Assembly: GCA_947625965.1 (NCBI GenBank)
Contig: CANQQO010000001.1
Coordinates: 60,596-124,595 of the forward strand
From: an uncultured Oscillospiraceae bacterium
GTDB taxonomy: Bacteria; Bacillota; Clostridia; Oscillospirales; Oscillospiraceae
Reading direction: 5' to 3'
Length of the DNA: 64,000 nt
Part shown: positions 1 to 64,000 of the stretch, one piece after another
How the letters are laid out: the number at the start of each line of letters is the position of its first letter
How positions within the stretch are numbered: position 1 is the stretch's first letter
Position numbers and translations under genes: made by a program
Notes under the pieces: model-generated
The model's database searches: none
Seen by the model: only the letters and a program-made list of their open reading frames with translations
What the model was told of the DNA's origin: nothing

Positions 1-29
1 ATCACAAGATCTTCCAGGAGGTGCTTTCC

Positions 30-206
30 ATGAAAAAGTCTGTTGCTTACCGACTTCCCGCCTACGCCGCTCCCCCTAGGGAGCCCATTCCCTTTCCCAA
101 CGCGGCCCCCAAGGTGAAGTGGAGCCAGCGGCTCCTGAATGGGGCGCTGATGGCCGCCACCGCCGCCTCCGCCGCGGCGATCGTGGCGTTTCTATTGGTG
201 CTGTAG
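30..206 (+). CDS. small hypothetical tail-anchored membrane protein (58 aa)
   Basis: AGGAGG at 16-21 sits 8 nt before the ATG at 30. The N-part is Pro/Ala-rich and the C-terminus is one hydrophobic helix (ALMAATAASAAAIVAFLLVL). No family recognised. Confidence 0.45.
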   Translation: MKKSVAYRLPAYAAPPREPIPFPNAAPKVKWSQRLLNGALMAATAASAAAIVAFLLVL

Positions 207-231
207 GGAGCCGCAGGGGGCTCCGGCGCGG

Positions 232-1002
232 CTAGCCCCGCCGATTCTCCCGGTAGAGGAAGAGCAGGCCCTTGAGGACCAGGTCCTTGTCGTAGACGAT
301 GGGGGTGGCGCAGAGGGGAATGATGAACTGGGCGATGCCGCCGGTGGCGATGACTGTGGCCTTCTGCCCCAGCTCCGCCTCCATCCGGGCCACCATCCCG
401 TCCAGCATGAAGGCCGCACCCAGCAGCACCCCGCTTCGCATGGCGTCCACCGTGTTCCGGCCAATGGCCTTCTTGGGCTTGTCCAGTTGGATGCCGGGAA
501 GGAGGGCGGTGCGCTCCATCAGGGCGTCCAGGGAGATCTGGACCCCGGGGCAGATGCAGCCGCCGATGTGGGCCCCGTTCTTGTCCAGCACGGAAATGGT
601 GGTGGCGGTGCCCATATCGATCAGGATCAGGGGCGGCTTGTGGGTCCGCAGGGCCGCCACGTCCGCCGCCACCAGGTCCGCCCCGGTCTGGCCCGGGTTT
701 TCCAGCAGCAGATTGAGCCCGGTCTTGAGACCGGGACCCACCACGAGGGCGTGCTTTCCCGTCAGCTTATAGATGGCGCTGCGGATATTATTGAGGACCT
801 GGGGCACCACGCTGGCAATGATGGCCCCCTCGATCTGATCCGGGGAAATGTCGTTGACATCCAGCAGGATCTTCAGATCCACGCAGAACTGGTCCGAGGT
901 CTTCCTTGTCTCGGTCTGAAGACGAGCCTGGAAACAGAGGTCGTCCTCCCGGAAGCCCCCCAGGACGATGTGAGAATTGCCGATATCCACTGTCAGGATC
1001 AT
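232..1002 (-). CDS. coaX: type III pantothenate kinase
   Basis: Begins MILTVDIGNSHIVLGGF with GGAGGAG upstream. Later motifs IDMGTATT and ATGG are typical of CoaX. The longer ORF to 1143 lacks an RBS and overlaps the upstream gene. Confidence 0.9.
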   Translation of the reverse strand: MILTVDIGNSHIVLGGFREDDLCFQARLQTETRKTSDQFCVDLKILLDVNDISPDQIEGAIIASVVPQVLNNIRSAIYKLTGKHALVVGPGLKTGLNLLLENPGQTGADLVAADVAALRTHKPPLILIDMGTATTISVLDKNGAHIGGCICPGVQISLDALMERTALLPGIQLDKPKKAIGRNTVDAMRSGVLLGAAFMLDGMVARMEAELGQKATVIATGGIAQFIIPLCATPIVYDKDLVLKGLLFLYRENRRG

Positions 1003-1493
1003 GGGATCTCCTCCAATTCCGTGTGAGACAGCACCCGGCAGCTTACGATCCTGCCCTCCGCCGTCTCGATGAGCCCCGCCGTGCCGGAAAAGCCGCAGCT
1101 CCCGGGATTCAGGACCCAGAGCCCGTCCTCCTCCCGGCGGCACAGGGGCGTGTGGGTGTGGCCGAAGAGCACCGCCTGGGCCCCGGCCTCCCGGGCGTCC
1201 CGCAGGAGAGCGTCCAGGCCCAGCTTCACGCGCTGCTTATGGCCGTGGGTCATGTAGAGCTTCACCCCGCCCACGGGGCAGCACAGGCTCAGGGCCGCCG
1301 TGTCCGGCACCCGGTAGGCGTCACAGTTGCCGGGGACTTGGTGGACCTCCAGGTGGGGATTTTCCTCGGCGATGACCTGGCCATCGGCGTAGTAATCCCC
1401 CAGATGGACCACCGCGTCGGGCCGCGTCGCCTTCACGAACAGACGCATGGTGCGAAGCACCGAATGGGAGTCGGACAGGATCAAAATACGCAT
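999..1493 (-). CDS. YfcE/MJ0936-family metallophosphoesterase
   Basis: MRILILSDSHS...VVHLGDY...GNCD...HGH...GHTH metallophosphoesterase motif series. 4-nt overlap with the coaX start. Confidence 0.85.
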   Translation of the reverse strand: MRILILSDSHSVLRTMRLFVKATRPDAVVHLGDYYADGQVIAEENPHLEVHQVPGNCDAYRVPDTAALSLCCPVGGVKLYMTHGHKQRVKLGLDALLRDAREAGAQAVLFGHTHTPLCRREEDGLWVLNPGSCGFSGTAGLIETAEGRIVSCRVLSHTELEEIP

Positions 1494-1552
1494 GGGTCGC
1501 GCCCCCTTTCTTTTCCACTAGTATATCACGTTCTTCCGCCCCGCGCAATCCC

Positions 1553-1588
1553 AAAATAAAAACCGGCGCCGCTTATACGCGGCGCCGG
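1553..1588 (-). terminator. intrinsic terminator downstream of rpmB
   Basis: On the minus strand: CCGGCGCCGC-gtataa-GCGGCGCCGG followed by TTTTTATTTT. Confidence 0.8.
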
Positions 1589-1600
1589 AGCGGCAGCAGA

Positions 1601-1789
1601 TCAAATCGCACGCTGGACCTTGTTGGAACGAAGGCATCTGGTACAAGCGTACACATGGCACGGCGTTCCATTGACGATGGCCTTGACGCGCTTGACGTTG
1701 GGCTTCCAAGCCCGGTTGGAGCGCCGATGGGAGTGAGAGACCTTGATCCCGAAGGTCACACCCTTGCCGCAATAATCACACTTTGCCAT
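1601..1789 (-). CDS. rpmB: 50S ribosomal protein L28
   Basis: MAKCDYCGKGVTFGIKVSHSHRRSNRAWKPNVKRV is the L28 signature. GGAGGTG RBS upstream. Confidence 0.95.
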   Translation of the reverse strand: MAKCDYCGKGVTFGIKVSHSHRRSNRAWKPNVKRVKAIVNGTPCHVYACTRCLRSNKVQRAI

Positions 1790-1912
1790 TCCCGCACCTC
1801 CTATCCCTGTGGCGATTGGCTGCGCTTTCGCAAAGCGCCCTAGTATGATACCAAACATTTCCGAAAAAAGCAAGTCTTTTTTTACAAAAAAATTCTTTTT
1901 TTGAAATTTGGA

Positions 1913-1941
1913 TTGCTATTTGCCCGCCCAGAAGGTATAAT
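1913..1941 (+). promoter_or_regulatory. sigma-A type promoter for hprK
   Basis: TTGCTA (1913-1918), 17-nt spacer, TATAAT (1936-1941). Confidence 0.6.
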
Positions 1942-2004
1942 AGCCCCGGATGGCGGCGCTTTTTTCCGCGCCGCAAGGTATTTTCCACGAAAGGACGGCT
2001 TGCC

Positions 2005-2958
2005 ATGGTAGAGACCTACAGTGTTCCTCTGAAAACTCTGGTCCAGGCGTTTCATCTGGAGGTGGTCCGGGCCGCCACGGACTACGGCGCCATTCGGCTG
2101 ACGGTGGAGGACGTGGCCAGGCCGGGACTCCAATTGGCGGGGTATTTTGACCACTTCGAGCCCATGCGGCTGCAGGTCATCGGCAACGTGGAGGCCAGCT
2201 ACCTGCGGAAGCTCTCCGCCACGGAGCGGAGCCTGACCCTGGACCGGCTCTTTTCCTATAAATTCCCGGCCCTGCTCCTGAGCCGGAACCTGGTGCCGGG
2301 GCGGGAGCTGCTGGCGGTGGCGGAGAAACACAACGTCACCGTTCTGCGGAGCCCCGAGGCCACCAGCACCATTGTCTCCGCCATCATCGCCTATCTCAAG
2401 GCGGCCCTGGCCCCCCGGATCACCCGCCACGGGGTCCTGATGGAGGTCTACGGCGAGGGCGTCCTCCTGGTGGGGGACAGCGGCATCGGCAAGAGCGAGG
2501 CCGCCGTGGAGCTGGTGAAGCGGGGCCACCGGCTCATCGCCGACGACGCCATAGAGATCCGGAAGATCTCCGAGACCTCCCTGGTGGGCACCGCCCCGGA
2601 GCTGATCCGCAACTACATCGAGCTCAGGGGCATCGGCATCATCAACGTGGCCACGCTGTTCGGCGTGGGCGCCATTAAATTGGAGAACGAGATCAACCTG
2701 GTGGTGAACGTGGTGCCATGGAACAGCCAGGATGTCTACGACCGGCTGGGCCTGGAGGATCAGTACATGGACATCCTGGGGGTCAAGGTCCCCATGAACA
2801 CCATTCCCATCACCCCGGGGCGGAACCTTGCCATCATTTTGGAGGTGGCGGCCATGAACAACCGCCAGCGGAAGATGGGCTACAACGCCGCCCAGGAGTT
2901 TACGGAGCAGATCAACCGGCACTTTGACCGGGACATCGGAAAGACGCTTTTGGAATGA
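2005..2958 (+). CDS. hprK: HPr kinase/phosphorylase
   Basis: GVLLVGDSGIGKSEAAVELVKRGHRLIADD P-loop and signature. Length 317 aa. Confidence 0.95.
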   Translation: MVETYSVPLKTLVQAFHLEVVRAATDYGAIRLTVEDVARPGLQLAGYFDHFEPMRLQVIGNVEASYLRKLSATERSLTLDRLFSYKFPALLLSRNLVPGRELLAVAEKHNVTVLRSPEATSTIVSAIIAYLKAALAPRITRHGVLMEVYGEGVLLVGDSGIGKSEAAVELVKRGHRLIADDAIEIRKISETSLVGTAPELIRNYIELRGIGIINVATLFGVGAIKLENEINLVVNVVPWNSQDVYDRLGLEDQYMDILGVKVPMNTIPITPGRNLAIILEVAAMNNRQRKMGYNAAQEFTEQINRHFDRDIGKTLLE

Positions 2959-3923
2959 AGGAACTGACCATCGGCCCCAACGACGCGGGGCAGCGCCTGG
3001 ACCGCTTTCTGGCAAAGGCGGTGCCGCTGCTGCCGGCGTCTCTGGCGCAGAAATACATCCGCCTGAAGCGGATCAAGCGCAACGGCGCCCGGGCGGAGCG
3101 GGACACCCGCCTGGAGGCGGGGGACGTCCTCCAGCTCTATATCAACGACGAATTTTTCGACACGCCCCGGCAGGAGAACGCCTATCTCACCGTGGTCAAG
3201 CCCCGGCTCACCATCGTCTACGAGGATGACAACCTCCTTCTGGCGGATAAGCGGCCGGGGCTGGCGGTCCATCCCCACGACGGGGCGGAGTATGGCCGGA
3301 CCCTGATCGATCAGATCCAGGCATACCTGTACCAGAAGGGGGAGTGGCGGCCAGGCCGGGAAAACGCCTTCGCCCCGGCGCTGTGCAACCGGATCGACCG
3401 AAACACCGGCGGCATCGTCATCGCGGCGAAAAACGCCGAGGCCCTCCGGATCCTGAATCAGAAGATCCGGGACCGGGAACTGGAAAAGACCTATCTTGCC
3501 ATAGTGGAGGGGACCCCCAGGCCCAGGGAGGGCGCCCTGACGGGCTTTTTGTTCAAGGACGCGGTGAAGAACCGGGTCTTCGTCACGGACCGGCCTCAGC
3601 CCGGGGCCAAGACCTGCCGGACGGACTACCGGGTCCTGGAGAGCCGGAACGGGCTGTCTCTGGTGGAGTGCCGGCTGATCACAGGCCGGACTCATCAGAT
3701 CCGGGCCCAGTTCGCCCACGCCGGCCACCCCCTTCTGGGGGATGGGAAGTACGGAAAGCTGGACAAAAAATACGGCCGCAGCTATCAGGCCCTCTACGCC
3801 TACCGCCTGGGCTTCCGCTTCACAAGCGACGGGGGCCTCCTCCAATACCTGGACGGGAAGACCTTCCAGGTGGCGCGGGTGGACTTCGTGGAGGAGTATT
3901 TCCCGGAAAGGAAAACCGAATGA
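2955..3923 (+). CDS. RluA-family 23S rRNA pseudouridine synthase with S4 domain
   Basis: N-terminal S4-like region (RLDRFLAK). Catalytic NRIDRNTGGIV and HQIRAQFAHAGHPLLGDGKYG. ATGA overlap with hprK. Confidence 0.9.
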   Translation: MKELTIGPNDAGQRLDRFLAKAVPLLPASLAQKYIRLKRIKRNGARAERDTRLEAGDVLQLYINDEFFDTPRQENAYLTVVKPRLTIVYEDDNLLLADKRPGLAVHPHDGAEYGRTLIDQIQAYLYQKGEWRPGRENAFAPALCNRIDRNTGGIVIAAKNAEALRILNQKIRDRELEKTYLAIVEGTPRPREGALTGFLFKDAVKNRVFVTDRPQPGAKTCRTDYRVLESRNGLSLVECRLITGRTHQIRAQFAHAGHPLLGDGKYGKLDKKYGRSYQALYAYRLGFRFTSDGGLLQYLDGKTFQVARVDFVEEYFPERKTE

Positions 3924-4618
3924 TCTATCACATCGCGGTCTGTGACGATTCCCCGGCGGACCGGGAGCTGCTCAGCTCCCTGGCGGGGGAGTGGGCCTCC
4001 CGGCGGGGCCACACCCTCCGGCTGGCGGCCTACCCCTCCGCAGAGGCGTTTGTCTTTGCCTACGCGGAGGACCCGGAGTGGGATATGCTGCTGCTGGACA
4101 TCGAGATGGGCGGCCTGGACGGGGTGGCCCTGGCCCGCCGGGTCCGGCGGGAAAATGAGGCGGTGCAGATCGTCTTCGTCACGGGCTACTCCGAATATCT
4201 GGAGGAGGGCTACGACGTGGAGGCCCTCCACTATCTGATGAAGCCGGTGAAGCCGGAGAAGCTCTTCGCCGTCCTGGACCGGGCGGCGGAGAAACGGCGG
4301 AAGGCCGACCGGGCGCTGTCCCTGGACCTGGGGGACGAGACGGTGCGCCTGCCCCTGAGCCGTATCCGCTATGCCGATGTGCGGTCCAACTACGTCACCG
4401 TCCACGCCGGCAGGGACTATACGGTGAAGATGCCCCTGGGCGAGCTGGAAAAGGCCCTGGGGGAGGGCTTTTTCCGGGTGGGCCGGTCCGCCGTCGTGAA
4501 TCTGCGGCAGGTGGCCCGGGTGACCCGGACGGAGCTCTTTCTCACCGACGGCACCACCGTCCCCCTGCCCCGGGGGGCCTATGAGAAGGTCAACCGGGCC
4601 ATCATCGAACTGAGGTGA
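3920..4618 (+). CDS. LytTR-family two-component response regulator
   Basis: Receiver domain (MIYHIAVCDDS...LLLDIEM) plus C-terminal LytTR DNA-binding region (RIRYADVRSNYVTVH...FFRVGRSAVVNL). The ATG overlaps the rluA-family stop (ATGA). Confidence 0.9.
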   Translation: MIYHIAVCDDSPADRELLSSLAGEWASRRGHTLRLAAYPSAEAFVFAYAEDPEWDMLLLDIEMGGLDGVALARRVRRENEAVQIVFVTGYSEYLEEGYDVEALHYLMKPVKPEKLFAVLDRAAEKRRKADRALSLDLGDETVRLPLSRIRYADVRSNYVTVHAGRDYTVKMPLGELEKALGEGFFRVGRSAVVNLRQVARVTRTELFLTDGTTVPLPRGAYEKVNRAIIELR

Positions 4619-4622
4619 AGCA

Positions 4623-5285
4623 ATGGGCATTTTGACGCGCCGGATGGACGCCCTGGCGGCCTACCAGCGGGAGCTGGTGGAGACCCACTACGCCGAGGTG
4701 GAGAACATGTATCGGCAGATCCGGGGCTGGCGCCACGACTATCGAAACCACATCCAGGTCATGAAGGCCTACGCCGCCCGGGGGGACCTGGACGCCCTCC
4801 GCCGCTATCTGGACGAGCTGGACACGGACCTGGCCACTGTGGACACCGTGGTCAAGACCGGCAACCCCATGACCGACGCCATCTTAAATTCCAAGATCAA
4901 CCTGGCCCGCTCCAAGGGCATCCAGGTCCGGGCCGACGCCAGCATCCCCGTGAAGCTGGGCATTTCCGAGCTGGATCTGTGCTGTATTCTGGGCAATCTC
5001 TTCGACAACGCCATCGAGGCCAGCCAGCTCTTGCCCGAGGAGAGGCGGCAGATCCGGGTGTACATGGATATGAAGGGCCGGCAGCTCTACATCTCCTTCA
5101 CCAATTTCACCGCCGGGGGCAAGCTCCCCAAGCGCCAGGGCCGCTTCGCCTCCACCAAGGGCGCGGGCCGGGGCCTGGGGCTCCTGCGGATGGACGACAT
5201 TGTGGAGAAGCTGGGCGGTTACCTCCGCCGGAACAGCGAGGAGGGGGCCTTCACTACGGAGATCCTGCTCCCCCAAAGGCTATAG
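4623..5285 (+). CDS. GHKL/AgrC-type histidine kinase core without transmembrane region (220 aa)
   Basis: Candidate phospho-His region GWRHDYRNH. N-box GNLFDNAIEA and G-box GRGLGL. No hydrophobic segments. Starts 4 nt after the regulator stop. Confidence 0.8.
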   Translation: MGILTRRMDALAAYQRELVETHYAEVENMYRQIRGWRHDYRNHIQVMKAYAARGDLDALRRYLDELDTDLATVDTVVKTGNPMTDAILNSKINLARSKGIQVRADASIPVKLGISELDLCCILGNLFDNAIEASQLLPEERRQIRVYMDMKGRQLYISFTNFTAGGKLPKRQGRFASTKGAGRGLGLLRMDDIVEKLGGYLRRNSEEGAFTTEILLPQRL

Positions 5286-5291
5286 GCCGCA

Positions 5292-5356
5292 ATTCGTCCC
5301 CCAAAAGCAACGATTCGTCCCCCGATCGCCCCATCGGGGGATTTTTGTGCTACAAT
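5292..5356 (+). promoter_or_regulatory. candidate LytTR operator (two direct repeats) plus extended -10 promoter for the ABC pair
   Basis: ATTCGTCCCCC at 5292-5302 and again at 5313-5323 (21-bp phasing). TGcTACAAT with the hexamer at 5351-5356. A CCCCGAT/ATCGGGG hairpin followed by TTTTT lies between them. Confidence 0.55.
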
Positions 5357-5377
5357 GGGGCAAAAGGAGGGATCCGA

Positions 5378-7189
5378 ATGAGATCCAAGGAAAAACCAAA
5401 ATACGGCTGGGCGAGCTGCCTGGGCTTCATGCTGGGAACGGCCTGGCGGACCCGGAAGCGGGTGCCGTTCGTGTGCCTGCTGCTGGCCTGCCTGCGGACG
5501 GGACAGTCTCTGGTCCAGCTCTTCCTGGGGCCGGAGATCCTTCGCCGGGTGGAGACGGCGGCGCCGCTGCCGGAGCTGCTGGGGGCGGTGGGGCTTTTCA
5601 CCCTGGGACTGCTGCTGCTCTCCGGGGTGGTCAAATATGTGGACGGCATCACGCCCTGGAGCCGGGCCGATGTCCGGTCCAGCCTGGTCCTGGACGCGAA
5701 TGACAAGAGCTGTACCACCTCCTACGCCAACACCCTGGACCCGGTGTTCCAACGGCTGCAAAGGAAGGCGGAATACGCCATGGACGGCGACAGCGAGGCC
5801 ACGCAGCACATCTGGACCACCTTGACGGACCTTTTGAACACGGTCCTGGGCTTTTGCGTCTATTTGCTGCTGCTGCGGGATCTGGAGCCATGGCTCCTGG
5901 TTTCGGTGACGGTCACGGCGGCGGCGGGCTTCTTCGCCACCCTTCGGGTCCAGGCGTGGGAGCAGGCCCACCGGCGGGAGTCGGAGGGGTATTTTGCCAA
6001 GCTGGCCTACCTCTACGAAACGGCCCGGTCCCCCCGGGTCGCCAAGGACGTCCGCATCTTCGGCCTGAAGTCCTGGCTGGACCAGATCTGTGAACGGGTC
6101 CTTATGCTCGTGGACGGCTTCCTGAGCCGCCGGGAGAGGGCGCATCTCCTGGGCAGTCTGGCGGCGGTGGTCCTGACGCTGGCCAGAAACGGCCTGGCCT
6201 ATTTCGTACTGCTGCGCCTTGCCCTGGAGGGGAAGCTGTCGGCGGCGGAATTCCTGCTCTATTTCACGGCGGTGACGGAGTTCACCGGCTGGATCACGAC
6301 CTTCCTGGAGCGCTGCGCGGAGCTGCGCCGGGAGTGCCTGGACATCTCCGCCGTCCGGGAGTTCCTGGACTGGCCGGAGCCCTTCCGCTTCGGCGCCGGC
6401 GCGGCCATCCCGGAGCGGGCGGACGGCTGTGAGCTGCGGCTGGAGAAGGTGTCCTACCGCTACCCCGGCGCGGAGCGTGACACCATCCATTCCATGGACC
6501 TGACCATCCGCCCCGGGGAAAAGCTGGCCATCGTGGGGCTGAACGGGGCGGGCAAGACCACCCTGGTCAAGCTCCTGTGCGGGTTCCTGGACCCCACGGA
6601 GGGGGTGGTCCGCTACAATGGCGTGGACATCCGGGAATTTGACCGGCGGGAATACTATCACCGCTTCTCCGCCGTGTTCCAGGAGTTCTCCGTCCTGGAC
6701 GTGACGGTGGCGGAGAACGTGGCCCAGCGGACGGAGGATATCGACCGGGCCCGGGTGGCGGACTGCCTGGAAAAGGCCGGACTCACCGAAGCCGTGGCGG
6801 CCCTGCCCCAGGGAATGGACACCCATGTGGGCAGGAAGGTGTACCTGGACGGAGTGGAGTTCTCCGGCGGACAGACCCAGCGGCTGATGCTGGCCCGGGC
6901 CCTTTACAGGGACGGGGCGGTGCTGGTGCTGGACGAGCCCACGGCGGCCCTGGACCCCATTGCCGAGGACGATATTTACCGCAAGTACAGCGCCATGACC
7001 GCCGGGAAGACCTCGGTGTTCATCTCCCACCGCCTGGCCTCCACCCGCTTCTGCGACCGTATTCTGTTCCTGGCGGACGGGCAGATCGCCGAGGAGGGGA
7101 CCCACGAGGCCCTTCTTGCCCAGGGCGGGGGCTACGCGGAGCTTTTCGAGATCCAGAGCCGGTACTACCGGGAGGGGAGGCATTTTTGA
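5378..7189 (+). CDS. ABC exporter, fused permease/ATP-binding subunit
   Basis: Starts MRSKEKPKYGW after AAAGGAGG. Six-helix membrane domain, Walker A GLNGAGKTT, signature FSGGQTQR, Walker B LVLDEPT. Confidence 0.9.
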   Translation: MRSKEKPKYGWASCLGFMLGTAWRTRKRVPFVCLLLACLRTGQSLVQLFLGPEILRRVETAAPLPELLGAVGLFTLGLLLLSGVVKYVDGITPWSRADVRSSLVLDANDKSCTTSYANTLDPVFQRLQRKAEYAMDGDSEATQHIWTTLTDLLNTVLGFCVYLLLLRDLEPWLLVSVTVTAAAGFFATLRVQAWEQAHRRESEGYFAKLAYLYETARSPRVAKDVRIFGLKSWLDQICERVLMLVDGFLSRRERAHLLGSLAAVVLTLARNGLAYFVLLRLALEGKLSAAEFLLYFTAVTEFTGWITTFLERCAELRRECLDISAVREFLDWPEPFRFGAGAAIPERADGCELRLEKVSYRYPGAERDTIHSMDLTIRPGEKLAIVGLNGAGKTTLVKLLCGFLDPTEGVVRYNGVDIREFDRREYYHRFSAVFQEFSVLDVTVAENVAQRTEDIDRARVADCLEKAGLTEAVAALPQGMDTHVGRKVYLDGVEFSGGQTQRLMLARALYRDGAVLVLDEPTAALDPIAEDDIYRKYSAMTAGKTSVFISHRLASTRFCDRILFLADGQIAEEGTHEALLAQGGGYAELFEIQSRYYREGRHF

Positions 7190-9066
7190 TGGAAAAGACA
7201 AAAGACCCCGGCTTCCGGGAGACCTGGCGGAACTTCCGGCGGGGACTGGGGCTGCTTCGGCCCTACGCGCCGGGCCTGTATGGGGCCATGATCGCTCTGG
7301 CGGTCATCCAGGCGGCGACGCCCTACGTGACGGTGTTTTTCTCTGCCCAGGTCCTGTCCGAGCTGGCGCTCCGGCGGCGGCCGGAGGTACTGGCAGGCTG
7401 GGCCGCCGCGACGGTGGCGGCGGAGGCGCTCCTGGCCCTGCTCCGGGCGGCGGCCGCTCACCGGCGGAACGCCCGATATAGCCACTTTGCCTTCAACCGG
7501 GATCGGATCTATCTGGACAAGCTGCTGACCATGGACTTTGAGGTCATGGAAAAGCGGGAGACCCGGGACCTCTATGCCCAGATCCAGCAGAACGCCCAGT
7601 GGGCGGGTTTGGGACTTTTTCAGCTCCCGGAGCTGTTTGAAACGCTGCTGCGGGACGCAATCGGCGTGCTGAGCGCCGTGGCCCTCTGCGCCGGACTGTT
7701 TCTCAGCCGGGTCCCGGCCTCCGCCGGGGCGCTGACGGCCCTGGACGGCCCCCTGGGGCTTCTGGGCCTGGCGGCGGGGGTGCTGATCCCCACGATCCTG
7801 GGCCCCTGGCTCCTGGGCAGGGCCCTGATCCTGTCCCGGGGCCCCACGGTCAGCGAAGAGGCCCGACTGGGCAATCGAATCTTCGGCGCCTTCGGCTTTC
7901 TGTTCTATGATTCCTTCCGAGCCCTGGACGTGCGGATGTATGAGCAGCAGGTCATCGCCAGGAAGCATATGAAGGAACGCAAGACCTTCTCCGCTGACGG
8001 CCCCCTCGCTGCCCTGGAGGCCACGGTGAGCGGCCCTCTGAGCGGCCTCGCCGAAGGTCTGTCCGCCATTGCCACGGGGGCGGTGTACCTCTACGTCTGC
8101 CTGAAAGCCTGGGCAGGGGCCTTCGGCGTAGGGCCGGCGGCCCAGTATATCGGGGCGGCGACGGCCCTGACCGGGAACCTCCGGGGCCTGCTGGACACCT
8201 ATTCCCAGATGCGCCACAGTTTGCTCTATGTAGATCTGAGCTTTGCGTTTCTGGACATCCCCAACGCCATGTATCAGGGCAGTCTGACCACGGAAAAGCG
8301 AGCGGACCGGCAGTATGACGTGGAGTTCCGGGATGTGTCCTTCCGCTATCCCGGCACGGACGCCTGGGCCCTGCGCCATGTGGATCTCAAATTCCGGGTG
8401 GGCAAACGCCTGGCGGTGGTGGGGGAGAACGGCAGCGGCAAGACCACCTTCATCAAGCTCCTGTGCCGCCTCTACGACCCCCAGGAGGGCCAGATCTTGC
8501 TCAACGGCATTGATATCCGCAAATACGATCTTCAGGACTATATGGCCATTTTCTCCGTGGTGTTCCAGGACTTTCAACTCCTGTCCCAGCCCTTGGGGGC
8601 CAATGTGGCGGGCACGGCGGACTATGACCCCGTCCGGGCGGAAAAGGCCCTGACCGACGCCGGCTTTTCCGACCGGCTGGCGGAGCTTTCCGAGGGCCTG
8701 GACACCCAGCTCTACCGGGATTTTGACGGCGAGGGGGTGCTTCTCTCCGGCGGCGAGGCCCAGAAGGTGGCCATTGCGCGGGCGTTGTACAAAAACGCGC
8801 CCTTTATCGTCCTGGACGAGCCCACGGCGGCCCTGGACCCCATGGCCGAGGCGGAGATCTATTCCAAGTTCAACGACATCGCCGGGGATAGGACGGCGGT
8901 CTATATCAGCCACCGCCTCTCCTCCTGCCGCTTCTGCGACGAGATCCTGGTCTTCGACCACGGGCGGATCGTCCAGCGGGGGACTCACGATGCTCTGTTG
9001 GAGACGGAGGGCAAGTACCGCTCCCTCTGGCACGCCCAGGCCCAGTATTACGAGGAGCGGCAATAA
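7186..9066 (+). CDS. ABC exporter, fused permease/ATP-binding subunit (partner)
   Basis: ATGA overlap with the previous gene. GENGSGKTT, LSGGEAQK, IVLDEPT. Confidence 0.9.
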   Translation: MMEKTKDPGFRETWRNFRRGLGLLRPYAPGLYGAMIALAVIQAATPYVTVFFSAQVLSELALRRRPEVLAGWAAATVAAEALLALLRAAAAHRRNARYSHFAFNRDRIYLDKLLTMDFEVMEKRETRDLYAQIQQNAQWAGLGLFQLPELFETLLRDAIGVLSAVALCAGLFLSRVPASAGALTALDGPLGLLGLAAGVLIPTILGPWLLGRALILSRGPTVSEEARLGNRIFGAFGFLFYDSFRALDVRMYEQQVIARKHMKERKTFSADGPLAALEATVSGPLSGLAEGLSAIATGAVYLYVCLKAWAGAFGVGPAAQYIGAATALTGNLRGLLDTYSQMRHSLLYVDLSFAFLDIPNAMYQGSLTTEKRADRQYDVEFRDVSFRYPGTDAWALRHVDLKFRVGKRLAVVGENGSGKTTFIKLLCRLYDPQEGQILLNGIDIRKYDLQDYMAIFSVVFQDFQLLSQPLGANVAGTADYDPVRAEKALTDAGFSDRLAELSEGLDTQLYRDFDGEGVLLSGGEAQKVAIARALYKNAPFIVLDEPTAALDPMAEAEIYSKFNDIAGDRTAVYISHRLSSCRFCDEILVFDHGRIVQRGTHDALLETEGKYRSLWHAQAQYYEERQ

Positions 9067-9193
9067 CGCCGGCCCCCCGGCGGCCGGAGCGTGGGCCGCT
9101 TTCGCATAAAATCCTCCCCGCGCTGAAAGGCGCGGGGAGAGTTGTATGTAACCCCCGTCGGGGCTTTTTGACGGTTTGCCGGCGGTTGGCCGG

Positions 9194-10204
9194 TCAGTCC
9201 TGGGCCAGGAATTTTTCCCCGCATTTGGGGCAGGTGATCTTGATTCGCCCCTTTCCTTTAGGCACCCGGAGGGCGGCCCGGCACCTGGGACAGGTAAAGA
9301 AATTGTAGTTGGGGTCCGGGGGCGGGGCGTCGTTTTTCGGGGGTTTGGGGGCCTTCGGCCCCTTGGAAGCGCCCTGGAATTGGGGCAGCCGGAACAGGGG
9401 ACGGTTGGGGAACCGGCCCATGACCATCTCCTGCCAGATAAAGGTGTAGAGGAAAAAGAGATCCAGCGGCAGCAGGACCAGCAGAAGGGCGTGCCACGCC
9501 CCCACCAGGGAAATGGTGACGAGATTGGCGATCAGCGGGATCATCGTCCCCGCCAGGGCCCAGGACCGGGCGTTGGCCTTGGCGGCGTCCACCTCCTGGG
9601 GGGCGGGGATGCCCTGGTCGGTGTATTTCCGGTACTTGGGCTTGACATAGAGGACCAGGAGCAGGCACACGAAGCACAGGGTCACAGGCGCGGCCTGCAA
9701 AAGCAGAATGGCCACGGCAAGCAGCAGGATCACCGCCGCGATGAGCAGGTATTTCCCAAACCAGCCGCCGCCGGAATGGCCGCTCCCCCCGGCGAAGGGG
9801 TTGGTCCGGGGCTTTTCGGGTTTTTCCTCCCTGGGGGCGGCTTTGGTATCCTTCAGGAGCAGCAGAAGGGCCGCTCCGCCGGCGTGATGGAGGGGACAGC
9901 CCTGGTCCACATGGCCCACGCAGCGGCCCGTTTCCAGCCTGGGATGGCTGTAGATCCGGCCGTTGGCCCCCACGTGGCCCACGCAGCGCTCCGTCTCGCC
10001 GTCAGGGTGGGAATAGATCTTGCCGTCGCCGCCCACGCGGCCCACGCAGCGCTCCGCCTGGGAATAGATCCTGCCGTCGCCGCCCACATGGCCGGCGCGG
10101 TAACCCGCCTCCGCATCGGGGTGGGAGTAGATGCTCCCGTCCGGGCCGGTGTGGCCAACACAGTGACCGGCTTCGGACTTGGGATGGTCGTAGACCCGGC
10201 TCAT
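9194..10204 (-). CDS. membrane protein with N-terminal tandem Cys/His repeats and C-terminal zinc ribbon
   Basis: ATG at 10204 overlaps the patatin stop (ATGA). About five repeats of IYSHPxxExxxCVGHVGxxG, then multiple hydrophobic helices, then C-terminal CPRC...CPKC. Confidence 0.7.
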   Translation of the reverse strand: MSRVYDHPKSEAGHCVGHTGPDGSIYSHPDAEAGYRAGHVGGDGRIYSQAERCVGRVGGDGKIYSHPDGETERCVGHVGANGRIYSHPRLETGRCVGHVDQGCPLHHAGGAALLLLLKDTKAAPREEKPEKPRTNPFAGGSGHSGGGWFGKYLLIAAVILLLAVAILLLQAAPVTLCFVCLLLVLYVKPKYRKYTDQGIPAPQEVDAAKANARSWALAGTMIPLIANLVTISLVGAWHALLLVLLPLDLFFLYTFIWQEMVMGRFPNRPLFRLPQFQGASKGPKAPKPPKNDAPPPDPNYNFFTCPRCRAALRVPKGKGRIKITCPKCGEKFLAQD

Positions 10205-11055
10205 TCGCACGCCTCCTTTAAGTAGGTTTCCAGTTCGCCGAAGCGCTCCAGGGCGGTACGCCGGCCGATCTGGTAGACCCGTTCCAGCTCCCGGGGGTCC
10301 TTCTCCATGCTGCCGATCCTCAGGGCCTCCGGCGGGCGGAGGACGAAGACCTCTCCCCGGCGCTCCTTCTCCCGGATGGCGGCGGTGGCATGGTTGTAGC
10401 GGTCGTGGCGGTCCGCCATGGCCTCGATCATTTTGGGGTATTTCCGCAGAAGCACCCGGGCAACGGGGAGGAGTTCGTTGGGCTTTTTTACATAGTCCTC
10501 CGGCTGGGTCAGGACCACCACGTTCCCGGTGTACCCCAGGCTTTCAAAGTAGGACAGGGGAATGGAGTCGCTGATGCCTCCGTCCAAGAGCTTTTTCTCC
10601 CCGATCTCCACCACCCGGGACACCATGGGCATAGAGGCGGAGGCCCGCATCCAGAGGATATCCTCGTCGCCGCCGGTGTCGCAGCGGTGATACACGGGCC
10701 GGCCGGTCTCCACGTCGGTGCAGGTGACGTAGAAGGCCATGGGATCGGCCCGGAACGCGTCCGTATCGAAGAGATCCAGCTCCCTGGGCACGGTCCGGTA
10801 GCAGAATTCCACGTTGTACAGGTCCCCGGTGGTCAGCAGGGAGTGGAAGCCGCAGTACCGCCGGTCGCGGCAGAAGCGCTTGTTATAGCGCAGGGCCCGG
10901 CCGGGCTGATGGGATTTATAGTTGCATCCGAACACCGCCCCGGCGGAAACGCCGATGAGGCCGTCGAACACGACGCCTCGTTCCATAAAGACATCCAGGA
11001 CGCCGCAGGTGAACATTCCCCGCATAGCGCCCCCTTCCAGGATCAATCCCCGCAT
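10201..11055 (-). CDS. patatin-like phospholipase
   Basis: GGAMRG oxyanion motif, GVSAGA nucleophile elbow (GxSxG), and a DGG Asp motif further on. Confidence 0.9.
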   Translation of the reverse strand: MRGLILEGGAMRGMFTCGVLDVFMERGVVFDGLIGVSAGAVFGCNYKSHQPGRALRYNKRFCRDRRYCGFHSLLTTGDLYNVEFCYRTVPRELDLFDTDAFRADPMAFYVTCTDVETGRPVYHRCDTGGDEDILWMRASASMPMVSRVVEIGEKKLLDGGISDSIPLSYFESLGYTGNVVVLTQPEDYVKKPNELLPVARVLLRKYPKMIEAMADRHDRYNHATAAIREKERRGEVFVLRPPEALRIGSMEKDPRELERVYQIGRRTALERFGELETYLKEACE

Positions 11056-11390
11056 GGCGCATCCTTCCTTTCCTTGGGTGAGAGCAGGCCCTGGTCGATG
11101 AGGCCCAGCCGGAGGAATACGGGGTAGAGGTAGCTGGCCCCGAAGGTCCCCAGGGTCTTTGGACCGGGCACCGCTCCGGCGAGGGCCACGGTTTTACGGT
11201 ATGCCTGGTTCACGGTAGAACGTGTGATAGATTTTTCCTTCCGATCTACGAACAGCTCGTTTCCCCGGATGGAGTAGGAAAAGCGGAGCCCCTTGGCGGT
11301 GACGAACGTCGTTCCGGCCAGGGCTTTCAACCGCTCCCAGAGGGCATTCTCCTCGGGGGAATAGCCGCTGGTATCCGCGTATTTCGGCAT
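11043..11390 (-). CDS. hypothetical protein (115 aa), first gene of the patatin unit
   Basis: ORF with its own promoter upstream. Its 3' end overlaps the patatin start by 13 nt. No motif recognised. Confidence 0.6.
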   Translation of the reverse strand: MPKYADTSGYSPEENALWERLKALAGTTFVTAKGLRFSYSIRGNELFVDRKEKSITRSTVNQAYRKTVALAGAVPGPKTLGTFGASYLYPVFLRLGLIDQGLLSPKERKDAPCGD

Positions 11391-11416
11391 GATAAGGCCC
11401 CCTTTGTATTTTATCT

Positions 11417-11445
11417 ATTATGACACATCTCCGGCGAAAATGCAA
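11417..11445 (-). promoter_or_regulatory. sigma-A type promoter for the 115-aa/patatin/membrane unit
   Basis: Minus strand: TTGCAT (11445-11440), 17-nt spacer, TGtCATAAT (hexamer 11422-11417). Confidence 0.6.
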
Positions 11446-11493
11446 CTGTTTCCTTGCCCCCGCCCGCGTCGGGGGCCATGGCGTTCCACTGGA

Positions 11494-11525
11494 TAAAAAA
11501 GCGGCACAGCCGATGGCCATGCCGC
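11494..11525 (-). terminator. intrinsic terminator after the RHH gene
   Basis: Minus strand: GCGGCA...TGCCGC hairpin followed by TTTTTTAT. Confidence 0.6.
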
Positions 11526-11538
11526 GCGCGGTAAGGGT

Positions 11539-11718
11539 CTATTCTTCCTCCTCGGAGGCCATATTGTTCAGCGCATATTCGCAGGCTTGCAGCACAAAGC
11601 CGGAGAAGGTCACATCCCTGCCCGCGATGGCTTTTTCGATCCGCTCGATCAAGGGGACGGGAAAACGGATGGTCTTATTCTCCGATTCCTTTCGGTCAGG
11701 TTTGAGCTGAAATTTCAT
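11539..11718 (-). CDS. ribbon-helix-helix (Arc/CopG-like) small DNA-binding protein (59 aa)
   Basis: MKFQLKPDRKESENKTIRFPVPLIERIEKAIAG..FSGFVLQACEYAL follows the beta-strand/helix/helix RHH pattern. GGTGGTGAG RBS. Confidence 0.65.
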   Translation of the reverse strand: MKFQLKPDRKESENKTIRFPVPLIERIEKAIAGRDVTFSGFVLQACEYALNNMASEEEE

Positions 11719-11751
11719 AGTCTCACCACCAAATGCTTTTTCTCTGATTGT

Positions 11752-11815
11752 ATTGCAAAAAGTCACCGAATTATACATTGCAGATTATATGATTTATTGC
11801 ATTGCTTTTTGCAAT
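11752..11815. promoter_or_regulatory. perfect 11-bp inverted repeat pair in the divergent promoter region
   Basis: ATTGCAAAAAG at 11752-11762 and CTTTTTGCAAT at 11805-11815. The right arm overlaps the -35/spacer of the 11853 gene promoter. Confidence 0.45.
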
Positions 11816-11830
11816 ATGATGTGATATAAT
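11802..11830 (+). promoter_or_regulatory. sigma-A type promoter for the 190-aa gene
   Basis: TTGCTT (11802-11807), 17-nt spacer, TGaTATAAT (hexamer 11825-11830). Confidence 0.6.
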
Positions 11831-11852
11831 CAAGAAAAAAAGGAGGGATACC

Positions 11853-12425
11853 ATGTCGGATTCTTATACTGTCAGCTTTTTCGGCTCCTGGGAGCCCGAC
11901 GAGCAGCGCCGGGTGAAGCGGGAGATGAAGGACCAGCCCCCGGACCTCTTTCGCAGCGCGATGCTCGAGGCGGCCCGCCGTGATTCCGAGGCCGTCGACG
12001 CCTTGACCCGCCTGCTGGTGGAGCAGGTCCGCCAAGTGCTGGATACCCACAACTGCCATGTGGAATTTCTGGTGGACCGCAAGTCCAGCTTCGACTTCCT
12101 CGCCTCCTCCGCCGTCCGCCAGTTCCAGCGGGAGCGGGGCTTCGAAGACTTCTCCCTTGAGCTGATCGTGCCCTTCTCCCGGACCACCAGCCGGACCGTG
12201 GTGCCGGAATATCATGGGTATTACGACTGCGTGCTGATCTACCCCATTTCGCCCAGGGGCACCGACGCCAGACGGGACCGGGAGGTGCTGCGGAGGTCGG
12301 ACCTGGCGGTGTTCTATGTCCCCGAGCACAGCGGGGTCGCCTGGCAGGCCATGGAAAGCGCCAAGCGCATGGGCGTCCCCATCTGCGACCTGGAGGTGGG
12401 CATGGCGCGGGCGGGGAAACCGTGA
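11853..12425 (+). CDS. hypothetical protein, possibly SLOG/YpsA-like (DUF1273-like) Rossmannoid fold
   Basis: AAAGGAGGG RBS. Alternating strand/helix pattern (VSFFGS, EFLVD, LELIVPF, DLAVFYVPE..SG) resembles YpsA-type proteins. Assignment is by eye only. Confidence 0.55.
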   Translation: MSDSYTVSFFGSWEPDEQRRVKREMKDQPPDLFRSAMLEAARRDSEAVDALTRLLVEQVRQVLDTHNCHVEFLVDRKSSFDFLASSAVRQFQRERGFEDFSLELIVPFSRTTSRTVVPEYHGYYDCVLIYPISPRGTDARRDREVLRRSDLAVFYVPEHSGVAWQAMESAKRMGVPICDLEVGMARAGKP

Positions 12426-12550
12426 CCGGCAAGAAAAACGCTCCGGGACCCCAAAGGGTTCCCGGAGACGCTTTTTTGGGGCCGAGCGGCCACGTTCGGC
12501 TTTTGCGGAGAAAAACGGAAACCGGCATGGCGGAGACCGCCATGCCGGTT

Positions 12551-12751
12551 GCAGCTTGTCGAATCGCCTTTCCGAGTTTGCCGTCCGCAGACGGCAAACC
12601 CAATTCAATCATTTTTTGCCAGGGCGTGTACCTGGTAAAAAATACCTCTCAGGCTGAGAGTGTGCGAGCCGGGGGCCTTGCCCCGGCGAGTGCGCGGTTC
12701 AGCCTGCGATCCCCTCCAAATGGGAGCCCAGCAAAGCGGGTCCCATTTGGG
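12551..12751 (+). repeat. multi-hairpin intergenic repeat, copy A (forward orientation, lacks the last hairpin module)
   Basis: Contains TTTGCCGTCcgcaGACGGCAAA, GCCAGGgcgtgtaCCTGGT, the GCCGGGGGCcttGCCCCGGC stem and CCAAATGGGA...TCCCATTTGG. Flanked by identical 30-bp hairpins at 12521-12550 and 12754-12783. Confidence 0.85.
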
Positions 12752-12788
12752 GCACCGGCATGGCGGAGACCGCCATGCCGGTTGGTTT

Positions 12789-15197
12789 TCATTGTCTTAC
12801 ATAGTCCATGCAGATCCAGCCGTTGGATACGCGGCCCCACTGGACGCCGGATACCTCCGTGGTCTCCAGGACCACGACCTTGCTGCCGTAGTACAGATAG
12901 CCCACGATCTCGTTGCCTACGCCGGGGGCCTTCCGAACGTGGAGGGCGTCGGCGATCACCGTGCCGGTGATGGTCGCGGGGGCGGAAGGCTCAGTGGACC
13001 CCGTGCCGCCGCCGGACTCGCCGGTGGACCCGCCGTCAGTCCCGCCGCCGGAGCCGCCGCTCGCGGCGTCTAGCTGGATGTAGTCCATGCTGACCCAGCC
13101 CTTCTCCATCTTGCCCCAGAGGGTGCCGCCGGAGGACTTCGTCTCCGTGATGGTGACCTTGGTGTTGGGATTCAGATAGGCCACAATGGAATAGCTGGTG
13201 CCGGGGCCGCTGCGGACATTGAGATAGTCGCTGACCTTCACGGTGCCCGTCTGGGTCTTGGCCGGGTCCTCAGGGGCGGAGGCCGCGTCCAGCTTGACAT
13301 AGTCCAGGCTGATCCAGCCCTTGTCGATCTTGCCCCAGACCATGCTGCCAACGGTGGTCTGCTCCGTAATGGTGACCTTGGTCCCGTCGGTCAGGTAGCC
13401 CAGGATGGAATAGCTGGTGCCGGGACCGCTGCGAATCCGCAGGCTCCCCGCGTTCACCACAGTGCCGGTGACGGAGGCGCCGCCCTGGCTGCCCGTGTTG
13501 GTCCCGCCGCCGGAGGCCGCGTCCAGCTTGACATAGTCCAGGCTGATCCAGCCCTTATCGATCTTGCCCCAGACCATGCTGCCCGTGGTCTGCTGGGCCA
13601 GGATCTCCACCCGGTCCCCCGTGTTCAGGTAGCCCAGAACGGAATAGCCCGTGCTGGGGCCGCTGCGGATCCGCAGATCGTCGGTGATGACCGTGCCCAT
13701 GACCGTCTTGGGCTTCTCCGGCTCCGCGGGCTTGGTGGGCTCCGTCGGGTCCGTGACCGGGGGATCGGTGGGCTTGGTCGGTTCCTCGGGTTTCGTCTCT
13801 TCGGGTTTGGTTTCCTCCGGTTTTGTCTCTTCCGGCTTCGTCTCCTCGGGCTTGGTTTCCTCAGGCTTCGTCTCCTCGGGGACCGGCTCCTGAGAGGGCA
13901 GGGGACCGTCCAGCTTGACATAGTCCAGGCAGACCCAGCCGCTGCTGATCTTGCCCCAGAGGGCGCCGCCGGCGGACTGATGGTCCGTCACCTCCACCCG
14001 GTCCTGATAGGCCAGGTAGCCCACTACGGCGTTGCCCGTGCCCGGGCCGGAGCGGATGCAAAGACCGCTGGGCGCCGTCACCGTGCCCGTGACGCTCTTG
14101 GCGGGGGCGGGAGGGGTGGTCTCGCCGCCGCTGGGAGCGCCGTTGTAGACCTCGTCAAAATTGGTATAGGACAGGGCGATCCAGCCGTCGCTGAACTTGC
14201 CCCACTGGTAGCCGTCGGCCCGGTGGACGGCGGTGATGGTCAGCTTTTGGCCGTCATAGCCCTTGCCCACGATGCCGTAGTCCAGGCCGGGGCCCTCCCG
14301 CAGATTCACCCAATCGGCCTCGACGAGGACCTCCACCGGCGTTATAGCGGTGCCCTGGGGGACCGTTTCGCTGGTGTCGATGGCCCGGCCGTCCTGGGAC
14401 CAGTGGGCGTAGAGGGTGGCTTCCCGCTGGTTCTCGCCCAGCTCGGTGATCTTGGTGCCGCCGATGCGGGAGGAGTACCAGCCCTCAAACTGATATTCGA
14501 TGGTCACGCCGTTTTCGCTGACGATGTATGTAGCCTCGGCCATGGGCTCGGCCCCGGTGCCGGGCTCATAGCCCTGAACAGGGGCGTTGGAGGTGCCGCC
14601 GCAGGCGTTGTAGAACACGTAGCTGTACTGCTGGGGGGCGACATTGGAGTAGACCCCGTTGAGGTACATATTGGCCTCCTTCAGCCGCCGCTCTACCAGG
14701 CCCCGGTTGGGCAGGCCGCCGGCGTTGCACCACTGGGTGATCCAGTACAGGAAGGTGTTCCCCGTGGCTCCGCTGCGGACGGCGTCCCGGAAATTGCCCA
14801 CGCCGTTCAGATTGGTCCAGCCGTAGCCGCAGTTGTAGGTGAACAGCAGCAGGGCGTCGAACTGATTCTGGCTCAGGGAAAGGCCGCAGGCGTTGATAAA
14901 TTCGTTGAGACTCTCTTCAAAATCGGCCACATAGGTCCGCAGGAGCCAGTCCGCCTCCGCCTCGGTGATGCCGGTCTCCGCCAGGCGCTCGGCCTCGTCC
15001 TCGGGGACCCGGGAGCCGTAGCCCACGGACCACTGGGAGTAGTCCAGGTAGGGGTACTGGCAGAAGCCCTCCATCTCCTTGAGCAGGGCAATGCACTCCT
15101 CGCTGGTAGTCATATTGGATTCGGCCTTGGCCCGAGCGGGCGCCAGCCCCAAAAGCAGCACCATTGACAGCACGATGCACAGGATTCTTCGTTTCAT
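12789..15197 (-). CDS. secreted cell-wall hydrolase: GH24-type lysozyme, Listeria-Bacteroides-type repeat, multiple SH3b domains
   Basis: Signal peptide MKRRILCIVLSMVLLLGLAPARA. Phage-lysozyme-like EGFCQYPYLDYSQWSVGYG...FDALLLFTYNCG. Six copies of LNVRSGPG...WGK..GW..DYV (SH3b). Confidence 0.9.
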   Translation of the reverse strand: MKRRILCIVLSMVLLLGLAPARAKAESNMTTSEECIALLKEMEGFCQYPYLDYSQWSVGYGSRVPEDEAERLAETGITEAEADWLLRTYVADFEESLNEFINACGLSLSQNQFDALLLFTYNCGYGWTNLNGVGNFRDAVRSGATGNTFLYWITQWCNAGGLPNRGLVERRLKEANMYLNGVYSNVAPQQYSYVFYNACGGTSNAPVQGYEPGTGAEPMAEATYIVSENGVTIEYQFEGWYSSRIGGTKITELGENQREATLYAHWSQDGRAIDTSETVPQGTAITPVEVLVEADWVNLREGPGLDYGIVGKGYDGQKLTITAVHRADGYQWGKFSDGWIALSYTNFDEVYNGAPSGGETTPPAPAKSVTGTVTAPSGLCIRSGPGTGNAVVGYLAYQDRVEVTDHQSAGGALWGKISSGWVCLDYVKLDGPLPSQEPVPEETKPEETKPEETKPEETKPEETKPEETKPEEPTKPTDPPVTDPTEPTKPAEPEKPKTVMGTVITDDLRIRSGPSTGYSVLGYLNTGDRVEILAQQTTGSMVWGKIDKGWISLDYVKLDAASGGGTNTGSQGGASVTGTVVNAGSLRIRSGPGTSYSILGYLTDGTKVTITEQTTVGSMVWGKIDKGWISLDYVKLDAASAPEDPAKTQTGTVKVSDYLNVRSGPGTSYSIVAYLNPNTKVTITETKSSGGTLWGKMEKGWVSMDYIQLDAASGGSGGGTDGGSTGESGGGTGSTEPSAPATITGTVIADALHVRKAPGVGNEIVGYLYYGSKVVVLETTEVSGVQWGRVSNGWICMDYVRQ
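13782..13880 (-). repeat. 15-bp in-frame tandem repeat encoding (PEETK)x6 linker
   Basis: Protein reads PEETKPEETKPEETKPEETKPEETKPEETKPEE. Degenerate 15-nt units are visible in the DNA. Confidence 0.85.
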
Positions 15198-15425
15198 AGG
15201 AAAATGGGTCCTCGCTTTCGTGGTTTTCCCGTATTATACCAGACGCAATGAAAAAATGCAACCCCTGTTTCGTGAAAAAATTACACTTTGTTACTTATTT
15301 TTTCAAAAAAAGATTGGATATCCTGGAAAGAAACGGAAAATATCCCATTTTTTACCGGGCGGAACTCCTGGTTTCCATATTAAATTAACAAAAAAGTTAC
15401 ATTATTCGACAAAATGGGCCCCCGG

Positions 15426-15454
15426 TTGCATTTTGGGGGCGAATGTGTTAAAAT
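15426..15454 (+). promoter_or_regulatory. sigma-A type promoter for mnmA
   Basis: TTGCAT (15426-15431), 17-nt spacer, TGtTAAAAT (hexamer 15449-15454). Confidence 0.6.
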
Positions 15455-15483
15455 AAAGCCATATTCAAAAAGGGGGGGAGCCC

Positions 15484-16569
15484 ATGGAGAAAAAGAAGGC
15501 GCTCATTGCCATGAGCGGCGGCGTGGACAGCTCCGTGGCCGCCTATCTGACCCGGGAGGCCGGATACGACTGCCTGGGGGCCACCATGCGGCTCTACGCC
15601 AACGAGGACGCGGGAATACCCCGGGAGGGGACCTGCTGCACCCTGGAGGACGCGGAGGACGCCCGGGCCGTGGCCTACCGGCTGGGGATGCCCTTTTATG
15701 TGTTCAATTATCAGGAGGAGTTCCGGGAACGGGTCATGGAACCCTTCGTCCGGGACTACGAGGCGGGCCGGACCCCCAATCCCTGCATCGAGTGCAACCG
15801 CTGCCTGAAATTCGGGTCCCTGCTCCACCGGGCGGAGGTGCTGGGCTGCGACATCCTGGTCACCGGCCACTATGCCCGGGTCCGGCGGGAGGGGGAGCGG
15901 TGCCTGCTGTATAAGGCCGCCGACGGGAGCAAGGATCAGAGCTACGTCCTCTATATGCTGACCCAGGACCAACTGAAGCGCATCCGCTTTCCCCTGGGGG
16001 ACCTGACCAAGGACCAGACCCGCGCCATCGCCCTGGAGCAGGGCTTCGTCAACGCCCGGAAGCGGGACAGCCAGGACATCTGCTTCGTCCCCGACGGGGA
16101 CTATGTGGCCTTCCTGGAGCGCAGCACCGGCAAGCGGTATCCTTCCGGGGCCTTTTTGGACCTGGCGGGGGCTCCTGTGGGCCGCCACCGGGGAGCCGTG
16201 GCCTATACCCTGGGCCAGCGGAAGGGGCTGGGCCTGGCCATGGGGACCCCTGTGTACGTCTGCGCCAAGGACATGGAGAAAAACACGGTCACCGTGGGCC
16301 CGGAGGCGGCCCTTTTCCACCGGACCCTGGTGGCGGGGGACTGCAATTGGTTCCCCTTTGACGCCCTTCCGGGCCCCATCCGGGTCCAGGCCAAGGCCCG
16401 CTACCGGCAAAAGGAGGAGCCCGCCACCGTCTACCCCCTGGCCCAGGGCAGGATCCGGGTGGAATTTGACCGCCCCCAGCGGGCCATGACCCCGGGTCAG
16501 GCCGTGGTCCTCTACGACGGGGACCTGGTCGTCGGTGGCGGGACGATCTTGGAGGTCGAGCCGGACTGA
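15484..16569 (+). CDS. mnmA: tRNA 2-thiouridine(34) synthase
   Basis: [19 protein letters not shown]-loop, NPCIECN, SKDQSY motifs. Confidence 0.95.
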
Positions 16570-16648
16570 GGGCTTCCTGAAAACGCGCCTAGCGTGATCA
16601 TGGCGAGCGAAAGATAAAAATGGCTGAAAATCGGCATTTTCAGCGGAA

Positions 16649-16682
16649 ACGGCGTGGCTTAGGCCACGCCGTACTATTTTTT
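16649..16682 (+). terminator. intrinsic terminator after mnmA
   Basis: ACGGCGTGGCttagGCCACGCCGT followed by actaTTTTTT. The T-tract overlaps the last codons of convergent aroQ. Confidence 0.7.
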
Positions 16683-17108
16683 GAGATATTCCTTCAAAAA
16701 CCGAATGGCTTGGCAATAGCCCGCCAGTCCCTGGCCTTTGATGGTCTTGACGCAGGCCATGCCAGCGTAGGAGATCTGCCGGAAGGGCTCCCGGGCGTCC
16801 ACATCGGAGATGTGGACCTCCACCGCCGGGAGGGAGACCGCTTTCAGCGCGTCCAGGATCGCCACGGAGGTGTGGGTGTAGGCCCCGGGATTGATGACGA
16901 TGCCGTCAAATTTCCCGTAGGCGGCCTGGATGGCGTCCACCAGGGCCCCTTCGTGGTTGGACTGATACTGGGTGACCTCTACCCCCTCCTCCTTGGCCGT
17001 CTGTTCCAGCAGGGCCAGCAGGTCCGCGAAGCTGTTTTTTCCATAGATATTCGGCTCCCGGATCCCCAGCATATTGAGATTGGGACCGTTCAAAACCAGA
17101 ATTTTCAC
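16674..17108 (-). CDS. aroQ: type II 3-dehydroquinate dehydratase
   Basis: MKILVLNGPNLNMLGIREPNIYG...QSNHEG...INPGAYTHTS. Confidence 0.95.
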   Translation of the reverse strand: MKILVLNGPNLNMLGIREPNIYGKNSFADLLALLEQTAKEEGVEVTQYQSNHEGALVDAIQAAYGKFDGIVINPGAYTHTSVAILDALKAVSLPAVEVHISDVDAREPFRQISYAGMACVKTIKGQGLAGYCQAIRFLKEYLKK

Positions 17109-18331
17109 GATTCTCCCTCCACGATCCGCAGAATTTGAGCGACGGCGTCCGAAACGGCGCCGTTGTTGTCGATGGCGTAGTCCGCGAAGGACCGATACAG
17201 GGGCCGCCGTTTCCGCTCCATGTCCGCCAGGTCCCCGGCAAGGGACAGGGGCCGTCCCTCCTTTGGTAGCTTATCCGCGTCCCGCTGGATCCAGAAGACC
17301 CGGCCGTTCTGCCGCAGAAGGGGGAAATTTTCGGGCCGGGTGACGCAGCCGCCGCCGGTGGCGATGATCCTGCCCCGCTCCTTGCAAAGCCTTTCCAGCG
17401 CCCTTGTCTCCCGGGCGCGGAAGCCGGACTCTCCCTCCCGCGCGAAGATGGCGGGAATGGGCATCCCGGCCATGGCCTCCACCTCCGCGTCGGCGTCCAC
17501 CGCTTCCAGGCCCGTCCGCGCCGCCAGCTCTGAGGCCAGGGTGGATTTGCCGGCCCCAGGCATCCCGATGAGGATGATGTTCTCCATCTGACGCCGCAGC
17601 CGTCCATGGATGGGGCCGATGACGCTGTCGGGCAGCTCTTTTCCCAGGAACCACTGGGCGCTCTCCTTGGCCTGGGCCACCAGCATCCAGAGGCCGTTCC
17701 TGGCGACGATCCCCCGCCTTTCCGCCGCCTGCAGGAGCCGGGTCCGGGCGGGGTTATAGATCAGGTCCAGGACTCCCTCCAGTCTGGGAAAACCGTCCAG
17801 GGAGAGGGGAGCGGCGTCCGTGTTGGGATACATCCCCACCGGCGTGGCGTTGACGATGACGGCGGCGTCGGCGTGGCGGTCCAGATTCCCATAGTTGTCC
17901 GGCCCGGACCGGGAAATGACGGCGACCTCCCCGCCCAGATCCTTCAGCACCGCCTGGGCCGTCGCGGAGGCGCCGCCGCTGCCCAGGACCAGGCATTTTT
18001 TGCCGGTCACGTCAAGGCCGCTGAGCCGGACCATGGAGGTGAAGCCGAAAAAGTCCGTGTTGTGGCCCAGAAGCCCCCCGTCCGGCAGGCGGACTAGGGT
18101 GTTCACGGCGCCCAGCCGCTTCGCGGTGGGCGTGAGCCGGGCGCAGTAGGGGAGGACCGCCTTTTTATAGGGAATGGTGACGTTGAGGCCGGAGAGATCT
18201 TCCCTTTGGAGGAAGGCCCCCAGGTCCTCCGGGGGCACCTCGAAGAGGTCGTAGGAATAGTCCCCCAAAAAATGATGGATCTGGGGCGAATAGCTGTGCC
18301 CCAGCTTGGCCCCCAACAGTCCGCAGCGCAT
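17105..18331 (-). CDS. aroE: fused shikimate dehydrogenase / shikimate kinase
   Basis: N-terminal LGHSYSPQIH...NVTIPYK...GSGGA (AroE). C-terminal IILIGMPGAGKST..., GGG (AroK). The ATG at 18331 overlaps the pheA stop (TGATG). Confidence 0.9.
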   Translation of the reverse strand: MRCGLLGAKLGHSYSPQIHHFLGDYSYDLFEVPPEDLGAFLQREDLSGLNVTIPYKKAVLPYCARLTPTAKRLGAVNTLVRLPDGGLLGHNTDFFGFTSMVRLSGLDVTGKKCLVLGSGGASATAQAVLKDLGGEVAVISRSGPDNYGNLDRHADAAVIVNATPVGMYPNTDAAPLSLDGFPRLEGVLDLIYNPARTRLLQAAERRGIVARNGLWMLVAQAKESAQWFLGKELPDSVIGPIHGRLRRQMENIILIGMPGAGKSTLASELAARTGLEAVDADAEVEAMAGMPIPAIFAREGESGFRARETRALERLCKERGRIIATGGGCVTRPENFPLLRQNGRVFWIQRDADKLPKEGRPLSLAGDLADMERKRRPLYRSFADYAIDNNGAVSDAVAQILRIVEGES

Positions 18332-19473
18332 CAGACTACCTCGCTGTAGCTGCCCAGGTACTTGAATTCCTCGCACATATCCTCCAGCTCGCACATGAGC
18401 TGGACAAACTCCTCGGAGTAGATGGAGGTCTCCAGGTCGAAGTAGAACATAAATTCAAACTCCCGTTCCGGGATGGGCCGGGATTCCAGCTTGGTCACGT
18501 TGATGCCCAGGGCAAAGAGACGGGCCAGGACTGTGTACAGCGCGCCGGGCCGGTGGGGGAGGATCATCATCAGGCTGGTCTTGTCCGCGCCGGGATAGAT
18601 CTCCAGGTTCTTGCTGATGCAGATGAACCGGGTCCGGTTATTCCCCTCGTCCTGGACGGAGGCGGCCAGGCACTGTAGGCCGTAGAGTTCTCCGCAGCTC
18701 CGGCTGGACAGGGCGGCCACGTCCTTCCGGCCCGACTGGGCCACCATTTGGGCGGCCACGGCGGTGTTCTCCACGGGGATGGCCTTGGCGTCAGGCAGGG
18801 TCTTGAGAAATTCTGAGCACTGGCCGATGGCCTGCTCATGGGAGTAGATCTCCCGGATGTCCTCCGGCTTGGTCCCGGGATTCACCAGCAGATTGTGGTC
18901 CACCTTCAGCCGGAAGGTCCGGACGATGAAGAAATTGTGGCGGATCATCAGGTCGTAGACCTTCTTCACGCTGCCGGCGGTGGAATTTTCAATGGGCAGG
19001 ACGCCGTACTGGCAGAGCCCCTGCTCGATGGCGTTGAAGACCCCCTCAAAATTCTTGAAATAGAGGATGAAGGGATTCTTGAAGATCTTCTCGCAGGCGA
19101 TCTGGGAGTAGGCCCCCTCAACCCCCTGGCAGGCCGCCATGGGGGCCTGGGGGAAGAGCTGAGGCGTGGAGGCGATGGACTCCGTGATCCTCCGGTAGAG
19201 ATCCGTGCCGTCGGCGCTGCGCCGGGACTGGTAGCTCCGGCTCAGGCCGATGAGCATGGAGAAGAGGACCCGGGAATAGTTTGCCATCTCGGGGCCGGCC
19301 TTTTTGGCCACGTCCGCCAGCTTCTCCCGCTCCCGCAGAGGCGCCACGATGGGCAGACCCCGCTCCTTCTTGCAGTCCGCGATCATGGCGGAGATTTCCA
19401 TCCGCTCCAGGAAGCACCGAAGCAGCTCGTCGTCCACCTGGTCGATGCGCTGGCGCAGTTCGCTCAGTTCCAT
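18331..19473 (-). CDS. pheA: bifunctional chorismate mutase / prephenate dehydratase
   Basis: N-terminal CM helix (LRQRIDQVDDELLRCFLERM), PDT domain (ENSTAGSV) and C-terminal ACT-like region. Confidence 0.9.
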   Translation of the reverse strand: MELSELRQRIDQVDDELLRCFLERMEISAMIADCKKERGLPIVAPLREREKLADVAKKAGPEMANYSRVLFSMLIGLSRSYQSRRSADGTDLYRRITESIASTPQLFPQAPMAACQGVEGAYSQIACEKIFKNPFILYFKNFEGVFNAIEQGLCQYGVLPIENSTAGSVKKVYDLMIRHNFFIVRTFRLKVDHNLLVNPGTKPEDIREIYSHEQAIGQCSEFLKTLPDAKAIPVENTAVAAQMVAQSGRKDVAALSSRSCGELYGLQCLAASVQDEGNNRTRFICISKNLEIYPGADKTSLMMILPHRPGALYTVLARLFALGINVTKLESRPIPEREFEFMFYFDLETSIYSEEFVQLMCELEDMCEEFKYLGSYSEVV

Positions 19474-20546
19474 AGCTTTCCCTCCTGTAAAATGATATCC
19501 AATATGGCGACAGCCGCCGCCGCTTCAATGACGGGCACCGCCCTGGGGACGATGCAGGGGTCGTGACGGCCCTTGATCTCCAGGGTCTTCACCGTCTTTT
19601 CCGAAAAAGACACGCTCTGCTGGGGTTTGGAGATCGAGGGGGTGGGCTTCACCGCCGCCTGGAAGATCAGAGGCATTCCCGTGGTGAGGCCGCCCAAGAT
19701 CCCGCCCGCCCGATTGGTCACGGGGCGGATCTGTCCGTCGGCCAGGGTGTAGGGGTCGTTGTTTTCGCTGCCCTTGAGGTAGGCGGCGGCAAAGCCTGCC
19801 CCGAAATCCACGCCCTTCACCGCCGGAACCGCGTAGACCGCCGAAGCGATCCGGCTCTCCATCCCGCCGAACATGGGCTCGCCCAGCCCCACGGGAAGAC
19901 CCAGCACGGCGCACTCGATGATGCCGCCCACACTGTCCCCCTGGGACCGGGCCTTCTCGATGGCCCGGCGCATGGCCTCCCCGGCCTGGGGATCCAGCAC
20001 GGGAAAGTCCTTCCCGATTTTGTCCACCTCCGGCGTCACGGGGTCGAAGCTCCCGCCGCCGACGCCGGCCAGGACGGCGATGTGGGCGTAAATGGCAATG
20101 CCCAGCCGCTCCAGCCACTGTTTGCACAGCCCTCCGGCGATGCACAGCGGCGCGGTGAGCCGCCCGGAGAAGTGGCCGCCGCCGGCCGTGTCCTGGAAGC
20201 CCCCGTACTTGACCTGGGCGGGGAAGTCGGCGTGGCCGGGCCGGGGACAGTCCTGAATGGCCCGATAGTCCGCCGAGCGGGTGTTTTGATTGTAGATGAC
20301 CGCCGTGATGGGGGCCCCGCAGGTATGGCTCTCCAAGATCCCGGAGAGAAATTCCGGCCGGTCCTCCTCCCTCCGGGGGGTGGACCAGGCGTTCCGGCCC
20401 GGGGCCCGGCGGTCCAGAAAGGCTTGCAGGGCCTCCATATCCACCGGCAGCCCGGCGGGGATGCCGTCCAGGGTCATGCCGACAGCCGGTCCGTGGGACT
20501 GGCCGAAAATGGACAGATGCAGATGTTCACCGTAGGTGCTGCTCAT
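19464..20546 (-). CDS. aroC: chorismate synthase
   Basis: FGQSHGPAVG...RPGHAD...GRHDPC signature. Confidence 0.95.
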   Translation of the reverse strand: MSSTYGEHLHLSIFGQSHGPAVGMTLDGIPAGLPVDMEALQAFLDRRAPGRNAWSTPRREEDRPEFLSGILESHTCGAPITAVIYNQNTRSADYRAIQDCPRPGHADFPAQVKYGGFQDTAGGGHFSGRLTAPLCIAGGLCKQWLERLGIAIYAHIAVLAGVGGGSFDPVTPEVDKIGKDFPVLDPQAGEAMRRAIEKARSQGDSVGGIIECAVLGLPVGLGEPMFGGMESRIASAVYAVPAVKGVDFGAGFAAAYLKGSENNDPYTLADGQIRPVTNRAGGILGGLTTGMPLIFQAAVKPTPSISKPQQSVSFSEKTVKTLEIKGRHDPCIVPRAVPVIEAAAAVAILDIILQEGKLWN

Positions 20547-21723
20547 AGTTACCTCCTAATCTTCGGAGATCCTCCCAAAAGCCGGGATAGGACTTGGCGA
20601 CGCATTGGGCGCCCAGCACCGTCACCGGACCGTCGGCGGCGGTGGCCGCCACGGCGGCGGCCATGGCGATGCGGTGGTCCCCAAAGGAATCCACGACTCC
20701 GCCGTGATAGACGGCGGGAGATACCGTCAGGGTGTCTTCCGTGGCCTCGGCCCGGCCTCCCAGGGCGGCGAGCAGGGCGAGAATGCTTTCCACCCGGTCC
20801 GATTCCTTCAGCCGAAGCCGTTTGATCTGGGTGAATACCGCCCCGGCCTTGGCCCCGGCGGCGACGGCCAGCACCGGCACCAGATCGGGAATGTCCCCGG
20901 CGGAGATGGTGGGAGCGCCGTCCAGGGCGGGCAGCAGGTCCGCGATGGCCCGGTCGCCCTGGGGGGAGTCCGGGTCCAGGCCCAGAAGGCGAATGTCGCT
21001 CCCCAGGGCGTTCGCGGTCAGGAAGAAGGCCGCGCTGCTCCAATCTCCCTCCACCCGGAGCGCGCCGGGGGAGCGAAAGCTATGGTCTCCGGTCAGGGAC
21101 AGATCCTCCGTATCCACTCCAAAGGCGGCCATGGCCTTCCGGGTCATGTCCACATAGGGGCGGGATTGGAGCCGCCCCAGGATCCGGATTTGGCTGTCCC
21201 CGGGAACGAGGCTCAGAGCCAAAAGAAGTCCCGTGATGAACTGGCTGGACACGCCCCCGTCCAGGGCGTACTCCCCGGCCCGGAGTCGGCCCTGGCACCG
21301 GACCGTGTCCGGCGTGGGCCGGGAGAGACGGCAGCCCATCCGCTCCATCTCCTCCCAGAGCGGGGAGAGGGGCCGTTCCGGCAGCCGGCCGGAGAGATGA
21401 AACGTGGCGTCCACCCCCAGCGCCCCGGCCACCGGCAGGAGAAAGCGAAGGGTGGAGCCGCTCTCCCGGCAGTCCAGCCGGGCCTGGCGGGGAATGGTTT
21501 CCGCCGGGGTGACCACAAAGCCCGTCCCGGTTCGCTCCACCCCCGCGCCCAGGGCACGAAGGCAGCCGGCGGTGGCCAGAATGTCCTCGTTGACCTGGGG
21601 GCACCAAAGCTCCGTCGGGGAGTGGGCAAAGGCGGCGCAGATCAGGAGCCGGTGGGCCTGGGACTTGGAGGGAATGGCTTCCAGAGTCCCGGTCAGCTTT
21701 CCGGGAAAGATCGTCAGGTCCAT
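20527..21723 (-). CDS. aroA: 3-phosphoshikimate 1-carboxyvinyltransferase (EPSP synthase)
   Basis: Starts MDLTIFPGKLTGTLEAIPSKSQAHR. LKESDR and DHRIAMA motifs. The longer ORF to 21792 would overlap aroB. Confidence 0.95.
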   Translation of the reverse strand: MDLTIFPGKLTGTLEAIPSKSQAHRLLICAAFAHSPTELWCPQVNEDILATAGCLRALGAGVERTGTGFVVTPAETIPRQARLDCRESGSTLRFLLPVAGALGVDATFHLSGRLPERPLSPLWEEMERMGCRLSRPTPDTVRCQGRLRAGEYALDGGVSSQFITGLLLALSLVPGDSQIRILGRLQSRPYVDMTRKAMAAFGVDTEDLSLTGDHSFRSPGALRVEGDWSSAAFFLTANALGSDIRLLGLDPDSPQGDRAIADLLPALDGAPTISAGDIPDLVPVLAVAAGAKAGAVFTQIKRLRLKESDRVESILALLAALGGRAEATEDTLTVSPAVYHGGVVDSFGDHRIAMAAAVAATAADGPVTVLGAQCVAKSYPGFWEDLRRLGGNYEQHLR

Positions 21724-21724
21724 G

Positions 21725-22774
21725 TCACATCCCCGCCTCGAGAAAGGCTTCCAGCTCCTCCACCGGGGTGGGCAGGATGCGGCAGTCCCCAATGGCCGCC
21801 GGGACGATGAGGTTCACGGTCCCGCCGGCCCGTTTCTTGTCGGAAAGGGCGGCCCTCGCCAGGTCCCCGGCGGAGAGGTCCGTGGCGGCAGGGAGGCCGA
21901 AGCGGTCCAGGGCCGCCAGGACGGCGTCCCGGGTCGCCCCGGAGCAGAGCCCGTAGGCCGCCGCCGCCCTACTGACGATGGCCATGCCAATGGCCACGGC
22001 CTTTCCGTGGGAGACGGTGAAGCGGCTCAGAGCCTCCACCCCGTGGCCCACGGTGTGCCCCAGATTCAGCTTTTGCCGCTGTCCCCGGTCAAATTCGTCC
22101 TGAGCCACCACGTCCCGCTTCAGCTCCACGCATCGGGCGATCCCTTCCTCCCGGTCGAAGCCCAGACCCCGTTCCGCCAGATGGGCAAAGAGCGCGGGAT
22201 CGTAGAGCACGCCGTATTTGACGACCTCCGCGCAGCCGTCCCGGAAGACGTCCTCCGGCAGGGTGTTCAGTGTGTCGATGTCGCAGAGGACCAGGCTGGG
22301 CTGGTAGAAGGAACCGGCCAGGTTTTTCCCCTGGGGCAGATCGATGGCGGTCTTGCCGCCGACGGAGGAGTCCACCGCCGCCAGAAGGGTGGTGGGGACC
22401 TGGACATAGGCCACGCCCCTCAGGTAGGTGGCGGCGGCGAACCCGGTCAGGTCCCCCACCACGCCCCCGCCCAGGGCCACCAGGCAGTCGGCCCGGGTCA
22501 GGCCGTTTTCCGCCAGAAAGGAGAGAAGGGCAAGGTAGGTCCCGCCGTTTTTGCTGGCCTCCCCGGCGGGGAACACAAAGGCCATCACAGGTGCCAAAGA
22601 CGAAAGGGCTGCCTTCGCCCGATCCAGGTACAGGGGGGCCACCTGGCTGTCGGTCACGATGCAGATCTTGGAGGGGGAGAGGCGCTTTCCCAGCTCCGTC
22701 CCCAGGGATTCCAGCAGCCCGCCGCCGATGAGGACGTCATACCGCAGGGATGCGGAAACTTCCACCTTTTTCAT
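21725..22774 (-). CDS. aroB: 3-dehydroquinate synthase
   Basis: GGGVVGDLTGFAAATYLRG...NLGHTVGH motifs. Confidence 0.95.
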   Translation of the reverse strand: MKKVEVSASLRYDVLIGGGLLESLGTELGKRLSPSKICIVTDSQVAPLYLDRAKAALSSLAPVMAFVFPAGEASKNGGTYLALLSFLAENGLTRADCLVALGGGVVGDLTGFAAATYLRGVAYVQVPTTLLAAVDSSVGGKTAIDLPQGKNLAGSFYQPSLVLCDIDTLNTLPEDVFRDGCAEVVKYGVLYDPALFAHLAERGLGFDREEGIARCVELKRDVVAQDEFDRGQRQKLNLGHTVGHGVEALSRFTVSHGKAVAIGMAIVSRAAAAYGLCSGATRDAVLAALDRFGLPAATDLSAGDLARAALSDKKRAGGTVNLIVPAAIGDCRILPTPVEELEAFLEAGM

Positions 22775-23601
22775 CCGTCAACATCCTCCTTCCGGCGCTT
22801 GCCCTCCTCCAGGAGGGCTTCCAGGGCCGCCCGGTCCCCCTCCGCGATGGCCCGGCGGTAGGCGGCCAAATTCTCCAAATACAGGTCCAATTCAAAGAGC
22901 AGAGGCTCCCGGTTTTCCAAAAAAAGCTCCGCCCACATCTGGGGATTCAGCCAGGCCACCCGGGTCAGGTCCTTGTAGCTGCCGGCGGAGAAGCCCTTGT
23001 GGCTCCCGGCGGTGGGGGACTTGATGTAGGCGTTGCTGACGATGTGGGGCATCTGAGAGGTGAAGGCGATCATCCGGTCGTGCTCGGCGGCGGTGGTGAC
23101 GGAAAAGGAGCCGAAATTGCAGGGGGCCAGGGCGGTCTGTACCCGCTCCAAAAGCTCCGGGTCGTCAAAGACCGGGGGCACCAGCACCATGGGCGCGCCC
23201 TGGAACAGATTGGAGCGGCTGTACTTGAAGCCGGAGAAGTGGGACCCGGCCATGGGGTGGCCCCCCACGAAGGTGAAGCCGTACCGCTCCGCCAGGGGAA
23301 AGCACTTTTCGCAGACCTCCCGCTTCACGCCGCAGCAGTCCAGGACCAGGGCGTCGGGGGAGATCTCGGCGCCGTGGGCTTCCAGCCAAGCCACGGACCC
23401 GCCGGGGTAGATGGCCAGGAGCAGCAGGTCGCACGTTCCAATGACGCCGCCCTCCAGGGGCCCCGCCACTACGCCGGAGAGCTGGGCGAAGGAGAGAATG
23501 TTCTCGTCGGTGTCCCAGGCGTAGACCGGATGCCCCGCCCTGGCGAAGGCCCTGGCCATGGAGCCTCCAATGAGGCCCAGGCCCAAAACGCCTACCGTCA
23601 T
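22771..23601 (-). CDS. tyrA: prephenate dehydrogenase
   Basis: VGVLGLGLIGGS Rossmann motif, GGHPMAG. Overlaps its neighbours by 4 nt on both sides. Confidence 0.9.
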   Translation of the reverse strand: MTVGVLGLGLIGGSMARAFARAGHPVYAWDTDENILSFAQLSGVVAGPLEGGVIGTCDLLLLAIYPGGSVAWLEAHGAEISPDALVLDCCGVKREVCEKCFPLAERYGFTFVGGHPMAGSHFSGFKYSRSNLFQGAPMVLVPPVFDDPELLERVQTALAPCNFGSFSVTTAAEHDRMIAFTSQMPHIVSNAYIKSPTAGSHKGFSAGSYKDLTRVAWLNPQMWAELFLENREPLLFELDLYLENLAAYRRAIAEGDRAALEALLEEGKRRKEDVDG

Positions 23602-24599
23602 GCCAGGGCCCTCCGGATGGCGGTGACCTGGGCGCTGAGTTTGGCGAACTGGGCCGGGGTGATGGACTGGGCCCCATCGCAGAGGGCGCGGGAGGGATTG
23701 TTGTGGACCTCCACCATGATGCCGTCCGCGCCGGCGGCGGCCGCGGCAGCCGCCATGGAGGGCACCAGACGGGCCTTTCCGGTGGCGTGGCTGGGGTCAA
23801 CTACCACAGGCAGATGGGTCAGCTCGTGGAGCACCGGCACGGCGGACAGATCCAGGGTGTTCCGGGTGTAGGTCTCAAAGGTACGGATGCCCCGCTCGCA
23901 GAGGATCACGTTCTCGTTGCCCTCGCTCATGATATATTCCGCGCTCATCAGCAGCTCCTGGAGGGTGTTCGCCAGGCCCCGCTTGAGCAGGATGGGCTTG
24001 TGGGTCTTGCCCAGCTCCTTGAGCAGATCGAAATTCTGCATATTCCGGGCGCCCACCTGGATGATGTCCACCTCGTCGAACAGGTCCAGGGCGGTGATGG
24101 TCATGATCTCCGTGACGATGGGCAGGCCGGTGGCCTTCTTGGCCTCCAGAAGCAGACGGATGCCCTCGTCCTTCAGACCCTGGAAGGCGTAGGGAGAGGT
24201 CCGGGGCTTGAAAGCGCCGCCCCGGAGGACCTTCGCCCCCGCTTCCTTCACGGCGGCGGCCACCTCGATGATCTGCTCCTCGGATTCCACGGAGCAGGGT
24301 CCGGCGATCATGGCGAATTCCCCGCCGCCAAAGACGGCGTCTCCCACCCGGATCACCGTGTCCTCGGGGTGGAATTTCCGGTTGGCCTGCTTGAAGGGCT
24401 CGGAGACCCGCTTCACCGAGTCCACGATCTCCAGGCTGCTCAGCAGCTCCATATCCACCCGGCTGGTGTCTCCGATCAGACCCAGGATGGTGACCTCCTG
24501 GCCCTGGGACACATGGACGTCCAGATCCATCCGCTTGAGCCAGTTCACCAGATGATCCGTCTGGGCGGGGGTGACGCCGTGCTTGAGAATTGCGATCAT
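23598..24599 (-). CDS. aroF: 3-deoxy-7-phosphoheptulonate (DAHP) synthase, type I-beta with N-terminal regulatory domain
   Basis: MIAILKHG... ferredoxin-like N-domain, then GPCSVES, KPRTSPY, DPSH motifs. GAGGTG RBS before the ATG at 24599. Confidence 0.9.
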   Translation of the reverse strand: MIAILKHGVTPAQTDHLVNWLKRMDLDVHVSQGQEVTILGLIGDTSRVDMELLSSLEIVDSVKRVSEPFKQANRKFHPEDTVIRVGDAVFGGGEFAMIAGPCSVESEEQIIEVAAAVKEAGAKVLRGGAFKPRTSPYAFQGLKDEGIRLLLEAKKATGLPIVTEIMTITALDLFDEVDIIQVGARNMQNFDLLKELGKTHKPILLKRGLANTLQELLMSAEYIMSEGNENVILCERGIRTFETYTRNTLDLSAVPVLHELTHLPVVVDPSHATGKARLVPSMAAAAAAAGADGIMVEVHNNPSRALCDGAQSITPAQFAKLSAQVTAIRRALA

Positions 24600-24613
24600 T
24601 TTTTTACACCTCA

Positions 24614-24654
24614 CAAAAAATCGCGCCGCACATTCCGTGAGTGAAGTGCGGCGC
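24614..24654 (-). terminator. intrinsic terminator (attenuator) in the aro operon leader
   Basis: Minus strand: CGCGCCGCAC...GTGCGGCGCG followed by ATTTTTTG. It ends 15 nt upstream of the aroF ATG. Confidence 0.75.
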
Positions 24655-24704
24655 GTTCCAAATCCTTGACCCGTTATTCAGAATTCCTTGCAGCACAAAA
24701 CTCC

Positions 24705-24770
24705 ATTACTTTTTCCCATTAAAAAAGTAATAGCCGTAAAAATAGAAGCCGCCGAAGAAATTCGTGACCA
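24705..24770 (-). CDS. candidate Phe/Tyr-rich leader peptide (21 aa) of the aromatic operon
   Basis: AGGAGG (24782-24777) sits 6 nt before the ATG. Translation MVTNFFGGFYFYGYYFFNGKK* has 6 Phe and 4 Tyr. It lies between the promoter and the terminator. Confidence 0.55.
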
Positions 24771-24798
24771 TATTGGGCCTCCTGTTTCAGATTATCCT

Positions 24799-24827
24799 GA
24801 CTATACCACATTTCGATCCGTTTTGCA
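24799..24827 (-). promoter_or_regulatory. sigma-A type promoter of the aro operon
   Basis: Minus strand: TTGCAA (24827-24822), 17-nt spacer, TGgTATAGT (hexamer 24804-24799). Confidence 0.65.
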
Positions 24828-24912
24828 AGCAGAAAATTTCCTTAACCTACCCAAAATTCGGGACCATATCCATGCTATATTATAGAAAACCCCAGATCAG
24901 GAGGAAATCGTC

Positions 24913-27060
24913 ATGGATCCCATTTTGAATACGCTGAATCCGGCCCAGATGGAGGCCGCCCAGGAGACGGAGGGCTATCTCCGGGTGGTGGCGGGGGCCG
25001 GCTCGGGAAAGACCCGGACGCTGACGGCCCGGTATCTGTACCTGGTGGAGGCGCTGGACATCTCCACCGCCAACATTCTCTGCCTGACCTTCACCAACAA
25101 GGCGGCGGCGGAGATGAAAAAGCGGATCCGGGCCCGCCTGCCGGACCGGGACCTGGGACGGATCACCACCTTCCACGGCTTCTGCGTGGGCCTGCTGAAG
25201 GAGGACTGCCACGTGGTGGAATACCCCAGCACCTTCCTGGTGCTGGACGAGGAGGACAAGGAGGCCATGCTCCGCCGGGTCTTCGAGGACCTGGGCGTCA
25301 CGGGCCGGGACCTGACCATCAAGGACGCGGTGGACTACATCGGCTGGCGGAAGGGAGGCCGCGGCTACGTCAAGACCCTCATCGACCCGGACCTGGACCG
25401 GCTCCTGGCCCACGAGAAGGAGGCCACTACCCTCAAGGACAAGGTCCTCTACCGCTATTTCTACGAGCAGCGGAAGTGCTACGGCCTGGATTTTGACGAT
25501 CTGATCTACTTCACCCTCTACATTCTGCAAACGGACAAAACCACCCGGGAGAAGTGGCAGCGGCGGCTGGAATACGTGATGGTGGACGAGTTCCAGGACA
25601 TCGACAAGGACCAGTACGCCCTGGCGGACATCCTGTCGGGCTATCACAAGAATCTTTTTGTCGTGGGGGACCCGGACCAGACCATCTATACCTGGCGGGG
25701 GGCCGACGTGAAATTCCTCCTGGAATTTGACAGCCGCCATCCGGGGACGAAGACCATCTACCTCAACGCCAACTACCGCTCTATCCCCCCGGTCCTCACC
25801 GCCGCCAACGCTCTGATCTCCCACAACCGGGACCGGCTGGAAAAGGAGCTGACCCCCATTCGGACCGGGGAGCGGAAGCCCCTGTATTTCCACGCCAGGA
25901 CCAGCCAACTGGAGGCGGACTGGCTCACGGCCCAGATGCGGGCCATGCACGACGGGGGGATGCCCTACTCCCAGATGGGGGTGCTGTACCGGGCCCACTA
26001 CGTATCCCGGGCGGTGGAGGAGTCCCTGATCCGGAACCGGATCCCCTATGTGCTCTATTCCGGCGTGGAGTTTTACAAGCGGAAGGAGATCAAGGATGTG
26101 TTATGTTACCTTCGGATGCTCTACTCCGGGGACGACGTCAGCTTTCTGCGCACCGTCAACGAGCCCCGGCGGGGGGTGGGCCGCAGCCGGATCGCGGCGC
26201 TGAAGCAGTACGCCCAGTGGAACAAGTGCAGCCTCTTTGAGGCCCTTTTGGCCAATTTGGAGACGGACCTGTTCCGCCGGAGCCGGGCCAGGGAGTATGC
26301 CCGGCTGATCGAGAAGTACCGGTCCATCTACGACCAGATGGACCTGACGGATCTGCTCTCCGGCATCCTGAGCGAGAGCGGCTACGAAGCGGCCCTCCGT
26401 TCCTCCGGGGAGGAGGAGCGGCTGGACAACCTGGCGGAGCTGAAGCAGGCCATTTACGATTTCCAGCGAAAGGCGGGGGAGGAGGTCACCCTGGGCAACT
26501 ACCTGGACCACGCCGCCCTCTTCACCAATATGGACCAGACGGAGCGCAGCGAGGCGGTGAAGCTGATGACGGTCCACGCCGCCAAGGGACTGGAATTTCC
26601 GGTGGTGTTCCTCTGCGGCCTGTCCGAGGGGATCTTTCCCGGGAAACGGGCCAACACCCGGGAAAAGCTGGAGGAGGAGCGGCGGCTGTGCTACGTGGCC
26701 ATGACCCGGGCCAGGGACCGGCTGTACCTCTCCGACGCCGCCGGCAGCAATTACGACGGCTCCAACCGCCTGCCCAGCCGGTTTTTGTTCAACGCGGGGG
26801 AGGGGAACGTGGAGTATGTGGTCCCCCTGGACCCGGAGCTGGTGGACCGAGTCCAGAGCCAGATCCAAAAGACGGAAAACCTGGAGCCCCGCACCCCCCG
26901 GGAGGACCCGGAGATCGGCAGGACCGTCCGGCACCCGGTCTTTGGGGAGGGAAAGATCATCGGCATCCCCCGGGACCAGAGCGGCTATATCATTCAATTC
27001 GAAAAGGTCCCCACCCCCAGGACCCTGGCCAAGAGCGCGAAGCTGGAATTTGTGCAGTAA
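24913..27060 (+). CDS. pcrA: ATP-dependent DNA helicase, UvrD/PcrA family
   Basis: AGAGSGKTRT Walker A, VDEFQD, TVHAAKGLEF, YVAMTRAR helicase motifs. AGGAGG RBS. Confidence 0.9.
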   Translation: MDPILNTLNPAQMEAAQETEGYLRVVAGAGSGKTRTLTARYLYLVEALDISTANILCLTFTNKAAAEMKKRIRARLPDRDLGRITTFHGFCVGLLKEDCHVVEYPSTFLVLDEEDKEAMLRRVFEDLGVTGRDLTIKDAVDYIGWRKGGRGYVKTLIDPDLDRLLAHEKEATTLKDKVLYRYFYEQRKCYGLDFDDLIYFTLYILQTDKTTREKWQRRLEYVMVDEFQDIDKDQYALADILSGYHKNLFVVGDPDQTIYTWRGADVKFLLEFDSRHPGTKTIYLNANYRSIPPVLTAANALISHNRDRLEKELTPIRTGERKPLYFHARTSQLEADWLTAQMRAMHDGGMPYSQMGVLYRAHYVSRAVEESLIRNRIPYVLYSGVEFYKRKEIKDVLCYLRMLYSGDDVSFLRTVNEPRRGVGRSRIAALKQYAQWNKCSLFEALLANLETDLFRRSRAREYARLIEKYRSIYDQMDLTDLLSGILSESGYEAALRSSGEEERLDNLAELKQAIYDFQRKAGEEVTLGNYLDHAALFTNMDQTERSEAVKLMTVHAAKGLEFPVVFLCGLSEGIFPGKRANTREKLEEERRLCYVAMTRARDRLYLSDAAGSNYDGSNRLPSRFLFNAGEGNVEYVVPLDPELVDRVQSQIQKTENLEPRTPREDPEIGRTVRHPVFGEGKIIGIPRDQSGYIIQFEKVPTPRTLAKSAKLEFVQ

Positions 27061-27122
27061 AGAGGGGCGTGCCGCGAAAATACAGTTCCTTCCCAAAACG
27101 CGCCTCTAATAATGAGAAAGAT

Positions 27123-27159
27123 CCGGCTGGAAAGGGGGGAAATCCCCATTTCCAGCCGG
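27123..27159. terminator. long hairpin between convergent pcrA and the PLC-like gene
   Basis: CCGGCTGGAAA...TTTCCAGCCGG (11-bp stem with an inner GGGG/CCCC). The flanking T-runs are weak on both strands. Confidence 0.45.
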
Positions 27160-27210
27160 AATGGATTTGGATATGATTTGAAAATGCGGTTTTGAGGCGC
27201 GCCCGAAAAG

Positions 27211-27759
27211 TCAGGAAAGGACGGCGGCTTGTTTTTCTTGGGCCTTGCCGAAGAACAGCTCTAGGATCGCCGTGCAGACGATGAGGGTGTACTTGGAATC
27301 GTTGTAAACGCCGGTCGGACGGTTTACATAATCATCGTGATAGTACCGGATCATATTCAGAATATTGTCATATTCCCCAGCCCGGCAGGCGTGCTCCTCC
27401 GCCATATAGCGGAAGAAGTAGCTCTCCAGCGTGCGCTCGTAGGAGCGGTGCTGCCGCAGGTTTTCCTGGAAGCTGTCGTTGTGCGCGTATGTAAAGGCGT
27501 CGGTGGTGTAGTGGATGAGCTTGCCCAGGCGGTAGAGGTCCAGCATCCGCAGATGGTCCCGGGCCTCCAGGCGGCGGCTGACCCGCCCCACATAGCGCTG
27601 GGAGTTGCTCCAATTGTGGCCCCGGAGCCAGGAGGCGCGGATGGAGCCCTTAATATAGGTGATGTAGTTCAAGTCCGGCTCCACACAGCCGATGAGAAAG
27701 GCCCGCCGGTACCGACGAGGCGTCTCGGCCAAAAACCGGTCCGCCAGATAGTGGGCCAA
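27211..27759 (-). CDS. zinc-dependent phospholipase C-like family protein (start uncertain)
   Basis: HYLADRF...EPDLNY...HNWSN...HYTTDAFTYAHN resembles the PLC-like His/Asp zinc motifs. The listed start is TTG with no RBS. A strong AAGGAGG (27798-27792) instead sits 5 nt before an in-frame ATC at 27786. Confidence 0.7.
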   Translation of the reverse strand: MAHYLADRFLAETPRRYRRAFLIGCVEPDLNYITYIKGSIRASWLRGHNWSNSQRYVGRVSRRLEARDHLRMLDLYRLGKLIHYTTDAFTYAHNDSFQENLRQHRSYERTLESYFFRYMAEEHACRAGEYDNILNMIRYYHDDYVNRPTGVYNDSKYTLIVCTAILELFFGKAQEKQAAVLS

Positions 27760-27936
27760 AAGCTGGTGACATTCGTAGCGCGTGATCGACGCCTCCTTTC
27801 TCAGTAACCCTAAGCTAATTCTATCACAGAGGCGGCTTTTTTTCCACTGGAAAAAAATATTTCTGCGTTTTGCACAAAAAGAAAAGCTATTTTTTATGCA
27901 AAACAGGCATTGCCGGAAGACAGCGGCAATGCCTAT

Positions 27937-28174
27937 TACAGTTTTTCAAACAGCCTTTCCGGGTTTGCCGTCCGCAGACGGCAAACCCATTTCGATCCTT
28001 TTTTGCCAGGGCGTGTACCTGGCAAAAAATACCTTACAGGCGGCAGTAGTGCGAGCTGTGCGCCGGAGGCGCACAGCGAGTGCGCGGGTCAGCCTGCGAT
28101 CCCCTCCAAATGGGAGCCCAGCGAAGCGGGTCCCATTTGGGAGGTTGTCAAAAACCTTCGTTTTTGACAACCTC
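27937..28174 (+). repeat. multi-hairpin intergenic repeat, copy B (forward orientation)
   Basis: Same module order as copy A plus the terminal GTCAAAAACcttcGTTTTTGAC hairpin. The variable stem here is CTGTGCGCCggaGGCGCACAG. Flanked by related hairpins at 27906-27933 and 28179-28209. Confidence 0.85.
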
Positions 28175-28219
28175 AAACGGGCATTGCCGGAAAAACTGCG
28201 GCAATGCCCGTTTGGCGCG

Positions 28220-31207
28220 TTATTCCTCGGTATCCAAAGTCTCTACCATGGTGAATTCCTGACGGGTGACGAAAGCGCCGTCGAAGTAGACGCTGACGCT
28301 GTACTCGCCGGGGGTGTCCGGCAGGGCGGGGATGCTCAGCTCACAGTCGCCGCCGTGGAGCATGGCGACCCAGGTGCGGACCTGGGTGTTGACGCTGACA
28401 AGATTGCCCGCGCTGTCCCGGATGATGTAAAGGGTGGTGATCTCGTCCCAGTCGAAGCTATACTTTGTATAGGTCCGCATGAGGATGGCGGCCTTCTGCC
28501 CCAGGGCGAAGGTGCTGGTGTAGTCGGACCTTGGCACGTCGTCGTACTCCCAGAACTCCTCGTCCGGAGCCAGGGCCATGGTGAAGGTGAAGTCCTCCGC
28601 CGTCAGGGTGTAGTCGTTGAAAGCGGGGGCGGCGGGAGTCTGGGTGGTGTACTCTCCCTGGAAGACGGTGCCGCCGTCCGCCGCCTGGATGGTGAAGGTA
28701 TACCGGCACTCGGGAATGACGGGGGTCAGGATGGCGGAATTGGTGTCGGTCCGCAGGACCTCCTCCCGCTCCGGCACCGCGGTGCCGTCCAGGGCGGTGA
28801 AGGAATAGAGGATCAGCCAGCCGCCGTCGGGGGCCGTGCCGGTAAAGTCCCAGCTCAGGTCGATCTGCTTGGGATCGGCGTGGTCTGCCTGGAAATTGGA
28901 AATGGTGTGGCTGTTGGCGGTGATGGAGGTCCGGCTGCCCACCATCATGCCCGGGGCGGTGACCTCCACGGTATAGGCCGCGGCGGTGTCGATGCCCGGG
29001 AAGACGGCCTCATAGACCCCAGGATCGGCGGCGGTGGGCTGCTCCACGGAGAGGGTCTGGTCGAAGCCCTGATCGTTGTAGCAGTGGACCTGCCAGCTCT
29101 CCACGGTAACGCCCTGGGGGGCGGTCCACCGAGCCATGAGAGACTGATTGTTGCAGCTCACGATCTCCAGCTCCTGGGCGTAGATCAGGGGCTGGACCGA
29201 ATAGGTCAGGGTGTCGCTGCCGGCGGTGAAGAGGCCGGAATCCGGCTCCAGGCGGAAGGTATAGTCCTTGCCCACCGTCAGGCCGGTGACGGTGACCATG
29301 TGGCCCGTAAAGGTGACAGACGCCTCCTCCTCGCCCTCGGCCTGGTACAGGAGCTTCCAGTTCTCCGGCTCCCGGCCGTCGATGGTGAAGTTGAGGATCA
29401 CGGCTCCCTCCTCCGCGCCGGAGGTGGCGGTGAAGCTGACGATGTTGATCTGGGCGGGGGTGGTGTAGTTGCAGGAGGTGGTGCCCATGAGCTGGTGGAA
29501 GCCGTCGATCTTCACCTGGATGGTGTAGATGGTATTGGGGGTCAGGTGGTCGAAGTGGGCCTCGCCGTTTTGGAGGCGGGCGGTCTGGGCGTTGCCGTAG
29601 GTGTCCGTCCGGACCACGCTGAGGAGGCTCTCGTCCGTCTCGGTGGTGACCTTCACGGTCATCTCCGTCTTCTCGCCGGTGACGTCCAGGGCCAGGATGG
29701 TTTGCAGATAGTAATTGTTGTAGAACCAGTGCCCCGCGAACAGCAGCGCCGCGACGACCAGCACCAGGCACAGCAGCACGATGGGAGCCTTGCTCTTTTT
29801 CTTGGGCTTCTTCTCCTCGGCGGGGTAGTACTTCCGTCCGCTCCGGGCGGGAGCGGGCCGGCTCTTGACCGGCGCGGAGGGGCCGGCTCGCCTGACAGGA
29901 GGCCGCTGGCCCTTCTGGGCCGGGGACTGCGGCGGCTCCTTCTCCACGGGGATGGGCTCCGGCATGGGCACGTCGATGGGCTCCGGCGCCACCACGGGCT
30001 CCGGGGTCTGATGGGCGATGAGCTCGTCCACCTGGGACAGGATGTCCGTCGTCTCGTCGGTCAGGCCGCCGTATTCCTGATCGGGGTCCGCGTCGTCGGA
30101 GGCAAGAGCGTCCAGGAACGCAAAGTCCTCCGCCTCCACCCGGGGGGCGGGCGCCTCGCCGGAGTCGGGGTCGGACTCGGTGGGATCGCCGTCCTCATCC
30201 TGGAAGGAGATCTCCCCCTCGGCCATCTGTTTCAGCAGGGCCTCCAGCATGGCCTCCGCGCTGGTCTGGGCGGGCGCCTCTTCCTCCTGGGCCGGGGGCT
30301 CCTGGTCGGTCATGGGATCGTCGTTGACGCCGTTGCGCTGCATATAGGCCACGATCTCCTGGCCCATATCGATGGGATCGGTCCAGCGGGCCTCGGGATC
30401 GGGATCGATGGCCTTGAGGATGATCTTGCTCATTTCCTCGTCGGCGAACTTAGGCGGGGACAGGGGCGTGTCGGGGGCTCGGCCGGTGAAGGGCAGCACG
30501 CCTCCGTTGTATGCCTGATACAGGATCATGCCCGCGGCGTAGATATCCAGGGTGCCGTTCAGGGTGGACATGGCGTCCTTGATCTCCGGCGGGGTGTAGG
30601 CGCTGATGTATTTATCCGGCAGGGAGGCATATTTCAGCGACGAATCATTCACGAAGCCCAGATCGCCGATGCGGTATTCCCGCTCCGGGGAGATGAAGAC
30701 GTTCCCCGGCTTCAGGTCCGCGTACAGGTATCCGGCCCGGCGGCACACGGCCAGGGCGGCGCAGAGGTCCAGCCCCAGATTCACCGCGCCCAGGTAGGTC
30801 ATGGTCTCCTTTCGGAAGAACCGCTCCAGGCTCCGGCGGTAGGGACTCAGCAGGTACACGTCGTACCCCACCTCTCCCTCCATGGGAACGATCTGGTAGC
30901 TGTCGTAGGTCAGAAAGCCCTCCACTCGGGACAGCCGCAGCAGGGTCTTGGCCTCCTTCACGGTCCCGTCGGCCAGCTCCCGGAAGTAGCTCAGGGCGGC
31001 GGCCTCGTTTTCGTAGGCGCCGGCCAGCAGCAGGGCCTGGGTCTGGACCTGTGACGCGGGGATGGAAATGATTTTTACAATATATTTCTTATCAGTCGCC
31101 TTGTTGATGGCGGGGCAGCAGCGCACGCCATGATGCTCGCTCATGGGCTCGCCCATGAAGAAGCCGTCCAGCATGGGGCTGATCAGCTTTGGCTCTGACA
31201 ATTCCAT
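28220..31207 (-). CDS. membrane Ser/Thr protein kinase-like protein with large Ig/Fn3-like ectodomain (995 aa)
   Basis: Kinase core: YIVKII (Lys), YADLKPGNVF, IGDLGF, YTPPE. Acidic/Pro-rich linker, one TM (IVLLCLVLVVAALLFAG), then about 500 aa of beta-rich repeats. AAGGAGG RBS. Confidence 0.85.
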   Translation of the reverse strand: MELSEPKLISPMLDGFFMGEPMSEHHGVRCCPAINKATDKKYIVKIISIPASQVQTQALLLAGAYENEAAALSYFRELADGTVKEAKTLLRLSRVEGFLTYDSYQIVPMEGEVGYDVYLLSPYRRSLERFFRKETMTYLGAVNLGLDLCAALAVCRRAGYLYADLKPGNVFISPEREYRIGDLGFVNDSSLKYASLPDKYISAYTPPEIKDAMSTLNGTLDIYAAGMILYQAYNGGVLPFTGRAPDTPLSPPKFADEEMSKIILKAIDPDPEARWTDPIDMGQEIVAYMQRNGVNDDPMTDQEPPAQEEEAPAQTSAEAMLEALLKQMAEGEISFQDEDGDPTESDPDSGEAPAPRVEAEDFAFLDALASDDADPDQEYGGLTDETTDILSQVDELIAHQTPEPVVAPEPIDVPMPEPIPVEKEPPQSPAQKGQRPPVRRAGPSAPVKSRPAPARSGRKYYPAEEKKPKKKSKAPIVLLCLVLVVAALLFAGHWFYNNYYLQTILALDVTGEKTEMTVKVTTETDESLLSVVRTDTYGNAQTARLQNGEAHFDHLTPNTIYTIQVKIDGFHQLMGTTSCNYTTPAQINIVSFTATSGAEEGAVILNFTIDGREPENWKLLYQAEGEEEASVTFTGHMVTVTGLTVGKDYTFRLEPDSGLFTAGSDTLTYSVQPLIYAQELEIVSCNNQSLMARWTAPQGVTVESWQVHCYNDQGFDQTLSVEQPTAADPGVYEAVFPGIDTAAAYTVEVTAPGMMVGSRTSITANSHTISNFQADHADPKQIDLSWDFTGTAPDGGWLILYSFTALDGTAVPEREEVLRTDTNSAILTPVIPECRYTFTIQAADGGTVFQGEYTTQTPAAPAFNDYTLTAEDFTFTMALAPDEEFWEYDDVPRSDYTSTFALGQKAAILMRTYTKYSFDWDEITTLYIIRDSAGNLVSVNTQVRTWVAMLHGGDCELSIPALPDTPGEYSVSVYFDGAFVTRQEFTMVETLDTEE

Positions 31208-31349
31208 CGCCTCCTTTCGTACTTATCACATATTATAAGAATATTTTTTCAAAAAAGCAACCTCTTGAGGTTGTTTTATTTTGCAAGAAATGCTATAATT
31301 ACATCGAAAAGAGGCGCAGGACCCTTTGCGCCAGTTAGGAGGAACTGTT

Positions 31350-32531
31350 ATGAGCAAGATCATCTGCGATGTCTGCGGTACTGCCTACCCGGATACCGCC
31401 ACCGTCTGCCCCATCTGCGGCTGTGCCAGGCCGGAGAATCCCCAGACGGCCGCCGAACTCACCGGCGAAGCCGAGGAGGCCGGAGGCTACACTTATGTAA
31501 AGGGCGGCCGCTTTTCCAAGGCCAACGTCCGCCGCCGGAATCAGGAGTCCGTGCCCATGCCTCCCCGCCGCGAGACGCGGGATACGCGGGAGATGGATAT
31601 GATGGATGAGGACGACGAGGAACCCATGGACCGGTATCCCGAGCGGTCCAACAACATCGTCATCATCGCCGTTGTGGTGCTGCTGGCCGCCGTAGTGCTG
31701 ATCGTGGGCTTTATCGCCGTGCGATTCTTCCTGCCGGACCTCTTTGGCGGCGGAGAGACCACCGCGCCTTCTACCACCGCCGGCACGACCCAGGGAACCA
31801 CAGCGGCCCAGGAGACGACCCAGCCCGGCGTGATCCCCTGCACCGACCTGGTGCTGACGGACACCCAGATCAAGCTGGCCAGCGTCGGCGCGGGCTGGAA
31901 GCTGAATCCCATCGCCCAGCCCTCCGACACCACCGACGAGATCCACTTCGCCTCCAGCGATGAGAAGGTGGCCATCGTCACCGTGTCCGGGCAGGTCACC
32001 GCCGTGGGCCCCGGCACCGCCACCATCACCGTCACCTGCGGCGAGGTGACCAAGCAGGTCACCGTCGTCTGCGACTTTGAGACCACGCCGCCTACTTCGG
32101 AGCCCACCACGCCTTCCGGTTCGGAGCCCACTTCCGAGCCTACTTCCGAGCCCACCACGCCTCCCACTTCTTCGGAGTCCGGCGGCTTTAAGCTCAACCG
32201 GGAGGACTTCACCATGTTCGCCAAGGGCGAACAGTGGGATCTCTACGATGGCGCTTCCGTCGGCCGGGACAACATCAAATGGACTTCCTACGATGAATCC
32301 GTCTGCACCGTCAGCCGGGGCATCGTCACGGCGGTCGGCCCCGGCGACACCACGGTGGTCGCGGAGTACAACGGCCAGACCTTGAAGTGCATCGTCCGCG
32401 TTCGGATCGAGGAGGATGAGTCGACCGCCACCGACCCCTCCAGCAGCAGTACCACCAAGTCCACGAACGCGACCACTAAGGCAACGGACGGGACGACCAA
32501 GGGCACCGAAGAGACGAAGAAATCTTCCTGA
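31350..32531 (+). CDS. zinc-ribbon / single-pass membrane / Big_2-like Ig-domain protein
   Basis: AGGAGG RBS. MSKIICDVCGTAYPDTATVCPICG, TM IVIIAVVVLLAAVVLIVGFIAV, two Big_2-like segments (GTATITVTCGEVTKQVTVV and GDTTVVAEYNGQTLKCIVRV), Ser/Thr-rich tail. Confidence 0.8.
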   Translation: MSKIICDVCGTAYPDTATVCPICGCARPENPQTAAELTGEAEEAGGYTYVKGGRFSKANVRRRNQESVPMPPRRETRDTREMDMMDEDDEEPMDRYPERSNNIVIIAVVVLLAAVVLIVGFIAVRFFLPDLFGGGETTAPSTTAGTTQGTTAAQETTQPGVIPCTDLVLTDTQIKLASVGAGWKLNPIAQPSDTTDEIHFASSDEKVAIVTVSGQVTAVGPGTATITVTCGEVTKQVTVVCDFETTPPTSEPTTPSGSEPTSEPTSEPTTPPTSSESGGFKLNREDFTMFAKGEQWDLYDGASVGRDNIKWTSYDESVCTVSRGIVTAVGPGDTTVVAEYNGQTLKCIVRVRIEEDESTATDPSSSSTTKSTNATTKATDGTTKGTEETKKSS

Positions 32532-32600
32532 TTTCCCCATGTAAAGACTGCGGCGGCACGTCAAAAGGTGCCGCCGCATCGGTGCGTCTGAATGGCGGCG

Positions 32601-32804
32601 TTACGACTCGCCGCCGCGGCTGCCCTTCCGGAACAGCAGGGAGATGCACCAAAGCCCCGCCAGGCCGATCACGGTATAGATGATCCGGCTGAGCAGGGCA
32701 TCCTGCCCGCCGAACAGCCATGCCACCAGGTCAAATTGGAAAATGCCCACCAGGCCCCAGTTGATGGAGCCAATGATGGAAAGTATCAGCGCCAAGGTAT
32801 CCAT
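32601..32804 (-). CDS. DUF378-family small membrane protein (67 aa)
   Basis: MDTLALILSIIGSINWGLVGIFQFDLVAWLFGG is the DUF378 hallmark. GGAGG RBS. Confidence 0.8.
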   Translation of the reverse strand: MDTLALILSIIGSINWGLVGIFQFDLVAWLFGGQDALLSRIIYTVIGLAGLWCISLLFRKGSRGGES

Positions 32805-32921
32805 TTCAAAACCTCCGATCCATAGTTGGGCTGTCACTAGATTTCCCAGCCAGCGGGGCATTATACCGAAAAAAACTGGAAAAAGTGGGTATTCTATCTA
32901 AAAATAATAAAGGAGCAGCCT

Positions 32922-33779
32922 ATGACCATTCTCCAGGAACCCGCCTTTGCCAAGGTCAATCTGACCCTGGACGTCCTGGGCCGGCGCCCGGACGGCTACC
33001 ACGATTTGAAAAGCGTCATGCAGACCGTCTCCATCCGGGACGACGTCACCCTGACCCTGGGGACCGGGGAGCCCTGGCGACTGACCTGCAACTGGGAGGA
33101 CATTCCCACGGGGCCGGAAAACCTGGCGTGGAGGGCGGCGGAGACATTTTTCCGAAACGCCCGCCGGGACCCCGGGGGCCTGACCATCGACATTCTCAAG
33201 CGGATCCCCGTCCAGGCGGGGCTGGCGGGGGGAAGCGCCGACGCGGCGGCGGTCCTCCGGGCCTTGAACCGGTACTGCGACTTTCCCTTTTCCATCCTGG
33301 CCCTGGCAGAGCTGGGGAGCCTGGTGGGCAGCGACGTGCCCTTCTGCGTTCTGGGCGGCACGGCCATGGTCGAGGGCAGGGGAGAGCGGCTGCGGAAGCT
33401 GCCGGACCTGCCGGAGTGCTTCTTCGTGGTGTGCAAACCGGATTTCTCCGTATCCACCCCGGAGCTCTACGAAAAGCTGGACCGCACCGCCATCGCCAAG
33501 CGCCCGGATCACCGGGCCATGGAGAGCGCCCTCCTGGCCGGGGACCTGGCCAAGGTGGCGGAAAACCTTTGGAATGTCTTTGACCCGGTGGTGACGGCGG
33601 AGCATTTGGAGCTGAACTATATCAAATCCATCTGCAACACCTACGGCTCCCTGGGCCAGCAGATGACTGGCTCCGGCTCGGCGGTCTTCGCCATGATGCC
33701 CAGCTTCGAGTATGCCGCCGTGGTCTGCAATATGCTGAAAGACAACTATCCTCAGGTTTATATTGCCAGATCTGTATAA
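32922..33779 (+). CDS. ispE: 4-(cytidine 5'-diphospho)-2-C-methyl-D-erythritol kinase
   Basis: AKVNLTLDVLGRRPDGYH, PVQAGLAGGSADAAA GHMP-kinase motif. Confidence 0.95.
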   Translation: MTILQEPAFAKVNLTLDVLGRRPDGYHDLKSVMQTVSIRDDVTLTLGTGEPWRLTCNWEDIPTGPENLAWRAAETFFRNARRDPGGLTIDILKRIPVQAGLAGGSADAAAVLRALNRYCDFPFSILALAELGSLVGSDVPFCVLGGTAMVEGRGERLRKLPDLPECFFVVCKPDFSVSTPELYEKLDRTAIAKRPDHRAMESALLAGDLAKVAENLWNVFDPVVTAEHLELNYIKSICNTYGSLGQQMTGSGSAVFAMMPSFEYAAVVCNMLKDNYPQVYIARSV

Positions 33780-33791
33780 AATCGCCGAGAT

Positions 33792-33832
33792 CCGTCCATA
33801 CTGGAATTATTTCCGTATGGACGGTGTTTTTT
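33792..33832 (+). terminator. hairpin plus T-tract after ispE, abutting the spoIIR start
   Basis: CCGTCCATA-15 nt-TATGGACGG followed by TGTTTTTT. The spoIIR ATG follows immediately. Confidence 0.55.
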
Positions 33833-34444
33833 ATGAAAAAACTGATGCAATTCGGGGCCTTGTGCCTGCTTCTGGCTCTGATGGTGTGGTACGTAGGCGT
33901 GCTGAAGGACCGGCAATATCTGGGGGACGGGCTGATCCGCCTCCACGTGGTGGCGGCCTCCGACGGCGAGGAGGACCAGGCGGTGAAATTGCGGGTCCGG
34001 GACGCCCTGACGGAGCGTCTGAACGCCGCCCTGGCGGCCATGCCCGACCGGGCCCAGGCGGAGGCGTATCTGCGGAGCAGCTTGGAGAGCCTGGAGGATC
34101 TGGCGAATCAGACCCTCTCCGCCCTGGGATGCCGGGACACCGCGAGGGTGACGCTGGAAGAGGAAGCCTTTCCCACCCGGGATTACGATACCTTCTCCCT
34201 GCCCGCCGGGGTCTATACGGCCCTCCGCGTGGTCATCGGGGAGGGGGAGGGGCACAACTGGTGGTGTGTGGTCTTTCCCGGCCTGTGCCTGCCCCAGACC
34301 CAGGAGGAATTCCGGGACAAGGCCGCCTCCGCCAGCTTTCCCACGTCCCTGAACGCCGCGCTGACGGCCCAGCCGGGCTATGAGGTCCGATTTTTCCTCC
34401 TGGACCTGCTGGGAAGACTGGAAAATTTCTTTTTCGACCGGTAA
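33833..34444 (+). CDS. spoIIR: stage II sporulation protein R
   Basis: MKKLMQFGALCLLLALMV signal-like N-terminus, then IRLHVVAASDGEEDQAVKLRVRDAL and NWWCVVFP, typical of SpoIIR. An alternative GTG lies at 33824. Confidence 0.85.
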   Translation: MKKLMQFGALCLLLALMVWYVGVLKDRQYLGDGLIRLHVVAASDGEEDQAVKLRVRDALTERLNAALAAMPDRAQAEAYLRSSLESLEDLANQTLSALGCRDTARVTLEEEAFPTRDYDTFSLPAGVYTALRVVIGEGEGHNWWCVVFPGLCLPQTQEEFRDKAASASFPTSLNAALTAQPGYEVRFFLLDLLGRLENFFFDR

Positions 34445-34515
34445 ACTGACCCTGTCATTGGGACCGAATCCGTGATATAATAGCCAAAAGACAGAAAGAA
34501 AGGTGGAGGATCGGA

Positions 34516-37500
34516 ATGCTGCGACTCTTCCTGGGGCCGGACTGGACCGCCAACCGGGACGCGATCCTTTCCCAGGTGGCCGGGGATGTCCGTGAGCGGC
34601 GGGGAGGCCGGGTGCTGATGGTCCCGGAACTCATCAGCCACGATATGGAGCGGCGCCTCTGCGCCTCGGCGGGGGACACCGCCAGCCGCTACGCGGAGGT
34701 TTTGTCCTTCACCCGCCTGGCAAGCCGGGTGGCCGAGGGCCTGGGCGTGGCCGCCGAGACCTGCTTGGACGCCGGGGGCCGGGTGGTGGCCATGGCCGCC
34801 GCCGCCCGCCAGACCCACAGCAGACTGAAAGCCTACGCTGCCCTGGAGACCCGGCCCGAATTTTTGACGAGCCTGGTGGAGGCGGTGGACGAATTTAAGC
34901 GGTGCCGGATCGGGGCCCGGGACCTTCGCCGGGCGGCGGAGCGCCTGGAGGGGAGCCTGGCCCAAAAGCTGGAGGAGCTGGCCCTGCTGATGGAAACCTA
35001 CGACGGCCTCTGCGGCCATGGCCGGCGGGACCCCAGGGACCAGATGAACTGGCTTTTGGAGCAGTTGGAGCGGGGCGATTTCGCCCAGACCCACGTTTTC
35101 TACATAGACGGATTCCCGGACTTCACCCGCCAGCATCTGGCCATCCTGGACCACCTGATCCAAAATGCCCAAAATGTCACCGTCAGCCTGACCTGCGACC
35201 GGCCCGGTTCCGACGCCATGGCCTTTGAAACGGCGGGCCGGACCGCCCGGGAACTGCTTCGCTGCGCCCAGGACGCGGGGGTGGAGACGGAGATCGTTTC
35301 CATCCCGCCCTATTCCACCCCGCTGGCGCCCATGGCCGCCGCGCTCTTCCAGGGGGACCTTCCGGATCTGCCGGACCGAGTCCGGGTCGTCGCCGCCCGG
35401 TCCGCCATGGAGGAGTGCCAGGCGGCGGCGGAGTGCGTTTTGGACCTGGCGGCCTCCGGCTGCCGGTATCGGGACATGGCCGTCGCCTGCGCCGACCTGC
35501 CGGGGACCCGGCAACTTCTGAGTTTGGTCTTCCGCCGCCGGGGGATCCCGCTGTACCTGTCCGGCACGGAGAGCATTTTGAACAAGACGGTGATCTCCTC
35601 CATCCTCACCGCCCTGGACGCGGCCCTGGGAGGCTTCGACCGGCGGGAGGTCCTGCGGTACTTAAAATCCATGGCGTCGCCGCTGTCCCCTGAGGAGGCG
35701 GACCGGGTGGAGAACTACGCCCTTTTGTGGAACATCCAGGGCAGCCGGTGGCTCCGGCCCTGGGAGAATCACCCCGACGGCCTGGGCTGCGAATGGGACG
35801 CCTCTGCCAAGACCCGTCTGGCGGACCTGAACGCCGCCCGGACCCAGGCCCTGGCCCCTCTGGAGCGACTGGCCCAGGGTTTCCGCCGGAGTGAAAACCT
35901 GGCCGGGCAGGTGGAGGCCCTCTATGGCCTCCTGGAGGACCTGGACCTGGGCCGTCGGCTGGACGCCCTGGCCCGGGAGATGGACGCCGCCGGCGACAAC
36001 CGCAGCGCCCAGATCTTAAGCCAGCTCTGGGAGATCCTTTTGACCGCTCTGGAGCAGCTCTATGACGTTCTGGGCCGGACCCAGTGGGAGCCGGAGAGCT
36101 TTACTCGCCTGCTGACCCTGCTTCTGAGCCAGTACGACGTGGGCACCATCCCGCCGGTGCTGGACGCGGTGACCGTCGGGGAGATCAGCGCCATGCGGTG
36201 CCAACAGTGCAGGCACCTGTTCGTCCTCTCCGCCTCCGAGGGAAATCTGCCCCGGTACAGCGGCTCCCGGGGCGTTCTGACGGACCGGGAGCGGGTGACC
36301 CTTCGGGCACTGGGAGTTCCCCTCACCGGCGGGGCTCTGGAGGGGTTACAGGCGGAATTTGCGGAGATCTACGGGGTCTTTGCCGGCGCCTCGGAGACGG
36401 TCATGGTCTCCTGGGCCGGGGACCAGCCCTCCTACCTCTGCCGCCGTTTGGCAAAGATGGCCGGCGGCGAGACCCCTCCGGGCGTTTTGCTGGGCGCGGC
36501 CCGGTCAGATCCCATGGAGGCGGGCGCTTACCTGTCCCGCCGGGGCGGGGAGTCCGCCGCCGAGGCCCTGGGCCTTCTGGGGCCCTACCGGCAGGTCCGG
36601 GAACGGGGCGCTCAGAGCTTGGGAAGCCTGTCGCCGGAGGCGGTCTCGGCCCTCTATGGTCGGGAGCTGAGGCTCTCCGCCTCCCAGATCGACCGGCAGG
36701 CGGAGTGCCGCCTCGCCTATTTCCTCCAATACGGCGTCAAGGTCCGGGAGCGAAAGCCCGCCGCCATCGATCCGGCGGAATTTGGCACCTATGTCCATGC
36801 CGTCCTGGAGCGGACCTGTCGACAGGTGATGGCTCAGGGGGGCTTTGCCCGGGTGAGCCTGGAGGAGACTTTAAGCATCGCCCGCCGCTTTTCGGCGGAG
36901 TACGCCGGGGACCGCTTCGGCCAGTTGGATGCCCGGGCGGCCTACCTGTTCCAACGGAATGGCCGGGAATTGGAGATGGTGGTAGAGGAGCTCTGGCGGG
37001 AATTGAAAGACGCCCAATTTGCCCCTACATTCTTTGAACTGCCCTTCGGCGACCGGGGCCGCCCTCCGGTCAACGCCTCGGGCCGGACCATGGACGCCAT
37101 TCTGCGGGGCGTGGTGGACCGGGTGGACGTGTGGCGGCAGGGAGAGAGCACCTATTTTCGTGTGGTGGACTACAAGACCGGAAAAAAGGACATGGACTAC
37201 TGCGACCTGTACCACGGTCTGGGCCTTCAAATGCTGCTCTACCTCTTCGCTCTGGCGGATACGGGGAGCGGCCTGCTGGGCCCGGACCCCATTCCGGCGG
37301 GGGTGGAGTATTTTCCTGCCCGGGCCCCGGTCCTGCCCGCCGACGGCCGCCTGACGGAGGCGGAGGCGGAGAAGGAGCGGCAGAAGCTCTGGCGCCGCCG
37401 GGGGCTCCTCCTGGGGGAGGAGAAGGTCCTTCAGGCCATGGAGCCGGGGGACCAGCCCAAGCGCCTGTGCTGCAAGCGGGACCGCGGCGGGGACCTCACG

Positions 37501-37755
37501 GGGGACCTGGCGGACCGGACCCAGCTTGCGCTGCTGAAGGACTATGTATTCCGCCTGGTGGGCCGCATGGCCGACGACATTGCCGCCGGGAAGGTGGCGC
37601 CCAACCCCTACGCCCGGGGGACCAGCCATGACGCCTGCGCTTTCTGCCCCTACGGCTCCGTGTGCCGGGGAACGGGGGAGCGGCGGAACTTCAAAAAAAT
37701 GGAGGCCTCGGAATTTTGGGAGGCCCTGGAAAAGGAGGCGGAGACCCATGGCTGA
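34516..37755 (+). CDS. addB: helicase-exonuclease AddAB, subunit B
   Basis: Size and position upstream of addA. C-terminal nuclease/Fe-S cluster cysteines (CAFCPYGSVC). Confidence 0.9.
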   Translation: MLRLFLGPDWTANRDAILSQVAGDVRERRGGRVLMVPELISHDMERRLCASAGDTASRYAEVLSFTRLASRVAEGLGVAAETCLDAGGRVVAMAAAARQTHSRLKAYAALETRPEFLTSLVEAVDEFKRCRIGARDLRRAAERLEGSLAQKLEELALLMETYDGLCGHGRRDPRDQMNWLLEQLERGDFAQTHVFYIDGFPDFTRQHLAILDHLIQNAQNVTVSLTCDRPGSDAMAFETAGRTARELLRCAQDAGVETEIVSIPPYSTPLAPMAAALFQGDLPDLPDRVRVVAARSAMEECQAAAECVLDLAASGCRYRDMAVACADLPGTRQLLSLVFRRRGIPLYLSGTESILNKTVISSILTALDAALGGFDRREVLRYLKSMASPLSPEEADRVENYALLWNIQGSRWLRPWENHPDGLGCEWDASAKTRLADLNAARTQALAPLERLAQGFRRSENLAGQVEALYGLLEDLDLGRRLDALAREMDAAGDNRSAQILSQLWEILLTALEQLYDVLGRTQWEPESFTRLLTLLLSQYDVGTIPPVLDAVTVGEISAMRCQQCRHLFVLSASEGNLPRYSGSRGVLTDRERVTLRALGVPLTGGALEGLQAEFAEIYGVFAGASETVMVSWAGDQPSYLCRRLAKMAGGETPPGVLLGAARSDPMEAGAYLSRRGGESAAEALGLLGPYRQVRERGAQSLGSLSPEAVSALYGRELRLSASQIDRQAECRLAYFLQYGVKVRERKPAAIDPAEFGTYVHAVLERTCRQVMAQGGFARVSLEETLSIARRFSAEYAGDRFGQLDARAAYLFQRNGRELEMVVEELWRELKDAQFAPTFFELPFGDRGRPPVNASGRTMDAILRGVVDRVDVWRQGESTYFRVVDYKTGKKDMDYCDLYHGLGLQMLLYLFALADTGSGLLGPDPIPAGVEYFPARAPVLPADGRLTEAEAEKERQKLWRRRGLLLGEEKVLQAMEPGDQPKRLCCKRDRGGDLTGDLADRTQLALLKDYVFRLVGRMADDIAAGKVAPNPYARGTSHDACAFCPYGSVCRGTGERRNFKKMEASEFWEALEKEAETHG

Positions 37756-40700
37756 GACACTGACCCCTCAACAGGCCCAGGCGGTGGGGGACCGGGGCGG
37801 CAGGCTGCTGGTCTCCGCCGCCGCCGGCTCCGGGAAGACCAAGGTCCTGGTGGACCGGCTGGTGAGCTACCTGACGGATCCAGTCCGGCCCGCCGATATT
37901 GACGAATTCTGCGTCATTACTTACACCAACGCCGCCGCTTCGGAGCTCCGGGGCAAGATCGCCGCCCGGCTGACGGCCTATGTCAGCGAGCACCCGGAAA
38001 ACCGCCATATGCGCCGCCAGCTTCAGCGGCTTTACTTAACGAAGATCTCTACCGTCCACGGCTTCTGTGCCGAGGTCCTCCGGGAGTACGCCTATCGGCT
38101 GGATCTTCCGGCGGATTTCCGGGTGGCGGATGAAAACGAGTGCCGGGAGTTGCGGGAGACGGTCCTTTCCGGATTGCTGGAGCGGACCTACGAAAACGCG
38201 GCGGAGGACGATGCCTTTCGCGCTTTCGTGGACACCCAGGGTTTGGGCCGGGACGACGCTCTGATCCCCGGCCTGATCCTCAAGGTTTATGACAGCGCCC
38301 GCTGCCACCTGGACCCGGAGGGGTGGCTGACCGCCTGCTCCGCCCAGGGCCTGACTGGCGGCGTGACCGACGCCGCCCAGACCCCCTGGGGCGAATTTCT
38401 GATGGAGGACCTGCAGGCGTTCCTGGACCAGCGGATCGGGGCCCTGGGAAACTGCGCCAGGGCCGCCGGAGAAACGCCGGGCTGGGAAAAGGTGGCGGCG
38501 CTGCTGAATGACACGGTCCTCCAGCTCAAAGCCCTCCGCGCCCAGGGGACCTGGGACGGAGTCCGGGCCTGCCAGGTGGATTTCGGGACCCTCCGTTTTC
38601 CCAAGAAGGATCCCGACGAGCGCCTCGCCGCCCGGATCAAGGCCATCCGGGAGGACTGCAAGGAGGGGCTGAAAGCCAAGCTGCGGGCCTTCTCCGACGA
38701 CAGCCGCCAAGTCCTGTCGGACCTGGCGGAGACGGGACCGGCCGCCAAGGGCTTGACGGACCTGGTCCGCCGGTTCTCCCAGGAATATGACCGGGCCAAG
38801 GCCGCCCGGCGGGTCCTGGACTTTGCGGACCTGGAGCAGCGGACCCTGGACCTGCTCCTGGGGACCCGCCGCGCCGGCCCCACCGCGGCGGCCAGAGAGG
38901 TGGGCGGCAAGTTCCGGGAGGTGATGGTGGACGAGTACCAGGACACCAACGCCGTCCAGGACGCCATCTTCTCCGCCCTCACCGATCAGCGGAAAAATCT
39001 CTTCCTGGTGGGGGACGTGAAACAGTCCATTTACCAATTCCGCCTGGCGGACCCCGCCATTTTCCTGGAAAAATACAACGCCTTCGCCCCGGCTCCCGTT
39101 TCTTCGGACCGGGACCGGAAGGTGCTTCTGAGTCAGAATTTCCGCTCCGGCGGGCCGGTTTTGGAGGCGGTGAACCATGTCTTTTCCGCCTGCATGACCG
39201 AATCGCTGGGAGGTCTGGACTACACCGACGCCGAGGCACTGAAGGAGGGCCTGCCCCATCCTCCCCTTGGAGAGCCGGAGGTGGAGCTCCACGTTCTGGA
39301 AACCTCCGAGGATACCTACGCCCAGGAGGCGGAGTACGTGGCGGACCGGCTGGCGGAGCTGCTGGATGGGACCCACATGGTCCGCGATGGAGAGACATTA
39401 CGGCCTGCGGTTCCACAGGACGTGGCCATTTTGCTTCGCTCCCCCAATGCCGTGGGTCCCCTCTACCGGCAGGCGCTGGAGCGGCGGGGGATCCCCTGCG
39501 TCTCCGGGGCGGGCCGGGACCTTCTGAAGACCCCCGAGGTGACGGTGCTCCGCTCCCTTTTGCAGACCGTCAGCAATCCCCGGCAGGACATCCCGCTGGC
39601 CGCCTGCCTGTGCAGTCCCGCCTTCGGCTTCACGGCGGAGGACCTGGCCCAGGCCCGGGCCGGGTGCCGGGAGGGGAGTCTGTACGACGCGCTGAGGAGG
39701 GAGCCTTCTCCCAAGGCGGGGGCCTTTTTCGACACGCTCGACGCGCTCCGCCGGACCGCCCGAATGGAGAGCCTGACGGACCTGCTGGAGGCGGTGTTTG
39801 CCAGGACCAGGCTGGACAGCGTTTTATCCGCCCAGCCCGGCGGGGAGGAAATGGCGGAGAATTTGCAGACCTTCTATCACGTCGCGGCGGACTTTGAGGG
39901 CAGGGGCCGCAGAGATTTGGAATCCTTCCTGGCCTACCTGGACGCCATGGAGGATAAGGGACTGGTCCTCACCGGACAGGCCCCCGGCGGCAGCGTCACC
40001 CTCATGAGCATCCATAAATCCAAGGGCCTGGAATTTCCCGTGGTCTTTCTCTGCGGTCTGGCCCGGAGCTTCAACCTGGAGAGCGCCCGAGCCCAGGTGC
40101 TCTGCGACAAGGACCTGGGACTGGGATTGAGCTGCGTAGACCGGCGGAGCCGGGTCCGCTATCCCTCCGTTTCCCGGCGGGCCATCGCCGCGAAGATCGT
40201 GGACGCCACCCGGTCCGAGGAGCTGCGGGTCCTCTACGTGGCCATGACCCGGGCCAGGGACCGCCTGATCATGACCTACGCAGCCAAACGGCCCGAGGCG
40301 GCCCTGGAGAGGATCGCCCTGCGCCGGGACCTGGGGGGAAGAGAGGCCCTTGCCGCCTCCGCCTCCTGCCTGGGGGATTGGGTCCTTCTGGCCGCCATGG
40401 AGAGGACGGAGGCGGGAGCGCTGTTCGCTCTGAGCGGACAGCCGGACTGCACGCGCCCCGGTACTCCGCCCTGGAGGATCGTCGCGGCCCAGGCGCCCGC
40501 CCTGTCCGCGCCGGAAACCGGGGCGGAGGCCCCCGCCGGCGACGTCGACGAGGAGACGCTGGATCTTCTTCGCCGGTCACTTGCTTTCCGGTATCCCCAT
40601 CTGGCCGCCACACAGGCGCCCTCCAAGCAGACCGCCACCCAGCGGAAGGGTCGGGAAAAGGACCAGGAGGCGGCGGAAAACGCCCAGGAGCCTCCCACGC

Positions 40701-41248
40701 CCCAGCGGACTTGGCGGCAGCCCTCCTTTCTAAAATCGGCACAGGGAAAGGAACGGGGCAGCGCCGTCCACCTGGCCCTGCAATATATCGACTACGGAAA
40801 ATGCGGCGGCCTGTCCGGCGTAAAGGCGGAGCTGGAGCGTCTGAAGGAGGCCGGTTTTCTGACGGAGGACCAGGCCGCCGCCGTGGACCCCGGAAAGCTG
40901 GTCCGCTTCTTCCAGTCTGAATTGGGCGTCCGGGTCCGGGCCTGTCCAAAGGTCCTCCGGGAGTTCAAATTCTCCATCCTGGACGACGGGAAGGTCCTCT
41001 CTCCCGACCTTGAAGGGGAGAAGATCCTCCTGCAGGGCGTGGTGGACTGCGCACTTTTGGAGAAGGACGGGATCACGGTCCTGGATTTTAAGACCGATCA
41101 CGTCTCCCCGGACCGCCTGGCCCTGACGGTGGAACGGTATCGCCCCCAGGTGGAGGCATACGCCTCGGCCCTGGAACGGATCTTTGAATCCCGGGTCCAG
41201 GCAAAGTATCTCTATTTCTTCCACCTGGATCGGACGGTGGCGCTGTAA
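37748..41248 (+). CDS. addA: helicase-exonuclease AddAB, subunit A
   Basis: Starts MAETLTPQQAQAV...VSAAAGSGKT. VDEYQDTN, SIHKSKGLEF, YVAMTRAR. C-terminal RecB-type nuclease (GVVDC...DFKTD). Overlaps the addB stop. Confidence 0.9.
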   Translation: MAETLTPQQAQAVGDRGGRLLVSAAAGSGKTKVLVDRLVSYLTDPVRPADIDEFCVITYTNAAASELRGKIAARLTAYVSEHPENRHMRRQLQRLYLTKISTVHGFCAEVLREYAYRLDLPADFRVADENECRELRETVLSGLLERTYENAAEDDAFRAFVDTQGLGRDDALIPGLILKVYDSARCHLDPEGWLTACSAQGLTGGVTDAAQTPWGEFLMEDLQAFLDQRIGALGNCARAAGETPGWEKVAALLNDTVLQLKALRAQGTWDGVRACQVDFGTLRFPKKDPDERLAARIKAIREDCKEGLKAKLRAFSDDSRQVLSDLAETGPAAKGLTDLVRRFSQEYDRAKAARRVLDFADLEQRTLDLLLGTRRAGPTAAAREVGGKFREVMVDEYQDTNAVQDAIFSALTDQRKNLFLVGDVKQSIYQFRLADPAIFLEKYNAFAPAPVSSDRDRKVLLSQNFRSGGPVLEAVNHVFSACMTESLGGLDYTDAEALKEGLPHPPLGEPEVELHVLETSEDTYAQEAEYVADRLAELLDGTHMVRDGETLRPAVPQDVAILLRSPNAVGPLYRQALERRGIPCVSGAGRDLLKTPEVTVLRSLLQTVSNPRQDIPLAACLCSPAFGFTAEDLAQARAGCREGSLYDALRREPSPKAGAFFDTLDALRRTARMESLTDLLEAVFARTRLDSVLSAQPGGEEMAENLQTFYHVAADFEGRGRRDLESFLAYLDAMEDKGLVLTGQAPGGSVTLMSIHKSKGLEFPVVFLCGLARSFNLESARAQVLCDKDLGLGLSCVDRRSRVRYPSVSRRAIAAKIVDATRSEELRVLYVAMTRARDRLIMTYAAKRPEAALERIALRRDLGGREALAASASCLGDWVLLAAMERTEAGALFALSGQPDCTRPGTPPWRIVAAQAPALSAPETGAEAPAGDVDEETLDLLRRSLAFRYPHLAATQAPSKQTATQRKGREKDQEAAENAQEPPTPQRTWRQPSFLKSAQGKERGSAVHLALQYIDYGKCGGLSGVKAELERLKEAGFLTEDQAAAVDPGKLVRFFQSELGVRVRACPKVLREFKFSILDDGKVLSPDLEGEKILLQGVVDCALLEKDGITVLDFKTDHVSPDRLALTVERYRPQVEAYASALERIFESRVQAKYLYFFHLDRTVAL

Positions 41249-41258
41249 AGAGGCGTTT

Positions 41259-41549
41259 ATGGAAAGACATCTATTTGGCTATCGGGTGGGTCTGGACCCC
41301 GAGGCAACAAGAGCCTGGTATCGAATCGGGGACCGCTGGGACTGCGGCTGCGGCCACTGTCGGAATTTTCTGGCCCTGGCCAGGCACCGCCAACTGCCGG
41401 GGGAGGTCCTGGAAGAACCGGACAAATGTAGAAACGGCATGGCGACCCGCCATGCCGTTCCCGAGGCTGTCAAAAACAAAGGTTTTTGGCAGCCTCCCAA
41501 ATGGGACCCCCTTCGCTGGGTTCCCATTTGGAGGGGAATCCCAGGCTGA
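41259..41549 (+). pseudogene. small Cys-rich ORF whose 3' third is supplied by repeat copy C (possibly a disrupted gene)
   Basis: MERHLFGYRVGLDPEATRAWYRIGDRWDCGCGHCRNF... reads through a hairpin (41433-41459) into the repeat. No clear RBS. Confidence 0.3.
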
Positions 41550-41667
41550 CCCGCGCACGCGTTCAGACCAGAAATATTTTCCGCCACGTACACGCCGCAG
41601 CGGAAAATGATTGAATCTCTTTGCAGCCTGCTTATCGGCAAACGCGGAAAGGCGATTTGATAAGCTG
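41463..41667 (-). repeat. multi-hairpin intergenic repeat, copy C (reverse orientation, most diverged)
   Basis: Retains GTCAAAAAC-type and CCAAATGGGA/TCCCATTTGG hairpins and the GATTGAAT spacer. The first hairpin is degraded. Flanking hairpins (41433-41459 and 41668-41690) differ from each other. Confidence 0.75.
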
Positions 41668-41701
41668 CCCCCGCCGGGTCCCGGCGGGGGTGAGCGTTTT
41701 G

Positions 41702-41830
41702 TTACCGGCTGTTCCGGCTCTGGCTGCTCTGGTTCTGGCTGTTCTGGTTCTGATTCTGGCTGTTCTGATTCTGGTTCTGGTTCTGGTTGCTGTTCTTGTT
41801 CTGGTTCTGATTCTGATTCTGGTTATTCAT
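41702..41830 (-). CDS. Asn/Gln-repeat small protein (42 aa) downstream of spoVAE
   Basis: GGAGGA sits 9 nt before the ATG. MNNQNQNQNQNKNSNQNQNQNQNSQNQNQNSQNQSSQSRNSR*. Same strand as the spoVA genes, 63 nt after spoVAE. Confidence 0.5.
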   Translation of the reverse strand: MNNQNQNQNQNKNSNQNQNQNQNSQNQNQNSQNQSSQSRNSR

Positions 41831-41893
41831 TGTGATGGTCCTCCAAAAGTTGGTTTTTACGGCTGAGCCGCTATCCGAAGTTTGCCCCAAAAC

Positions 41894-42250
41894 TCAGGAT
41901 TTATCCTTTGCTTTGAAAAAAAGACTGGCCAGCAGTCCGGCGGCCACCGCCGCCGTCACGCCGCCCGCCGTGGCCTTGAGGCCGCCGGTGAGAACGCCCA
42001 GGAATCCGTCCTGAGCGACCGCTTCCTTTACGCCCTTGGCGAGATTGTAGCCAAAGCCCGTCAGGGGGACCGTGGCCCCGGCTCCGGCCCAGTCCACCAA
42101 GGGCTGGTAGAGGCCGACGGCCCCCAGGATCACCCCGGCCACCACGTAGCTGACCAGAATCCGGGCGGGGGTCAGCTTGGTCTTGTCAATGAGAAGCTGA
42201 CCGATGAGGCATAAAAGACCGCCTACCAAAAACGCTTTCAAATAATCCAT
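41894..42250 (-). CDS. spoVAE: stage V sporulation protein AE
   Basis: MDYLKAFLVGGLLCLIGQLLID... Membrane protein of 118 aa with the typical SpoVAE(B) length and sequence. Confidence 0.9.
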   Translation of the reverse strand: MDYLKAFLVGGLLCLIGQLLIDKTKLTPARILVSYVVAGVILGAVGLYQPLVDWAGAGATVPLTGFGYNLAKGVKEAVAQDGFLGVLTGGLKATAGGVTAAVAAGLLASLFFKAKDKS

Positions 42251-42251
42251 C

Positions 42252-43271
42252 TCAATTTCTCCTTCCGCTGATGGCGACGGCGTGACACACGCCGGGAATG
42301 GGCAGACCTTGCTGGGTGGAGGTGGGGGAGAGTAGAGCGCCGGTGCCGCAGAACAAGATCTTTTTCAGCTTTCCACTGTTGAGCTGCCCCAGCAGACTGC
42401 CGCAGAGGGTGATGGCGCTGCACCCGCAGCCGGAGCCGCCGGCGTGGACGTCCTGCTTGGTGTTGTCGAAGACCATGCAGCCGCAGTCCGCGATCTTGCC
42501 CCCCAGACTGAGGCCCTGCTCCCGAGCCAGGCTCAGGAGCAGCTCCTTGCCCAACTGGCCCAGATCGCCGGTGACGATGAGGTCAAAGTCCTCCGGGCCG
42601 GTGCCGGTGTCGGCAAAGTGGGCCTTGATGGTGTCCAGCGCCGCCGGAGCCATTGCCGCGCCCATGTTGTTGGCGTCCTTAACGCCTAGGTCCTGGACGG
42701 AGCCCACGGTGCAGGCCACGATTTTGGGACCGTTTCCCTGGGGCGTGACCAGGGCGGCCCCGGAGCCGGTGACGGTCCACTGGGCGGTGGGGGTCCGCTG
42801 CCCGCCGTAGCCCAGGGGAAAGCGGTACTGCCGCTCCGAGGAGGCAAAGTGGGAGGAGGTCATGGCCACCACCCGGTCAAAAAATCCGCCGCTCACCGCC
42901 ATGGCCGACAAAAGCAGGCTCTCCGCCATGGTGGAGCAGGCGCCGTAGAGCCCCAGATGGGGGATGCCGGTGTTCCGCAGGCTGAAGGAGGAGCCAATGC
43001 ACTGGTTCAGCAGATCCCCGGAGAACACCAGGTCGAAGCCGTCCTCGTCCAGCCCAGCCTTTTTGGCCAGGGTCTCCAGGGCGAGCTGCTGCATCCGTTT
43101 TTCGGCCTGCTCCCAGGTTTTTTGGCCGAAATAGGAGTCCTGCTCCGTCAAATCGAAGCACCCGGCCAGAGGTCCTTCGCTCTCTTTTTTTCCCGCCACG
43201 CTGGCCCAGGCGGAGATCACCGGCGGCTGCTCCGGCACGAAGCTCTGCCGCCCACGTTTCCATTTTCCCAT
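42252..43271 (-). CDS. spoVAD: stage V sporulation protein AD
   Basis: Thiolase-like fold. GLYGACST and GSGCGCSA motifs are typical of SpoVAD. Confidence 0.9.
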   Translation of the reverse strand: MGKWKRGRQSFVPEQPPVISAWASVAGKKESEGPLAGCFDLTEQDSYFGQKTWEQAEKRMQQLALETLAKKAGLDEDGFDLVFSGDLLNQCIGSSFSLRNTGIPHLGLYGACSTMAESLLLSAMAVSGGFFDRVVAMTSSHFASSERQYRFPLGYGGQRTPTAQWTVTGSGAALVTPQGNGPKIVACTVGSVQDLGVKDANNMGAAMAPAALDTIKAHFADTGTGPEDFDLIVTGDLGQLGKELLLSLAREQGLSLGGKIADCGCMVFDNTKQDVHAGGSGCGCSAITLCGSLLGQLNSGKLKKILFCGTGALLSPTSTQQGLPIPGVCHAVAISGRRN

Positions 43272-43374
43272 GGACGCACCTTCCTTGTTGGTTTTCCCTA
43301 GTATGCGCGGCGAACGGGAAAATAAACAGTTTTATGTAAACTTATAAATCGCTTATCAAAAATCGGCGAAGCAC

Positions 43375-43416
43375 AAAAAACGGCCCGGCGGAGAAAATGC
43401 CTTCCCCGCCGGGCGG
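43375..43416 (-). terminator. intrinsic terminator after pcp
   Basis: Minus strand: CCCGGCGGGG...CTCCGCCGGG hairpin followed by CCGTTTTTTG. Confidence 0.7.
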
Positions 43417-43421
43417 AAAAA

Positions 43422-44003
43422 CTATGAAAGTGCCTCCGCGATGACTTGGAGCCCGATCTCCAGGCCCCGGCAAATTTGCGGGAAGGGCACGGCGGTTTCC
43501 CTGGGTACATGGAGAAAGCCGCCCAGTCGGGGCCGGCCCCCCGCCGCTATGGCGGACAGGAGCCCGTACATCACCCGGTTGCAGACGAAGGTCCCGGCGG
43601 AGCCGCTGACCCGCGCCGGGATCCCGGCGGCGGACATGGCCTCCGCCATTTTTTCTACAGGCAGATCGGAGAACAGGCTCTCCGGCCCGCCGGGCAGGAT
43701 GGGCTGGCCGTCGCGAAAGACGCCGGCGTTGTCGGCAATTTTTGACGCCATACGGTTCACCGCCCTCCGCTCCGGGGTCAGGCAGTCCCGGTTCGCCGCC
43801 AGTCCGACGCAGAGGACGGCGTCGGGGTCCTCCGCCTCCATCAGAGACAGAAGGACCGGCATGACTCCGTCGTACTCTACTGGCAGGCGGGCGGTGACGA
43901 TCTCCGCCCCGAAAAGCGCGGCGGGAAGCGCCCGCACCGCCTCCCAGGAGACGTTTCTCGTTTCCCCGCCGAAGGGCTCGAAGCCCGTTACCAGGAATCG
44001 CAT
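43422..44003 (-). CDS. pcp: pyroglutamyl-peptidase I
   Basis: MRFLVTGFEPFGGETRN... and SAGTFVCN (Cys nucleophile context). Confidence 0.95.
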   Translation of the reverse strand: MRFLVTGFEPFGGETRNVSWEAVRALPAALFGAEIVTARLPVEYDGVMPVLLSLMEAEDPDAVLCVGLAANRDCLTPERRAVNRMASKIADNAGVFRDGQPILPGGPESLFSDLPVEKMAEAMSAAGIPARVSGSAGTFVCNRVMYGLLSAIAAGGRPRLGGFLHVPRETAVPFPQICRGLEIGLQVIAEALS

Positions 44004-44049
44004 TTTTCTCCTTTCTACAACGGGATCCCCGCCTCCGGCGGGGGATCGT

Positions 44050-44283
44050 CAGCTTGTCAAATAACCTTTCGGAGTTTGCCGTCCGCAGACGGCAAACCCA
44101 ATTCAATCATTTTTTGCCAGGGCGTGTACCTGGCAAAAAATACCTTACAGGCTGAGAGTGTGCGAGCCGGGGGCCTTGCCCCCGGCGAGTGCGCGGTTCA
44201 GCCTGCAATCCCCTCCAAATGGAAGCCCAGCGAAGCGGGTTCCATTTGGGAGGCTTTCAAAAACCTTCGTTTTTGACAGCCTC
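44050..44283 (+). repeat. multi-hairpin intergenic repeat, copy D (forward orientation, complete)
   Basis: Differs from copy A at only a handful of positions over the shared core. Includes the terminal hairpin. Flanked by related hairpins at 44024-44047 and 44286-44308. Confidence 0.85.
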
Positions 44284-44311
44284 AAGATCCCCCGCCGGAG
44301 GGGGGATCGGA

Positions 44312-45328
44312 TCAGCGTTTGAGCTCCGGCACCATTTTCTGGTAGTAGGGGAGCAGACCGATCTTGTCCGGGGTGTGCTCGGGAAGCTGCCAGAAATCGT
44401 AGCCGGGATAGTCGTTGCCCTCGATGATGGCGGGACCGGTGGGAGTGATGCAGACATCCCAGCCGATGTAGCGGAATTCGGGGATCTCCATGGCAGCCTT
44501 GCGGCACAGCTCAATGGCCTCCTTCACGAAGGGCACCTGATAGCCCAGCAGGGGCACCCCGGTGTAGGGATGGGTGTCGTAGTTGATGAGCTTGGAGGTG
44601 TGGGCCACGCCCACGATCTTCCCGGTCTCCGGGTCCAGGGGACAGCAGAGGCCGTCGTTTTCCATATTGTCCACGAATTTGCCGCAATTGCCCATCTTCA
44701 CCACCTGATAGACACAGTGGGCCTCCCCCTGGGCCACCAGGGTCACGATCCTGAGGGAGTTGATGGACAGGGGATAGAGCCTGGACAGGGCCTCATGCTG
44801 CTTCAGCTCCTCCTCCACCGTGCCGAAGCCCTTTTCCTTCACGTAGGCGTACATGGCGTGCAGGTCGGGAAAATCGGCGGTTTTCAGTTTTTCAATGCCC
44901 TTGCCGCTCTCGCCCACTTGGGGCTTGGCGAAGAGAACGGGAAAACGCTGGGCAAAGGCTATAAATTCCGCCTCGGCGGCGGTGGTCATGTCCAGGTACT
45001 CCCGGCCCAGGTAGGAGGCGAACCGGGCGTAAAACTCGTTTTTCCGGTCAAAGATATGGGTGTACCTGGGATCGTTGCAGATGGTCACCAGCTTTTTGTT
45101 CCACAGACGGGTGACATAGGTCTTCCTCTGGGCGGCATTCATATCATAGAAGGCGAAGATCAGGTAGTCATAGTACCCGGCTCCGTAGCGAATGGCGCAG
45201 TTGAGGATGTCAAAGAACAGGAAGATCCTGCTTTTCCCGCTCTTTTCGTGGGCCCGGCGAATCACGTCAAAGAATTTGGACAGCCGGACGCCCTTGAGGA
45301 TGTGCAGATAATAGCGCAGCTTCTCCAT
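44312..45328 (-). CDS. sugar-transfer-associated ATP-grasp family protein
   Basis: N-terminal FFDILNCAIRYGAGYYDYLIFAFYDM and overall layout resemble the ATP-grasp_ST family. Assignment is by eye. Confidence 0.75.
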   Translation of the reverse strand: MEKLRYYLHILKGVRLSKFFDVIRRAHEKSGKSRIFLFFDILNCAIRYGAGYYDYLIFAFYDMNAAQRKTYVTRLWNKKLVTICNDPRYTHIFDRKNEFYARFASYLGREYLDMTTAAEAEFIAFAQRFPVLFAKPQVGESGKGIEKLKTADFPDLHAMYAYVKEKGFGTVEEELKQHEALSRLYPLSINSLRIVTLVAQGEAHCVYQVVKMGNCGKFVDNMENDGLCCPLDPETGKIVGVAHTSKLINYDTHPYTGVPLLGYQVPFVKEAIELCRKAAMEIPEFRYIGWDVCITPTGPAIIEGNDYPGYDFWQLPEHTPDKIGLLPYYQKMVPELKR

Positions 45329-45329
45329 C

Positions 45330-45620
45330 TTATTTTCCGGCCAGGGCCCGCTCCAGCCACACGCAGCCCACGTCCAGGGCGGTGTAGAGCCCGTCCTTCT
45401 CGCTCTTCTTCACGATCCGGTCCCGGCTCCGGGCGGCGGGGTCCGTGAGCTGAAGCTGAACGGAGACGCGGGTGGCGATGGGGGTGTCGTTGACGGTCTT
45501 CGATTCCAGGATCTGGAGCATCACGATATGGCTGTCCGCCATGGAGCCGTAGTAGACCAGATTGCCCTTGCGCATCAGCGGGCGGCCCTTATACATCAAA
45601 ACGCTGTTTTCCTCGGCCAT
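45330..45620 (-). CDS. hypothetical protein (96 aa)
   Basis: ORF that ends 1 nt before the ATP-grasp gene start. GGAGG-like RBS (CAGGAGG). No motif recognised. Confidence 0.55.
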   Translation of the reverse strand: MAEENSVLMYKGRPLMRKGNLVYYGSMADSHIVMLQILESKTVNDTPIATRVSVQLQLTDPAARSRDRIVKKSEKDGLYTALDVGCVWLERALAGK

Positions 45621-45677
45621 ATAAAACCTCCTGAGAGTTGAATTGGGAGGGGGCCCGTCGGAGCGGACCCCCAGAGC

Positions 45678-45932
45678 TTACGATTTTTCAAACAGATACC
45701 GCTGCACCAGCTCCTGGAGCAGCTCGTCCCGGTCCAGCTTGCAGATCATGCTGCGGGCGTTGTTGTAGTTGGTAATATAGGTGGGGTCCTCGGTCAGCAG
45801 ATACCCCACGATCTGGTTGATGGGGTTGTAACCCTTCTCGCTGAGGGCGTCGAAGACACTACGAAGGGTCCGGCGCATATTCTCCTTGTCGTCGCTGGGA
45901 ACGGTGAATTTAATGGTGCTGTTGTCGGTCAT
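45678..45932 (-). CDS. ireB: IreB-family regulatory phosphoprotein (UPF0297)
   Basis: [12 protein letters not shown]...[29 protein letters not shown] is the UPF0297/IreB signature. Confidence 0.9.
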
Positions 45933-46040
45933 GGGGTCTCCTCCTCTCGTTTCTCCCTTGTATTAGGCGGCTGGTCCGCAGACAATATTATAGCCGATAT
46001 TGTCCCCGGTGTAAAGGCTTCCCGGTAATTTTTTCGCGGT

Positions 46041-46081
46041 AAAATGAGGGGCGGGGGCGGTTTCCCGGCCGCCGCCCCCCC
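46041..46081 (-). terminator. GC-rich terminator hairpin after pheT
   Basis: Minus strand: GGGGGGCGGCGGCCGGGAAACCGCCCCCGCCCC followed by TCATTTT. Confidence 0.6.
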
Positions 46082-46087
46082 GTTTTA

Positions 46088-48472
46088 TCAGCGGAGGACC
46101 GCTCCCAGCTCCTTCCCCAGGGCGGCCAGGACGCTGGACATGACCTGCTCGGAGTCGGTGTCGGTGAGGGTCCGGTCGTCTGCCCGGAGCTCCAGGGTGA
46201 AGGCCATGCTCTTCTTGCCCATGGGGACGCCGGGGCCCCGGTAGATGTCGAACAGCCCGACGCTCCGCAGCAGCTTCCCGGCGGAGGCGGTGATGACGTC
46301 CTCCGCCTGGGCCACGGTCACGGCCTCGTCGCAGACCAGCGCCAGGTCCCGGCTGACGGTGGGATACTTGGGCAGCGGCGTATAGGTGGCCTCGGGGAGC
46401 TGAAGGGCCAGCAGGGCGGAGAAGTCGATCTCCGCGCAGTAGACCTCGGCGTCGATGCCGTAGTTCTTGGCGGCCAGGGGATGGAGCTGGCCCAGAACGC
46501 CCACATCCTGGCCGAGGATGCTGACCTTGGCGCAGCGGCCGGGGTGGTAGCTGGGATGGTCCGAAAGGGCCTCATAACGGGCCTTGGGCAGCCGGAGCCC
46601 GTTCAAAATGGTTTCCAGCTCGCCCTTGAGGGTGAAGAAGGTCTCCCCGGCGCCGTAGGTCCCCAGGACCAGATGCTTCGGCTCGTCGGGCAGGGGCTGG
46701 CCCTCCCTGGGCAGGTAGACCTTGGCCAGCTCATAGAGCTTGACGGACTTATTGTGATAGGCGTTGTTCCGGGACAGGATGTCCAGCATAGAGGGCAGGG
46801 CCACGGTCCGCATGATGGAGGTGTCCTCGCCCAGAGGATTCTGGATCTTCATGGCCCGGCGCAGGGGGGAATCCTGGGGCAGGCGGATCTGGTCGAAAAT
46901 GCCGGGGGAGACGAAGGAATAGGTGATGATCTCGCTGTAGCCCATGGCCCGGCACAGATTCCCGGCGGTGTTCTCAAAGAGCATCATGGGGCTGTAGCCC
47001 CCCTGGGTGGCGGTGGAGAAGGCGGTAACGGGGATCTCGTTGTAGCCGTAGGACCGGCCCACCTCCTCGGCAATGTCGGCGGTGAGGACCAGGTCCGGCC
47101 GCCAGGAGGGTACCTGGATCCTGCCGTCCACCACGGGGATCTCCAGCCGGTTCAGATAGAGCTCCATGTCCTCCCGGGGAATGTCGGTGCCCAGCAGGGC
47201 GTTGATCCGGTCCGGCTCCAGGGGGATGGTCCGGGGTTCGGGGATGTTGCCAAGAATGTCAATGACGCCGTCCAGCACGTCGCCGCAGTCCAGCAGCTCC
47301 ACCAGCTCGCAGGCCCGCTGAATGGCGGGTAGGGCCATCATGGGGTCCAGGTGCTTTTCAAACTTGCCGGAGGACTCGGTCCGCATCCCCAGGACCAGAG
47401 CGGTCTGCCGGATGGAGGTGCCGTCAAAGTTGGCGGACTCAAAGACCACGGTGGTGGTGTCGTCCAAGATCTCGGAGTTTTCGCCGCCCATGATGCCGGC
47501 CAGGCCGATGGGCTTGTCCTGGTCCGCAATGACCAGCATCCCGGGGCTGAGCTTCCGCAGATTGCCGTCCAGGGTGGTCAAAGTCTCCCCCTCCACGCTC
47601 TCCCGGACGATGATCTTGCCGGAGGAGACATAGCGGTAGTCGAAGGCGTGCATGGGCTGGCCGTACTCCAGCATCACGTAGTTCGTGATGTCCACAATGT
47701 TGTTGATGGGCCGGATGCCGTTGGCGCGGAGCCGCTGCCGCAGCCACTTGGGAGAGGGGCCGATCCTCACGTTGGCTACCATCCGGGCGGTGTAGCGGTT
47801 GCACAGGTTGGAGGCGGGGACCTCCACGTCCAGATGGTCGAAGATGCTGCCAGCGCCGCTGCCCTTCACCTGGGGCTCGTGATGGCGCATGGGCTTGTGG
47901 AAGGCCGCGGCGGCCTCCCGGGCCAGGCCGATAATGGAGTAGCAGTCCGGCCGGTTGTTGGTGATCTCAAATTCCACCACGGTGTCGTCTGCGCCAATGA
48001 CGGTGTTGATGTCCTGCCCCACCTGGCAGTCCTCCTGGAGGCTCCAGATGCCATCCTCAATGGCGTAGGGGAAGTCATTTATGGTCAGACCCAGCTCCTT
48101 TAGGGAGCAGAGCATCCCGTTGGAGACCTCCCCCCGGAGCTTGCCCTTGGTGATGTGGATGCCGCCGGGGAGGCGGGAGTTGTGGAGCGCCACGGGGACC
48201 AGGTCATTTTCCTTCACGTTTTGGGCGCCGGTGACGATCTGAATGGGTTCTCCCTTACCCACGTCCACCTGGCAGACCCACATATGGTCGGAGTTGGTGT
48301 GCCGGGCCAGGGAAAGGACCCTGCCCACCACCACGTTCTGGATCTCGGCGTCCAATCGTTCGTAGGTCTCCACCTTCTGGCCGAAGATGGTCATGGTCTC
48401 GCAGAAATCCTTGTCGGAAACCTGGGACAGGTCCACAAATTCCTCGTTGATCCATTTTCTGTTGAGCTTCAT
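46088..48472 (-). CDS. pheT: phenylalanine--tRNA ligase beta subunit
   Basis: 794 aa with tRNA-binding, B3/4, B5 and FDX-ACB regions (e.g. GIMGGENSE). Confidence 0.95.
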   Translation of the reverse strand: MKLNRKWINEEFVDLSQVSDKDFCETMTIFGQKVETYERLDAEIQNVVVGRVLSLARHTNSDHMWVCQVDVGKGEPIQIVTGAQNVKENDLVPVALHNSRLPGGIHITKGKLRGEVSNGMLCSLKELGLTINDFPYAIEDGIWSLQEDCQVGQDINTVIGADDTVVEFEITNNRPDCYSIIGLAREAAAAFHKPMRHHEPQVKGSGAGSIFDHLDVEVPASNLCNRYTARMVANVRIGPSPKWLRQRLRANGIRPINNIVDITNYVMLEYGQPMHAFDYRYVSSGKIIVRESVEGETLTTLDGNLRKLSPGMLVIADQDKPIGLAGIMGGENSEILDDTTTVVFESANFDGTSIRQTALVLGMRTESSGKFEKHLDPMMALPAIQRACELVELLDCGDVLDGVIDILGNIPEPRTIPLEPDRINALLGTDIPREDMELYLNRLEIPVVDGRIQVPSWRPDLVLTADIAEEVGRSYGYNEIPVTAFSTATQGGYSPMMLFENTAGNLCRAMGYSEIITYSFVSPGIFDQIRLPQDSPLRRAMKIQNPLGEDTSIMRTVALPSMLDILSRNNAYHNKSVKLYELAKVYLPREGQPLPDEPKHLVLGTYGAGETFFTLKGELETILNGLRLPKARYEALSDHPSYHPGRCAKVSILGQDVGVLGQLHPLAAKNYGIDAEVYCAEIDFSALLALQLPEATYTPLPKYPTVSRDLALVCDEAVTVAQAEDVITASAGKLLRSVGLFDIYRGPGVPMGKKSMAFTLELRADDRTLTDTDSEQVMSSVLAALGKELGAVLR

Positions 48473-48485
48473 GTTCCGTCCCTCC

Positions 48486-49529
48486 TTAGAACTGGTTCAA
48501 GAATCGGATGTCGTTGTCGAAGATCAGCCGCAGATCGTTGATTCGGGTGCTGCGCATGGCCATCCGTTCCAGGCCCATACCGAAGGCGAAGCCGGAATAC
48601 TTCTCCGGGTCGATGCCGCAGTTTTCCAGGACCTTGGGGTGGACCATGCCGGCGCCCAGCAGCTCGATCCAGCCCTCGCCGTGGCAGGTGGAGCAGACCT
48701 GGCCGTCCACCTCGCCGGTGCCTTTGCACTTGTGGCACTGCATATCCATCTCGCAGCTCGGCTCGGTGAAGGGGAAGTGGTGGGGCCGGAACCGCATGAC
48801 CGCCTCCGCACCGTAGAGCTGGCGCATCAGGGTGGTCAGGGCGCCCTTCAGATCGCCCATGGTGATGTGCTCATCCACCACCAGGCCCTCGATCTGATGG
48901 AACATGGGGGAATGGGTGGCGTCGGCCTCGTCCTTCCGGTATACCCGGCCGGGAGCGATGATGCAGATGGGGGGCTTGGCGTTCTCCATGACCCGGATCT
49001 GCACGGGGCTGGTCTGGGTCCTGAGGAGCAGGGAATCGTCATCGGTGAAGTAGAAGGTGTCAGACCGGTCCCGGGAAGGGTGTCCTTCCTCGATGTTCAG
49101 CCGGGTGAAGTTGTAGTCCGCCAGCTCTACCTCGGGGCCGTCCACCACCTGGTAGCCCATGCCTACGAAGACGTCCTTGATTTTTTGCAGGACCTGGTTC
49201 ATAGGATGCTGATGGCCAATGGGGAAGCTGTCGCCGGGGATGGTCACGTCCACGGCCTCCTTCCGGAGCCTGGCTTCCAGAGCCTCGGCGTGGAGCTCCG
49301 TCTTCCGCTGTTCCAGCTTCGCCTCGATCTCCGCCCGGACGGAGTTGGCAAGCTGGCCCATGACGGGCCGCTCCTGGGCGGTGAGCTTGCCCATCTGCTT
49401 CAGCACGGCGGTGAGCTCGCCCTTCTTGCCCAGCAGCTTGACCCGGAGCTCCTCCAAAACGGCGGGGGAGGCCGCCGTTTCCAGGGCCTCCATGGCCTGG
49501 CGCTTGATCTGTTCCAACTGTTCTTTCAT
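48486..49529 (-). CDS. pheS: phenylalanine--tRNA ligase alpha subunit
   Basis: Starts MKEQLEQIKRQ after AGGAGG. Class II motifs (FRPHHFPFTEPS, GMGLERMAM). Confidence 0.95.
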   Translation of the reverse strand: MKEQLEQIKRQAMEALETAASPAVLEELRVKLLGKKGELTAVLKQMGKLTAQERPVMGQLANSVRAEIEAKLEQRKTELHAEALEARLRKEAVDVTIPGDSFPIGHQHPMNQVLQKIKDVFVGMGYQVVDGPEVELADYNFTRLNIEEGHPSRDRSDTFYFTDDDSLLLRTQTSPVQIRVMENAKPPICIIAPGRVYRKDEADATHSPMFHQIEGLVVDEHITMGDLKGALTTLMRQLYGAEAVMRFRPHHFPFTEPSCEMDMQCHKCKGTGEVDGQVCSTCHGEGWIELLGAGMVHPKVLENCGIDPEKYSGFAFGMGLERMAMRSTRINDLRLIFDNDIRFLNQF

Positions 49530-49561
49530 TTTGCTACCTCCTGGGGTTTCCATTTGACAGG

Positions 49562-49822
49562 ATAAAAAATACACCTTCGCCCCCATCGGGACGAAGGATC
49601 TCCTCCGCGGTACCACCCGCATTCGCCTTACGGCGCGCTTTCCCGGCGCTGATACGCCATCCGATCGATAACGGGATCACCCGGCGGGCCCTACTTTCCG
49701 TTTCAGGCCGCGGCTCCTGGGAGAAGGCCCGGCGCTCCCCGGAAAACGGCTCCCACCACCCCGTTCTCGCTGGTTCCGCGTTCACAAGCGCCGGACAGCC
49801 CATTCCTTGCCTGTCCATATCG
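49562..49822 (-). promoter_or_regulatory. T-box riboswitch leader of pheST (terminator included)
   Basis: Minus strand: GGGTGGTACCGCGG T-box sequence (49618-49605). It overlaps an antiterminator/terminator. Terminator CCTTCGTCCCgatgGGGGCGAAGG plus TGTATTTTTT. UUC triplets occur in the stem I region. Confidence 0.85.
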
Positions 49823-49827
49823 GTCTG

Positions 49828-49856
49828 ATTTTACCATATCACAAAAGAAAATGCAA
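49828..49856 (-). promoter_or_regulatory. sigma-A type promoter of the pheST T-box leader
   Basis: Minus strand: TTGCAT (49856-49851), 17-nt spacer, TGgTAAAAT (hexamer 49833-49828). Confidence 0.65.
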
Positions 49857-49883
49857 GCAACAATTTGAAAAAATCCAAAGTCC

Positions 49884-49913
49884 TTGACATTTTTTCGACC
49901 CGTGTGCTATACT
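49884..49913 (+). promoter_or_regulatory. near-consensus sigma-A promoter with no obvious downstream gene
   Basis: TTGACA (49884-49889), 18-nt spacer, TGcTATACT (hexamer 49908-49913). It points at 160 bp of unassigned DNA and then the 3' end of a convergent ABC gene. Confidence 0.5.
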
Positions 49914-50074
49914 GCGTATCAAATCCCGCTATTTGCCGCTTGGTTGGTAGTCGCTATATGTAGACAGATGCAGTTTTGGCAGCATGGGGCAGTTAAAGAA
50001 AGGTGAGACGAGATTCGTCAAGGGGATTTTCCGCGAAAAATCATCCTCTCCGAATTGCCGTCAATGCAATATGC

Positions 50075-51814
50075 TCAATCTGAAAAAGCGGCTGCCTGGG
50101 TTTGCCACAGGGAAGCGTAAATTCCGTTTGCCGCCAAAAGCTCCTTGTGTGTGCCGCTTTCTGTGATTTTCCCATGTTGAAGTACAATGATACGGTCTGC
50201 GAGCTTCACGGCGCCCAAACGATGCGTCACAATAATGCCGGTTTTACCGTGAAGCTCCTTTTGAAAACTGCCATAAATCGCTTTCTCCCGCAGCGGATCA
50301 ATGGCGGAGGTTGGTTCATCGAGGACTATAAAATCACCGTCCTTATAGAAGCCTCTTGCACAGGAAAGCTGCTGCCACTGACCGCCGGAGAGCTCCCTTC
50401 CGCCGAATTCTTTTCCGAGAAGCGTGTTCTGACCGACCTCCCCGTTTGGAAAGATCTCAGCGATCCTCTGCTCGATCTCTTTGCCGTCCTGTTTGGAAAA
50501 ATTGCCAATGGCGATGTTGTCGCCCACCGTTATTTTATATCGGCAAAAGCTCTGGGGCACGGCGGACTGGCGGAGATGCAGGGCCGCTTCCTTCACTTTG
50601 GAAATATTCGCGCCGTCGTAGCATACGCTCCCGGAGGAAGGCCGATATAGTCCCAGAATTACGTTGACAAGTGTGGACTTCCCCGCTCCATTCTCCCCAA
50701 CAATCGCTATGGTTTCTCCCTTATGGATCGTCAGGTTGATGCCGTCAAGGGCTTTCCCGGTCTGATTTGGATAGGTAAAGGACACATCTGACAGTGTGAC
50801 AGACTTTTCAAAGGTACACTGATCGGATTCCCCGCCTCTCTCGGGTAAATTCCAATACCGGAAATAGGGCTGGATCATGCGACGGAATTGGATCTCATTG
50901 CCCACAGTACCGGTAAGCCCTTTTAGAATCGCGGTCAGGGAGGAATAGGCCGTAACACCGGCGGTAAAGGCCGGCAAGTCGATATGACCTAAAAAGAACA
51001 ATAAAATCGAGACGGCAAATCCCCCTATGCTTCCAGCGCATTCGAGCAGGCAGAGGGACAGCTTCAGAATCAGCATTTTCTTTGATTTGCTGTTTTCAAT
51101 CGCGTCTCGTTTCATTCGGCTGTTCTTCCATTTCTTGATCAGCAGCGCGTTTGCGCCGGTGAGGCGGCTCTCTTTGCAGGCGACTTCATCCATGACAGCT
51201 TTCTCATATTCCGTTTCCTCCCGCTGGCACTGAGTCACGGTTTCATAGCCACGTTTCCACAGCCGGGCGTCATACAGCATTTCCAGCAGCGTGGGGATCG
51301 CGGACAGGGGAAGGAACAGGAGGAATACGATATTGAACGACGAGATATACGCCGTTACCATTGCCGTCTGGAGCAAGGTCATGACGGCCTCCACATAAAT
51401 CTGACCGTAGCGGAACAGATTTTGACGCGAGCTATCCGCCTGACGGATAAAAGCGTAGGCGTTGGGCGTCTCCAGGTCCTCGTTGGAGATGCGCCGACTT
51501 TTGGCGTGGAGCATCCGGCGGACATTGCTTTCAAAATCCAGGATCGCGAAAAACTGCACATGGTATCTCATGTACCACACCGAGTATCCGGCGGAAAGGA
51601 GAAACGCCGCTGCGTATACTGCAAGGGAAGAAAAAAGCTCCGCCCCGTAACCGGCTTGGATATGCGAGAAAATACGCTGCGTTGCCCAGACGCTCATGAT
51701 CGAGGCTGCCCCATTGAGCAGTCCCATGTGTGCCATCAGCGCGAAGCTCCGGGGCGCTGCTTTGAAAATATACAGGAGCGCCTTTCGGGCGCTCATTTGA
51801 TTACTGCTCATCAT
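50075..51814 (-). CDS. ABC exporter, fused permease/ATP-binding subunit (lower-GC island)
   Basis: Start ATGATG at 51814 overlaps the upstream stop by 14 nt. GENGAGKST, LSGGQWQQ, IVLDEPT. Confidence 0.9.
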   Translation of the reverse strand: MMSSNQMSARKALLYIFKAAPRSFALMAHMGLLNGAASIMSVWATQRIFSHIQAGYGAELFSSLAVYAAAFLLSAGYSVWYMRYHVQFFAILDFESNVRRMLHAKSRRISNEDLETPNAYAFIRQADSSRQNLFRYGQIYVEAVMTLLQTAMVTAYISSFNIVFLLFLPLSAIPTLLEMLYDARLWKRGYETVTQCQREETEYEKAVMDEVACKESRLTGANALLIKKWKNSRMKRDAIENSKSKKMLILKLSLCLLECAGSIGGFAVSILLFFLGHIDLPAFTAGVTAYSSLTAILKGLTGTVGNEIQFRRMIQPYFRYWNLPERGGESDQCTFEKSVTLSDVSFTYPNQTGKALDGINLTIHKGETIAIVGENGAGKSTLVNVILGLYRPSSGSVCYDGANISKVKEAALHLRQSAVPQSFCRYKITVGDNIAIGNFSKQDGKEIEQRIAEIFPNGEVGQNTLLGKEFGGRELSGGQWQQLSCARGFYKDGDFIVLDEPTSAIDPLREKAIYGSFQKELHGKTGIIVTHRLGAVKLADRIIVLQHGKITESGTHKELLAANGIYASLWQTQAAAFSD

Positions 51815-53537
51815 ATAGTCCTTTCTGCGTATTGAAAAGCTCCGCGTAATAGTCACATTCTACCATGAGCTTCTCATGAGGGGCCTTTGCGATCAGCGCC
51901 CCGTCTCTAAGCACCAGTATTTCGTCAGCCATACGCACAGACCCCAGGCGATGGGAGATAAAGAGCGTCGTCCTTTGGGCGAGAAGTCCACGATATGCCT
52001 CATAAACCTTGGCCTCCGCCATCGGGTCAAGGGCGGCGTTTGGCTCGTCGAGAATGGCGATCGGCGCTGTTGAAAGGACACAGCGGGCAACCGCCATCTT
52101 CTGCCATTCGCCGCCCGAAAGTCCCGCGCCGGTCTTGTAAAGAGGCATGAGATCGCTGTCATATCCGACCTCACGGTTCGCGGCCATGGGATGAAAATCG
52201 AGCCGGTCGAACACACTGTCCAACATTTTATCGTCCGCCGGGAGGTCCATGCACAGTGACACATTCTCGCGGATGGTCAGGGGGTAGCGGTAGAAATCCT
52301 GAAAGACTACGGAATACAGACGCCGGCGGTCAGCCGGCAAAAGCAAATGGACCGGTTTGCCGTTCACCAAGACTTCTCCACTGTCAGGCCGGTAGAGTCC
52401 CACAAGAAGTTTTACCAGAGTCGATTTGCCGCAGCCGTTTTCTCCCACCAACGCGTAGTGCCGGCCTGGTTCCAGCCGGAAGCTGATATGCTCCAGTACC
52501 GGCTTGCTCATTCCGGGATACGTGAAGGTGACATTGCAAAACTCAATGCTCTTAATTGTCTCATCTGCAAAAGAGTCCTTCGCGGGAGTATCCTCCTCAA
52601 GATTCAGGAAGGAGGAAAGACCGCCGATTCGGTGCGCTGATCCTATGAGATCATAAACCGCAGCGTACATCTGCTTGCAGCTCTGCTCAAGGCCGGCTGC
52701 GGCATAAAACGCGGATGTAAACAGTCCGATTGTGATTTTCCCGGACAGGAGGGGCCGCAGAAGGAGCAGCACGATCATGACGCCGTAAAACGCAAACAGG
52801 AGCTGCATGACCGCCTCGATTTGAAAACGTCCCCGTCCGAGCTTTGCGTTTTCCCGTTTTGCCTTGGAGAAGGAAGCCCTGTAACGGCGGTCGATCTCAT
52901 CGTCAAAAGAGAAGAGCTTCCTCTCCGCGGCATATTCGCGCTGCATGAGGAGAGACGAATAGTAATTTGTGCGGCGCATATTTTCCCTGTACTTGACCCA
53001 GAATCCATCGGTTTTCCGCGCCAGTGTTCTGTTCAAAAGAATTCCTATGGTTAGAAGGAAAATGATCCCTATGGCTGTCCAGGCATCCATGGACCACAGG
53101 ACGAAGAGCGACAGCGCGAGTTTTACAGAGAGATTGACAACATCTCCAACCGCATTGAAAATTTGAGCGTCCAGCTCCGGGGCGTCGGCGGAGCTTTGCC
53201 ATAGGGAGTGGAAGCGTTCGGTTTCCGTAACAGGAAACGCGATTTTTGAGGCTTTTTCCAAGCGGGCGGCGTCCAGCCGAGCGGATTGTCGGATTTTGTG
53301 CCACTCTGAGATGCGCCTCATGCCCGCAGCGCAGACCGTTTGCAAAAGGGACAGAACCATGAAGGCAGCCAGGCCCATGATGAAACCCTGAGCCCCGCCG
53401 CCTGCCGCACCGTCAATTAAATCGCCGCGAAGTCTGATGGACACGGCGGGAATCGAGCCGGTAACGGCGGCAATGAGAAGATATGGAACATATTCCTTCC
53501 AACTTATGTACCTGCTGATGTATGTTCGAAGTTCCAT
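51801..53537 (-). CDS. ABC exporter, fused permease/ATP-binding subunit (lower-GC island, partner)
   Basis: GENGCGKST, LSGGEWQK, AILDEPN. TTGAAA-16-TATAAT promoter upstream on the minus strand. Confidence 0.9.
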   Translation of the reverse strand: MELRTYISRYISWKEYVPYLLIAAVTGSIPAVSIRLRGDLIDGAAGGGAQGFIMGLAAFMVLSLLQTVCAAGMRRISEWHKIRQSARLDAARLEKASKIAFPVTETERFHSLWQSSADAPELDAQIFNAVGDVVNLSVKLALSLFVLWSMDAWTAIGIIFLLTIGILLNRTLARKTDGFWVKYRENMRRTNYYSSLLMQREYAAERKLFSFDDEIDRRYRASFSKAKRENAKLGRGRFQIEAVMQLLFAFYGVMIVLLLLRPLLSGKITIGLFTSAFYAAAGLEQSCKQMYAAVYDLIGSAHRIGGLSSFLNLEEDTPAKDSFADETIKSIEFCNVTFTYPGMSKPVLEHISFRLEPGRHYALVGENGCGKSTLVKLLVGLYRPDSGEVLVNGKPVHLLLPADRRRLYSVVFQDFYRYPLTIRENVSLCMDLPADDKMLDSVFDRLDFHPMAANREVGYDSDLMPLYKTGAGLSGGEWQKMAVARCVLSTAPIAILDEPNAALDPMAEAKVYEAYRGLLAQRTTLFISHRLGSVRMADEILVLRDGALIAKAPHEKLMVECDYYAELFNTQKGLYDEQ

Positions 53538-53691
53538 TGCGTTTCCCCTTTCTTTTCAACAGGCTTATTATAGCCGGAAACAATCGTATTTCAAGTCTTG
53601 TTCTTCATTGGAATTTCTGCTATAATATATAATAGGATAATTCATTGCTGGTCTGCACTTTTTTACCCTTAATAAAAAGGAGGCGGCGCAT

Positions 53692-54534
53692 ATGACGCAC
53701 ACGCTGACCCGGCGGGAGGTGCTGTCCCTGCTCCCGCGGCGGCCGGAGGACGCCCATAAGGGACTCTGCGGAAGAGCCCTGCTGCTCTGCGGCAGCCGGG
53801 GGTACACCGGCGCGGCGGCACTGGCGGCCCTTGGCGCCCTGCGGACCGGGATCGGACTTGTCTTTCTGGGGGTGCCGGAGAGTATCTACGCTATCGAGGC
53901 GGTGAAGCTGACGGAGCCCGTGATCTTCCCTCTGGCCGAGGAGAGGGGGATGCTCTCGGCGGCGGCCCTGCCGGAAATTTTGGACCGCCTGCCCAAAATG
54001 GACGCAGTCCTCATCGGCCCGGGCCTGGGCCAGTCCCCGGGGACCCTGGCGGTGACGGAGGCGGTGCTTGCGGCGGCTTCCTGCCCCGTGGTGGTGGACG
54101 CCGATGGCATAAACCTCCTGGCGGCGCATAAAATGCTACTGCGCGATAGGACGGGCCCTACGGTCCTGACGCCCCACGACGGGGAATTTGCCCGCCTGGG
54201 GGGCGACCCCTCCGGCGACCGGCTGGGGCCGGCCATGGACCTGGCCCGGGACCTGGGCTGTGTGCTGGTCCGCAAGGGCCACAGGACCCTGATCACCGAC
54301 GGGGAAAAGTGTTATGTAAACACAACCGGCAACGCCGCCATGGCTGTCGGGGGCATGGGGGACCTGCTCTCCGGCATGGTGGTGAGTCTCCTGGCCCAGG
54401 GCATGGCGCCCATGGAGGCGGCGGGGTGCGCCGTCTGGCTCCACGGGGCTGCCGGGGACGCGTGTGCCGGGACCCTGGGGGTGGGGACCCTGCCCACAGA
54501 TCTGGCCGCCGTCCTGCCGCGACTCCTCAAATAA
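53692..54534 (+). CDS. nnrD: ADP-dependent NAD(P)H-hydrate dehydratase (YjeF C-terminal type)
   Basis: HKGLCGRALLLCGSRGYTGAA, GPGLG, TPHDGEF, GMGDLLSG motifs. AAAGGAGG RBS. Confidence 0.9.
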   Translation: MTHTLTRREVLSLLPRRPEDAHKGLCGRALLLCGSRGYTGAAALAALGALRTGIGLVFLGVPESIYAIEAVKLTEPVIFPLAEERGMLSAAALPEILDRLPKMDAVLIGPGLGQSPGTLAVTEAVLAAASCPVVVDADGINLLAAHKMLLRDRTGPTVLTPHDGEFARLGGDPSGDRLGPAMDLARDLGCVLVRKGHRTLITDGEKCYVNTTGNAAMAVGGMGDLLSGMVVSLLAQGMAPMEAAGCAVWLHGAAGDACAGTLGVGTLPTDLAAVLPRLLK

Positions 54535-54546
54535 GGCGGGATTACC

Positions 54547-55122
54547 ATGAATCGGGCCCAAGCCCTGAAACTGCTGTCCATTGTCCTCGCGCTGCTGCTT
54601 TTTGCCGGCTGCTCCAAGACCAATCAGGCCCTGGACCGGGCCATGACCTTCCGGGCTAAGCTCCTGGCGGCCTCGGGCTGCGCCTTTGACGCGGATGTCG
54701 TCGCCGACTACGGCGACCGGGCCTACACCTTTTCTCTGAGCTGTCAGGCCGACGAAAACGGAAGCCTGACCTTCACCGTCACCGCCCCGGAGACCCTGGC
54801 GGGGATCACGGGGGCCGTGTCCGCCACCGGCGGGGAGCTGACCTTTCAGGACAAGGCTCTGGCCTTCGATCTGCTGGCGGATGGGCAGCTCAGTCCGGTC
54901 AGCGGCCCCTGGCTTCTGCTGACCACCCTGCGGAGCGGGTATCTGACCTCCTGCGGCCCCGAGGGGGAGGGCCTCCGGCTGTCCATCGACGACAGCTACC
55001 GGGAGGATCCCCTGTCTCTGGAGGTCCTCACCGACGCCGCCGACGCGCCCGCTCAGGCGGACATCGTGTGGAAGGGGCGGCGCATCGTGTCGGTGCAGGT
55101 CAAAAATTTTCGTCTATTGTAG
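54547..55122 (+). CDS. putative lipoprotein (191 aa)
   Basis: Signal peptide with lipobox LLLFAGC-S. Beta-rich mature part. No family recognised. Confidence 0.75.
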   Translation: MNRAQALKLLSIVLALLLFAGCSKTNQALDRAMTFRAKLLAASGCAFDADVVADYGDRAYTFSLSCQADENGSLTFTVTAPETLAGITGAVSATGGELTFQDKALAFDLLADGQLSPVSGPWLLLTTLRSGYLTSCGPEGEGLRLSIDDSYREDPLSLEVLTDAADAPAQADIVWKGRRIVSVQVKNFRLL

Positions 55123-55260
55123 CTTTTCGCCGTCGGGACGCATAGGATAAATTGCCAGTCAGACCGTATATTTTTCCTCTGTGCGTGGGAAAATAGATTC
55201 AGCCGCGTTACATAGGAAGCAACCGGTAGCGCGGGCAATGAACTTTGGAGTGTGAAGCAC

Positions 55261-55626
55261 ATGGACAGCACGGTCAAACGGGGCGATATTTTCTACGCGG
55301 ATCTGTCGCCGGTGGTGGGCAGCGAACAGGGCGGCACCCGTCCGGTCCTGATCGTCCAGAACGATACCGGCAACCGCCATTCTCCCACGGTCATTGCGGC
55401 GGCCATCACCAGTCAAACGGGCAAGGCCCGTCTGCCGACCCACATCAACATCGCGGGGGGCAGCGTGGGCCTGAGCAAGGATTCGGTGATCCTCTTGGAG
55501 CAGATCCGTACCATCGACAAGCGCCGCCTGCGGGAACATATGGGCAGATTGGACGAAAAACAGATGTCCCAGGTGGACAACGCCATCGCGGTGAGCTTTG
55601 GCCTTCCCGGCTCAAGGACAGTTTGA
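55261..55626 (+). CDS. mazF: MazF/PemK-family endoribonuclease toxin (EndoA-like)
   Basis: [31 protein letters not shown]...[10 protein letters not shown] is the MazF/EndoA signature. GGAG sits 10 nt before the ATG at 55261. Confidence 0.9.
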
Positions 55627-55666
55627 AAACGACTTTAGGTGGCAGACACGAAAGTGCCTGCCACCT

Positions 55667-55897
55667 GAGACTGTCAAAACTTTCGTTTTTGACAGTCTCC
55701 CAAATGGGACCCGCTTCGCTGGGCTCCCATTTGGAGGGGATTGCAGGCTGACCCGCGCACTCGCCGGTCTTTCGCCCGGCTCGTACTACTGCCGCCTGTA
55801 AGGTATTTTTTACCAGGTACACGCCCTGGCAAAAAAGGATCGAAATGGGTTTACCGTCTGCGGACGGCAAACGCGAAAAGGCGATTCGACAAACTGG
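55667..55897 (-). repeat. multi-hairpin intergenic repeat, copy E (reverse orientation, complete)
   Basis: All modules are present. The variable stem is GCCGGgcgaaagaCCGGC. Flanking hairpins 55637-55666 and 55898-55925 differ from each other. Confidence 0.85.
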
Positions 55898-55938
55898 ATC
55901 TGCCCCGCCGGGAGGCGGGGCAGATTTTTGGGATACTA

Positions 55939-58431
55939 TTATAAATAACGTCCCGTGACGCTTTCCTTTACGGTCTTGAGCTGCTCCGGCGTGCCGGAGG
56001 CCACGATGCGGCCGCCGTCTTTGCCGCCGCCGGGACCCAGGTCCACCACATAGTCCGCGCTGCGGATCACGTCCAGATCGTGTTCAATGACGATCACCGT
56101 GGCGCCGCTGTCAATCAGGGTTTGGAAGACGCCCATTAGGGAGCGGACGTCCAGGGGGTGGAGGCCGATGGTGGGCTCGTCGAAGACGAAGAGAGCGTCG
56201 CTCTGCCCCCGTCCCAGCTCGCTGGCCAGCTTGAGCCGCTGGGCCTCGCCGCCGGACAGACCGGGGGTCTGCTCTCCCAGGGTCAGGTAGCCCAGGCCCA
56301 CCTCATGAAGCACCGAAAGGCGGCTCCAAACGGTTTTCAAGTCAAAGCAGGCCGCCATGGCCTCGTCCACGCTGAGCGCCATCAGCTCTGGCAGGGAGAG
56401 CTCCCCTGTGGGGCCCTTGCGCTGGATCTGAAAGGCTTCCCGGCTGTAGCGGGAGCCGCCGCAGTCGGGGCAGGGGATGTCCACGTCCGGTAGGAACTGA
56501 ACGTCCAGGCTGATGCTGCCGGTGCCGTCGCAGGTGGGGCAGCGGAGGAGACCGGTGTTGTAGGAGAAGTCCCCGGCCTTGCGGCCATGGGCCCGGGCCT
56601 GGGGCGTTCTGGCGTAGACCTTCCGCAGCTCGTCGTGGACATCGGCGTAGGTGGCCACGGTGGAACGGATGTTGATGCCGATGGGCGTGGCGTCGATGAG
56701 CTTGACCTGGCGGATGCCGGGGGCGTCCAGAGAGCGGACGTGGCCGGGGAGGGGAGCTCCCGCCGCCTGGGCGGCCAGGGCCGGGACCAGGCTTTCCAGG
56801 ACCAGAGTGGTCTTGCCGGAGCCGGAGACCCCGGTGACCACGGACAGCCGCCCCTTGGGGAAGGAGACGGTCAAGGGCTGGACGGTGTGGATGGGCCCTG
56901 AGGAGAGGGTCACGGTTCCCAAGTCAAAGAGCCGGTCCGCCGGAGTCCGGGGCCGCAGCGGAGGCTGGGGCAGGGGAGAGAGGTAGGGCCCGATCCGGGA
57001 GGCGGGGTTCCCCGCCAGGTCCTCCACAGTGCCCTGAGCGATGACCCGGCCTCCCGCCGCCCCGGCGTCGGGGCCCAGCTCGATGAGCCAGTCCGCGTGG
57101 GACAATACGGCGGTGTCGTGGTCTACCAGCAGCACGGAGTTTCCGTCGGCCACCAGGTCGTCCATTACCCCGGTGAGGCCCTCCAGATTGGCGGGGTGGA
57201 GGCCGATGGAGGGCTCGTCCAGGACGTAGAGGACTCCCGTGGTCCGGTTCCGCACGGCCCGGGCAAGCTGGGTCCGCTGCCGTTCCCCGGTGGAGAGGGT
57301 GGCGGCGGCCCGGTCCAGGGTCAGGTAGGACAGCCCCAGGTCCACCAGCCGCCGGGCGGTGTTCCGAAAGGCGTCGCAGATGCTGTTCGCCATGGGGCCC
57401 ATTTCCTCGGGGAGAGAGCCCGGGACCCCGGCCACCCATTCCATCAGCTCCGCGAGGGTCATCCGACAGGCGTCGGCCAGGGAGATCCCCCGGAGCCTGG
57501 GCCTCCGGGCGGCCTCGGACAGGCGGGTGCCGCCGCAGTCGGGGCAGGTGTCCTGGCGGAGGAATTTTTCCACCCGCTTCATGCCCTTCTCGTCCTTGAC
57601 CTTGGAGAGGGCGTTTTCCACGGTGTACACCGCGTTAAAATAGGTAAAATCCAGCTCCGCCGCGTCGTTGGAGTTCTTTGGATGGTAAAAGATATGCTTC
57701 TTCACCGCAGGACCGTGGTAGACGATGTCCTTCTCCGCCTCGGTCAGCTCGGAAAAGGGCACGTCGGTCCGGACGCCCATGGCCCGGCAGACGTCGGTCA
57801 TCAGGGACCACATCAGGCTGTTCCAGGGCGCCACCGCCCCCTGGTCGATGGTGAGGGAGGGATCCGGCACCAGCGTGTCCAGGTCCACGGCCCGCACCAC
57901 CCCGGTGCCGCCGCAGGTGGGGCAGGCGCCCTGGCTGTTGAAAGCCAGCTCCTCCGCCCCCGGGGCGTGGACAGCCTCGCCGCAGACCGGACAGAACATG
58001 GGCTTTTCGGCGGCCACGTCCAGGGTGGGGGGCAGGTAGTGCCCGTTGGGGCACCGGTGGCTGGAAAGCCGGGAGAACATGAGCCGCAGACTGTTCAGCA
58101 GCTCCGTGGAGGTGCCGAAGGTGCTGCGGATGCCCGGCACCCCAGGCCGCTGATGCAGCGCCAGGGCGGCGGGAATATAGCGGACCTCGTCCACCTGGGC
58201 TGCCGCCGCCTGGGTCATCCGCCGGCGGGTATAGGTGGAGAGGGACTCCAAATACCGCCGGGACCCCTCGGCATATAGGACCCCCAGGGCCAGGGAGGAT
58301 TTTCCGGAGCCGGAGACCCCGGAAATGCCCACGATTTTGTTCAAGGGAATGTCCACATCGATGTTTTTCAGATTGTGGACCCGCGCGCCCCGGACCTGGA
58401 TGGCCTGGGGAGAATTGTCCGCTCGCTTCAT
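55939..58431 (-). CDS. UvrA-like ABC ATPase paralog (830 aa)
   Basis: Starts [39 protein letters not shown]. Zinc modules (CPVCG, CPTCGG, CPDCGG, CPTCDG). Second [14 protein letters not shown] signatures. Confidence 0.9.
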
Positions 58432-58605
58432 GCCGCACCGCCTTGCCGTTCTTTTTTGAATAGTATAGCGCGGCTTTTCCCCCGGGTCAAGGGAAATCGC
58501 AGCCGGCGGCCCACAATTTTGTGCAATTCCTTCCAAAGAAAATGCGATTGCTTTTTCGAGAGCCGTGTCGTATGATGGGGGTATCTTACAGCGGGAGGCG
58601 GCGGA

Positions 58606-59925
58606 ATGAAGCTCACCTTTATGGGTGCTGGAAGCACCGTTTTTACCAAAAACGTCTGTGGAGACACCATGCTGGCGGACCCCTTCCATGAGGTCCGGAT
58701 CGCGCTCTATGACATCGACGGCAAGCGGCTGGAGGAGTCCTACGCCATGGTCACGGCCATGAACGACACCATCAACGGCGGCCGGGCCGTCATTACCAAG
58801 CACCTTGGGGTGGAGAACCGGCGGGAGGCCCTTCGGGGGGCGGACTTCGTGGTGAACGCCATCCAGGTGGGCCTCTATGACCCCTGCACGGTCATTGACT
58901 TTGAGGTCCCCAAGAAGTACGGCCTTCGGCAGACCATTGGAGACACCCTGGGCATCGGCGGCATTTTCCGGGGTCTGCGCACCATCCGGGTCCTGAAGGA
59001 CTTCGCCGAGGATATGGAGGCGGTGTGTCCCGACGCCTGGTTTTTGAATTATACCAATCCCATGGCCATTCTGACGGGCTTTATGCTCCGCTTTACGGGC
59101 GTCAAGACTGTGGGACTGTGCCACAGCGTCCAGACCTGCTCCCTGCGGCTGCTGACGGCTCTGGGCATGGAGGACAAGCTGGAGGGCCGGTATGAGCGCA
59201 TCGCCGGCATCAACCACATGGCCTGGCTCCTGGAGATCCACGACCGGGACGGCAACGACCTCTACCCCGAGATCAAGCGCAGGGCGGCGGAGAAAAACGC
59301 CGGAGGACCCCACTACGACATGGTCCGCTACGATTATATCGCCAAGCTGGGCTATTACTGCACCGAGAGCAGCGAGCACAACGCGGAGTACAACCCCTTC
59401 TATCTCAAGCCCGGCAGGCCCGATCTGATCGAGAAGTTCAACATCCCCCTGGACGAGTATCCCCGCCGGTGCCGGAATCAGATCGACACCTGGCGGAAGC
59501 GCTACGCCGAGATCATGGCGGGCGGCCAGGTCCAGCACACCCGGTCCACGGAGTACGCTTCCTACATTATGGAGGCGATGACCACCGGCAGGCCCATCAC
59601 CATCGGCGGCAACGTGTGGAACCGGGGGGTCATTCCCAATCTGCCCTATGATGCCTGCGTGGAAGTGCCCTGCCTGGTGGACAAGAACGGGGTGACCCCC
59701 ACCTATGTGGGGCCTCTGCCCACCCAACTGGCGGCCATGAACAGCGCCAACATCTTCTGCCAGATGCTGACCATCGAGGCGGCGGCAAGCGGCGACCGGC
59801 AGAAGGTCTATCAAGCGGCCATGATGGATCCGGTGACCGGGGCCAGCCTCTCCACCGACGAGATCGTGTCGCTGTGCGACGAGCTGATGGCGGCCCACGC
59901 AGCGGAGGGATATCCCGTGCTGTAA
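58606..59925 (+). CDS. glycoside hydrolase family 4 (alpha-galactosidase/alpha-glucosidase type)
   Basis: MKLTFMGAGSTVFTKN NAD-binding start, NYTNPM, GLCHSVQ motifs. TTGCTT-17-TATGAT promoter upstream. Confidence 0.9.
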   Translation: MKLTFMGAGSTVFTKNVCGDTMLADPFHEVRIALYDIDGKRLEESYAMVTAMNDTINGGRAVITKHLGVENRREALRGADFVVNAIQVGLYDPCTVIDFEVPKKYGLRQTIGDTLGIGGIFRGLRTIRVLKDFAEDMEAVCPDAWFLNYTNPMAILTGFMLRFTGVKTVGLCHSVQTCSLRLLTALGMEDKLEGRYERIAGINHMAWLLEIHDRDGNDLYPEIKRRAAEKNAGGPHYDMVRYDYIAKLGYYCTESSEHNAEYNPFYLKPGRPDLIEKFNIPLDEYPRRCRNQIDTWRKRYAEIMAGGQVQHTRSTEYASYIMEAMTTGRPITIGGNVWNRGVIPNLPYDACVEVPCLVDKNGVTPTYVGPLPTQLAAMNSANIFCQMLTIEAAASGDRQKVYQAAMMDPVTGASLSTDEIVSLCDELMAAHAAEGYPVL

Positions 59926-59945
59926 CAAGACCGGGGACAGTGGAG

Positions 59946-60122
59946 GCCGTCAAAGGACTTCGTTTTTGACAGCTTCCCAAATGGGACCCGCTTCGCTGGG
60001 CCCCATTTGGAGGGAACCTCAGGCTGAGAGGTGTTTTCTGTCGGGTACGCGCCCTGGCAAATATCAAAATGTATCTGCCGTCTGCGGACGGCAAACGCTG
60101 CGCGGCTTTTTTGTCAAGCTGG
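59946..60122 (-). repeat. multi-hairpin intergenic repeat, copy F (reverse orientation, lacks the variable middle stem)
   Basis: Retains the terminal hairpin, CCAAATGGG/CCCATTTGG and GACGGCAAA/TTTGCCGTC modules. Flanked by a hairpin at 60122-60151 and a partial copy of it at 59929-59951. Confidence 0.8.
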
Positions 60123-60246
60123 ACCGGGGACGGCGGGGGCCGTCCCCGGTCTTTGCGGAAAACGCACAAATTTGAGGGGAAGAATCAGGGGTATCTATTG
60201 CTTTTTGCCCTTTTTTGTCTACTTTTCAAATCGTTTGTTTTTCCGC

Positions 60247-60275
60247 TTGACAGCCTTGGCGCAAAGTGGTATAAT
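60247..60275 (+). promoter_or_regulatory. consensus sigma-A promoter for pyrC-carAB
   Basis: TTGACA (60247-60252), 17-nt spacer, TGgTATAAT (hexamer 60270-60275). Confidence 0.7.
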
Positions 60276-60329
60276 TGGGCGCAATGAGTACACCCGCCCA
60301 AAACGCGGGGGGAATCAAAGGAGGCTGCT

Positions 60330-61547
60330 ATGCAGGGACGGTTGACCGATATCGGGCGCTATCGCGGCCTTTCCAGCCAGTTCGGCAGGGAATTGCCCGC
60401 TGGCAGTATTGGTATTTTGGGGGCGCGGCTGGACCTCGCCCGTAGTTTCGTTTTTCCCGGCTTTTGCGATGTTCATGTACATCTGCGAGAGCCGGGATTT
60501 TCTTATAAGGAGACCATCGCCACCGGGACCCTGGCCGCCGCCAGGGGCGGATACACCGACGTGTGCCCCATGCCCAACCTGGACCCCGTGCCGGACTGCC
60601 TGGAAAACCTGGAGCGGGAGCTCTCCATCATCCGGCGGGACGCGGTGGTTGGGGCCCATCCCTACGGGGCCATCACCCGGGGCGAGAAGGGGGAGACCCT
60701 GGCGGACATGGAGGCCATGGCCCCCTACGTGGTGGGCTTCTCCGACGACGGCCGGGGGGTCCAGGACCGGGAGAGGATGCGCCAGGCCATGCTCACCGCC
60801 AAGGCCCTGGGCAAGCCCATCGCCGCCCACTGTGAGGACAACGCCCTTCTTCACGGCGGCTACATCCATGACGGCAGCTATGCCCGCCGCCACGGCCACC
60901 TGGGGATCTGCGGCGAAAGCGAATGGGGCCAGATCGACCGGGACCTGGAGCTGGCGGCCCAGACCGGCTGCGCCTACCACGTCTGCCATGTCTCCACCCG
61001 GCAGAGCGTGGAGCTGATCCGCCAGGCCAAGAAAAGCGGCCTGGACGTGACCTGCGAGACCGGACCGCACTACCTGACGCTGTGCCAGGACGATCTGATG
61101 GAGGACGGCCGGTTCAAGATGAATCCCCCCCTGCGGGACCGGGAGGACCAGGAGGCCCTTTTGGAGGGCCTCCGCGACGGGACTATCGACATCATCGCCA
61201 CGGACCACGCCCCCCACAGCGTCGAGGAAAAGTCCAGGGGATTAAAGGGGAGCCTGATGGGTATCGTAGGCTTGGAGACCGCCTTTCCGGTGCTCTACAC
61301 CAAGCTGGTGAAGACGGGGCTCGTACCTCTGGAGCGGATCTTGGACGCGCTGACGGAGGCGCCCAGGCGGCGCTTCGGCCTGGAGAGCCGGGGGGACTGG
61401 TGCATATGGGACTTGGAGACCCCCCGCGCGATCGATCCTGAGCAGTTTGCCAGCCTGGGGCGCAGCACGCCCTTCGCCGGCTGGAAGGTTTATGGCCAGT
61501 GCCTGGCCACCATTCGGGGAGGAACAATCGTATGGCAGAAAGATTAA
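60330..61547 (+). CDS. pyrC: dihydroorotase
   Basis: PGFCDVHVHLREPG, ATDHAPH motifs. AAAGGAGG RBS. Confidence 0.9.
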   Translation: MQGRLTDIGRYRGLSSQFGRELPAGSIGILGARLDLARSFVFPGFCDVHVHLREPGFSYKETIATGTLAAARGGYTDVCPMPNLDPVPDCLENLERELSIIRRDAVVGAHPYGAITRGEKGETLADMEAMAPYVVGFSDDGRGVQDRERMRQAMLTAKALGKPIAAHCEDNALLHGGYIHDGSYARRHGHLGICGESEWGQIDRDLELAAQTGCAYHVCHVSTRQSVELIRQAKKSGLDVTCETGPHYLTLCQDDLMEDGRFKMNPPLRDREDQEALLEGLRDGTIDIIATDHAPHSVEEKSRGLKGSLMGIVGLETAFPVLYTKLVKTGLVPLERILDALTEAPRRRFGLESRGDWCIWDLETPRAIDPEQFASLGRSTPFAGWKVYGQCLATIRGGTIVWQKD

Positions 61548-62638
61548 ACCGAAAGATCGTCCTGGAGGACGGCAGCGAATACCTGGGCACGGGGTTCGGG
61601 GACCCGGGGGACCGGGTCTGTGAGATCGTGTTCAACACCTCCATGGTGGGCTATCAGGAGATCGTCTCCGACCCCTCCTACACCTGCCAGATGGTGGTGA
61701 TGACCTACCCCCTCATTGGCAACTACGGCGTGGCCGACGAGGACTACGAGACCCGGGTCCCCACCATCGGGGCCCTGGCGGTCCGGGAGTACAACGACTT
61801 CCCCTCCAATTTCCGCTACACCAAGACTCTGGCGGAGGTGCTGGAGGAGTACCGGATCCCCGGCATCTCCGGCATCGACACCCGGATGCTGGCCCGGAGC
61901 ATCCGGGACTACGGCAGCCGGAAGGCCCTCTTGACCGGCAGCGACACCCCCAAGGAGGAGGCTCTGCGGATCCTGCGGGAGAGCGAGATCCCCAGGGATG
62001 TGGTGGCCCAGGTGAGCTGCAAGAAACGCTGGTACTCCCGCACCGCCAACGCCCAGTACAACGTGGTGGCGGTGGACTGCGGAATTAAATTGAATATCAT
62101 CCGATCTCTCAACGCCCGGGGCTGCAATGTGACCATCGTCCCCTACAACATCACCGCCCAGGCGTTGGAGCGGATGCGGCCCGACGGGATCTTCCTGTCC
62201 AACGGCCCCGGCAACCCGGAGGACGTGGGCTGTGTCATTGAGCTGGTGAAGCGGCTCAAGGGGAAGTACCCCATCTTCGGCATCTGCCTGGGCCATCAGA
62301 TCATCTCCCTGGCCTACGGCGCCAGGACTTACAAGCTGAAATTCGGCCATCGGGGCGGCAACCACCCGGTGAAGGACCTGCGGACCGGCAGGGTGGAGAT
62401 TACCTCCCAAAACCACAGCTACGCCGTGGACCCGGAGAGCCTGAAGGGCACGGACCTGACATTGACCCATGTGAACATTCTGGACAACACGGTGGAGGGG
62501 GTGGAGTGCCTCCGGGACCGGGTGTTCAGCGTCCAGTACCACCCGGAGAGCGCTCCGGGACCCCAGGACAGCGCGCAGCTATTTGACCAGTTTATCGCCA
62601 TGATGGAAAAGGAGAAACGCAATGCCGAAAAGAACTGA
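61532..62638 (+). CDS. carA: carbamoyl-phosphate synthase small (glutaminase) subunit
   Basis: Starts [30 protein letters not shown] and QYHPE triad motifs. Overlaps the pyrC end. Confidence 0.95.
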
Positions 62639-64000
62639 TCTGAAAAAGATCCTGGTCATCGGTTCCGGTCCCATTGTCATTGGCCAGGCGGCGGAATTTG
62701 ACTACGCCGGCACCCAGGCGTGTCTGGCGCTGAAGGAGGAGGGCTACGAGGTGGTCCTGTGCAACTCCAACCCCGCCACCATCATGACGGACACCTCCGT
62801 GGCCGACAAGGTGTATATGGAGCCCCTGACCCTGGAATATGTGGCCAAGATCGTCCGCTATGAGCGGCCCGACGCCATCGTCCCCGGCATCGGGGGCCAG
62901 ACGGGACTGAATTTGGCGGTCCAGCTTGAGAAGAAGGGCGTCCTGCGGGAGTGCCGCGCCGAGCTTCTGGGCACCAGCAGCAAGAGCATCGAGCGGGCGG
63001 AGGACCGGGAGCAGTTCAAGGCCCTGTGCCAGGAGCTGGGGGAGCCGGTGCTGCCCTCCGATATCTGCTCCACCATCGAAGAGGGGGTCCGGGTGGCCGC
63101 CCGGATCGGCTATCCCGTGGTGCTGCGGCCGGCCTTCACGCTGGGCGGCACCGGCGGCGGCTTCGCCGACAACGAGGAGGAGTGCCGCGCCCTGCTGAAA
63201 AACGGCCTGAAGCTCTCCCCGGTCCACCAGGTCCTGGTGGAGAAGAGCATCCGGGGCTTCAAGGAGATCGAGTATGAGGTGATGCGGGACGCCAACGACA
63301 CCGCCATCGCCATCTGCAATATGGAAAACCTGGACCCGGTGGGCATCCACACCGGCGATTCGGTGGTCATCTGCCCCTCCCAGACCCTGACCAACAAGGA
63401 GTACCAGATGCTCCGGGACAGCGCCCTTCGCATCATCCGGGCGCTCAAGATCGAGGGCGGCTGCAACATCCAGTTCGCGCTGGACCCGCTGTCCTTCCAG
63501 TATTACGTGATCGAGGTCAATCCCCGGGTGTCCCGGTCCTCGGCCCTGGCCTCCAAGGCCAGCGGCTACCCCATCGCCCGGGTCTCCGCTAAGATCGCCG
63601 TGGGCATGACCCTGGACGAGATCCGCATTGCCAACACCCCGGCTTCCTTTGAGCCGGCCCTGGACTATGTGGTGACCAAAATGCCCCGGTTCCCCTTCGA
63701 CAAGTTCACCACCGCCGACAACCGCCTCTCCACCCAGATGAAGGCCACCGGCGAGGTGATGAGCGTGGGCAGGACCCTGGAGGAGAGCCTCCTCAAGGCG
63801 GTCCGCTCCCTGGAGATCGGGGTGGACCACCTGTATATGAAGAAATTCGACGCCTGGGACGAGGATCAGCTCCTGCCCTACATCGCCGAGGGGCGGGACG
63901 ACCGGCTCTACGCCATTGCCGCCCTGATCCGCCGGGGGGAGGACCTGGGCCGTATCTGCGACATCACCAAGATCGATATGCTGTTCTTGGAGAAGATCCG
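62622..64000 (+). CDS. carB: carbamoyl-phosphate synthase large subunit (5' partial, runs off the window)
   Basis: Own translation from the ATG at 62622: [57 protein letters not shown]. Open to the window end, so it is absent from the closed-ORF track. Confidence 0.95.

Follow-up and report, generated by a model that had tools for sequence, protein, structure and literature searches.

The window, a stretch of 64 kb, contains six copies (A to F) of a non-coding element, 179-236 bp long in the window and ~170-235 bp in the family as a whole. The six copies were aligned, and an nhmmer search of the 64-kb window added none. All six are intergenic and are overlapped only by mechanical ORFs of 85-182 aa. 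Every copy has hairpins on both sides, and a stop codon is found only a few bases away from these hairpins. The copies and their flanks are arranged as follows.

12521-12551, no strand: left duplicated hairpin (putative target) of copy A, 31 bp, perfect
12552-12753, + strand: element copy A, 202 bp, CAGCTTGTCGAATCGCC...CCCATTTGGGGC
12754-12784, no strand: right duplicated hairpin of copy A, 31 bp
27901-27933, no strand: left duplicated hairpin of copy B, AAACAGGCATTGCCGgaagacagCGGCAATGCC
27939-28174, + strand: element copy B, which is full length and has five internal hairpins
28175-28209, no strand: right duplicated hairpin of copy B, 10 nt from the stop codon of a kinase/fn3 gene (28220-31207, - strand)
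41433-41459, no strand: flanking hairpin of copy C, AACGGCATGGCGacccGCCATGCCGTT, unrelated to the hairpin across the element
41463-41667, - strand: element copy C, the most diverged copy, without the hairpin-3 module
41668-41690, no strand: flanking hairpin of copy C, CCCCCGCCGGGtcCCGGCGGGGG
44024-44047, no strand: hairpin of copy D, beside the RBS and start of pcp (43422-44003, - strand)
44050-44283, + strand: element copy D, full length
44286-44308, no strand: hairpin of copy D, separated by 3 nt from the stop codon that ends the ATP-grasp gene (44312-45328, - strand)
55637-55666, no strand: flanking hairpin of copy E, AGGTGGCAGacac..gtgCCTGCCACCT, unrelated to its partner
55667-55896, - strand: element copy E
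55898-55925, no strand: flanking hairpin of copy E, ATCTGCCCCGCCgggaGGCGGGGCAGAT followed by a T-tract
59929-59942, no strand: partial duplicate at copy F, one arm of 10-14 nt, beginning 3 nt past the GH4 stop codon
59943-60121, - strand: element copy F, hairpin-3 module missing
60122-60151, no strand: full terminator hairpin of copy F, GACCGGGGACggcgggGGCCGTCCCCGGTC followed by TTT

The window element runs from 5'-CAGCTTGTCAAATCGCC to TTTTTGACAGCCTC-3'. The element ends, 5'-CAGCTTGTCAAA...TTTGACAGCCTC-3', form an imperfect terminal inverted repeat with the core GCTGTCAAAAA. This repeat is short (~10-13 nt; CAGCTTGTCAAA versus the reverse complement GAGGCTGTCAAA) and reads TGTC(G)AAAAA in the Vescimonas copies described below. 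Five hairpins lie within the element: hairpin 1 (GTTTGCCGTC-CGCA-GACGGCAAAC), hairpin 2 (TTTTTTGCCAGG-7 nt-CCTGGCAAAAAA), the hypervariable hairpin 3, which is missing in C and F, hairpin 4 (CCTCCAAATGGG...CCCATTTGGGAGG), and the terminal hairpin 5, which holds the right inverted repeat together with an inverted copy of it. Copy A lacks hairpin 5 and, with it, the right inverted repeat. The element is modular in that hairpins 3, 4, and 5 are present or absent depending on the copy.

When the copies from the window, Vescimonas, and Pusillibacter were aligned, 14 of the 27 consensus pairs proved to be kept via changes on both sides. Hairpins 1-3 are, therefore, under structural constraint, whether for transposition or in the role of 3' UTR RNA. 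Rfam 15 gave no gathering-score match over the whole window and none up to E = 5 on copy D, and a search with a Vescimonas copy returned only sub-threshold, terminator-like noise. A known RNA family was rejected as the identity of the repeat, as Rfam gave no meaningful match.

For copy A, a 30-bp perfect direct repeat of a hairpin had been reported in a preliminary description of the window. The 30-mer, ACCGGCATGGCGGAGACCGCCATGCCGGTT, has exactly two + strand matches, at 12521-12550 and 12754-12783, where 100 dinucleotide-preserving shuffles gave an expectation of 0. Both reported sites are exact, and the repeat is one G longer than reported, which makes it a perfect 31-bp repeat (12521-12551 / 12754-12784). 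The repeat unit is a hairpin with a 13-14 bp stem and a 3-nt loop, and 4 nt separate its right copy from the stop codon of a lysozyme/SH3 gene (12789-15197, - strand). In the 20 kb scanned for terminators, the left hairpin with the left flank is the best-scoring minus-strand terminator (tail TCCGTTTTTC), and the right hairpin with the right flank is the best-scoring plus-strand terminator (tail TGGTTTTCAT). When joined, the two outer halves rebuild one bidirectional terminator between convergent genes. The split terminator at copy A is as predicted for the duplication of a hairpin target. The duplication at copy A is perfect despite the missing right inverted repeat, an observation that counts against a target-duplication reading.

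The flanks of all six copies were compared by scoring, at each copy, the left-hand 45 nt of flank against the right-hand 45 nt. The within-locus scores were 62 for A, 46 for B, 41 for D (inverted), and 25 for F, against a cross-locus background of 8-20. The flanks of C and E both scored 12, inside this background, indicating that there is no duplication at C or E. One cross-locus pair, A-left versus C-right, rose above the background (33-34). The repeats of A and B align better in the direct than in the inverted orientation.

For copy B, the matching hairpins described at 27906-27933 and 28179-28209 were found there, as parts of a direct repeat of ~33-34 nt, AAAC(A/G)GGCATTGCCG..CGGCAATGCC, at 27901-27933 and 28175-28208. 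The two hairpins have the same stems and different loops, with one mismatch just beyond the stem base. The preliminary description had placed the within-locus differences mostly in the loops, to which this mismatch in B is to be added.

For copy D, the hairpins are present at 44024-44047 and 44286-44308 as described, but they are mutually inverted, which had escaped notice. The inverted match covers 23/24 positions with one indel (score 41), versus a score of 24 in the direct orientation. Because the two hairpins match better inverted than direct, the loop of one copy is flipped. Inverted hairpins are not predicted by a simple target duplication and would need a later inversion of the loop.

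For copy F, the full hairpin lies at 60122-60151, whereas most of the partial copy that had been placed at 59929-59951 proved to be the element end: the duplicated flank is limited to GACCGGGGAC(AGTG) at 59929-59942, and the adjoining GAGGCCGTC (59943-59951) belongs to the element itself as its terminus (consensus GAGGCTGTC). Copies C and E carry two different hairpins each and sit between convergent genes, in agreement with the preliminary description. The likeness of the hairpins within a locus holds for A, B, D, and partly F, but not for C and E.

Public data seldom include the window organism, and its nearest relatives show 66-68% Pcp identity. In two of these relatives, GCA_947627745.1 (L007) and GCA_947625945.1 (L035), the gene order pheST-ireB-ATP-grasp-pcp-spoVAD-spoVAC, which includes site D, is kept. 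In both, 47 bp separate the ATP-grasp gene from pcp, and this spacer lacks the element and contains one hairpin (GGGCCCCCGC-loop-GCGGGGGCC) ahead of the pcp RBS. The hairpin of L007 has one more paired base (C). The corresponding spacer in the window is 308 bp and consists of a hairpin, a 238-bp element, and a second hairpin. The copy D hairpin beside pcp has its loop in the same orientation as the single hairpin of the relatives.

The element was not detected in the relatives' loci L007-L012. These empty alleles of site D are those of related species (66-68% Pcp identity) and not of same-species strains; the same-species contigs from other samples, retrieved by exact-protein look-up, are all filled or broken inside the repeat. 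At a site that is conserved apart from the repeat, its presence in one species and absence from others indicate insertion and, hence, that the repeat is mobile. An empty site was expected to carry one hairpin, and this is the arrangement in two syntenic species at site D, at species-level distance only.

At site C, two different hairpins with 11 nt between them are already present in an element-free relative, and the window hairpin at 41668-41690 is orthologous to the terminator of a small N/Q-rich gene in that relative. The pair of unlike hairpins at copy C may, therefore, be original. For sites E and F, traced via GH4 homologues, the relatives have not kept the gene order. For sites A and B, traced via aroC homologues, the contigs of the closest relative are <=3 kb and end short of both sites.

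The family was located by BLAST in three records labelled as plasmids, NZ_AP023416.1 (pMM35_01) and NZ_AP023417.1 (pMM35_02) of Vescimonas fastidiosa MM35, and NZ_AP023421.1 of Pusillibacter faecalis. NZ_AP023416.1 (860,917 bp) is labelled as a plasmid but is in fact chromosomal, as dnaA and ribosomal protein operons are aboard. It holds the family at at least 40 places, comprising 33 full copies, fragments, and internally deleted mini-derivatives of ~85 bp. Among them are fairly young copies, with identities of up to 97.5%. No close relative that could provide the empty site of a Vescimonas copy was found in PLSDB.

The flanks of the 33 full Vescimonas copies were scored against a null distribution of 1056 cross-locus pairs (mean 13.3, 99th percentile 21). 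Eleven copies exceeded the 99th percentile (binomial p ~1e-14), and 22 showed no duplication. The duplicated flanks were concentrated in the younger subfamily (mean pairwise identity 91%), with 10/13 copies, as compared to 1/20 in the older subfamily (84%; Fisher p = 3e-5). The repeats are 25-42 bp long, and all 11 palindromes differ in sequence. In 7 of the 11 copies, the repeat equals the full palindrome within ~3 nt, together with any A and T tracts able to pair, as in AAAAACGCACCC-ATGC-GGGTGCGTTTTT. One repeat, CCCCGACCCGCGTTTTCGCGGGTCGGGG, is perfect over 28 bp. The aligned repeat extends 8-15 nt past the palindrome in the copies at 201305, 376847, and 693281, and spans only part of it in the copy at 474201.

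In most of the duplicated Vescimonas copies, the junctions are constant, with the direct repeat (DR) and the element arranged as DR-CAG(C/T)GTGTCAAAAAAGCCT...TTTTTCGACAG + 4 nt-DR. The repeats align better direct than inverted in nine copies; the remaining two are inverted or ambiguous. Directly to the left of the left repeat, an A-rich stretch (at least 3 A in the last 4 bases) is found in 8/11. At 464670, a compensatory A-T to G-C change distinguishes one hairpin copy from the other. A third organism is represented by a phage contig from IMG/VR (L040), which carries a family member with a diverged duplicated flanking hairpin. On these results, palindrome duplication is systematic, recurs across organisms, and grows fainter as the copies age. 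The systematic flanking repeats that the preliminary description led us to expect among genome-wide copies are, thus, present in 11 of the 33 Vescimonas copies, at lengths of 25-42 bp.

In tandem-gene contexts, the right end of the element faces the stop codon of the upstream gene in all six cases (window copies B, D, and F, and the Vescimonas copies at 376847, 474201, and 693281). In the phage contig L040, it faces the stop codon of a capsid gene, giving 7/7 (p = 0.016) when this contig is included. This orientation bias may reflect either the mechanism or selection.

The repeat combines features of MITEs, being small, non-coding, and multicopy, with a target-site duplication, atypical in its palindrome length, and with empty orthologous sites. 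It is a non-autonomous MITE-like transposable element, of an undescribed family of gut Oscillospiraceae. Mobility, single-hairpin empty sites, systematic direct duplication of palindrome length, and constant junctions are borne out by the data; recognition of a cruciform, the geometry of the staggered cuts, and the enzyme are what we infer. The preliminary description had proposed the long target duplication of a pre-existing terminator-like hairpin, and the single-hairpin empty sites and the 11/33 Vescimonas copies support this proposal. It is probable, in our judgement, that the element targets the structure of a palindrome rather than its sequence, and that integration at the feet of a cruciform duplicates the whole hairpin.

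The steps of such a reaction can be outlined. The element would integrate at GC-rich palindromes, mostly intrinsic terminators just past stop codons, with the two strand transfers hitting both feet of the palindrome. This would be simplest if the palindrome were extruded as a cruciform, which places its two feet next to each other. Gap repair would then copy the whole palindrome, 23-42 bp including the pairing A and T tracts, and the product would have the order hairpin-element-hairpin, leaving one hairpin to each flanking gene. The outer A/T tracts would remain attached, so that terminators would survive on both strands. The enzyme is presumably a DDE transposase acting in trans, possibly of the IS1182 family.

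The hairpin copies would diverge later, the loops first and the stems by compensatory substitution, and such divergence would account for the mismatch at C, E, and the older Vescimonas subfamily. That the divergence proceeds under selection for stem pairing is plausible in light of the compensatory A-T to G-C change at Vescimonas 464670. The loss of the duplication at C, E, and the older copies by decay is an assumption on our part. The copies with unmatched flanks thus speak against the proposed reaction, as do the short and imperfect terminal inverted repeat, the species-level distance of the empty sites, and the negative search for an autonomous partner in the V. fastidiosa sequence read.

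The closest known parallel is in staphylococci, where IS1272 and TnSha1 (IS1182 family) insert in stem-loops of 21-85 bp with arms of 5-17 bp and no sequence conservation; the targets are often confirmed terminators just 3' of genes, the same hairpin can be hit repeatedly, and part or all of it is deleted, with no duplication (PMC4923244, PMC5678879). In pathway b of Fig. 13 of Wan et al., joining at the 5' feet predicts that the entire stem-loop is duplicated (PMC5678879). Both IS1272 and the present family choose sequence-unrelated stem-loops or terminators by secondary structure. However, the hairpin is removed in the former, whereas it is duplicated whole in the latter, as in the model-only pathway b. 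The present element also differs in being non-coding, ~200 bp long, and hosted by Oscillospiraceae. It may be regarded, by analogy, as the duplicating counterpart of the hairpin-replacing IS1272. In ISfinder, direct repeats of 0-60 bp and palindromic targets are given for some IS1182 members. The V. fastidiosa sequence read (861 kb + 50 kb) has neither an IS1182-type transposase nor a matching IS in its annotation.

Insertion into extragenic palindromes is also known from IS1397 and ISKpn1, which insert within one conserved REP family and generate short duplications. REP palindromes are targeted by some IS elements (PMC1525189). The present family is likewise directed to extragenic palindromes, but these are unrelated to one another and are duplicated whole. 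The flanking palindromes do not form one conserved REP/BIME family with a GTAG or CGTC head, as they differ at every locus. The pneumococcal BOX, RUP, and SPRITE elements resemble the present family in being small, modular, hairpin-rich, intergenic, high-copy, and clustered near terminators; no whole-hairpin duplication is reported in the review of these elements (PMC10969869), and they have no sequence similarity to the present family.

The preliminary description had offered an alternative, in which the hairpins are exchangeable terminal modules that travel with the element, the ends of a copy being homogenised. Hairpins do bracket every window copy, hairpins 3, 4, and 5 are variably present, which makes the element modular, and the A hairpin resembles the right hairpin of C (shared CGGCATGGCG, score 33-34 versus a background of <=20). 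However, the flanking hairpins differ between loci, including all 11 duplicated palindromes of Vescimonas, and the homology between copies ends at constant termini inside the hairpins. In addition, the outer A/T tracts are flank sequence and together complete a bidirectional terminator, and the element-free orthologous site already has one hairpin, of related sequence. Since the locus-specific hairpins resemble the single hairpin of the empty site, this alternative was abandoned as very improbable.

Hardly more probable is the explanation that the hairpins are merely the preferred neighbourhood of a transposase that cuts with a fixed stagger and leaves a long duplication. Such fixed target duplications, of 27-28 bp, are made by the IS1202 subgroup, and a sister subgroup targets imperfectly palindromic XerCD sites (bioRxiv 10.1101/2022.12.17.520857). 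Unusually long target duplications are common to that subgroup and the present family, and several of those found here fall at ~27-31 bp (31 for copy A; 28 each for Vescimonas 534559, 145359, and 376847). The inverted repeats of the IS1202 family start with TGT (bioRxiv 10.1101/2022.12.17.520857), as does the inverted-repeat core here, TGTC(G)AAAAA. In contrast to the fixed length in IS1202, the duplications here range over ~14-42 bp and mostly track the extent of the palindrome, and the conservation of five bases outside TGTC places the ends at CAG.../...CAC, rather than TGT...ACA. The palindrome-dependent length, together with repeat ends at the feet, argues against a fixed-stagger transposase acting on B-form DNA.

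Equally as improbable as travelling modules is the possibility that the repeat is primarily a structured ncRNA or 3'-UTR module multiplied by recombination, with the hairpin pairs as selected terminators. Across three genera, compensatory changes have preserved the internal hairpins (14/27 predicted pairs), and an element whose right end faces the upstream stop codon, as in the six tandem contexts and L040, would be transcribed within the 3' UTR. However, selection cannot yield sequence-identical repeats of 28-31 bp at unrelated loci, Rfam gave no match, and the species-level presence or absence at a conserved site indicates insertion. An RNA function is compatible with target duplication and is no substitute for it.

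Another explanation concerns the enzyme, which could be a structure-recognising integrase of a non-DDE type, Cas1-like or from the host or a phage, with no classical transposase involved; we regard this as unlikely. Cas1-Cas2 is reported to make staggered attacks at both borders of a repeat of ~28-37 bp, often palindromic, and to duplicate the repeat, and it has been linked to palindromic or cruciform acceptor DNA (PMC4872114, PMC5389526). The geometry palindrome-insert-palindrome is that of CRISPR spacer acquisition (PMC5389526, PMC4872114), and the whole repeat is duplicated on either side of the insert in CRISPR and casposon integration as in the present family. CRISPR arrays use sequence-specific, leader-adjacent repeats, whereas any terminator-like palindrome serves here. 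Moreover, the insert here is a defined element with inverted repeats, and no cas genes are implicated.

A non-DDE enzyme is also favoured by the occurrence of copies in phage contigs, and by the lack of an annotated DDE transposase in ~0.9 Mb of V. fastidiosa despite the fairly young copies. The search for an autonomous partner in V. fastidiosa covered 861 kb + 50 kb of sequence apart from the main chromosome. In the gene table without pseudogenes, the sole annotated transposase of the 861-kb pMM35_01 is an IS200/IS605 tnpA inside a Tn916-like element, and the first 50 kb of pMM35_02 (NZ_AP023417.1) have no annotated transposase. A search of the V. fastidiosa sequence for solo left and right ends spaced by a few kb was negative, the window, whose genes were partly screened against Pfam, gave no further end-like matches, and the two element-bearing phage contigs have structural phage genes only and no autonomous element. 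The incomplete gene table and the restriction of the search to these replicons weigh against reading the lack of a transposase as support for a non-DDE enzyme, and the terminal inverted repeats are typical of DDE elements.

A combined version, which we consider doubtful although the least improbable of these alternatives, is that an unrecognised integrase reads cruciforms or hairpins of any sequence, cuts both feet in the manner of Cas1-Cas2 in a fixed orientation to the upstream gene, and that the element is retained by the host as a 3'-UTR RNA module. If true, this would explain the compensatory conservation of the internal hairpins across genera and the presence of the element in phages.

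Two further candidates were tried and rejected. Site-specific recombination of the Xer or integrase type between identical palindromes was rejected because the palindromes differ at every locus, and insertion into the hairpin loop was rejected because a complete hairpin, and not one arm, lies on each side.

Hairpin-targeting transposition is already known from IS1272; what is new here is the occurrence of structure-defined duplications of palindrome length in a MITE-like family. Structure-directed target choice is poorly understood, and what is known of it for IS1272 derives from a few dozen insertions of natural origin that destroyed the target. The present family offers many natural insertions in which the target is kept twice, so that the cut positions relative to the palindrome can be read from the sequence. 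If the cruciform-foot mechanism holds, the element can colonise the 3' ends of genes with termination intact on both strands, and the mechanism would explain terminators found as tandem look-alike pairs. It would also represent a sequence-independent, structure-guided integration reaction that is amenable to in vitro work. Duplications of 25-40 bp exceed the search range of standard MITE finders, and families of this kind are, therefore, probably missed routinely.

Hairpin 4, an additional module in the lineage of the window, occurs on its own elsewhere. Its core matched once among 185,579 species genomes (L004, where the module is partial) and once in the JGI metagenomes (L013, a solo hairpin), and neither scan provided empty sites. 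In a further locus, L041, the apical sequence of hairpin 4, GCCCAGCGAAGCGGG, is conserved, and the stem covaries.

In alignment A2 of window, Vescimonas and Pusillibacter element copies (input: the window copies, those of the Vescimonas fastidiosa MM35 record NZ_AP023416.1, and positions 5985-6195 of contig L038), 14 of the 27 pairs predicted for the internal hairpins of the element were changed on both sides, across three genera. The internal hairpins are thereby conserved through compensatory changes, which suggest that selection acts on the fold of the element, either as single-stranded DNA for transposition or as RNA.

The versions of the element in Vescimonas and Pusillibacter lack the internal hairpin 4 (CCTCCAAATGGGAGCCCAGCGAAGCGGGTCCCATTTGGGAGG), which was also found alone in other organisms. 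In the occurrence on contig L041, the loop GCCCAGCGAAGCGGG is preserved and the stem is different. Hairpin 4 could be a small palindrome in its own right that is nested within the element.

Occurrences of hairpin 4
28105-28147, window
41497-41539, window
44212-44254, window
55700-55742, window
59977-60017, window
8422-8457, contig L013
2523-2592, contig L004
about 7240-7310, contig L041

For the hypervariable hairpin 3 of copy A, contigs from other samples (L001 930-981 and L002 870-924) carry GCTGTGCGCCTCCGGCGTACAGC, compared with GCCGGGGGCCTTGCCCCGGC at 12660-12700 of the window. This difference represents either true strain variation in the module or, at approximately 3x coverage, a chimera of different copies created during assembly.

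Mini-derivatives of approximately 85-105 bp, in which hairpin 1 is all that remains between the left end and the terminal hairpin 5, were observed in NZ_AP023416.1, and are products of internal deletion.

Mini-derivatives in NZ_AP023416.1
102959-103043, mini-derivative
181820-181907, mini-derivative
289560-289652, mini-derivative
318769-318849, mini-derivative
401033-401109, mini-derivative
740719-740824, mini-derivative
752488-752594, mini-derivative

For copy A (12552-12753), the right end at 12744-12753 reads ...CCCATTTGGGGC, and the terminal hairpin 5 (approximately 35 nt), which bears the right inverted repeat, is missing. The 31-bp duplication flanking this copy is nevertheless perfect. 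Either the palindrome was lost by deletion soon after insertion, or the copy was mobile without the canonical right end.

For copy D, the flanking hairpins at 44024-44047 and 44286-44308 are not direct repeats but reverse complements of each other, at 23 of 24 positions, indicating that the loop is flipped in one of the two. The Vescimonas copy 145359, with the loops TTCAA and TTGAA, is a possible second case of a flipped loop. Across loci, the hairpin flanking copy A (12521-12550) is similar to the right hairpin of copy C (41433-41459), sharing CGGCATGGCG...CGCCATGCCG with a score of 33-34 against a background of at most 20. This likeness may have arisen by chance among GC-rich palindromes, or the hairpin may occasionally be carried along with the element.

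A second short repeat, unrelated to the main family but with the terminus ...TTTTTCGACACGC in common with it, was seen at 177220-177340 and 196440-196525 of NZ_AP023416.1, and also to the right of copy 693281. It adjoins the same hairpin as a main-family copy. This arrangement suggests that several non-autonomous families are served by one enzyme and repeatedly hit the same hairpins.

At every site with tandem flanking genes, the right end of the element, on the hairpin-5 side, lies toward the upstream gene's stop codon: window copies B, D, and F and the NZ_AP023416.1 copies 376847, 474201, and 693281. The same holds for the capsid-gene stop codon on contig L040, where the downstream gene was not identified (seven of seven in total). 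With this orientation bias, the element would be transcribed antisense, within the 3' UTR of the upstream gene.

Main-family members reside on two phage contigs, L040 (IMGVR_UViG_3300029684_000305) and L041 (IMGVR_UViG_3300028886_003647), both of which encode a portal protein; L040 also encodes a capsid protein, and its element directly follows the gene for it. The family may be carried from host to host by phages. As for the replicons, NZ_AP023416.1 and NZ_AP023417.1, listed in PLSDB as the plasmids pMM35_01 and pMM35_02, contain dnaA, dnaN, gyrAB, rpoBC, ribosomal protein operons, and prfB, and look like chromosome pieces or chromids labelled as plasmids.

Beside copy A, a lysozyme gene (802 aa) contains four diverged repeats of approximately 166 nt, which code for SH3_3 domains, together with a linker repeat of 15-nt periodicity.

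Repeats inside the lysozyme gene
13058-14063, window
13782-13886, window

A small gene at 41696-41828 (- strand) of the window, which adjoins spoVAC, encodes an N/Q-rich peptide built of CAGAAC-type repeats. The gene is conserved in the related species, as at 7686-7869 of L007, the locus from GCA_947627745.1 (41 aa there), and the peptide may be a spore protein.

Follow-up and report, generated by a model that had tools for sequence, protein, structure and literature searches.

The 64,000-nucleotide stretch analysed here (the window) carries on its minus strand an operon for the shikimate pathway and for the synthesis of Phe and Tyr (Table 1). The preliminary description of this DNA had counted eight genes in it, and all eight were identified by Pfam scans. 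Their ORFs overlap or abut, which suggests that they share one transcript. The first gene, aroF (24599–23598), encodes a DAHP synthase with an FXD domain, and pheA combines CM and PDT domains (both from Pfam). The operon contains both pheA and tyrA, and no trp genes.

Table 1. Features of the aroF leader, the operon downstream of it and the T-box elsewhere in the window
Feature	Positions	Strand	Remarks
Putatively regulated operon	16674..24612	-	aroF, tyrA, aroB, aroA, aroC, pheA, aroE/aroK fusion, aroQ; Pfam scans
Predicted promoter	24800..24828	-	-35 TTGCAA 24828–24823, 17-nt spacer, TG-extended -10 TGGTATAGT (TATAGT) 24808–24800
Shine–Dalgarno sequence AGGAGG of leader ORF	24778..24783	-	6 nt ahead of ATG
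Leader ORF MVTNFFGGFYFYGYYFFNGKK	24706..24771	-	21 codons and UAA (24708–24706)
Segment 1 GAAUUUCUUCGGCGGC	24748..24763	-	Codons 4–8; predicted to pair with segment 2 when untranslated (anti-antiterminator)
Hairpin H2	24703..24734	-	Tyr-Tyr-Phe-Phe codons GCUAUUACUUUUU 24734–24722 pair with Lys-Lys-stop codons AAAAAGUAAUGG 24714–24703
Segment 2 GGAGUUUUGUGCUGCAAGGAAUUC	24681..24704	-	3' part pairs with segment 1; 5' part (24704–24690) pairs with 5' arm and loop of terminator
Small spacer hairpin within antiterminator	24660..24687	-	Seen in fold of ORF-masked leader; region variable, not conserved in relatives
Segment 3	24632..24655	-	Terminator 5' arm CGCGCCGCAC 24655–24646 and loop 24645–24632
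Segment 4	24614..24631	-	Terminator 3' arm GUGCGGCGCG 24631–24622 and U6 tract 24620–24615
T-box ahead of pheS-pheT	49584–49816	-	67.7 bits, E 1.6e-12

Upstream of aroF, the promoter, the AGGAGG ribosome-binding site (RBS) and the 21-codon ORF rich in Phe and Tyr that had been reported from this stretch were all located on the minus strand at the same positions. A consensus scan of 24300–25200 returned a single promoter-like site, TTGCAA/TATAGT at 24828–24800, with 9 of 12 consensus matches in addition to the TG; this site probably functions as the promoter of the leader. The small ORF is likely to be translated. In MVTNFFGGFYFYGYYFFNGKK, 10 of its 21 residues are aromatic (five Phe and five Tyr, with no Trp), in line with the count that had been given, and no other small ORF in the 64-kb window, whichever strand is read, combines a preceding Shine–Dalgarno sequence with five or more Phe or Tyr in eight residues. 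The leader as a whole has a folding z-score of -3.8 relative to shuffled sequences.

The GC hairpin with a U-tract that had been placed 15 nt ahead of aroF is also present, with its stem, its U6 and its spacing all located. In the 10-bp GC stem, CGCGCCGCAC pairs with GTGCGGCGCG, the run of six Ts follows, and the predicted energy is -23.1 kcal/mol. A simple terminator scan missed this hairpin because its loop is 14 nt long, and it was seen by folding. Transcription is predicted to terminate at the U6 tract. The aroF ATG at 24599 lies 15 nt past the last T of the tract, and GTG 24614, at which aroF starts in the ORF list, is probably not the real start. The RBS of aroF, GAGGUG (24612–24607), is outside the hairpin and is thus not sequestered by it. 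Within the leader ORF, the hairpin said to join the last codons and the stop codon (ATTACTTTTT / AAAAAGTAAT) was confirmed as the core of H2, which extends to 12–13 bp in the minimum free energy (MFE) fold (24734–24722 with 24714–24703).

Folding of the leader, together with covariation across relatives, revealed an alternative fold in competition with the terminator; the preliminary description had held that the lack of one would speak against attenuation. With the ORF masked and segment 4 left out, the window leader has the antiterminator as its MFE fold, at -15.7 kcal/mol. Within segment 3, the partners of segment 2 are GCCGCAC and the loop bases ACUC (24642–24639). The duplex between segments 2 and 3 has an energy of -14.0 kcal/mol; it consists of 4, 4 and 2 bp with a 3x3 internal loop and a U-C mismatch, and is weaker than in most relatives. 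With -14 to -15.7 kcal/mol for the antiterminator against -23.1 kcal/mol for the terminator, the antiterminator must win kinetically. In the other fold, segments 1 and 2 of the window pair over 14 bp with a 2-nt bulge (MFE fold). Segment 1 here consists of NFFGG codons, as against the FAAQ codons of the clade consensus, and still pairs.

The preliminary description had recognized that a lack of conservation of the small ORF and its aromatic run would speak against attenuation; both proved to be conserved. An upstream small ORF with at least six Phe or Tyr in eight residues was found at 55 of 79 aroF loci, and in none of the 79 reverse complements or 395 shuffled sequences used as controls. Leader and downstream terminator are both present at 61 of 78 aroF loci. 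These 61 leaders are 14–38 aa long and contain 18.3% Phe and 17.6% Tyr (36% together) and 0.4% Trp. In the near clade, GGAGG and the ATG of the leader ORF are kept in 24 of 24 leaders. It is the run of Phe and Tyr that is conserved; peptide length, the other residues and the choice among synonymous codons vary. Outside H2, both synonymous codons of each aromatic residue are in use and Phe and Tyr replace one another, with the amino-acid class kept. Where the alignment covers the ORF, most gaps are multiples of three in length; the exceptions are one locus that reads the motif in the other frame (L017) and one that stops earlier (L018). A covariance model of the motif has a single match in the window (24616–24734, minus strand; 75.9 bits, E 2e-11), and its matches lie directly upstream of aroF at 47 of 80 aroF loci. 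Cultured candidate carriers of the leader are [Clostridium] viride DSM 6836 and Hominicoprocola fusiformis CLA-AA-H269.

The pairings themselves are conserved to different degrees. In the terminator stem, compensatory changes occur at 10 of 10 pairs among 115 relatives, a result equalled by none of 500 shuffles. H2 pairs in 96% of cells across 115 sequences, for which the arms of H2 had belonged to the search pattern; in an alignment gathered without the pattern (A1), H2 has 11 bp and is nearly invariant. In A1, 86.9% of antiterminator cells pair, as against 24–60% with the partners slid. Within the near clade alone, the antiterminator shows modest formal covariation, with double changes at four pairs and a score reached by 26 of 500 shuffles, because the near clade is too conserved. 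A larger MAFFT alignment (A2) misaligns the terminator loop of sequences in which that loop is short. For these two reasons, anchor-based tests and tests of duplex energy with swapped partners were used instead. The antiterminator duplex is more stable between a locus's own segments than between swapped ones at 24 loci (-17.1 vs -14.6; 0 of 2000 permutations as good), 60 loci (-14.8 vs -11.5; 0 of 5000) and 116 loci (-17.0 vs -13.8; 0 of 3000). Pairing between segments 1 and 2 gave -14.3 kcal/mol for own and -12.4 kcal/mol for swapped partners among 24 relatives (1 of 5000 permutations). Segment 2 contains a GUGCUGC that is nearly invariant among relatives, and the variable triplet ahead of UUUGUG changes in concert with the terminator loop (CGA/UCG, UCA/UGA, UAA/UUA, CGC/GCG, AAG/CUU and UGA/UCA).

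The position of segment 2 relative to the ORF was compared with ribosome footprints, whose sizes were taken from general knowledge. Segment 2 starts no more than 9 nt past the stop codon, or within the ORF, at 53 of 55 loci, and a median of 19 nt separates it from the last Phe or Tyr codon at the loci compared. By this estimate, its start is beyond a ribosome stalled on the aromatic codons and within reach of one at the stop codon; the predicted spacing to a stalled or terminating ribosome is the geometry of a classical attenuator. In the window leader, a ribosome placed at the stop codon leaves just -7.5 kcal/mol of the antiterminator fold.

The leader therefore combines an ORF with its own RBS, codons that match the products of the operon and a predicted intrinsic terminator with an antiterminator exclusive of it, a 1:2 anti-antiterminator in the translated region and the spacing just described. 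Conservation, the competing fold, covariation and ribosome geometry all favour the ribosome-mediated attenuation proposed in the preliminary description, and we put the probability that the element is a classical transcription attenuator sensing charged tRNA-Phe and tRNA-Tyr at roughly 85%. In such a mechanism, transcription would start about 10–15 nt ahead of the leader RBS and the leader RNA would adopt one of two mutually exclusive folds. In the OFF fold, segment 1, in the ORF, would pair with segment 2, just past the stop, and enclose H2; the 3:4 terminator could then form and transcription would stop 15 nt short of aroF, at the U6 tract. In the ON fold, the 5' arm and loop of the terminator would be taken up by pairing with segment 2 and the 5' extension of that segment; the terminator would be blocked, so that RNA polymerase could continue into aroF-tyrA-aroB-aroA-aroC-pheA-aroE/K-aroQ. 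The choice would be made by the ribosome translating the leader. If Phe-tRNA or Tyr-tRNA were scarce, the ribosome would stall at one of the ten aromatic codons and keep segment 1 and H2 open, and segment 2, about 19 nt past the last Phe codon, would be free to form the antiterminator. If both were plentiful, it would reach the UAA, where its footprint would cover the 5' half of segment 2, so that the terminator would form. The operon may thus respond to Phe and Tyr, and the most likely regulatory effect is that it is switched on when either is short.

Translation of the leader might instead act by another route, such as Rho shielding, mRNA stability or translational coupling to aroF, with the hairpin as a stabilizer or leaky stop. 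This is very unlikely. Termination at the hairpin is itself a prediction from sequence, and Firmicute RNA polymerase may outrun ribosomes according to a statement in PMC13323073, both of which would suit such a route; however, the stem is followed by U6 and has compensatory changes in all ten pairs, the aroF RBS lies free of it, and the alternative helix overlaps the 5' arm of the terminator specifically.

The conserved RNA (H2, segment 2 and the terminator) might also be read by a protein, a tRNA or a small ligand, the aromatic frame being a by-product of U/A-rich RNA. The arms of H2 and segment 2 are indeed conserved at the nucleotide level, synonymous sites included, and the motif is kept in either frame, being read as KK-stop-stop in one architecture and as ..SNSDLCCK in the other. 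Such a switch would not account for a Shine–Dalgarno sequence, an ATG and an open frame across the aromatic run that are all conserved, for gaps mostly in multiples of three, or for codons outside H2 that vary synonymously and between Phe and Tyr within a constant amino-acid class. The stop codon also stands in a fixed relation to segment 2, the composition of the leader tracks the downstream gene (leaders of tyrA are rich in Tyr), and neither a T-box nor a riboswitch model matches. We consider this explanation highly improbable.

Still less can be said for a functional small aromatic or hydrophobic peptide whose gene ends in an ordinary terminator. Small aromatic peptides exist and the RBS of the ORF is strong, but composition alone is conserved across peptides of 14–38 aa with variable sequence, the ORF is invariably part of a leader 5' to aromatic amino-acid genes, and its stop is tied to the RNA switch. 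A chance ORF beside a chance hairpin, which has the small size of the ORF in its favour and nothing else, is on the sequence comparisons already refuted by conservation (0 of 79 and 0 of 395 in the controls, a single such ORF in the window and E 2e-11 for the covariance model).

No Rfam leader family was found in 24300–25100 at E values up to 10, where only noise was returned, and the Rfam leader families, including Phe_leader and the Leu/phe leader RF01743, gave no match to the aroF leader. The claim that no T-box precedes aroF holds, as RF00230 had no match in the leader in a search that detects the T-box of pheS. That T-box, which pheST had been said to use, was found ahead of pheS-pheT (Table 1); it scores under the Rfam gathering score and is therefore missed at the default threshold. 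Apart from this T-box, searches of the whole window with the gathering threshold or with an E cutoff of 0.05 gave no match. For the aroF operon, control by a TRAP-like or T-box mechanism was rejected because the operon lacks trp genes and the leader has no T-box match.

The preliminary description considered leader-peptide attenuation unusual for Firmicutes. This was overstated, since such attenuators have already been reported in Firmicutes and their relatives. In the Bacillus cereus group and in C. difficile, paralogues of hisZ/hisS are preceded by His leaders (PMC2965389, PMC4833913), and the Leu/phe leader RF01743 is known from Lactococcus lactis (PMC2864571). Like the leader described here, these combine an ORF of regulatory amino-acid codons with a terminator, in Gram-positive hosts that elsewhere rely on T-boxes; they differ in amino acids, genes and RNA sequences, the His leaders being set beside ours by description. 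Another precedent is uORFC-13-1, proposed on bioinformatic grounds alone from 24 representatives in Acholeplasma and in environmental sequences without assignment, where a Phe-codon uORF and a terminator precede aroF (Brewer et al. 2021, PMC8632094). It comprises a promoter, an RBS, a start codon and a U-run coding for Phe that is immediately followed by an intrinsic terminator, with one further conserved paired element. The window leader, compared with it by description only, likewise lies upstream of aroF and has a uORF with a Phe-coding U-run directly ahead of an intrinsic terminator; among the 120 matches to the motif pattern that were listed, none carries an Acholeplasma label.

In Corynebacterium glutamicum, the aroR leader, with Phe-Tyr-Phe, controls aroF, and only limitation for Phe had an effect, not limitation for Tyr, as summarized in PMC11802643 from Neshat et al. 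2014. By that summary, aroR resembles the present leader in having Phe and Tyr codons upstream of a DAHP synthase operon and in raising transcription upon stalling. The likeness is one of description: aroR is actinobacterial and has three aromatic codons where there are ten here, and the window operon holds the whole shikimate pathway with pheA and tyrA. Given the reported response of aroR to Phe alone (PMC11802643), dual sensing of Phe and Tyr is not guaranteed.

The proposed mechanism itself is a textbook one of an already known kind. It is that of enterobacterial pheL-pheA and pheM-pheST (Rfam Phe_leader; PMC3082878) and of the trpL/hisL class, with the same four-segment logic: regulatory codons in the leader, the pairings 1:2, 2:3 and 3:4, and a stop codon whose position lets a terminating ribosome cover segment 2. 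Unlike those attenuators, the window leader has no Rfam match, is predicted to sense two amino acids and belongs to a Clostridium host; its antiterminator reaches into the terminator loop, and its regulatory codons and stop codon share a conserved hairpin. The family is widespread and not catalogued, in that no Rfam model matches it, its precedents being aroR and uORFC-13-1 (both compared by description) and the His leaders of bacilli. Since the device is mechanistically a textbook one, what is gained is breadth and annotation, and no new principle. To annotation, the element contributes a further regulatory layer: it precedes the complete shikimate/Phe/Tyr operon of many uncultured gut Oscillospiraceae and of relatives, and with its 21 codons it is missed by gene callers as well as by Rfam.

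At the level of the phylum, Bacillota have been assigned 'runaway' RNA polymerases that outpace ribosomes, in a statement of PMC13323073 that cites Johnson 2020. If this held in the host, ribosome-mediated attenuation would need a pause. H2 may act as a pause, nucleation or synchronizing hairpin; its role as a pause stays conjectural because no elemental pause consensus (G-10, Y-1, G+1) was found 3' of it on inspection by eye. A conserved ribosome-dependent attenuator in Bacillota is a test case for transcription–translation coupling outside Bacilli. We suggest tentatively, and with some doubt, that the leaders form a large uncatalogued Phe/Tyr leader-peptide regulon of gut Clostridia (aroF operons, tyrA and the PF04392 binding protein, in at least 120 species) in which a lead ribosome paces RNA polymerase over the leader and H2 is the pausing or synchronizing device. 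If true, such pacing in these Bacillota would contradict the phylum-level assignment.

The motif pattern matches the genomes of at least 120 Clostridia species. Among the matches listed, the first gene 3' of the motif encodes AroF in 89, a PF04392 ABC substrate-binding protein in 25 and TyrA in four. One of these three kinds of gene thus follows the motif in all 118 cases that could be read, the two others being at contig ends. The four tyrA leaders each contain six Tyr and two Phe. Its position upstream of tyrA and of the PF04392 transporter genes yields functional predictions for both, and the motif is likely to mark the PF04392 ABC transporter as an importer of aromatic amino acids. Two pig-gut metatranscriptomes contained conserved pieces of aroF coding sequence only, at 90–95% identity and from other organisms, with no reads over the leader. 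The datasets that contain the leader itself are all DNA metagenomes, mostly from rabbit gut.

The leader RNA upstream of aroF is best read as a classical ribosome-mediated transcription attenuator, responsive to charged tRNA-Phe and tRNA-Tyr. Leader-peptide attenuation had been proposed in the preliminary description, and the proposal is supported by the elements present, alternative folds, covariation, spacing and gene association. A promoter, RBS, Phe/Tyr (F/Y)-rich ORF, hairpin and terminator precede aroF on the minus strand, as had been described (table), and the leader folds better than shuffled sequences (z = -3.8). No second SD-preceded small ORF with at least five F/Y in any eight residues is present on either strand of the 64-kb window. 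The leader hairpin was ruled out as the terminator of the upstream UvrD-like helicase gene because that gene is divergent.

Features of the aroF leader and occurrences of its motif before other genes
Feature	Position or occurrence	Strand	Remark
UvrD-like helicase gene, upstream of leader	24913-27060	+	divergent orientation
Promoter-like site TTGCAA, 17 nt, TG-extended TATAGT	24828-24800	-	sole such site in 24300-25200
RBS AGGAGG of leader ORF	24783-24778	-	sequence reading
Leader ORF ATG...UAA, product MVTNFFGGFYFYGYYFFNGKK	24771-24706	-	sequence reading
Hairpin H2, Tyr-Tyr-Phe-Phe codons with Lys-Lys-stop codons	24734-24722 with 24714-24703	-	pairing
GC-rich stem CGCGCCGCAC / GUGCGGCGCG	24655-24646 with 24631-24622	-	then U6 at 24620-24615
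aroF, RBS GAGGUG, then ATG	ATG at 24599	-	sequence reading
F/Y ORF, H2, segment 2 and terminator before PF04392 lipoprotein	at least 25 species		L083, L088, L091-L093, L100, L114, L116, L119, L136, L139, others
Motif before tyrA	4 Acutalibacteraceae among matches listed		L096, L159, L162, L184

The genes behind the leader (aroF, tyrA, aroB, aroA, aroC, pheA, an aroE/aroK fusion and aroQ) represent the complete shikimate pathway and the Phe and Tyr branches; trp genes are absent. AroF, a DAHP synthase, carries an FXD regulatory domain, and the pheA product comprises chorismate mutase and prephenate dehydratase. One 429-aa ORF (17105-18394, minus strand) contains a shikimate dehydrogenase N-terminal domain and shikimate kinase (Pfam Shikimate_dh_N plus SKI). 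Directly 3' of aroQ is a 422-aa ORF with a TTG start and without a Pfam match (15448-16716, minus strand), overlapped by a 361-aa ORF on the opposite strand. Elsewhere, an SD-preceded 42-codon ORF (41702-41830, minus strand) encodes nearly all Asn/Gln repeats (MNNQNQNQNQNKNSNQNQ...). The T-box previously assigned to pheST was confirmed as a match to RF00230 (49584-49816, minus strand; 67.7 bits, E 1.6e-12) directly upstream of pheS (48486-~49565) and pheT (46088-48472); it is absent from a default-threshold scan because the Rfam 15 gathering score is 93. With a T-box before pheST and a leader peptide before the aro operon, the genome therefore uses both devices.

The 24 closest leaders, once aligned (A1), show four conserved RNA segments in addition to the ORF signals. 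Segment 1, inside the ORF, is UUGCNGCACA (F-A-A-Q codons) in most relatives and GAAUUUCUUCGGCGGC in the window; next comes hairpin H2; segment 2, GAUUUGUGCUGCAA, directly follows the stop codon; and segments 3 and 4 are the terminator arms, GCCGCAC and GUGCGGC. Segments 1 and 3 are alike in sequence, as are 2 and 4, which is exactly what a switch between 1:2 (anti-antiterminator), 2:3 (antiterminator) and 3:4 (terminator) pairing requires. In the MFE fold of the window leader, a 14-bp 1:2 helix encloses H2, and the terminator (-23.1 kcal/mol) is also present. The preliminary description had asked for a structure that competes with the terminator, and one could be drawn: segment 2 and a 5' extension pair with the terminator 5' arm and loop (in the window, GGAGU-UUU-GUGC-U-GC with GC-C-GCAC-UUC-ACUC, -14.0 kcal/mol), leaving a single, conserved U-C mismatch. 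With the ORF masked and the 3' arm untranscribed, this antiterminator is the MFE structure of the window leader (-15.7 kcal/mol); a ribosome placed on the stop codon leaves -7.5 kcal/mol of it.

Amongst 115 sequences, compensatory double changes occur in 10/10 stem pairs of the terminator and 92% of cells are paired; none of these measures was reached by any of 500 shuffles. For the antiterminator, the duplex of each leader's own segment 2 with its segment 3 and loop was compared with duplexes of swapped partners. Own partners paired more stably in the 24 near relatives (-17.1 vs -14.6 kcal/mol; 0/2000 permutations as good), in 60 aroF loci (-14.8 vs -11.5 kcal/mol; 0/5000 as good), in the 38 distant loci alone (-13.6 vs -10.4 kcal/mol; 0/5000 permutations) and in 116 pattern-selected leaders (-17.0 vs -13.8 kcal/mol; 0/3000 permutations), as they did for 1:2 pairing (-14.3 vs -12.4 kcal/mol; 1/5000 permutations). 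The loop covaries with the triplet before UUUGUG (CGA-UCG/UUG, UCA-UGA, UAA-UUA, CGC-GCG, AAG-CUU, UGA-UCA), and divergent lineages form the same antiterminator helix from other sequences, for example UGGUUUGGCUG with CAGCCAAACC in Oscillibacter. By formal count, 86.9% of antiterminator cells in A1 are paired, vs 24-60% for slid partners, with double changes in four pairs; this signal is weaker on A1 alone because the near-clade sequences are too much alike to test it strongly.

A ribosome protects approximately 12-15 nt on the 3' side of its A site. In 53/55 loci the antiterminator 5' strand starts within the ORF or no more than 9 nt past the first base of its stop codon; the median start is 19 nt downstream of the last F/Y codon (55 loci). 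Given this footprint and spacing, a ribosome stalled at the F/Y codons leaves segment 2 free, and one that has reached the stop codon shields the 5' half of that segment. In this model the leader ORF would be translated and the GC hairpin would terminate transcription, with more read-through expected under Phe/Tyr limitation; H2 may serve as a pause or nucleation hairpin, keeping polymerase and ribosome in step.

Two leader architectures are found (window, 24706-24771, minus strand; relatives at loci L017, L026, L028, L039 and L049-L051), and both are compatible with the attenuation model. In the first, the stop lies in the H2 3' arm (..KK-UAA-UAG); the window leader belongs here, with UAA then UGG. 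In the second, the frame is offset, the same RNA is read ..S-N-S-D-L-C-C-K, and translation would run through segment 2. As two frames lie over one RNA, the conserved element is the RNA motif and not the peptide tail. The +1 frame of the window leader reads ..KSNGVLCCKEF and then a stop, which is the tail of the second architecture, and the leader contains a slippery-looking U-run (U UUU UUA).

Eighty loci encoding AroF relatives were fetched, one genome per species, from Faecousia, other Oscillospiraceae, Acutalibacteraceae, Lachnospiraceae, Christensenellaceae, Ruminococcus and others. In 55/79 loci, the window included, the 300 nt upstream of aroF contain a small ORF in which six or more of eight residues are F/Y; the same test found none in 79 reverse complements or 395 shuffles. 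An F/Y ORF (at least five of eight) and a terminator-like hairpin precede aroF in 61/78 loci. These 61 peptides, of 14-38 residues (F 18.3%, Y 17.6%, W 0.4%), have little in common beyond the F/Y run.

Species genomes were scanned with a DNA pattern covering H2 and segment 2, and at least 120 of them matched. Those amongst the matches listed are all Clostridia, including the cultured [Clostridium] viride DSM 6836, and the first downstream gene in these encodes AroF in 89, an ABC-transporter substrate-binding lipoprotein (PF04392) in 25 and the prephenate dehydrogenase TyrA in four; two matches lie at contig ends. One MAG contains both an aroF and a transporter copy of the motif (L094, L139). 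The lipoprotein is likely to be an aromatic amino-acid importer. F and Y are evenly represented in the leaders of aroF and of the transporter, at about four of each per leader; those of the four tyrA genes (..YYYYYYF..), a small and related sample, have 6 Y and 2 F, which points in the direction predicted for a codon-sensing device. A covariance model from 115 leaders (R1) has a single match in the window (24616-24734, minus strand; 75.9 bits, E 2e-11) and is found directly upstream of aroF in 47 of the 80 AroF-selected loci.

Leader-peptide attenuation is of a textbook kind (trpL, pheL, hisL). Functionally, its nearest precedent is Corynebacterium glutamicum aroR, an F/Y leader (Phe-Tyr-Phe) upstream of aroF, where Phe limitation is reported to raise transcription (PMC11802643). 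The closest bioinformatic precedent, compared with the window leader by description only, is uORFC-13-1 (PMC8632094), in which a uORF with Phe codons and a terminator precede aroF in Acholeplasma and in environmental sequences of unassigned origin. In Firmicutes, leader peptides have been described but are rare; examples are the His leaders of bacilli and of C. difficile (PMC2965389, PMC4833913) and, in Lactococcus, the Leu/phe leader RF01743 (PMC2864571). Rfam contains no family matching the window's aroF leader, and the literature search found no account of such a leader in Oscillospiraceae or other Clostridia. The leader is uncatalogued, though published precedents exist; its value is in how broad the family is and in what it predicts about the function of the transporter and of tyrA.

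The aroF leader also bears on transcription-translation coupling in Clostridia. PMC13323073, citing Johnson et al. 2020, classes Bacillota at the level of the phylum amongst bacteria whose RNA polymerases outrun ribosomes; a conserved attenuator of the leader-peptide type requires the two to be coupled at least locally. Twelve window genes, a small sample, lack the purine bias reported for 'runaway-transcription' Bacillota, their sense-strand purine content averaging 50.7%. Together with the 63% GC of the window, this is a weak hint that the genome may not behave like Bacillus. RNA runs yielded solely conserved aroF pieces from other organisms; the leader was found only in DNA metagenomes, mostly of rabbit gut.

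AroF proteins 61-70% identical to that of the window are encoded on contigs of MAGs labelled Bacteroidaceae, Alloprevotella, Lentisphaerae or Kiritimatiellae (L024, L032, L033, L048, L056, L074, L078), an occurrence that could be due to mis-binning or horizontal transfer. F/Y-rich ORFs with terminators lie upstream of aroF in L056, L074 and L078, and L032 is matched by the Clostridia model R1.

Follow-up and report, generated by a model that had tools for sequence, protein, structure and literature searches.

Several kinds of bacterial mobile DNA seek out stem-loops. Group IIC introns insert directly 3' of stem-loops and carry ribozyme domains and a reverse-transcriptase ORF, and IS1397/ISKpn1 and IS621/IS1111-type elements insert into REP or attC stem-loops. 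These stem-loop-seeking elements are autonomous, with either a ribozyme and a reverse transcriptase or a DDE/DEDD recombinase; they use one defined position and are not known to duplicate the whole hairpin. In CRISPR adaptation, Cas1-Cas2 carries out two opposite-strand joinings at the repeat edges, which duplicate the whole, often palindromic, repeat of ~28-37 bp. Casposons produce 14-15-bp duplications. IS1634-family elements have unusually long direct repeats of variable length; we know of no link between that length and a stem-loop. IS200/IS605 elements have no terminal inverted repeats (TIRs), cause no duplication and have their conserved target, 4-5 nt long, on the 5' side of the left end. 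REP/BIME units are 20-40-nt palindromes whose foot carries a conserved tetranucleotide, GTAG, and to our knowledge REP/RAYT elements have neither TIRs nor flanking duplications. At targets defined by their sequence, known miniature inverted-repeat elements (MITEs) generate short duplications with a fixed length of 2-10 bp.

Bacterial MITEs are small, non-coding, multi-copy and intergenic, with TIRs, flank duplications, a folded structure and truncated variants, and lack a transposase of their own (PMC10969869). A 2024 review of prokaryotic MITEs mentions neither targeting of terminator hairpins nor duplication of a whole hairpin; it describes SPRITE, a pneumococcal small interspersed repeat that resembles a rho-independent terminator (PMC10969869).

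Here we analyze a composite repeat in a 64-kb stretch of chromosome (the window), for which the original prediction had proposed a MITE-like or structured-RNA-like nature. Its most unusual feature had been missed: the ends of the element abut pre-existing stem-loops, and a whole stem-loop is duplicated. We favor the reading that the repeat is non-autonomous, MITE-like mobile DNA of ~230 bp that inserts next to stem-loops and is moved in trans by a putative enzyme encoded elsewhere (probability roughly 0.68). A literature search on the terminal and core motifs and on terminator-targeting MITEs or insertion sequences returned no relevant publication.

Six copies of a five-hairpin repeat

The window is ordinary chromosome of a spore-forming Oscillospiraceae bacterium. 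Its genes include those for CoaX, HprK, the aro operon, MnmA, AddAB, SpoIIR, SpoVA and PheST, as well as pyrC and carA. The closest public relatives are uncultured gut MAGs, with an AddA identity of 75% in the sister species and ~62% in other Oscillospiraceae and Faecousia MAGs. All six predicted copies (c1 to c6) were present, with refined limits. They are listed with their hairpins (H1-H5), covariance model (CM) scores and neighboring genes:

c1: 12552..12753, plus strand; H1-H4 present, terminal hairpin H5 missing; CM 242.8 bits; between a 190-aa ORF and a lysozyme/SH3 gene, convergent
c2: 27939..28174, plus strand; complete, H1-H5; CM 254.7 bits; downstream of a kinase gene, ahead of a phospholipase C gene
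c3: 41463..41667, minus strand; without inner H3, H1 and H2 divergent; CM 174.8 bits; between a 56-aa ORF and a QN-rich mini-ORF, convergent
c4: 44050..44283, plus strand; complete, H1-H5, the copy whose coordinates head the original prediction; CM 276.3 bits; downstream of an ATP-grasp gene, ahead of pcp
c5: 55667..55896, minus strand; complete, H1-H5; CM 238.4 bits; between a PemK/MazF gene and a UvrA-like gene, convergent
c6: 59943..60121, minus strand; H3 deleted, H2 and H5 degenerate; CM 142.4 bits; downstream of a GH4 glycosidase gene, ahead of the pyrC promoter

The copies range from 179 to 236 bp, which is below the limit of about 500 bp for MITEs, c6 being the most degenerate, and have a mean column identity of 80% in the trimmed six-copy alignment (76% including flanks). 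Searches with blastn-short, an nhmmer HMM (E = 1.4e-68 for c1) and a covariance model each recovered exactly these six copies in the 64-kb window, and no further copies, fragments or solo modules were found there by any of the three. A 40-nt pattern for the long hairpin matched five times in the window, compared to zero times in dinucleotide shuffles. The same insertions recur in independent metagenome assemblies (L009, L010, L017, L018, L020, L022-L025), and the copies are therefore not assembly artefacts, a concern raised with the prediction itself.

From its left end, CAGYTTKTCAAA, the element runs through H1 (GTTTGCCGTC-CGCA-GACGGCAAAC), H2 (TTTTTTGCCAGG-GCGTGTA-CCTGGCAAAAAA), H3, whose stem has three tiers and a GC-rich, variable tip, H4 (CCAAATGGGAGCCC-AGCGAAGC-GGGTCCCATTTGG) and H5 (GAGGCTGTCAAAAAC-CTTC-GTTTTTGACAGCCTC). 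This is the module order originally described as conserved, except that H5 is missing from c1 and the inner H3 from c3 and c6. The two ends do form an imperfect inverted repeat, as had been noted, but a short one: (C/G)AG(C/G)YTGTCAAA, with the core AG..TGTCAAA, matching at 8-9 of 12 positions in c2-c5 and at 6 of 12 in c6. The H5 palindrome supplies its right arm, and the repeat may be a binding half-site rather than a classical TIR. The element has no coding capacity, with indels of 1-3 nt between copies disrupting any frame in the six-copy alignment.

Every copy is intergenic and lies beside the 3' end of a gene; this part of the original prediction held for 6/6 copies after the neighbors had been re-annotated. 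The absence of mobility genes from the 64 kb was also confirmed: a Pfam scan of the ~55 ORFs of the window detected no transposase, integrase, reverse transcriptase, HUH enzyme or Cas1. GC skew is positive across the entire window, and the copies are oriented + + - + - -. Copies c2 and c4 point in the opposite direction to c5, although all three are flanked by minus-strand genes. No orientation bias relative to the transcription of neighbors or to replication was apparent among the six copies. In the source annotation, the element gives rise to a spurious 96-aa ORF extension.

The ends abut stem-loops, and four copies are flanked by a duplicated stem-loop

The element enters intergenic DNA with its ends joined 0-2 nt 3' of stem-loops. 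Eleven of the twelve ends were scorable, and each of them follows a GC-rich stem-loop, read on the strand of that end, at a distance of 0-2 nt. For the left end, the 3' foot of a hairpin is found at this distance in 6/6 copies; for the right end, a hairpin is found there in 5/5 scorable copies. The flanking hairpins are as follows:

c1, left: 12521..12551; ACCGGCATGGCGG-AGA-CCGCCATGCCGGTTG, with an A-run before it
c1, right: 12754..12784; identical to the left hairpin, with a T-run after it
c2, left: 27901..27938; a partly decayed copy, the downstream context TTTTGCATAAA being kept
c2, right: 28174..28214; a perfect 16-bp stem immediately past the kinase stop codon
c3, left end: 41668..41690; terminator of the small QN-rich ORF, orthologous to hairpin 2 at this site in the sister species L011
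c3, right end: 41433..41459; native terminator of the 56-aa ORF, no duplicate of the other flank
c4, left: 44024..44047; GATCCCCGCC-TCC-GGCGGGGGATC
c4, right: 44286..44308; reverse complement of the left hairpin
c5, left end: 55898..55925; T-run on its outer side
c5, right end: 55637..55666; shortly past the PemK/MazF stop, sequence unlike the other flank
c6, left end: 60122..60151; GACCGGGGACGGC-GGGG-GCCGTCCCCGGTC
c6, second hairpin copy, partial: 59929..59951; overlaps the right end of the element via the microhomology GGCCGTC/GGCTGTC

In four of the six copies (c1, c2, c4 and c6) a whole hairpin of 24-40 nt is duplicated. At c1, ACCGGCATGGCGGAGACCGCCATGCCGGTTG occurs on either side as a direct repeat (31/31 nt). 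The c2 flanks form a direct repeat of about 34-40 nt with 3 mismatches and 1 gap, in which the decayed hairpin is the copy distal to the kinase gene. At c6, a duplication of about 30-32 nt is 78% identical and its second copy is eroded. The c4 flanks differ in being an inverted repeat (24 nt, 1 gap). At c3 and c5, the element is located between two different adjacent hairpins with zero duplication, and each flanking hairpin is the native terminator of one of the two convergent genes. The A-run and the T-run are on the outer sides in every case. Repeats within coding sequences aside, these flank repeats are the only local duplications of at least 18 nt in the 64 kb.

The flanking hairpins are locus-specific. 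With the exception of a resemblance between c1 and c3, no arm recurs in the window, and we therefore rejected the idea that the hairpins are a REP-like dispersed family. The resemblance consists of CGGCATGGCG, which the c1 hairpin and the native right hairpin of c3 have in common and which is unlikely to be shared by chance. Insertion into a hairpin loop was also rejected, since the hairpin on either side is complete, loop and both arms included. Import of the right hairpin of c3 by the element was a further candidate. In L022 and L023, a complete 56-aa ORF ends 5 nt ahead of this hairpin, identifying it as the native terminator of that gene, and the candidate was dismissed.

Orthologous sites without the element

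At the c2 and c4 sites, the sister species has one hairpin where the window has the element. At the c4 site of L011, the spacer between pcp and the ATP-grasp gene measures 47 bp, as compared to 309 bp in the window, and contains one hairpin, GGGCCCCCGC-TTTC-GCGGGGGCCC. At the c2 site of the sister species (L021), the kinase stop is followed by 8 nt, one hairpin, TTTATTATGCAATTTGCATAAA and a well-conserved promoter region; a conserved TTTGCATAAA and the promoter lie 3' of the hairpin without an element between them. The order in the window is stop, hairpin, element, hairpin, TTTTGCATAAAA and the same promoter. In a more distant relative (L013), this site likewise consists of one hairpin without the element. 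The c3 site of L011 has two different hairpins, 13 nt apart, again with no element. Note that the empty sites come from a species that is only 69-75% identical to the window at the protein level and that their hairpins differ in sequence. For c5 and c6, no empty sites were obtained from the loci of UvrA-like relatives because these loci are not syntenic.

The family is rare in public data. No copies were detected by HMM or covariance model in ~160 kb of DNA from relatives, and a pattern scan of 185,579 species-representative genomes returned a single copy, which is partial and diverged and belongs to another rabbit-gut Oscillospiraceae MAG. Phage and plasmid collections gave zero blastn matches, two pattern scans of viral contigs found nothing, and no autonomous element with the same termini was present in the window or in the viral, plasmid and phage searches. 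A metagenome scan detected the H4 hairpin alone, inside a different composite repeat of other Oscillospiraceae, which is located 3' of ahcY and twice in an rRNA operon.

Copy c3 is an old insertion, and strains with 95-96% identity to the window carry it at the same site and between the same flanks. These orthologous copies are 81-86% identical, compared to 95-99.8% for their flanks. One strain has lost the tip of H4; in another, H1 and H2 belong to the common type, unlike the divergent ones of the window. The pattern fits gene conversion between copies together with decay, rather than a locus-specific function. No presence/absence polymorphism was observed; c1, c2, c3 and c4 occur in all sampled strains, and a look-up for c5 gave no match.

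Contigs from other samples terminate within the element and have H3 tips or combinations absent from the window, such as GCTGTGCGCCTCCGGCGTACAGC at the c1 site. This indicates more copies elsewhere, though chimeric assembly is possible at ~3x coverage. The original suggestion of a very abundant genome-wide family is plausible, the contig breaks and the variants absent from the window being in agreement with it. In practical terms, the family fragments metagenome assemblies of this lineage.

Fold, strand asymmetry and alternative readings

The c4 region folds with -180 kcal/mol on the plus strand, compared to -108 ± 5.5 kcal/mol for shuffled sequences (z = -13), and the opposite strand is nearly as stable (z = -11.7). 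When the 78 proposed pairs were scored in the six copies, 91.8% of the cells were paired; sliding the partners by 1-3 columns as a control reduced this to 35-47%. Ten pairs had changed on both sides, as compared to 3.0 ± 1.4 in shuffles, none of which reached 10 (0/500). All five hairpins (H1-H5) are maintained by compensatory change.

The two strands are not fully equivalent. Single mismatches in the helices, read on the forward strand, comprise 9 G.T and 2 A.C; this strand folds more stably than the reverse in five of the six copies; and the middle helix of H3 forms on it alone, via G.U pairs. That the forward strand matters as a single strand is only hinted at by these observations, because common descent accounts for several of the mismatch events. 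Within the H4 loop lies GCGAAGC, a known DNA mini-hairpin of unusual stability. It would agree with an intermediate of single-stranded DNA but is no proof of one.

Hairpins maintained by compensatory change would also be expected of a REP/BIME-like mosaic, in which host proteins or a transposase of the RAYT type (HUH Y1) recognize hairpin units in single-stranded DNA, and the composite spreads in the manner of REPINs. Several perfect local hairpins under such change do occur here, in an extragenic location at gene 3' ends, and the 9 to 2 excess of G.T over A.C mismatches falls on one strand. The solo H4 within the different repeat of other Oscillospiraceae, together with L001, which has just H3-H4 at high similarity, likewise favors this reading. 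Within the window, however, the units keep a fixed order in a 230-bp block and none occurs solo. The hairpin feet lack a conserved GTAG-type tetranucleotide, there is no bias in replication direction, and the window has no RAYT gene. Moreover, TIRs and flank duplications are present, features that REP/RAYT elements lack. We consider this reading unlikely.

The other half of the original prediction, a structured RNA, fared less well than the MITE-like half. In this case, the copies would represent a family of structured non-coding RNAs, spread by duplication, that act either as small RNA genes or from the 3' UTR on mRNA stability, processing or termination. The very stable fold (z about -13), the covariation across five helices, the greater stability of the forward strand in 5/6 copies, the preference for G.U over A.C (9 to 2) and the G.U-dependent middle helix of H3 are what such a reading would draw on, yet Rfam yielded zero matches at the gathering score for the whole window and zero even at E <= 10 for positions 43990-44340. 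The outer T-runs would place each copy within the transcribed 3' UTRs of its neighbors. Against this, orientation is independent of transcription, with copies in both directions between same-strand genes (c2 and c4 versus c5), and the element contains no hairpin-plus-T-run of its own and only a weak promoter-like match, which is palindromic. The same loci exist without the element in the sister species, orthologous copies diverge faster than their flanks and lose hairpins, and the duplicated flanks indicate insertion. A structured RNA is therefore improbable.

A single-strand transposon derivative (an IS200/IS605-type 'PATE', possibly a TnpB/IscB guide-RNA scaffold) or a terminator-seeking retroelement like group IIC introns would account for the many hairpins, the insertion directly 3' of stem-loops and the slight wobble-pair strand asymmetry, but is very improbable, given that no tetra- or pentanucleotide is shared before the left end (flanks TTG, TTA, GGG, CGT, ATC and GTC), that TIRs and duplications are present where IS200/IS605 elements have none, that replication-strand bias is absent, that Rfam is silent on group II intron and omega-RNA-type families, and that 230 nt is too short for a group II ribozyme.

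The reading as MITE-like mobile DNA is supported by the empty sites in the sister species, the flank duplications, the short TIRs, the absence of coding capacity, the restriction to one lineage and the decaying copies.

A tentative model for insertion

How the MITE-like element might choose its sites can be framed as a model with one rule for all six copies. In its furthest-reaching form, which we put forward as possible rather than probable, a shape-reading integrase or transposase may join the ends of the element at the feet of stem-loops or cruciforms, so that the stagger, and hence the duplication, would be the hairpin itself; by analogy, the geometry would be that of Cas1-Cas2 applied to ordinary terminators. 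As part of the favored reading, the enzyme would recognize the base of a stem-loop, as an extruded cruciform or a folded single strand, rather than a sequence, and both ends would be attached immediately 3' of a stem-loop, each on its own strand. With a single target hairpin, the two joining points would lie at its opposite feet, the hairpin constituting the stagger. Gap repair would then double the whole hairpin and leave a 'target-site duplication' of 24-40 bp, the length of which tracks that of the hairpin. With two neighboring hairpins, the element would land between them, the short spacer being lost and nothing duplicated. Afterwards, copies would decay by palindrome deletion and swap segments by gene conversion.

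Because the A-run and the T-run stay on the outer sides, both neighboring genes keep a hairpin-plus-T-run terminator, and insertion is therefore nearly harmless. Such a low cost would explain the location at gene 3' ends.

Several points stand against the favored reading. The searches for an autonomous element with the same termini and for presence/absence polymorphism among the sampled strains came back empty, and the sites without the element are those of a species only 69-75% identical at the protein level. The inverted duplicate at c4 falls outside a simple staggered-cut scheme. A duplication is present in only four of the six copies, and these six copies from one window are the whole sample. 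Finally, the TIR is short, with its right arm inside a palindrome, and the CGGCATGGCG likeness between c1 and c3 is unaccounted for. Stem-loop targeting and whole-hairpin duplication are documented so far by six copies and three cross-species empty sites.

If the rule holds genome-wide, it would represent a structure-guided mode of insertion undescribed for bacterial MITEs and point to a putative enzyme with a possibly useful, shape-based choice of target. It would also mean that a compact genome can accommodate a parasite at a density of about one copy every 10 kb with its terminators unbroken. A shape-reading enzyme, if it exists, would bring a new targeting mode to bacterial transposition, one that leaves the terminators of both neighbors intact. 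If the rule fails, the family is simply another lineage-specific MITE.

Comparison with known systems

The likeness to SPRITE is that of a small interspersed repeat associated with terminator-like hairpins. SPRITE is itself terminator-like, whereas the present element has no hairpin-plus-T-run and adjoins hairpins of the host. With group IIC introns it shares only the target preference 3' of a stem-loop, being 230 nt long and without an Rfam intron match. Compared to the stem-loop-seeking elements in general, both of its ends abut a hairpin, and their machinery is absent from it.

REP/BIME/REPIN sequences are similar in being extragenic palindromes at gene 3' ends, mosaic and subject to compensatory change. 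The element differs from them in having no GTAG-type motif, in forming a fixed 230-bp block and in possessing TIRs and flank duplications.

Two further resemblances are analogies. IS1634-family elements also have long, variable duplications, but such a transposase is absent from the window. The likeness to Cas1-Cas2 and casposons is one of geometry only: the window lacks cas1, the insert measures 230 bp and has ends of its own, and the target hairpins are unrelated to each other.

The element works like MITEs (Correia elements, RUP, ERIC, Chunjie and QMITEs), which it resembles in size and in being non-coding, multi-copy, intergenic and folded, with truncated variants and no transposase of its own. 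It departs from them in several respects. Its interior consists of five independent hairpins with no end-to-end pairing. Its inverted ends match at 8-9/12 positions only, one of them lying within a palindrome. Finally, its duplication, at 24-40 bp, is a stem-loop and varies in length with that stem-loop.

Sequences near the element copies

The first element copy (c1) has a duplicated flank hairpin and the third (c3) a native terminator hairpin, and the two hairpins have the 10-mer CGGCATGGCG in common, in both arms. Its exact occurrences in the window are limited to these hairpins:

12521-12551, c1 duplicated hairpin
12754-12784, c1 duplicated hairpin
41433-41459, c3 terminator hairpin

At the sixth copy (c6), a perfect promoter sits just past the flank hairpin:

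60249-60277, + strand, TTGACA-17-TATAAT, upstream of pyrC

Two small ORFs flank c3:

41259-41549, + strand, small ORF (MERHLFGYRVGLDPEATRAWYRIGDRWDCGCGHCRNF...)
41691-41831, - strand, tiny ORF downstream of spoVAEB, encoding the N/Q-rich peptide MNNQNQNQNQNKNSNQNQNQNQNSQNQ...

The family of the first ORF is conserved over its N-terminal ~55 aa, and its counterpart in related strains is a complete gene of 56 aa. In the window the stop codon has been lost, so the frame runs on across the hairpin and ends within the element, yielding the 96-aa product of the source annotation (P0361). The N/Q-rich ORF is composed of 6- and 15-nt repeats and is kept in the sister species, with a peptide of 42 or 44 aa depending on the strain.

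Other genes in the window

Three further genes were noted:

9194-10210, - strand, 338-aa ORF with internal tandem repeats
12789-15197, - strand, lysozyme gene with internal tandem repeats
55939-58431, - strand, UvrA-like ABC ATPase, 830 aa

The tandem repeats of the 338-aa ORF occupy 9907-10173 with a period of 51-63 nt, and the ORF had no match in Pfam. The lysozyme carries six SH3 repeats plus a 15-nt repeat tract. Close homologues of the UvrA-like ATPase in relatives are 84-85% identical and lie in gene neighbourhoods wholly different from that in the window, indicating that this paralogue has changed location.

Variation of hairpin H3 between samples

Assemblies of the same species from other samples differ from the window in the tip of hairpin H3, both at c1 (L017 and L018; window 12670-12700) and at the second copy, c2 (L020; window 28040-28090). 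Copies may have exchanged segments by gene conversion, the hairpin may be swappable, or chimeric assembly at low coverage may have produced the differences.

Relatives of the element and of hairpin H4

Among species-representative genomes, the sole match was a diverged relative of the element in a rabbit-gut Oscillospiraceae MAG (L001 2502-2685, - strand), immediately preceded by a gene 3' end. Hairpins H3 and H4 are well kept in this relative, and other hairpins take the positions of H2 and H5.

H4 also opens a second repeat of ~110 nt, not found in Rfam, on four metagenome contigs:

L003 493-600 and 861-970
L004 1700-1844
L005 4398-4510
L006 748-860

After H4 (CCAAATGGrAGCCCAGCGAAGCGGGTyCCATTTGG) follow AGAGGA...GCAGCGAAA, another hairpin and GGAGTTTGTGAGGACGA, in this order. 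The repeat occurs within an rRNA operon, immediately upstream of two tRNA genes, as well as between ahcY and the gene that follows it. Its H4 displays the same G-C/A-T covariation as the H4 of the element.
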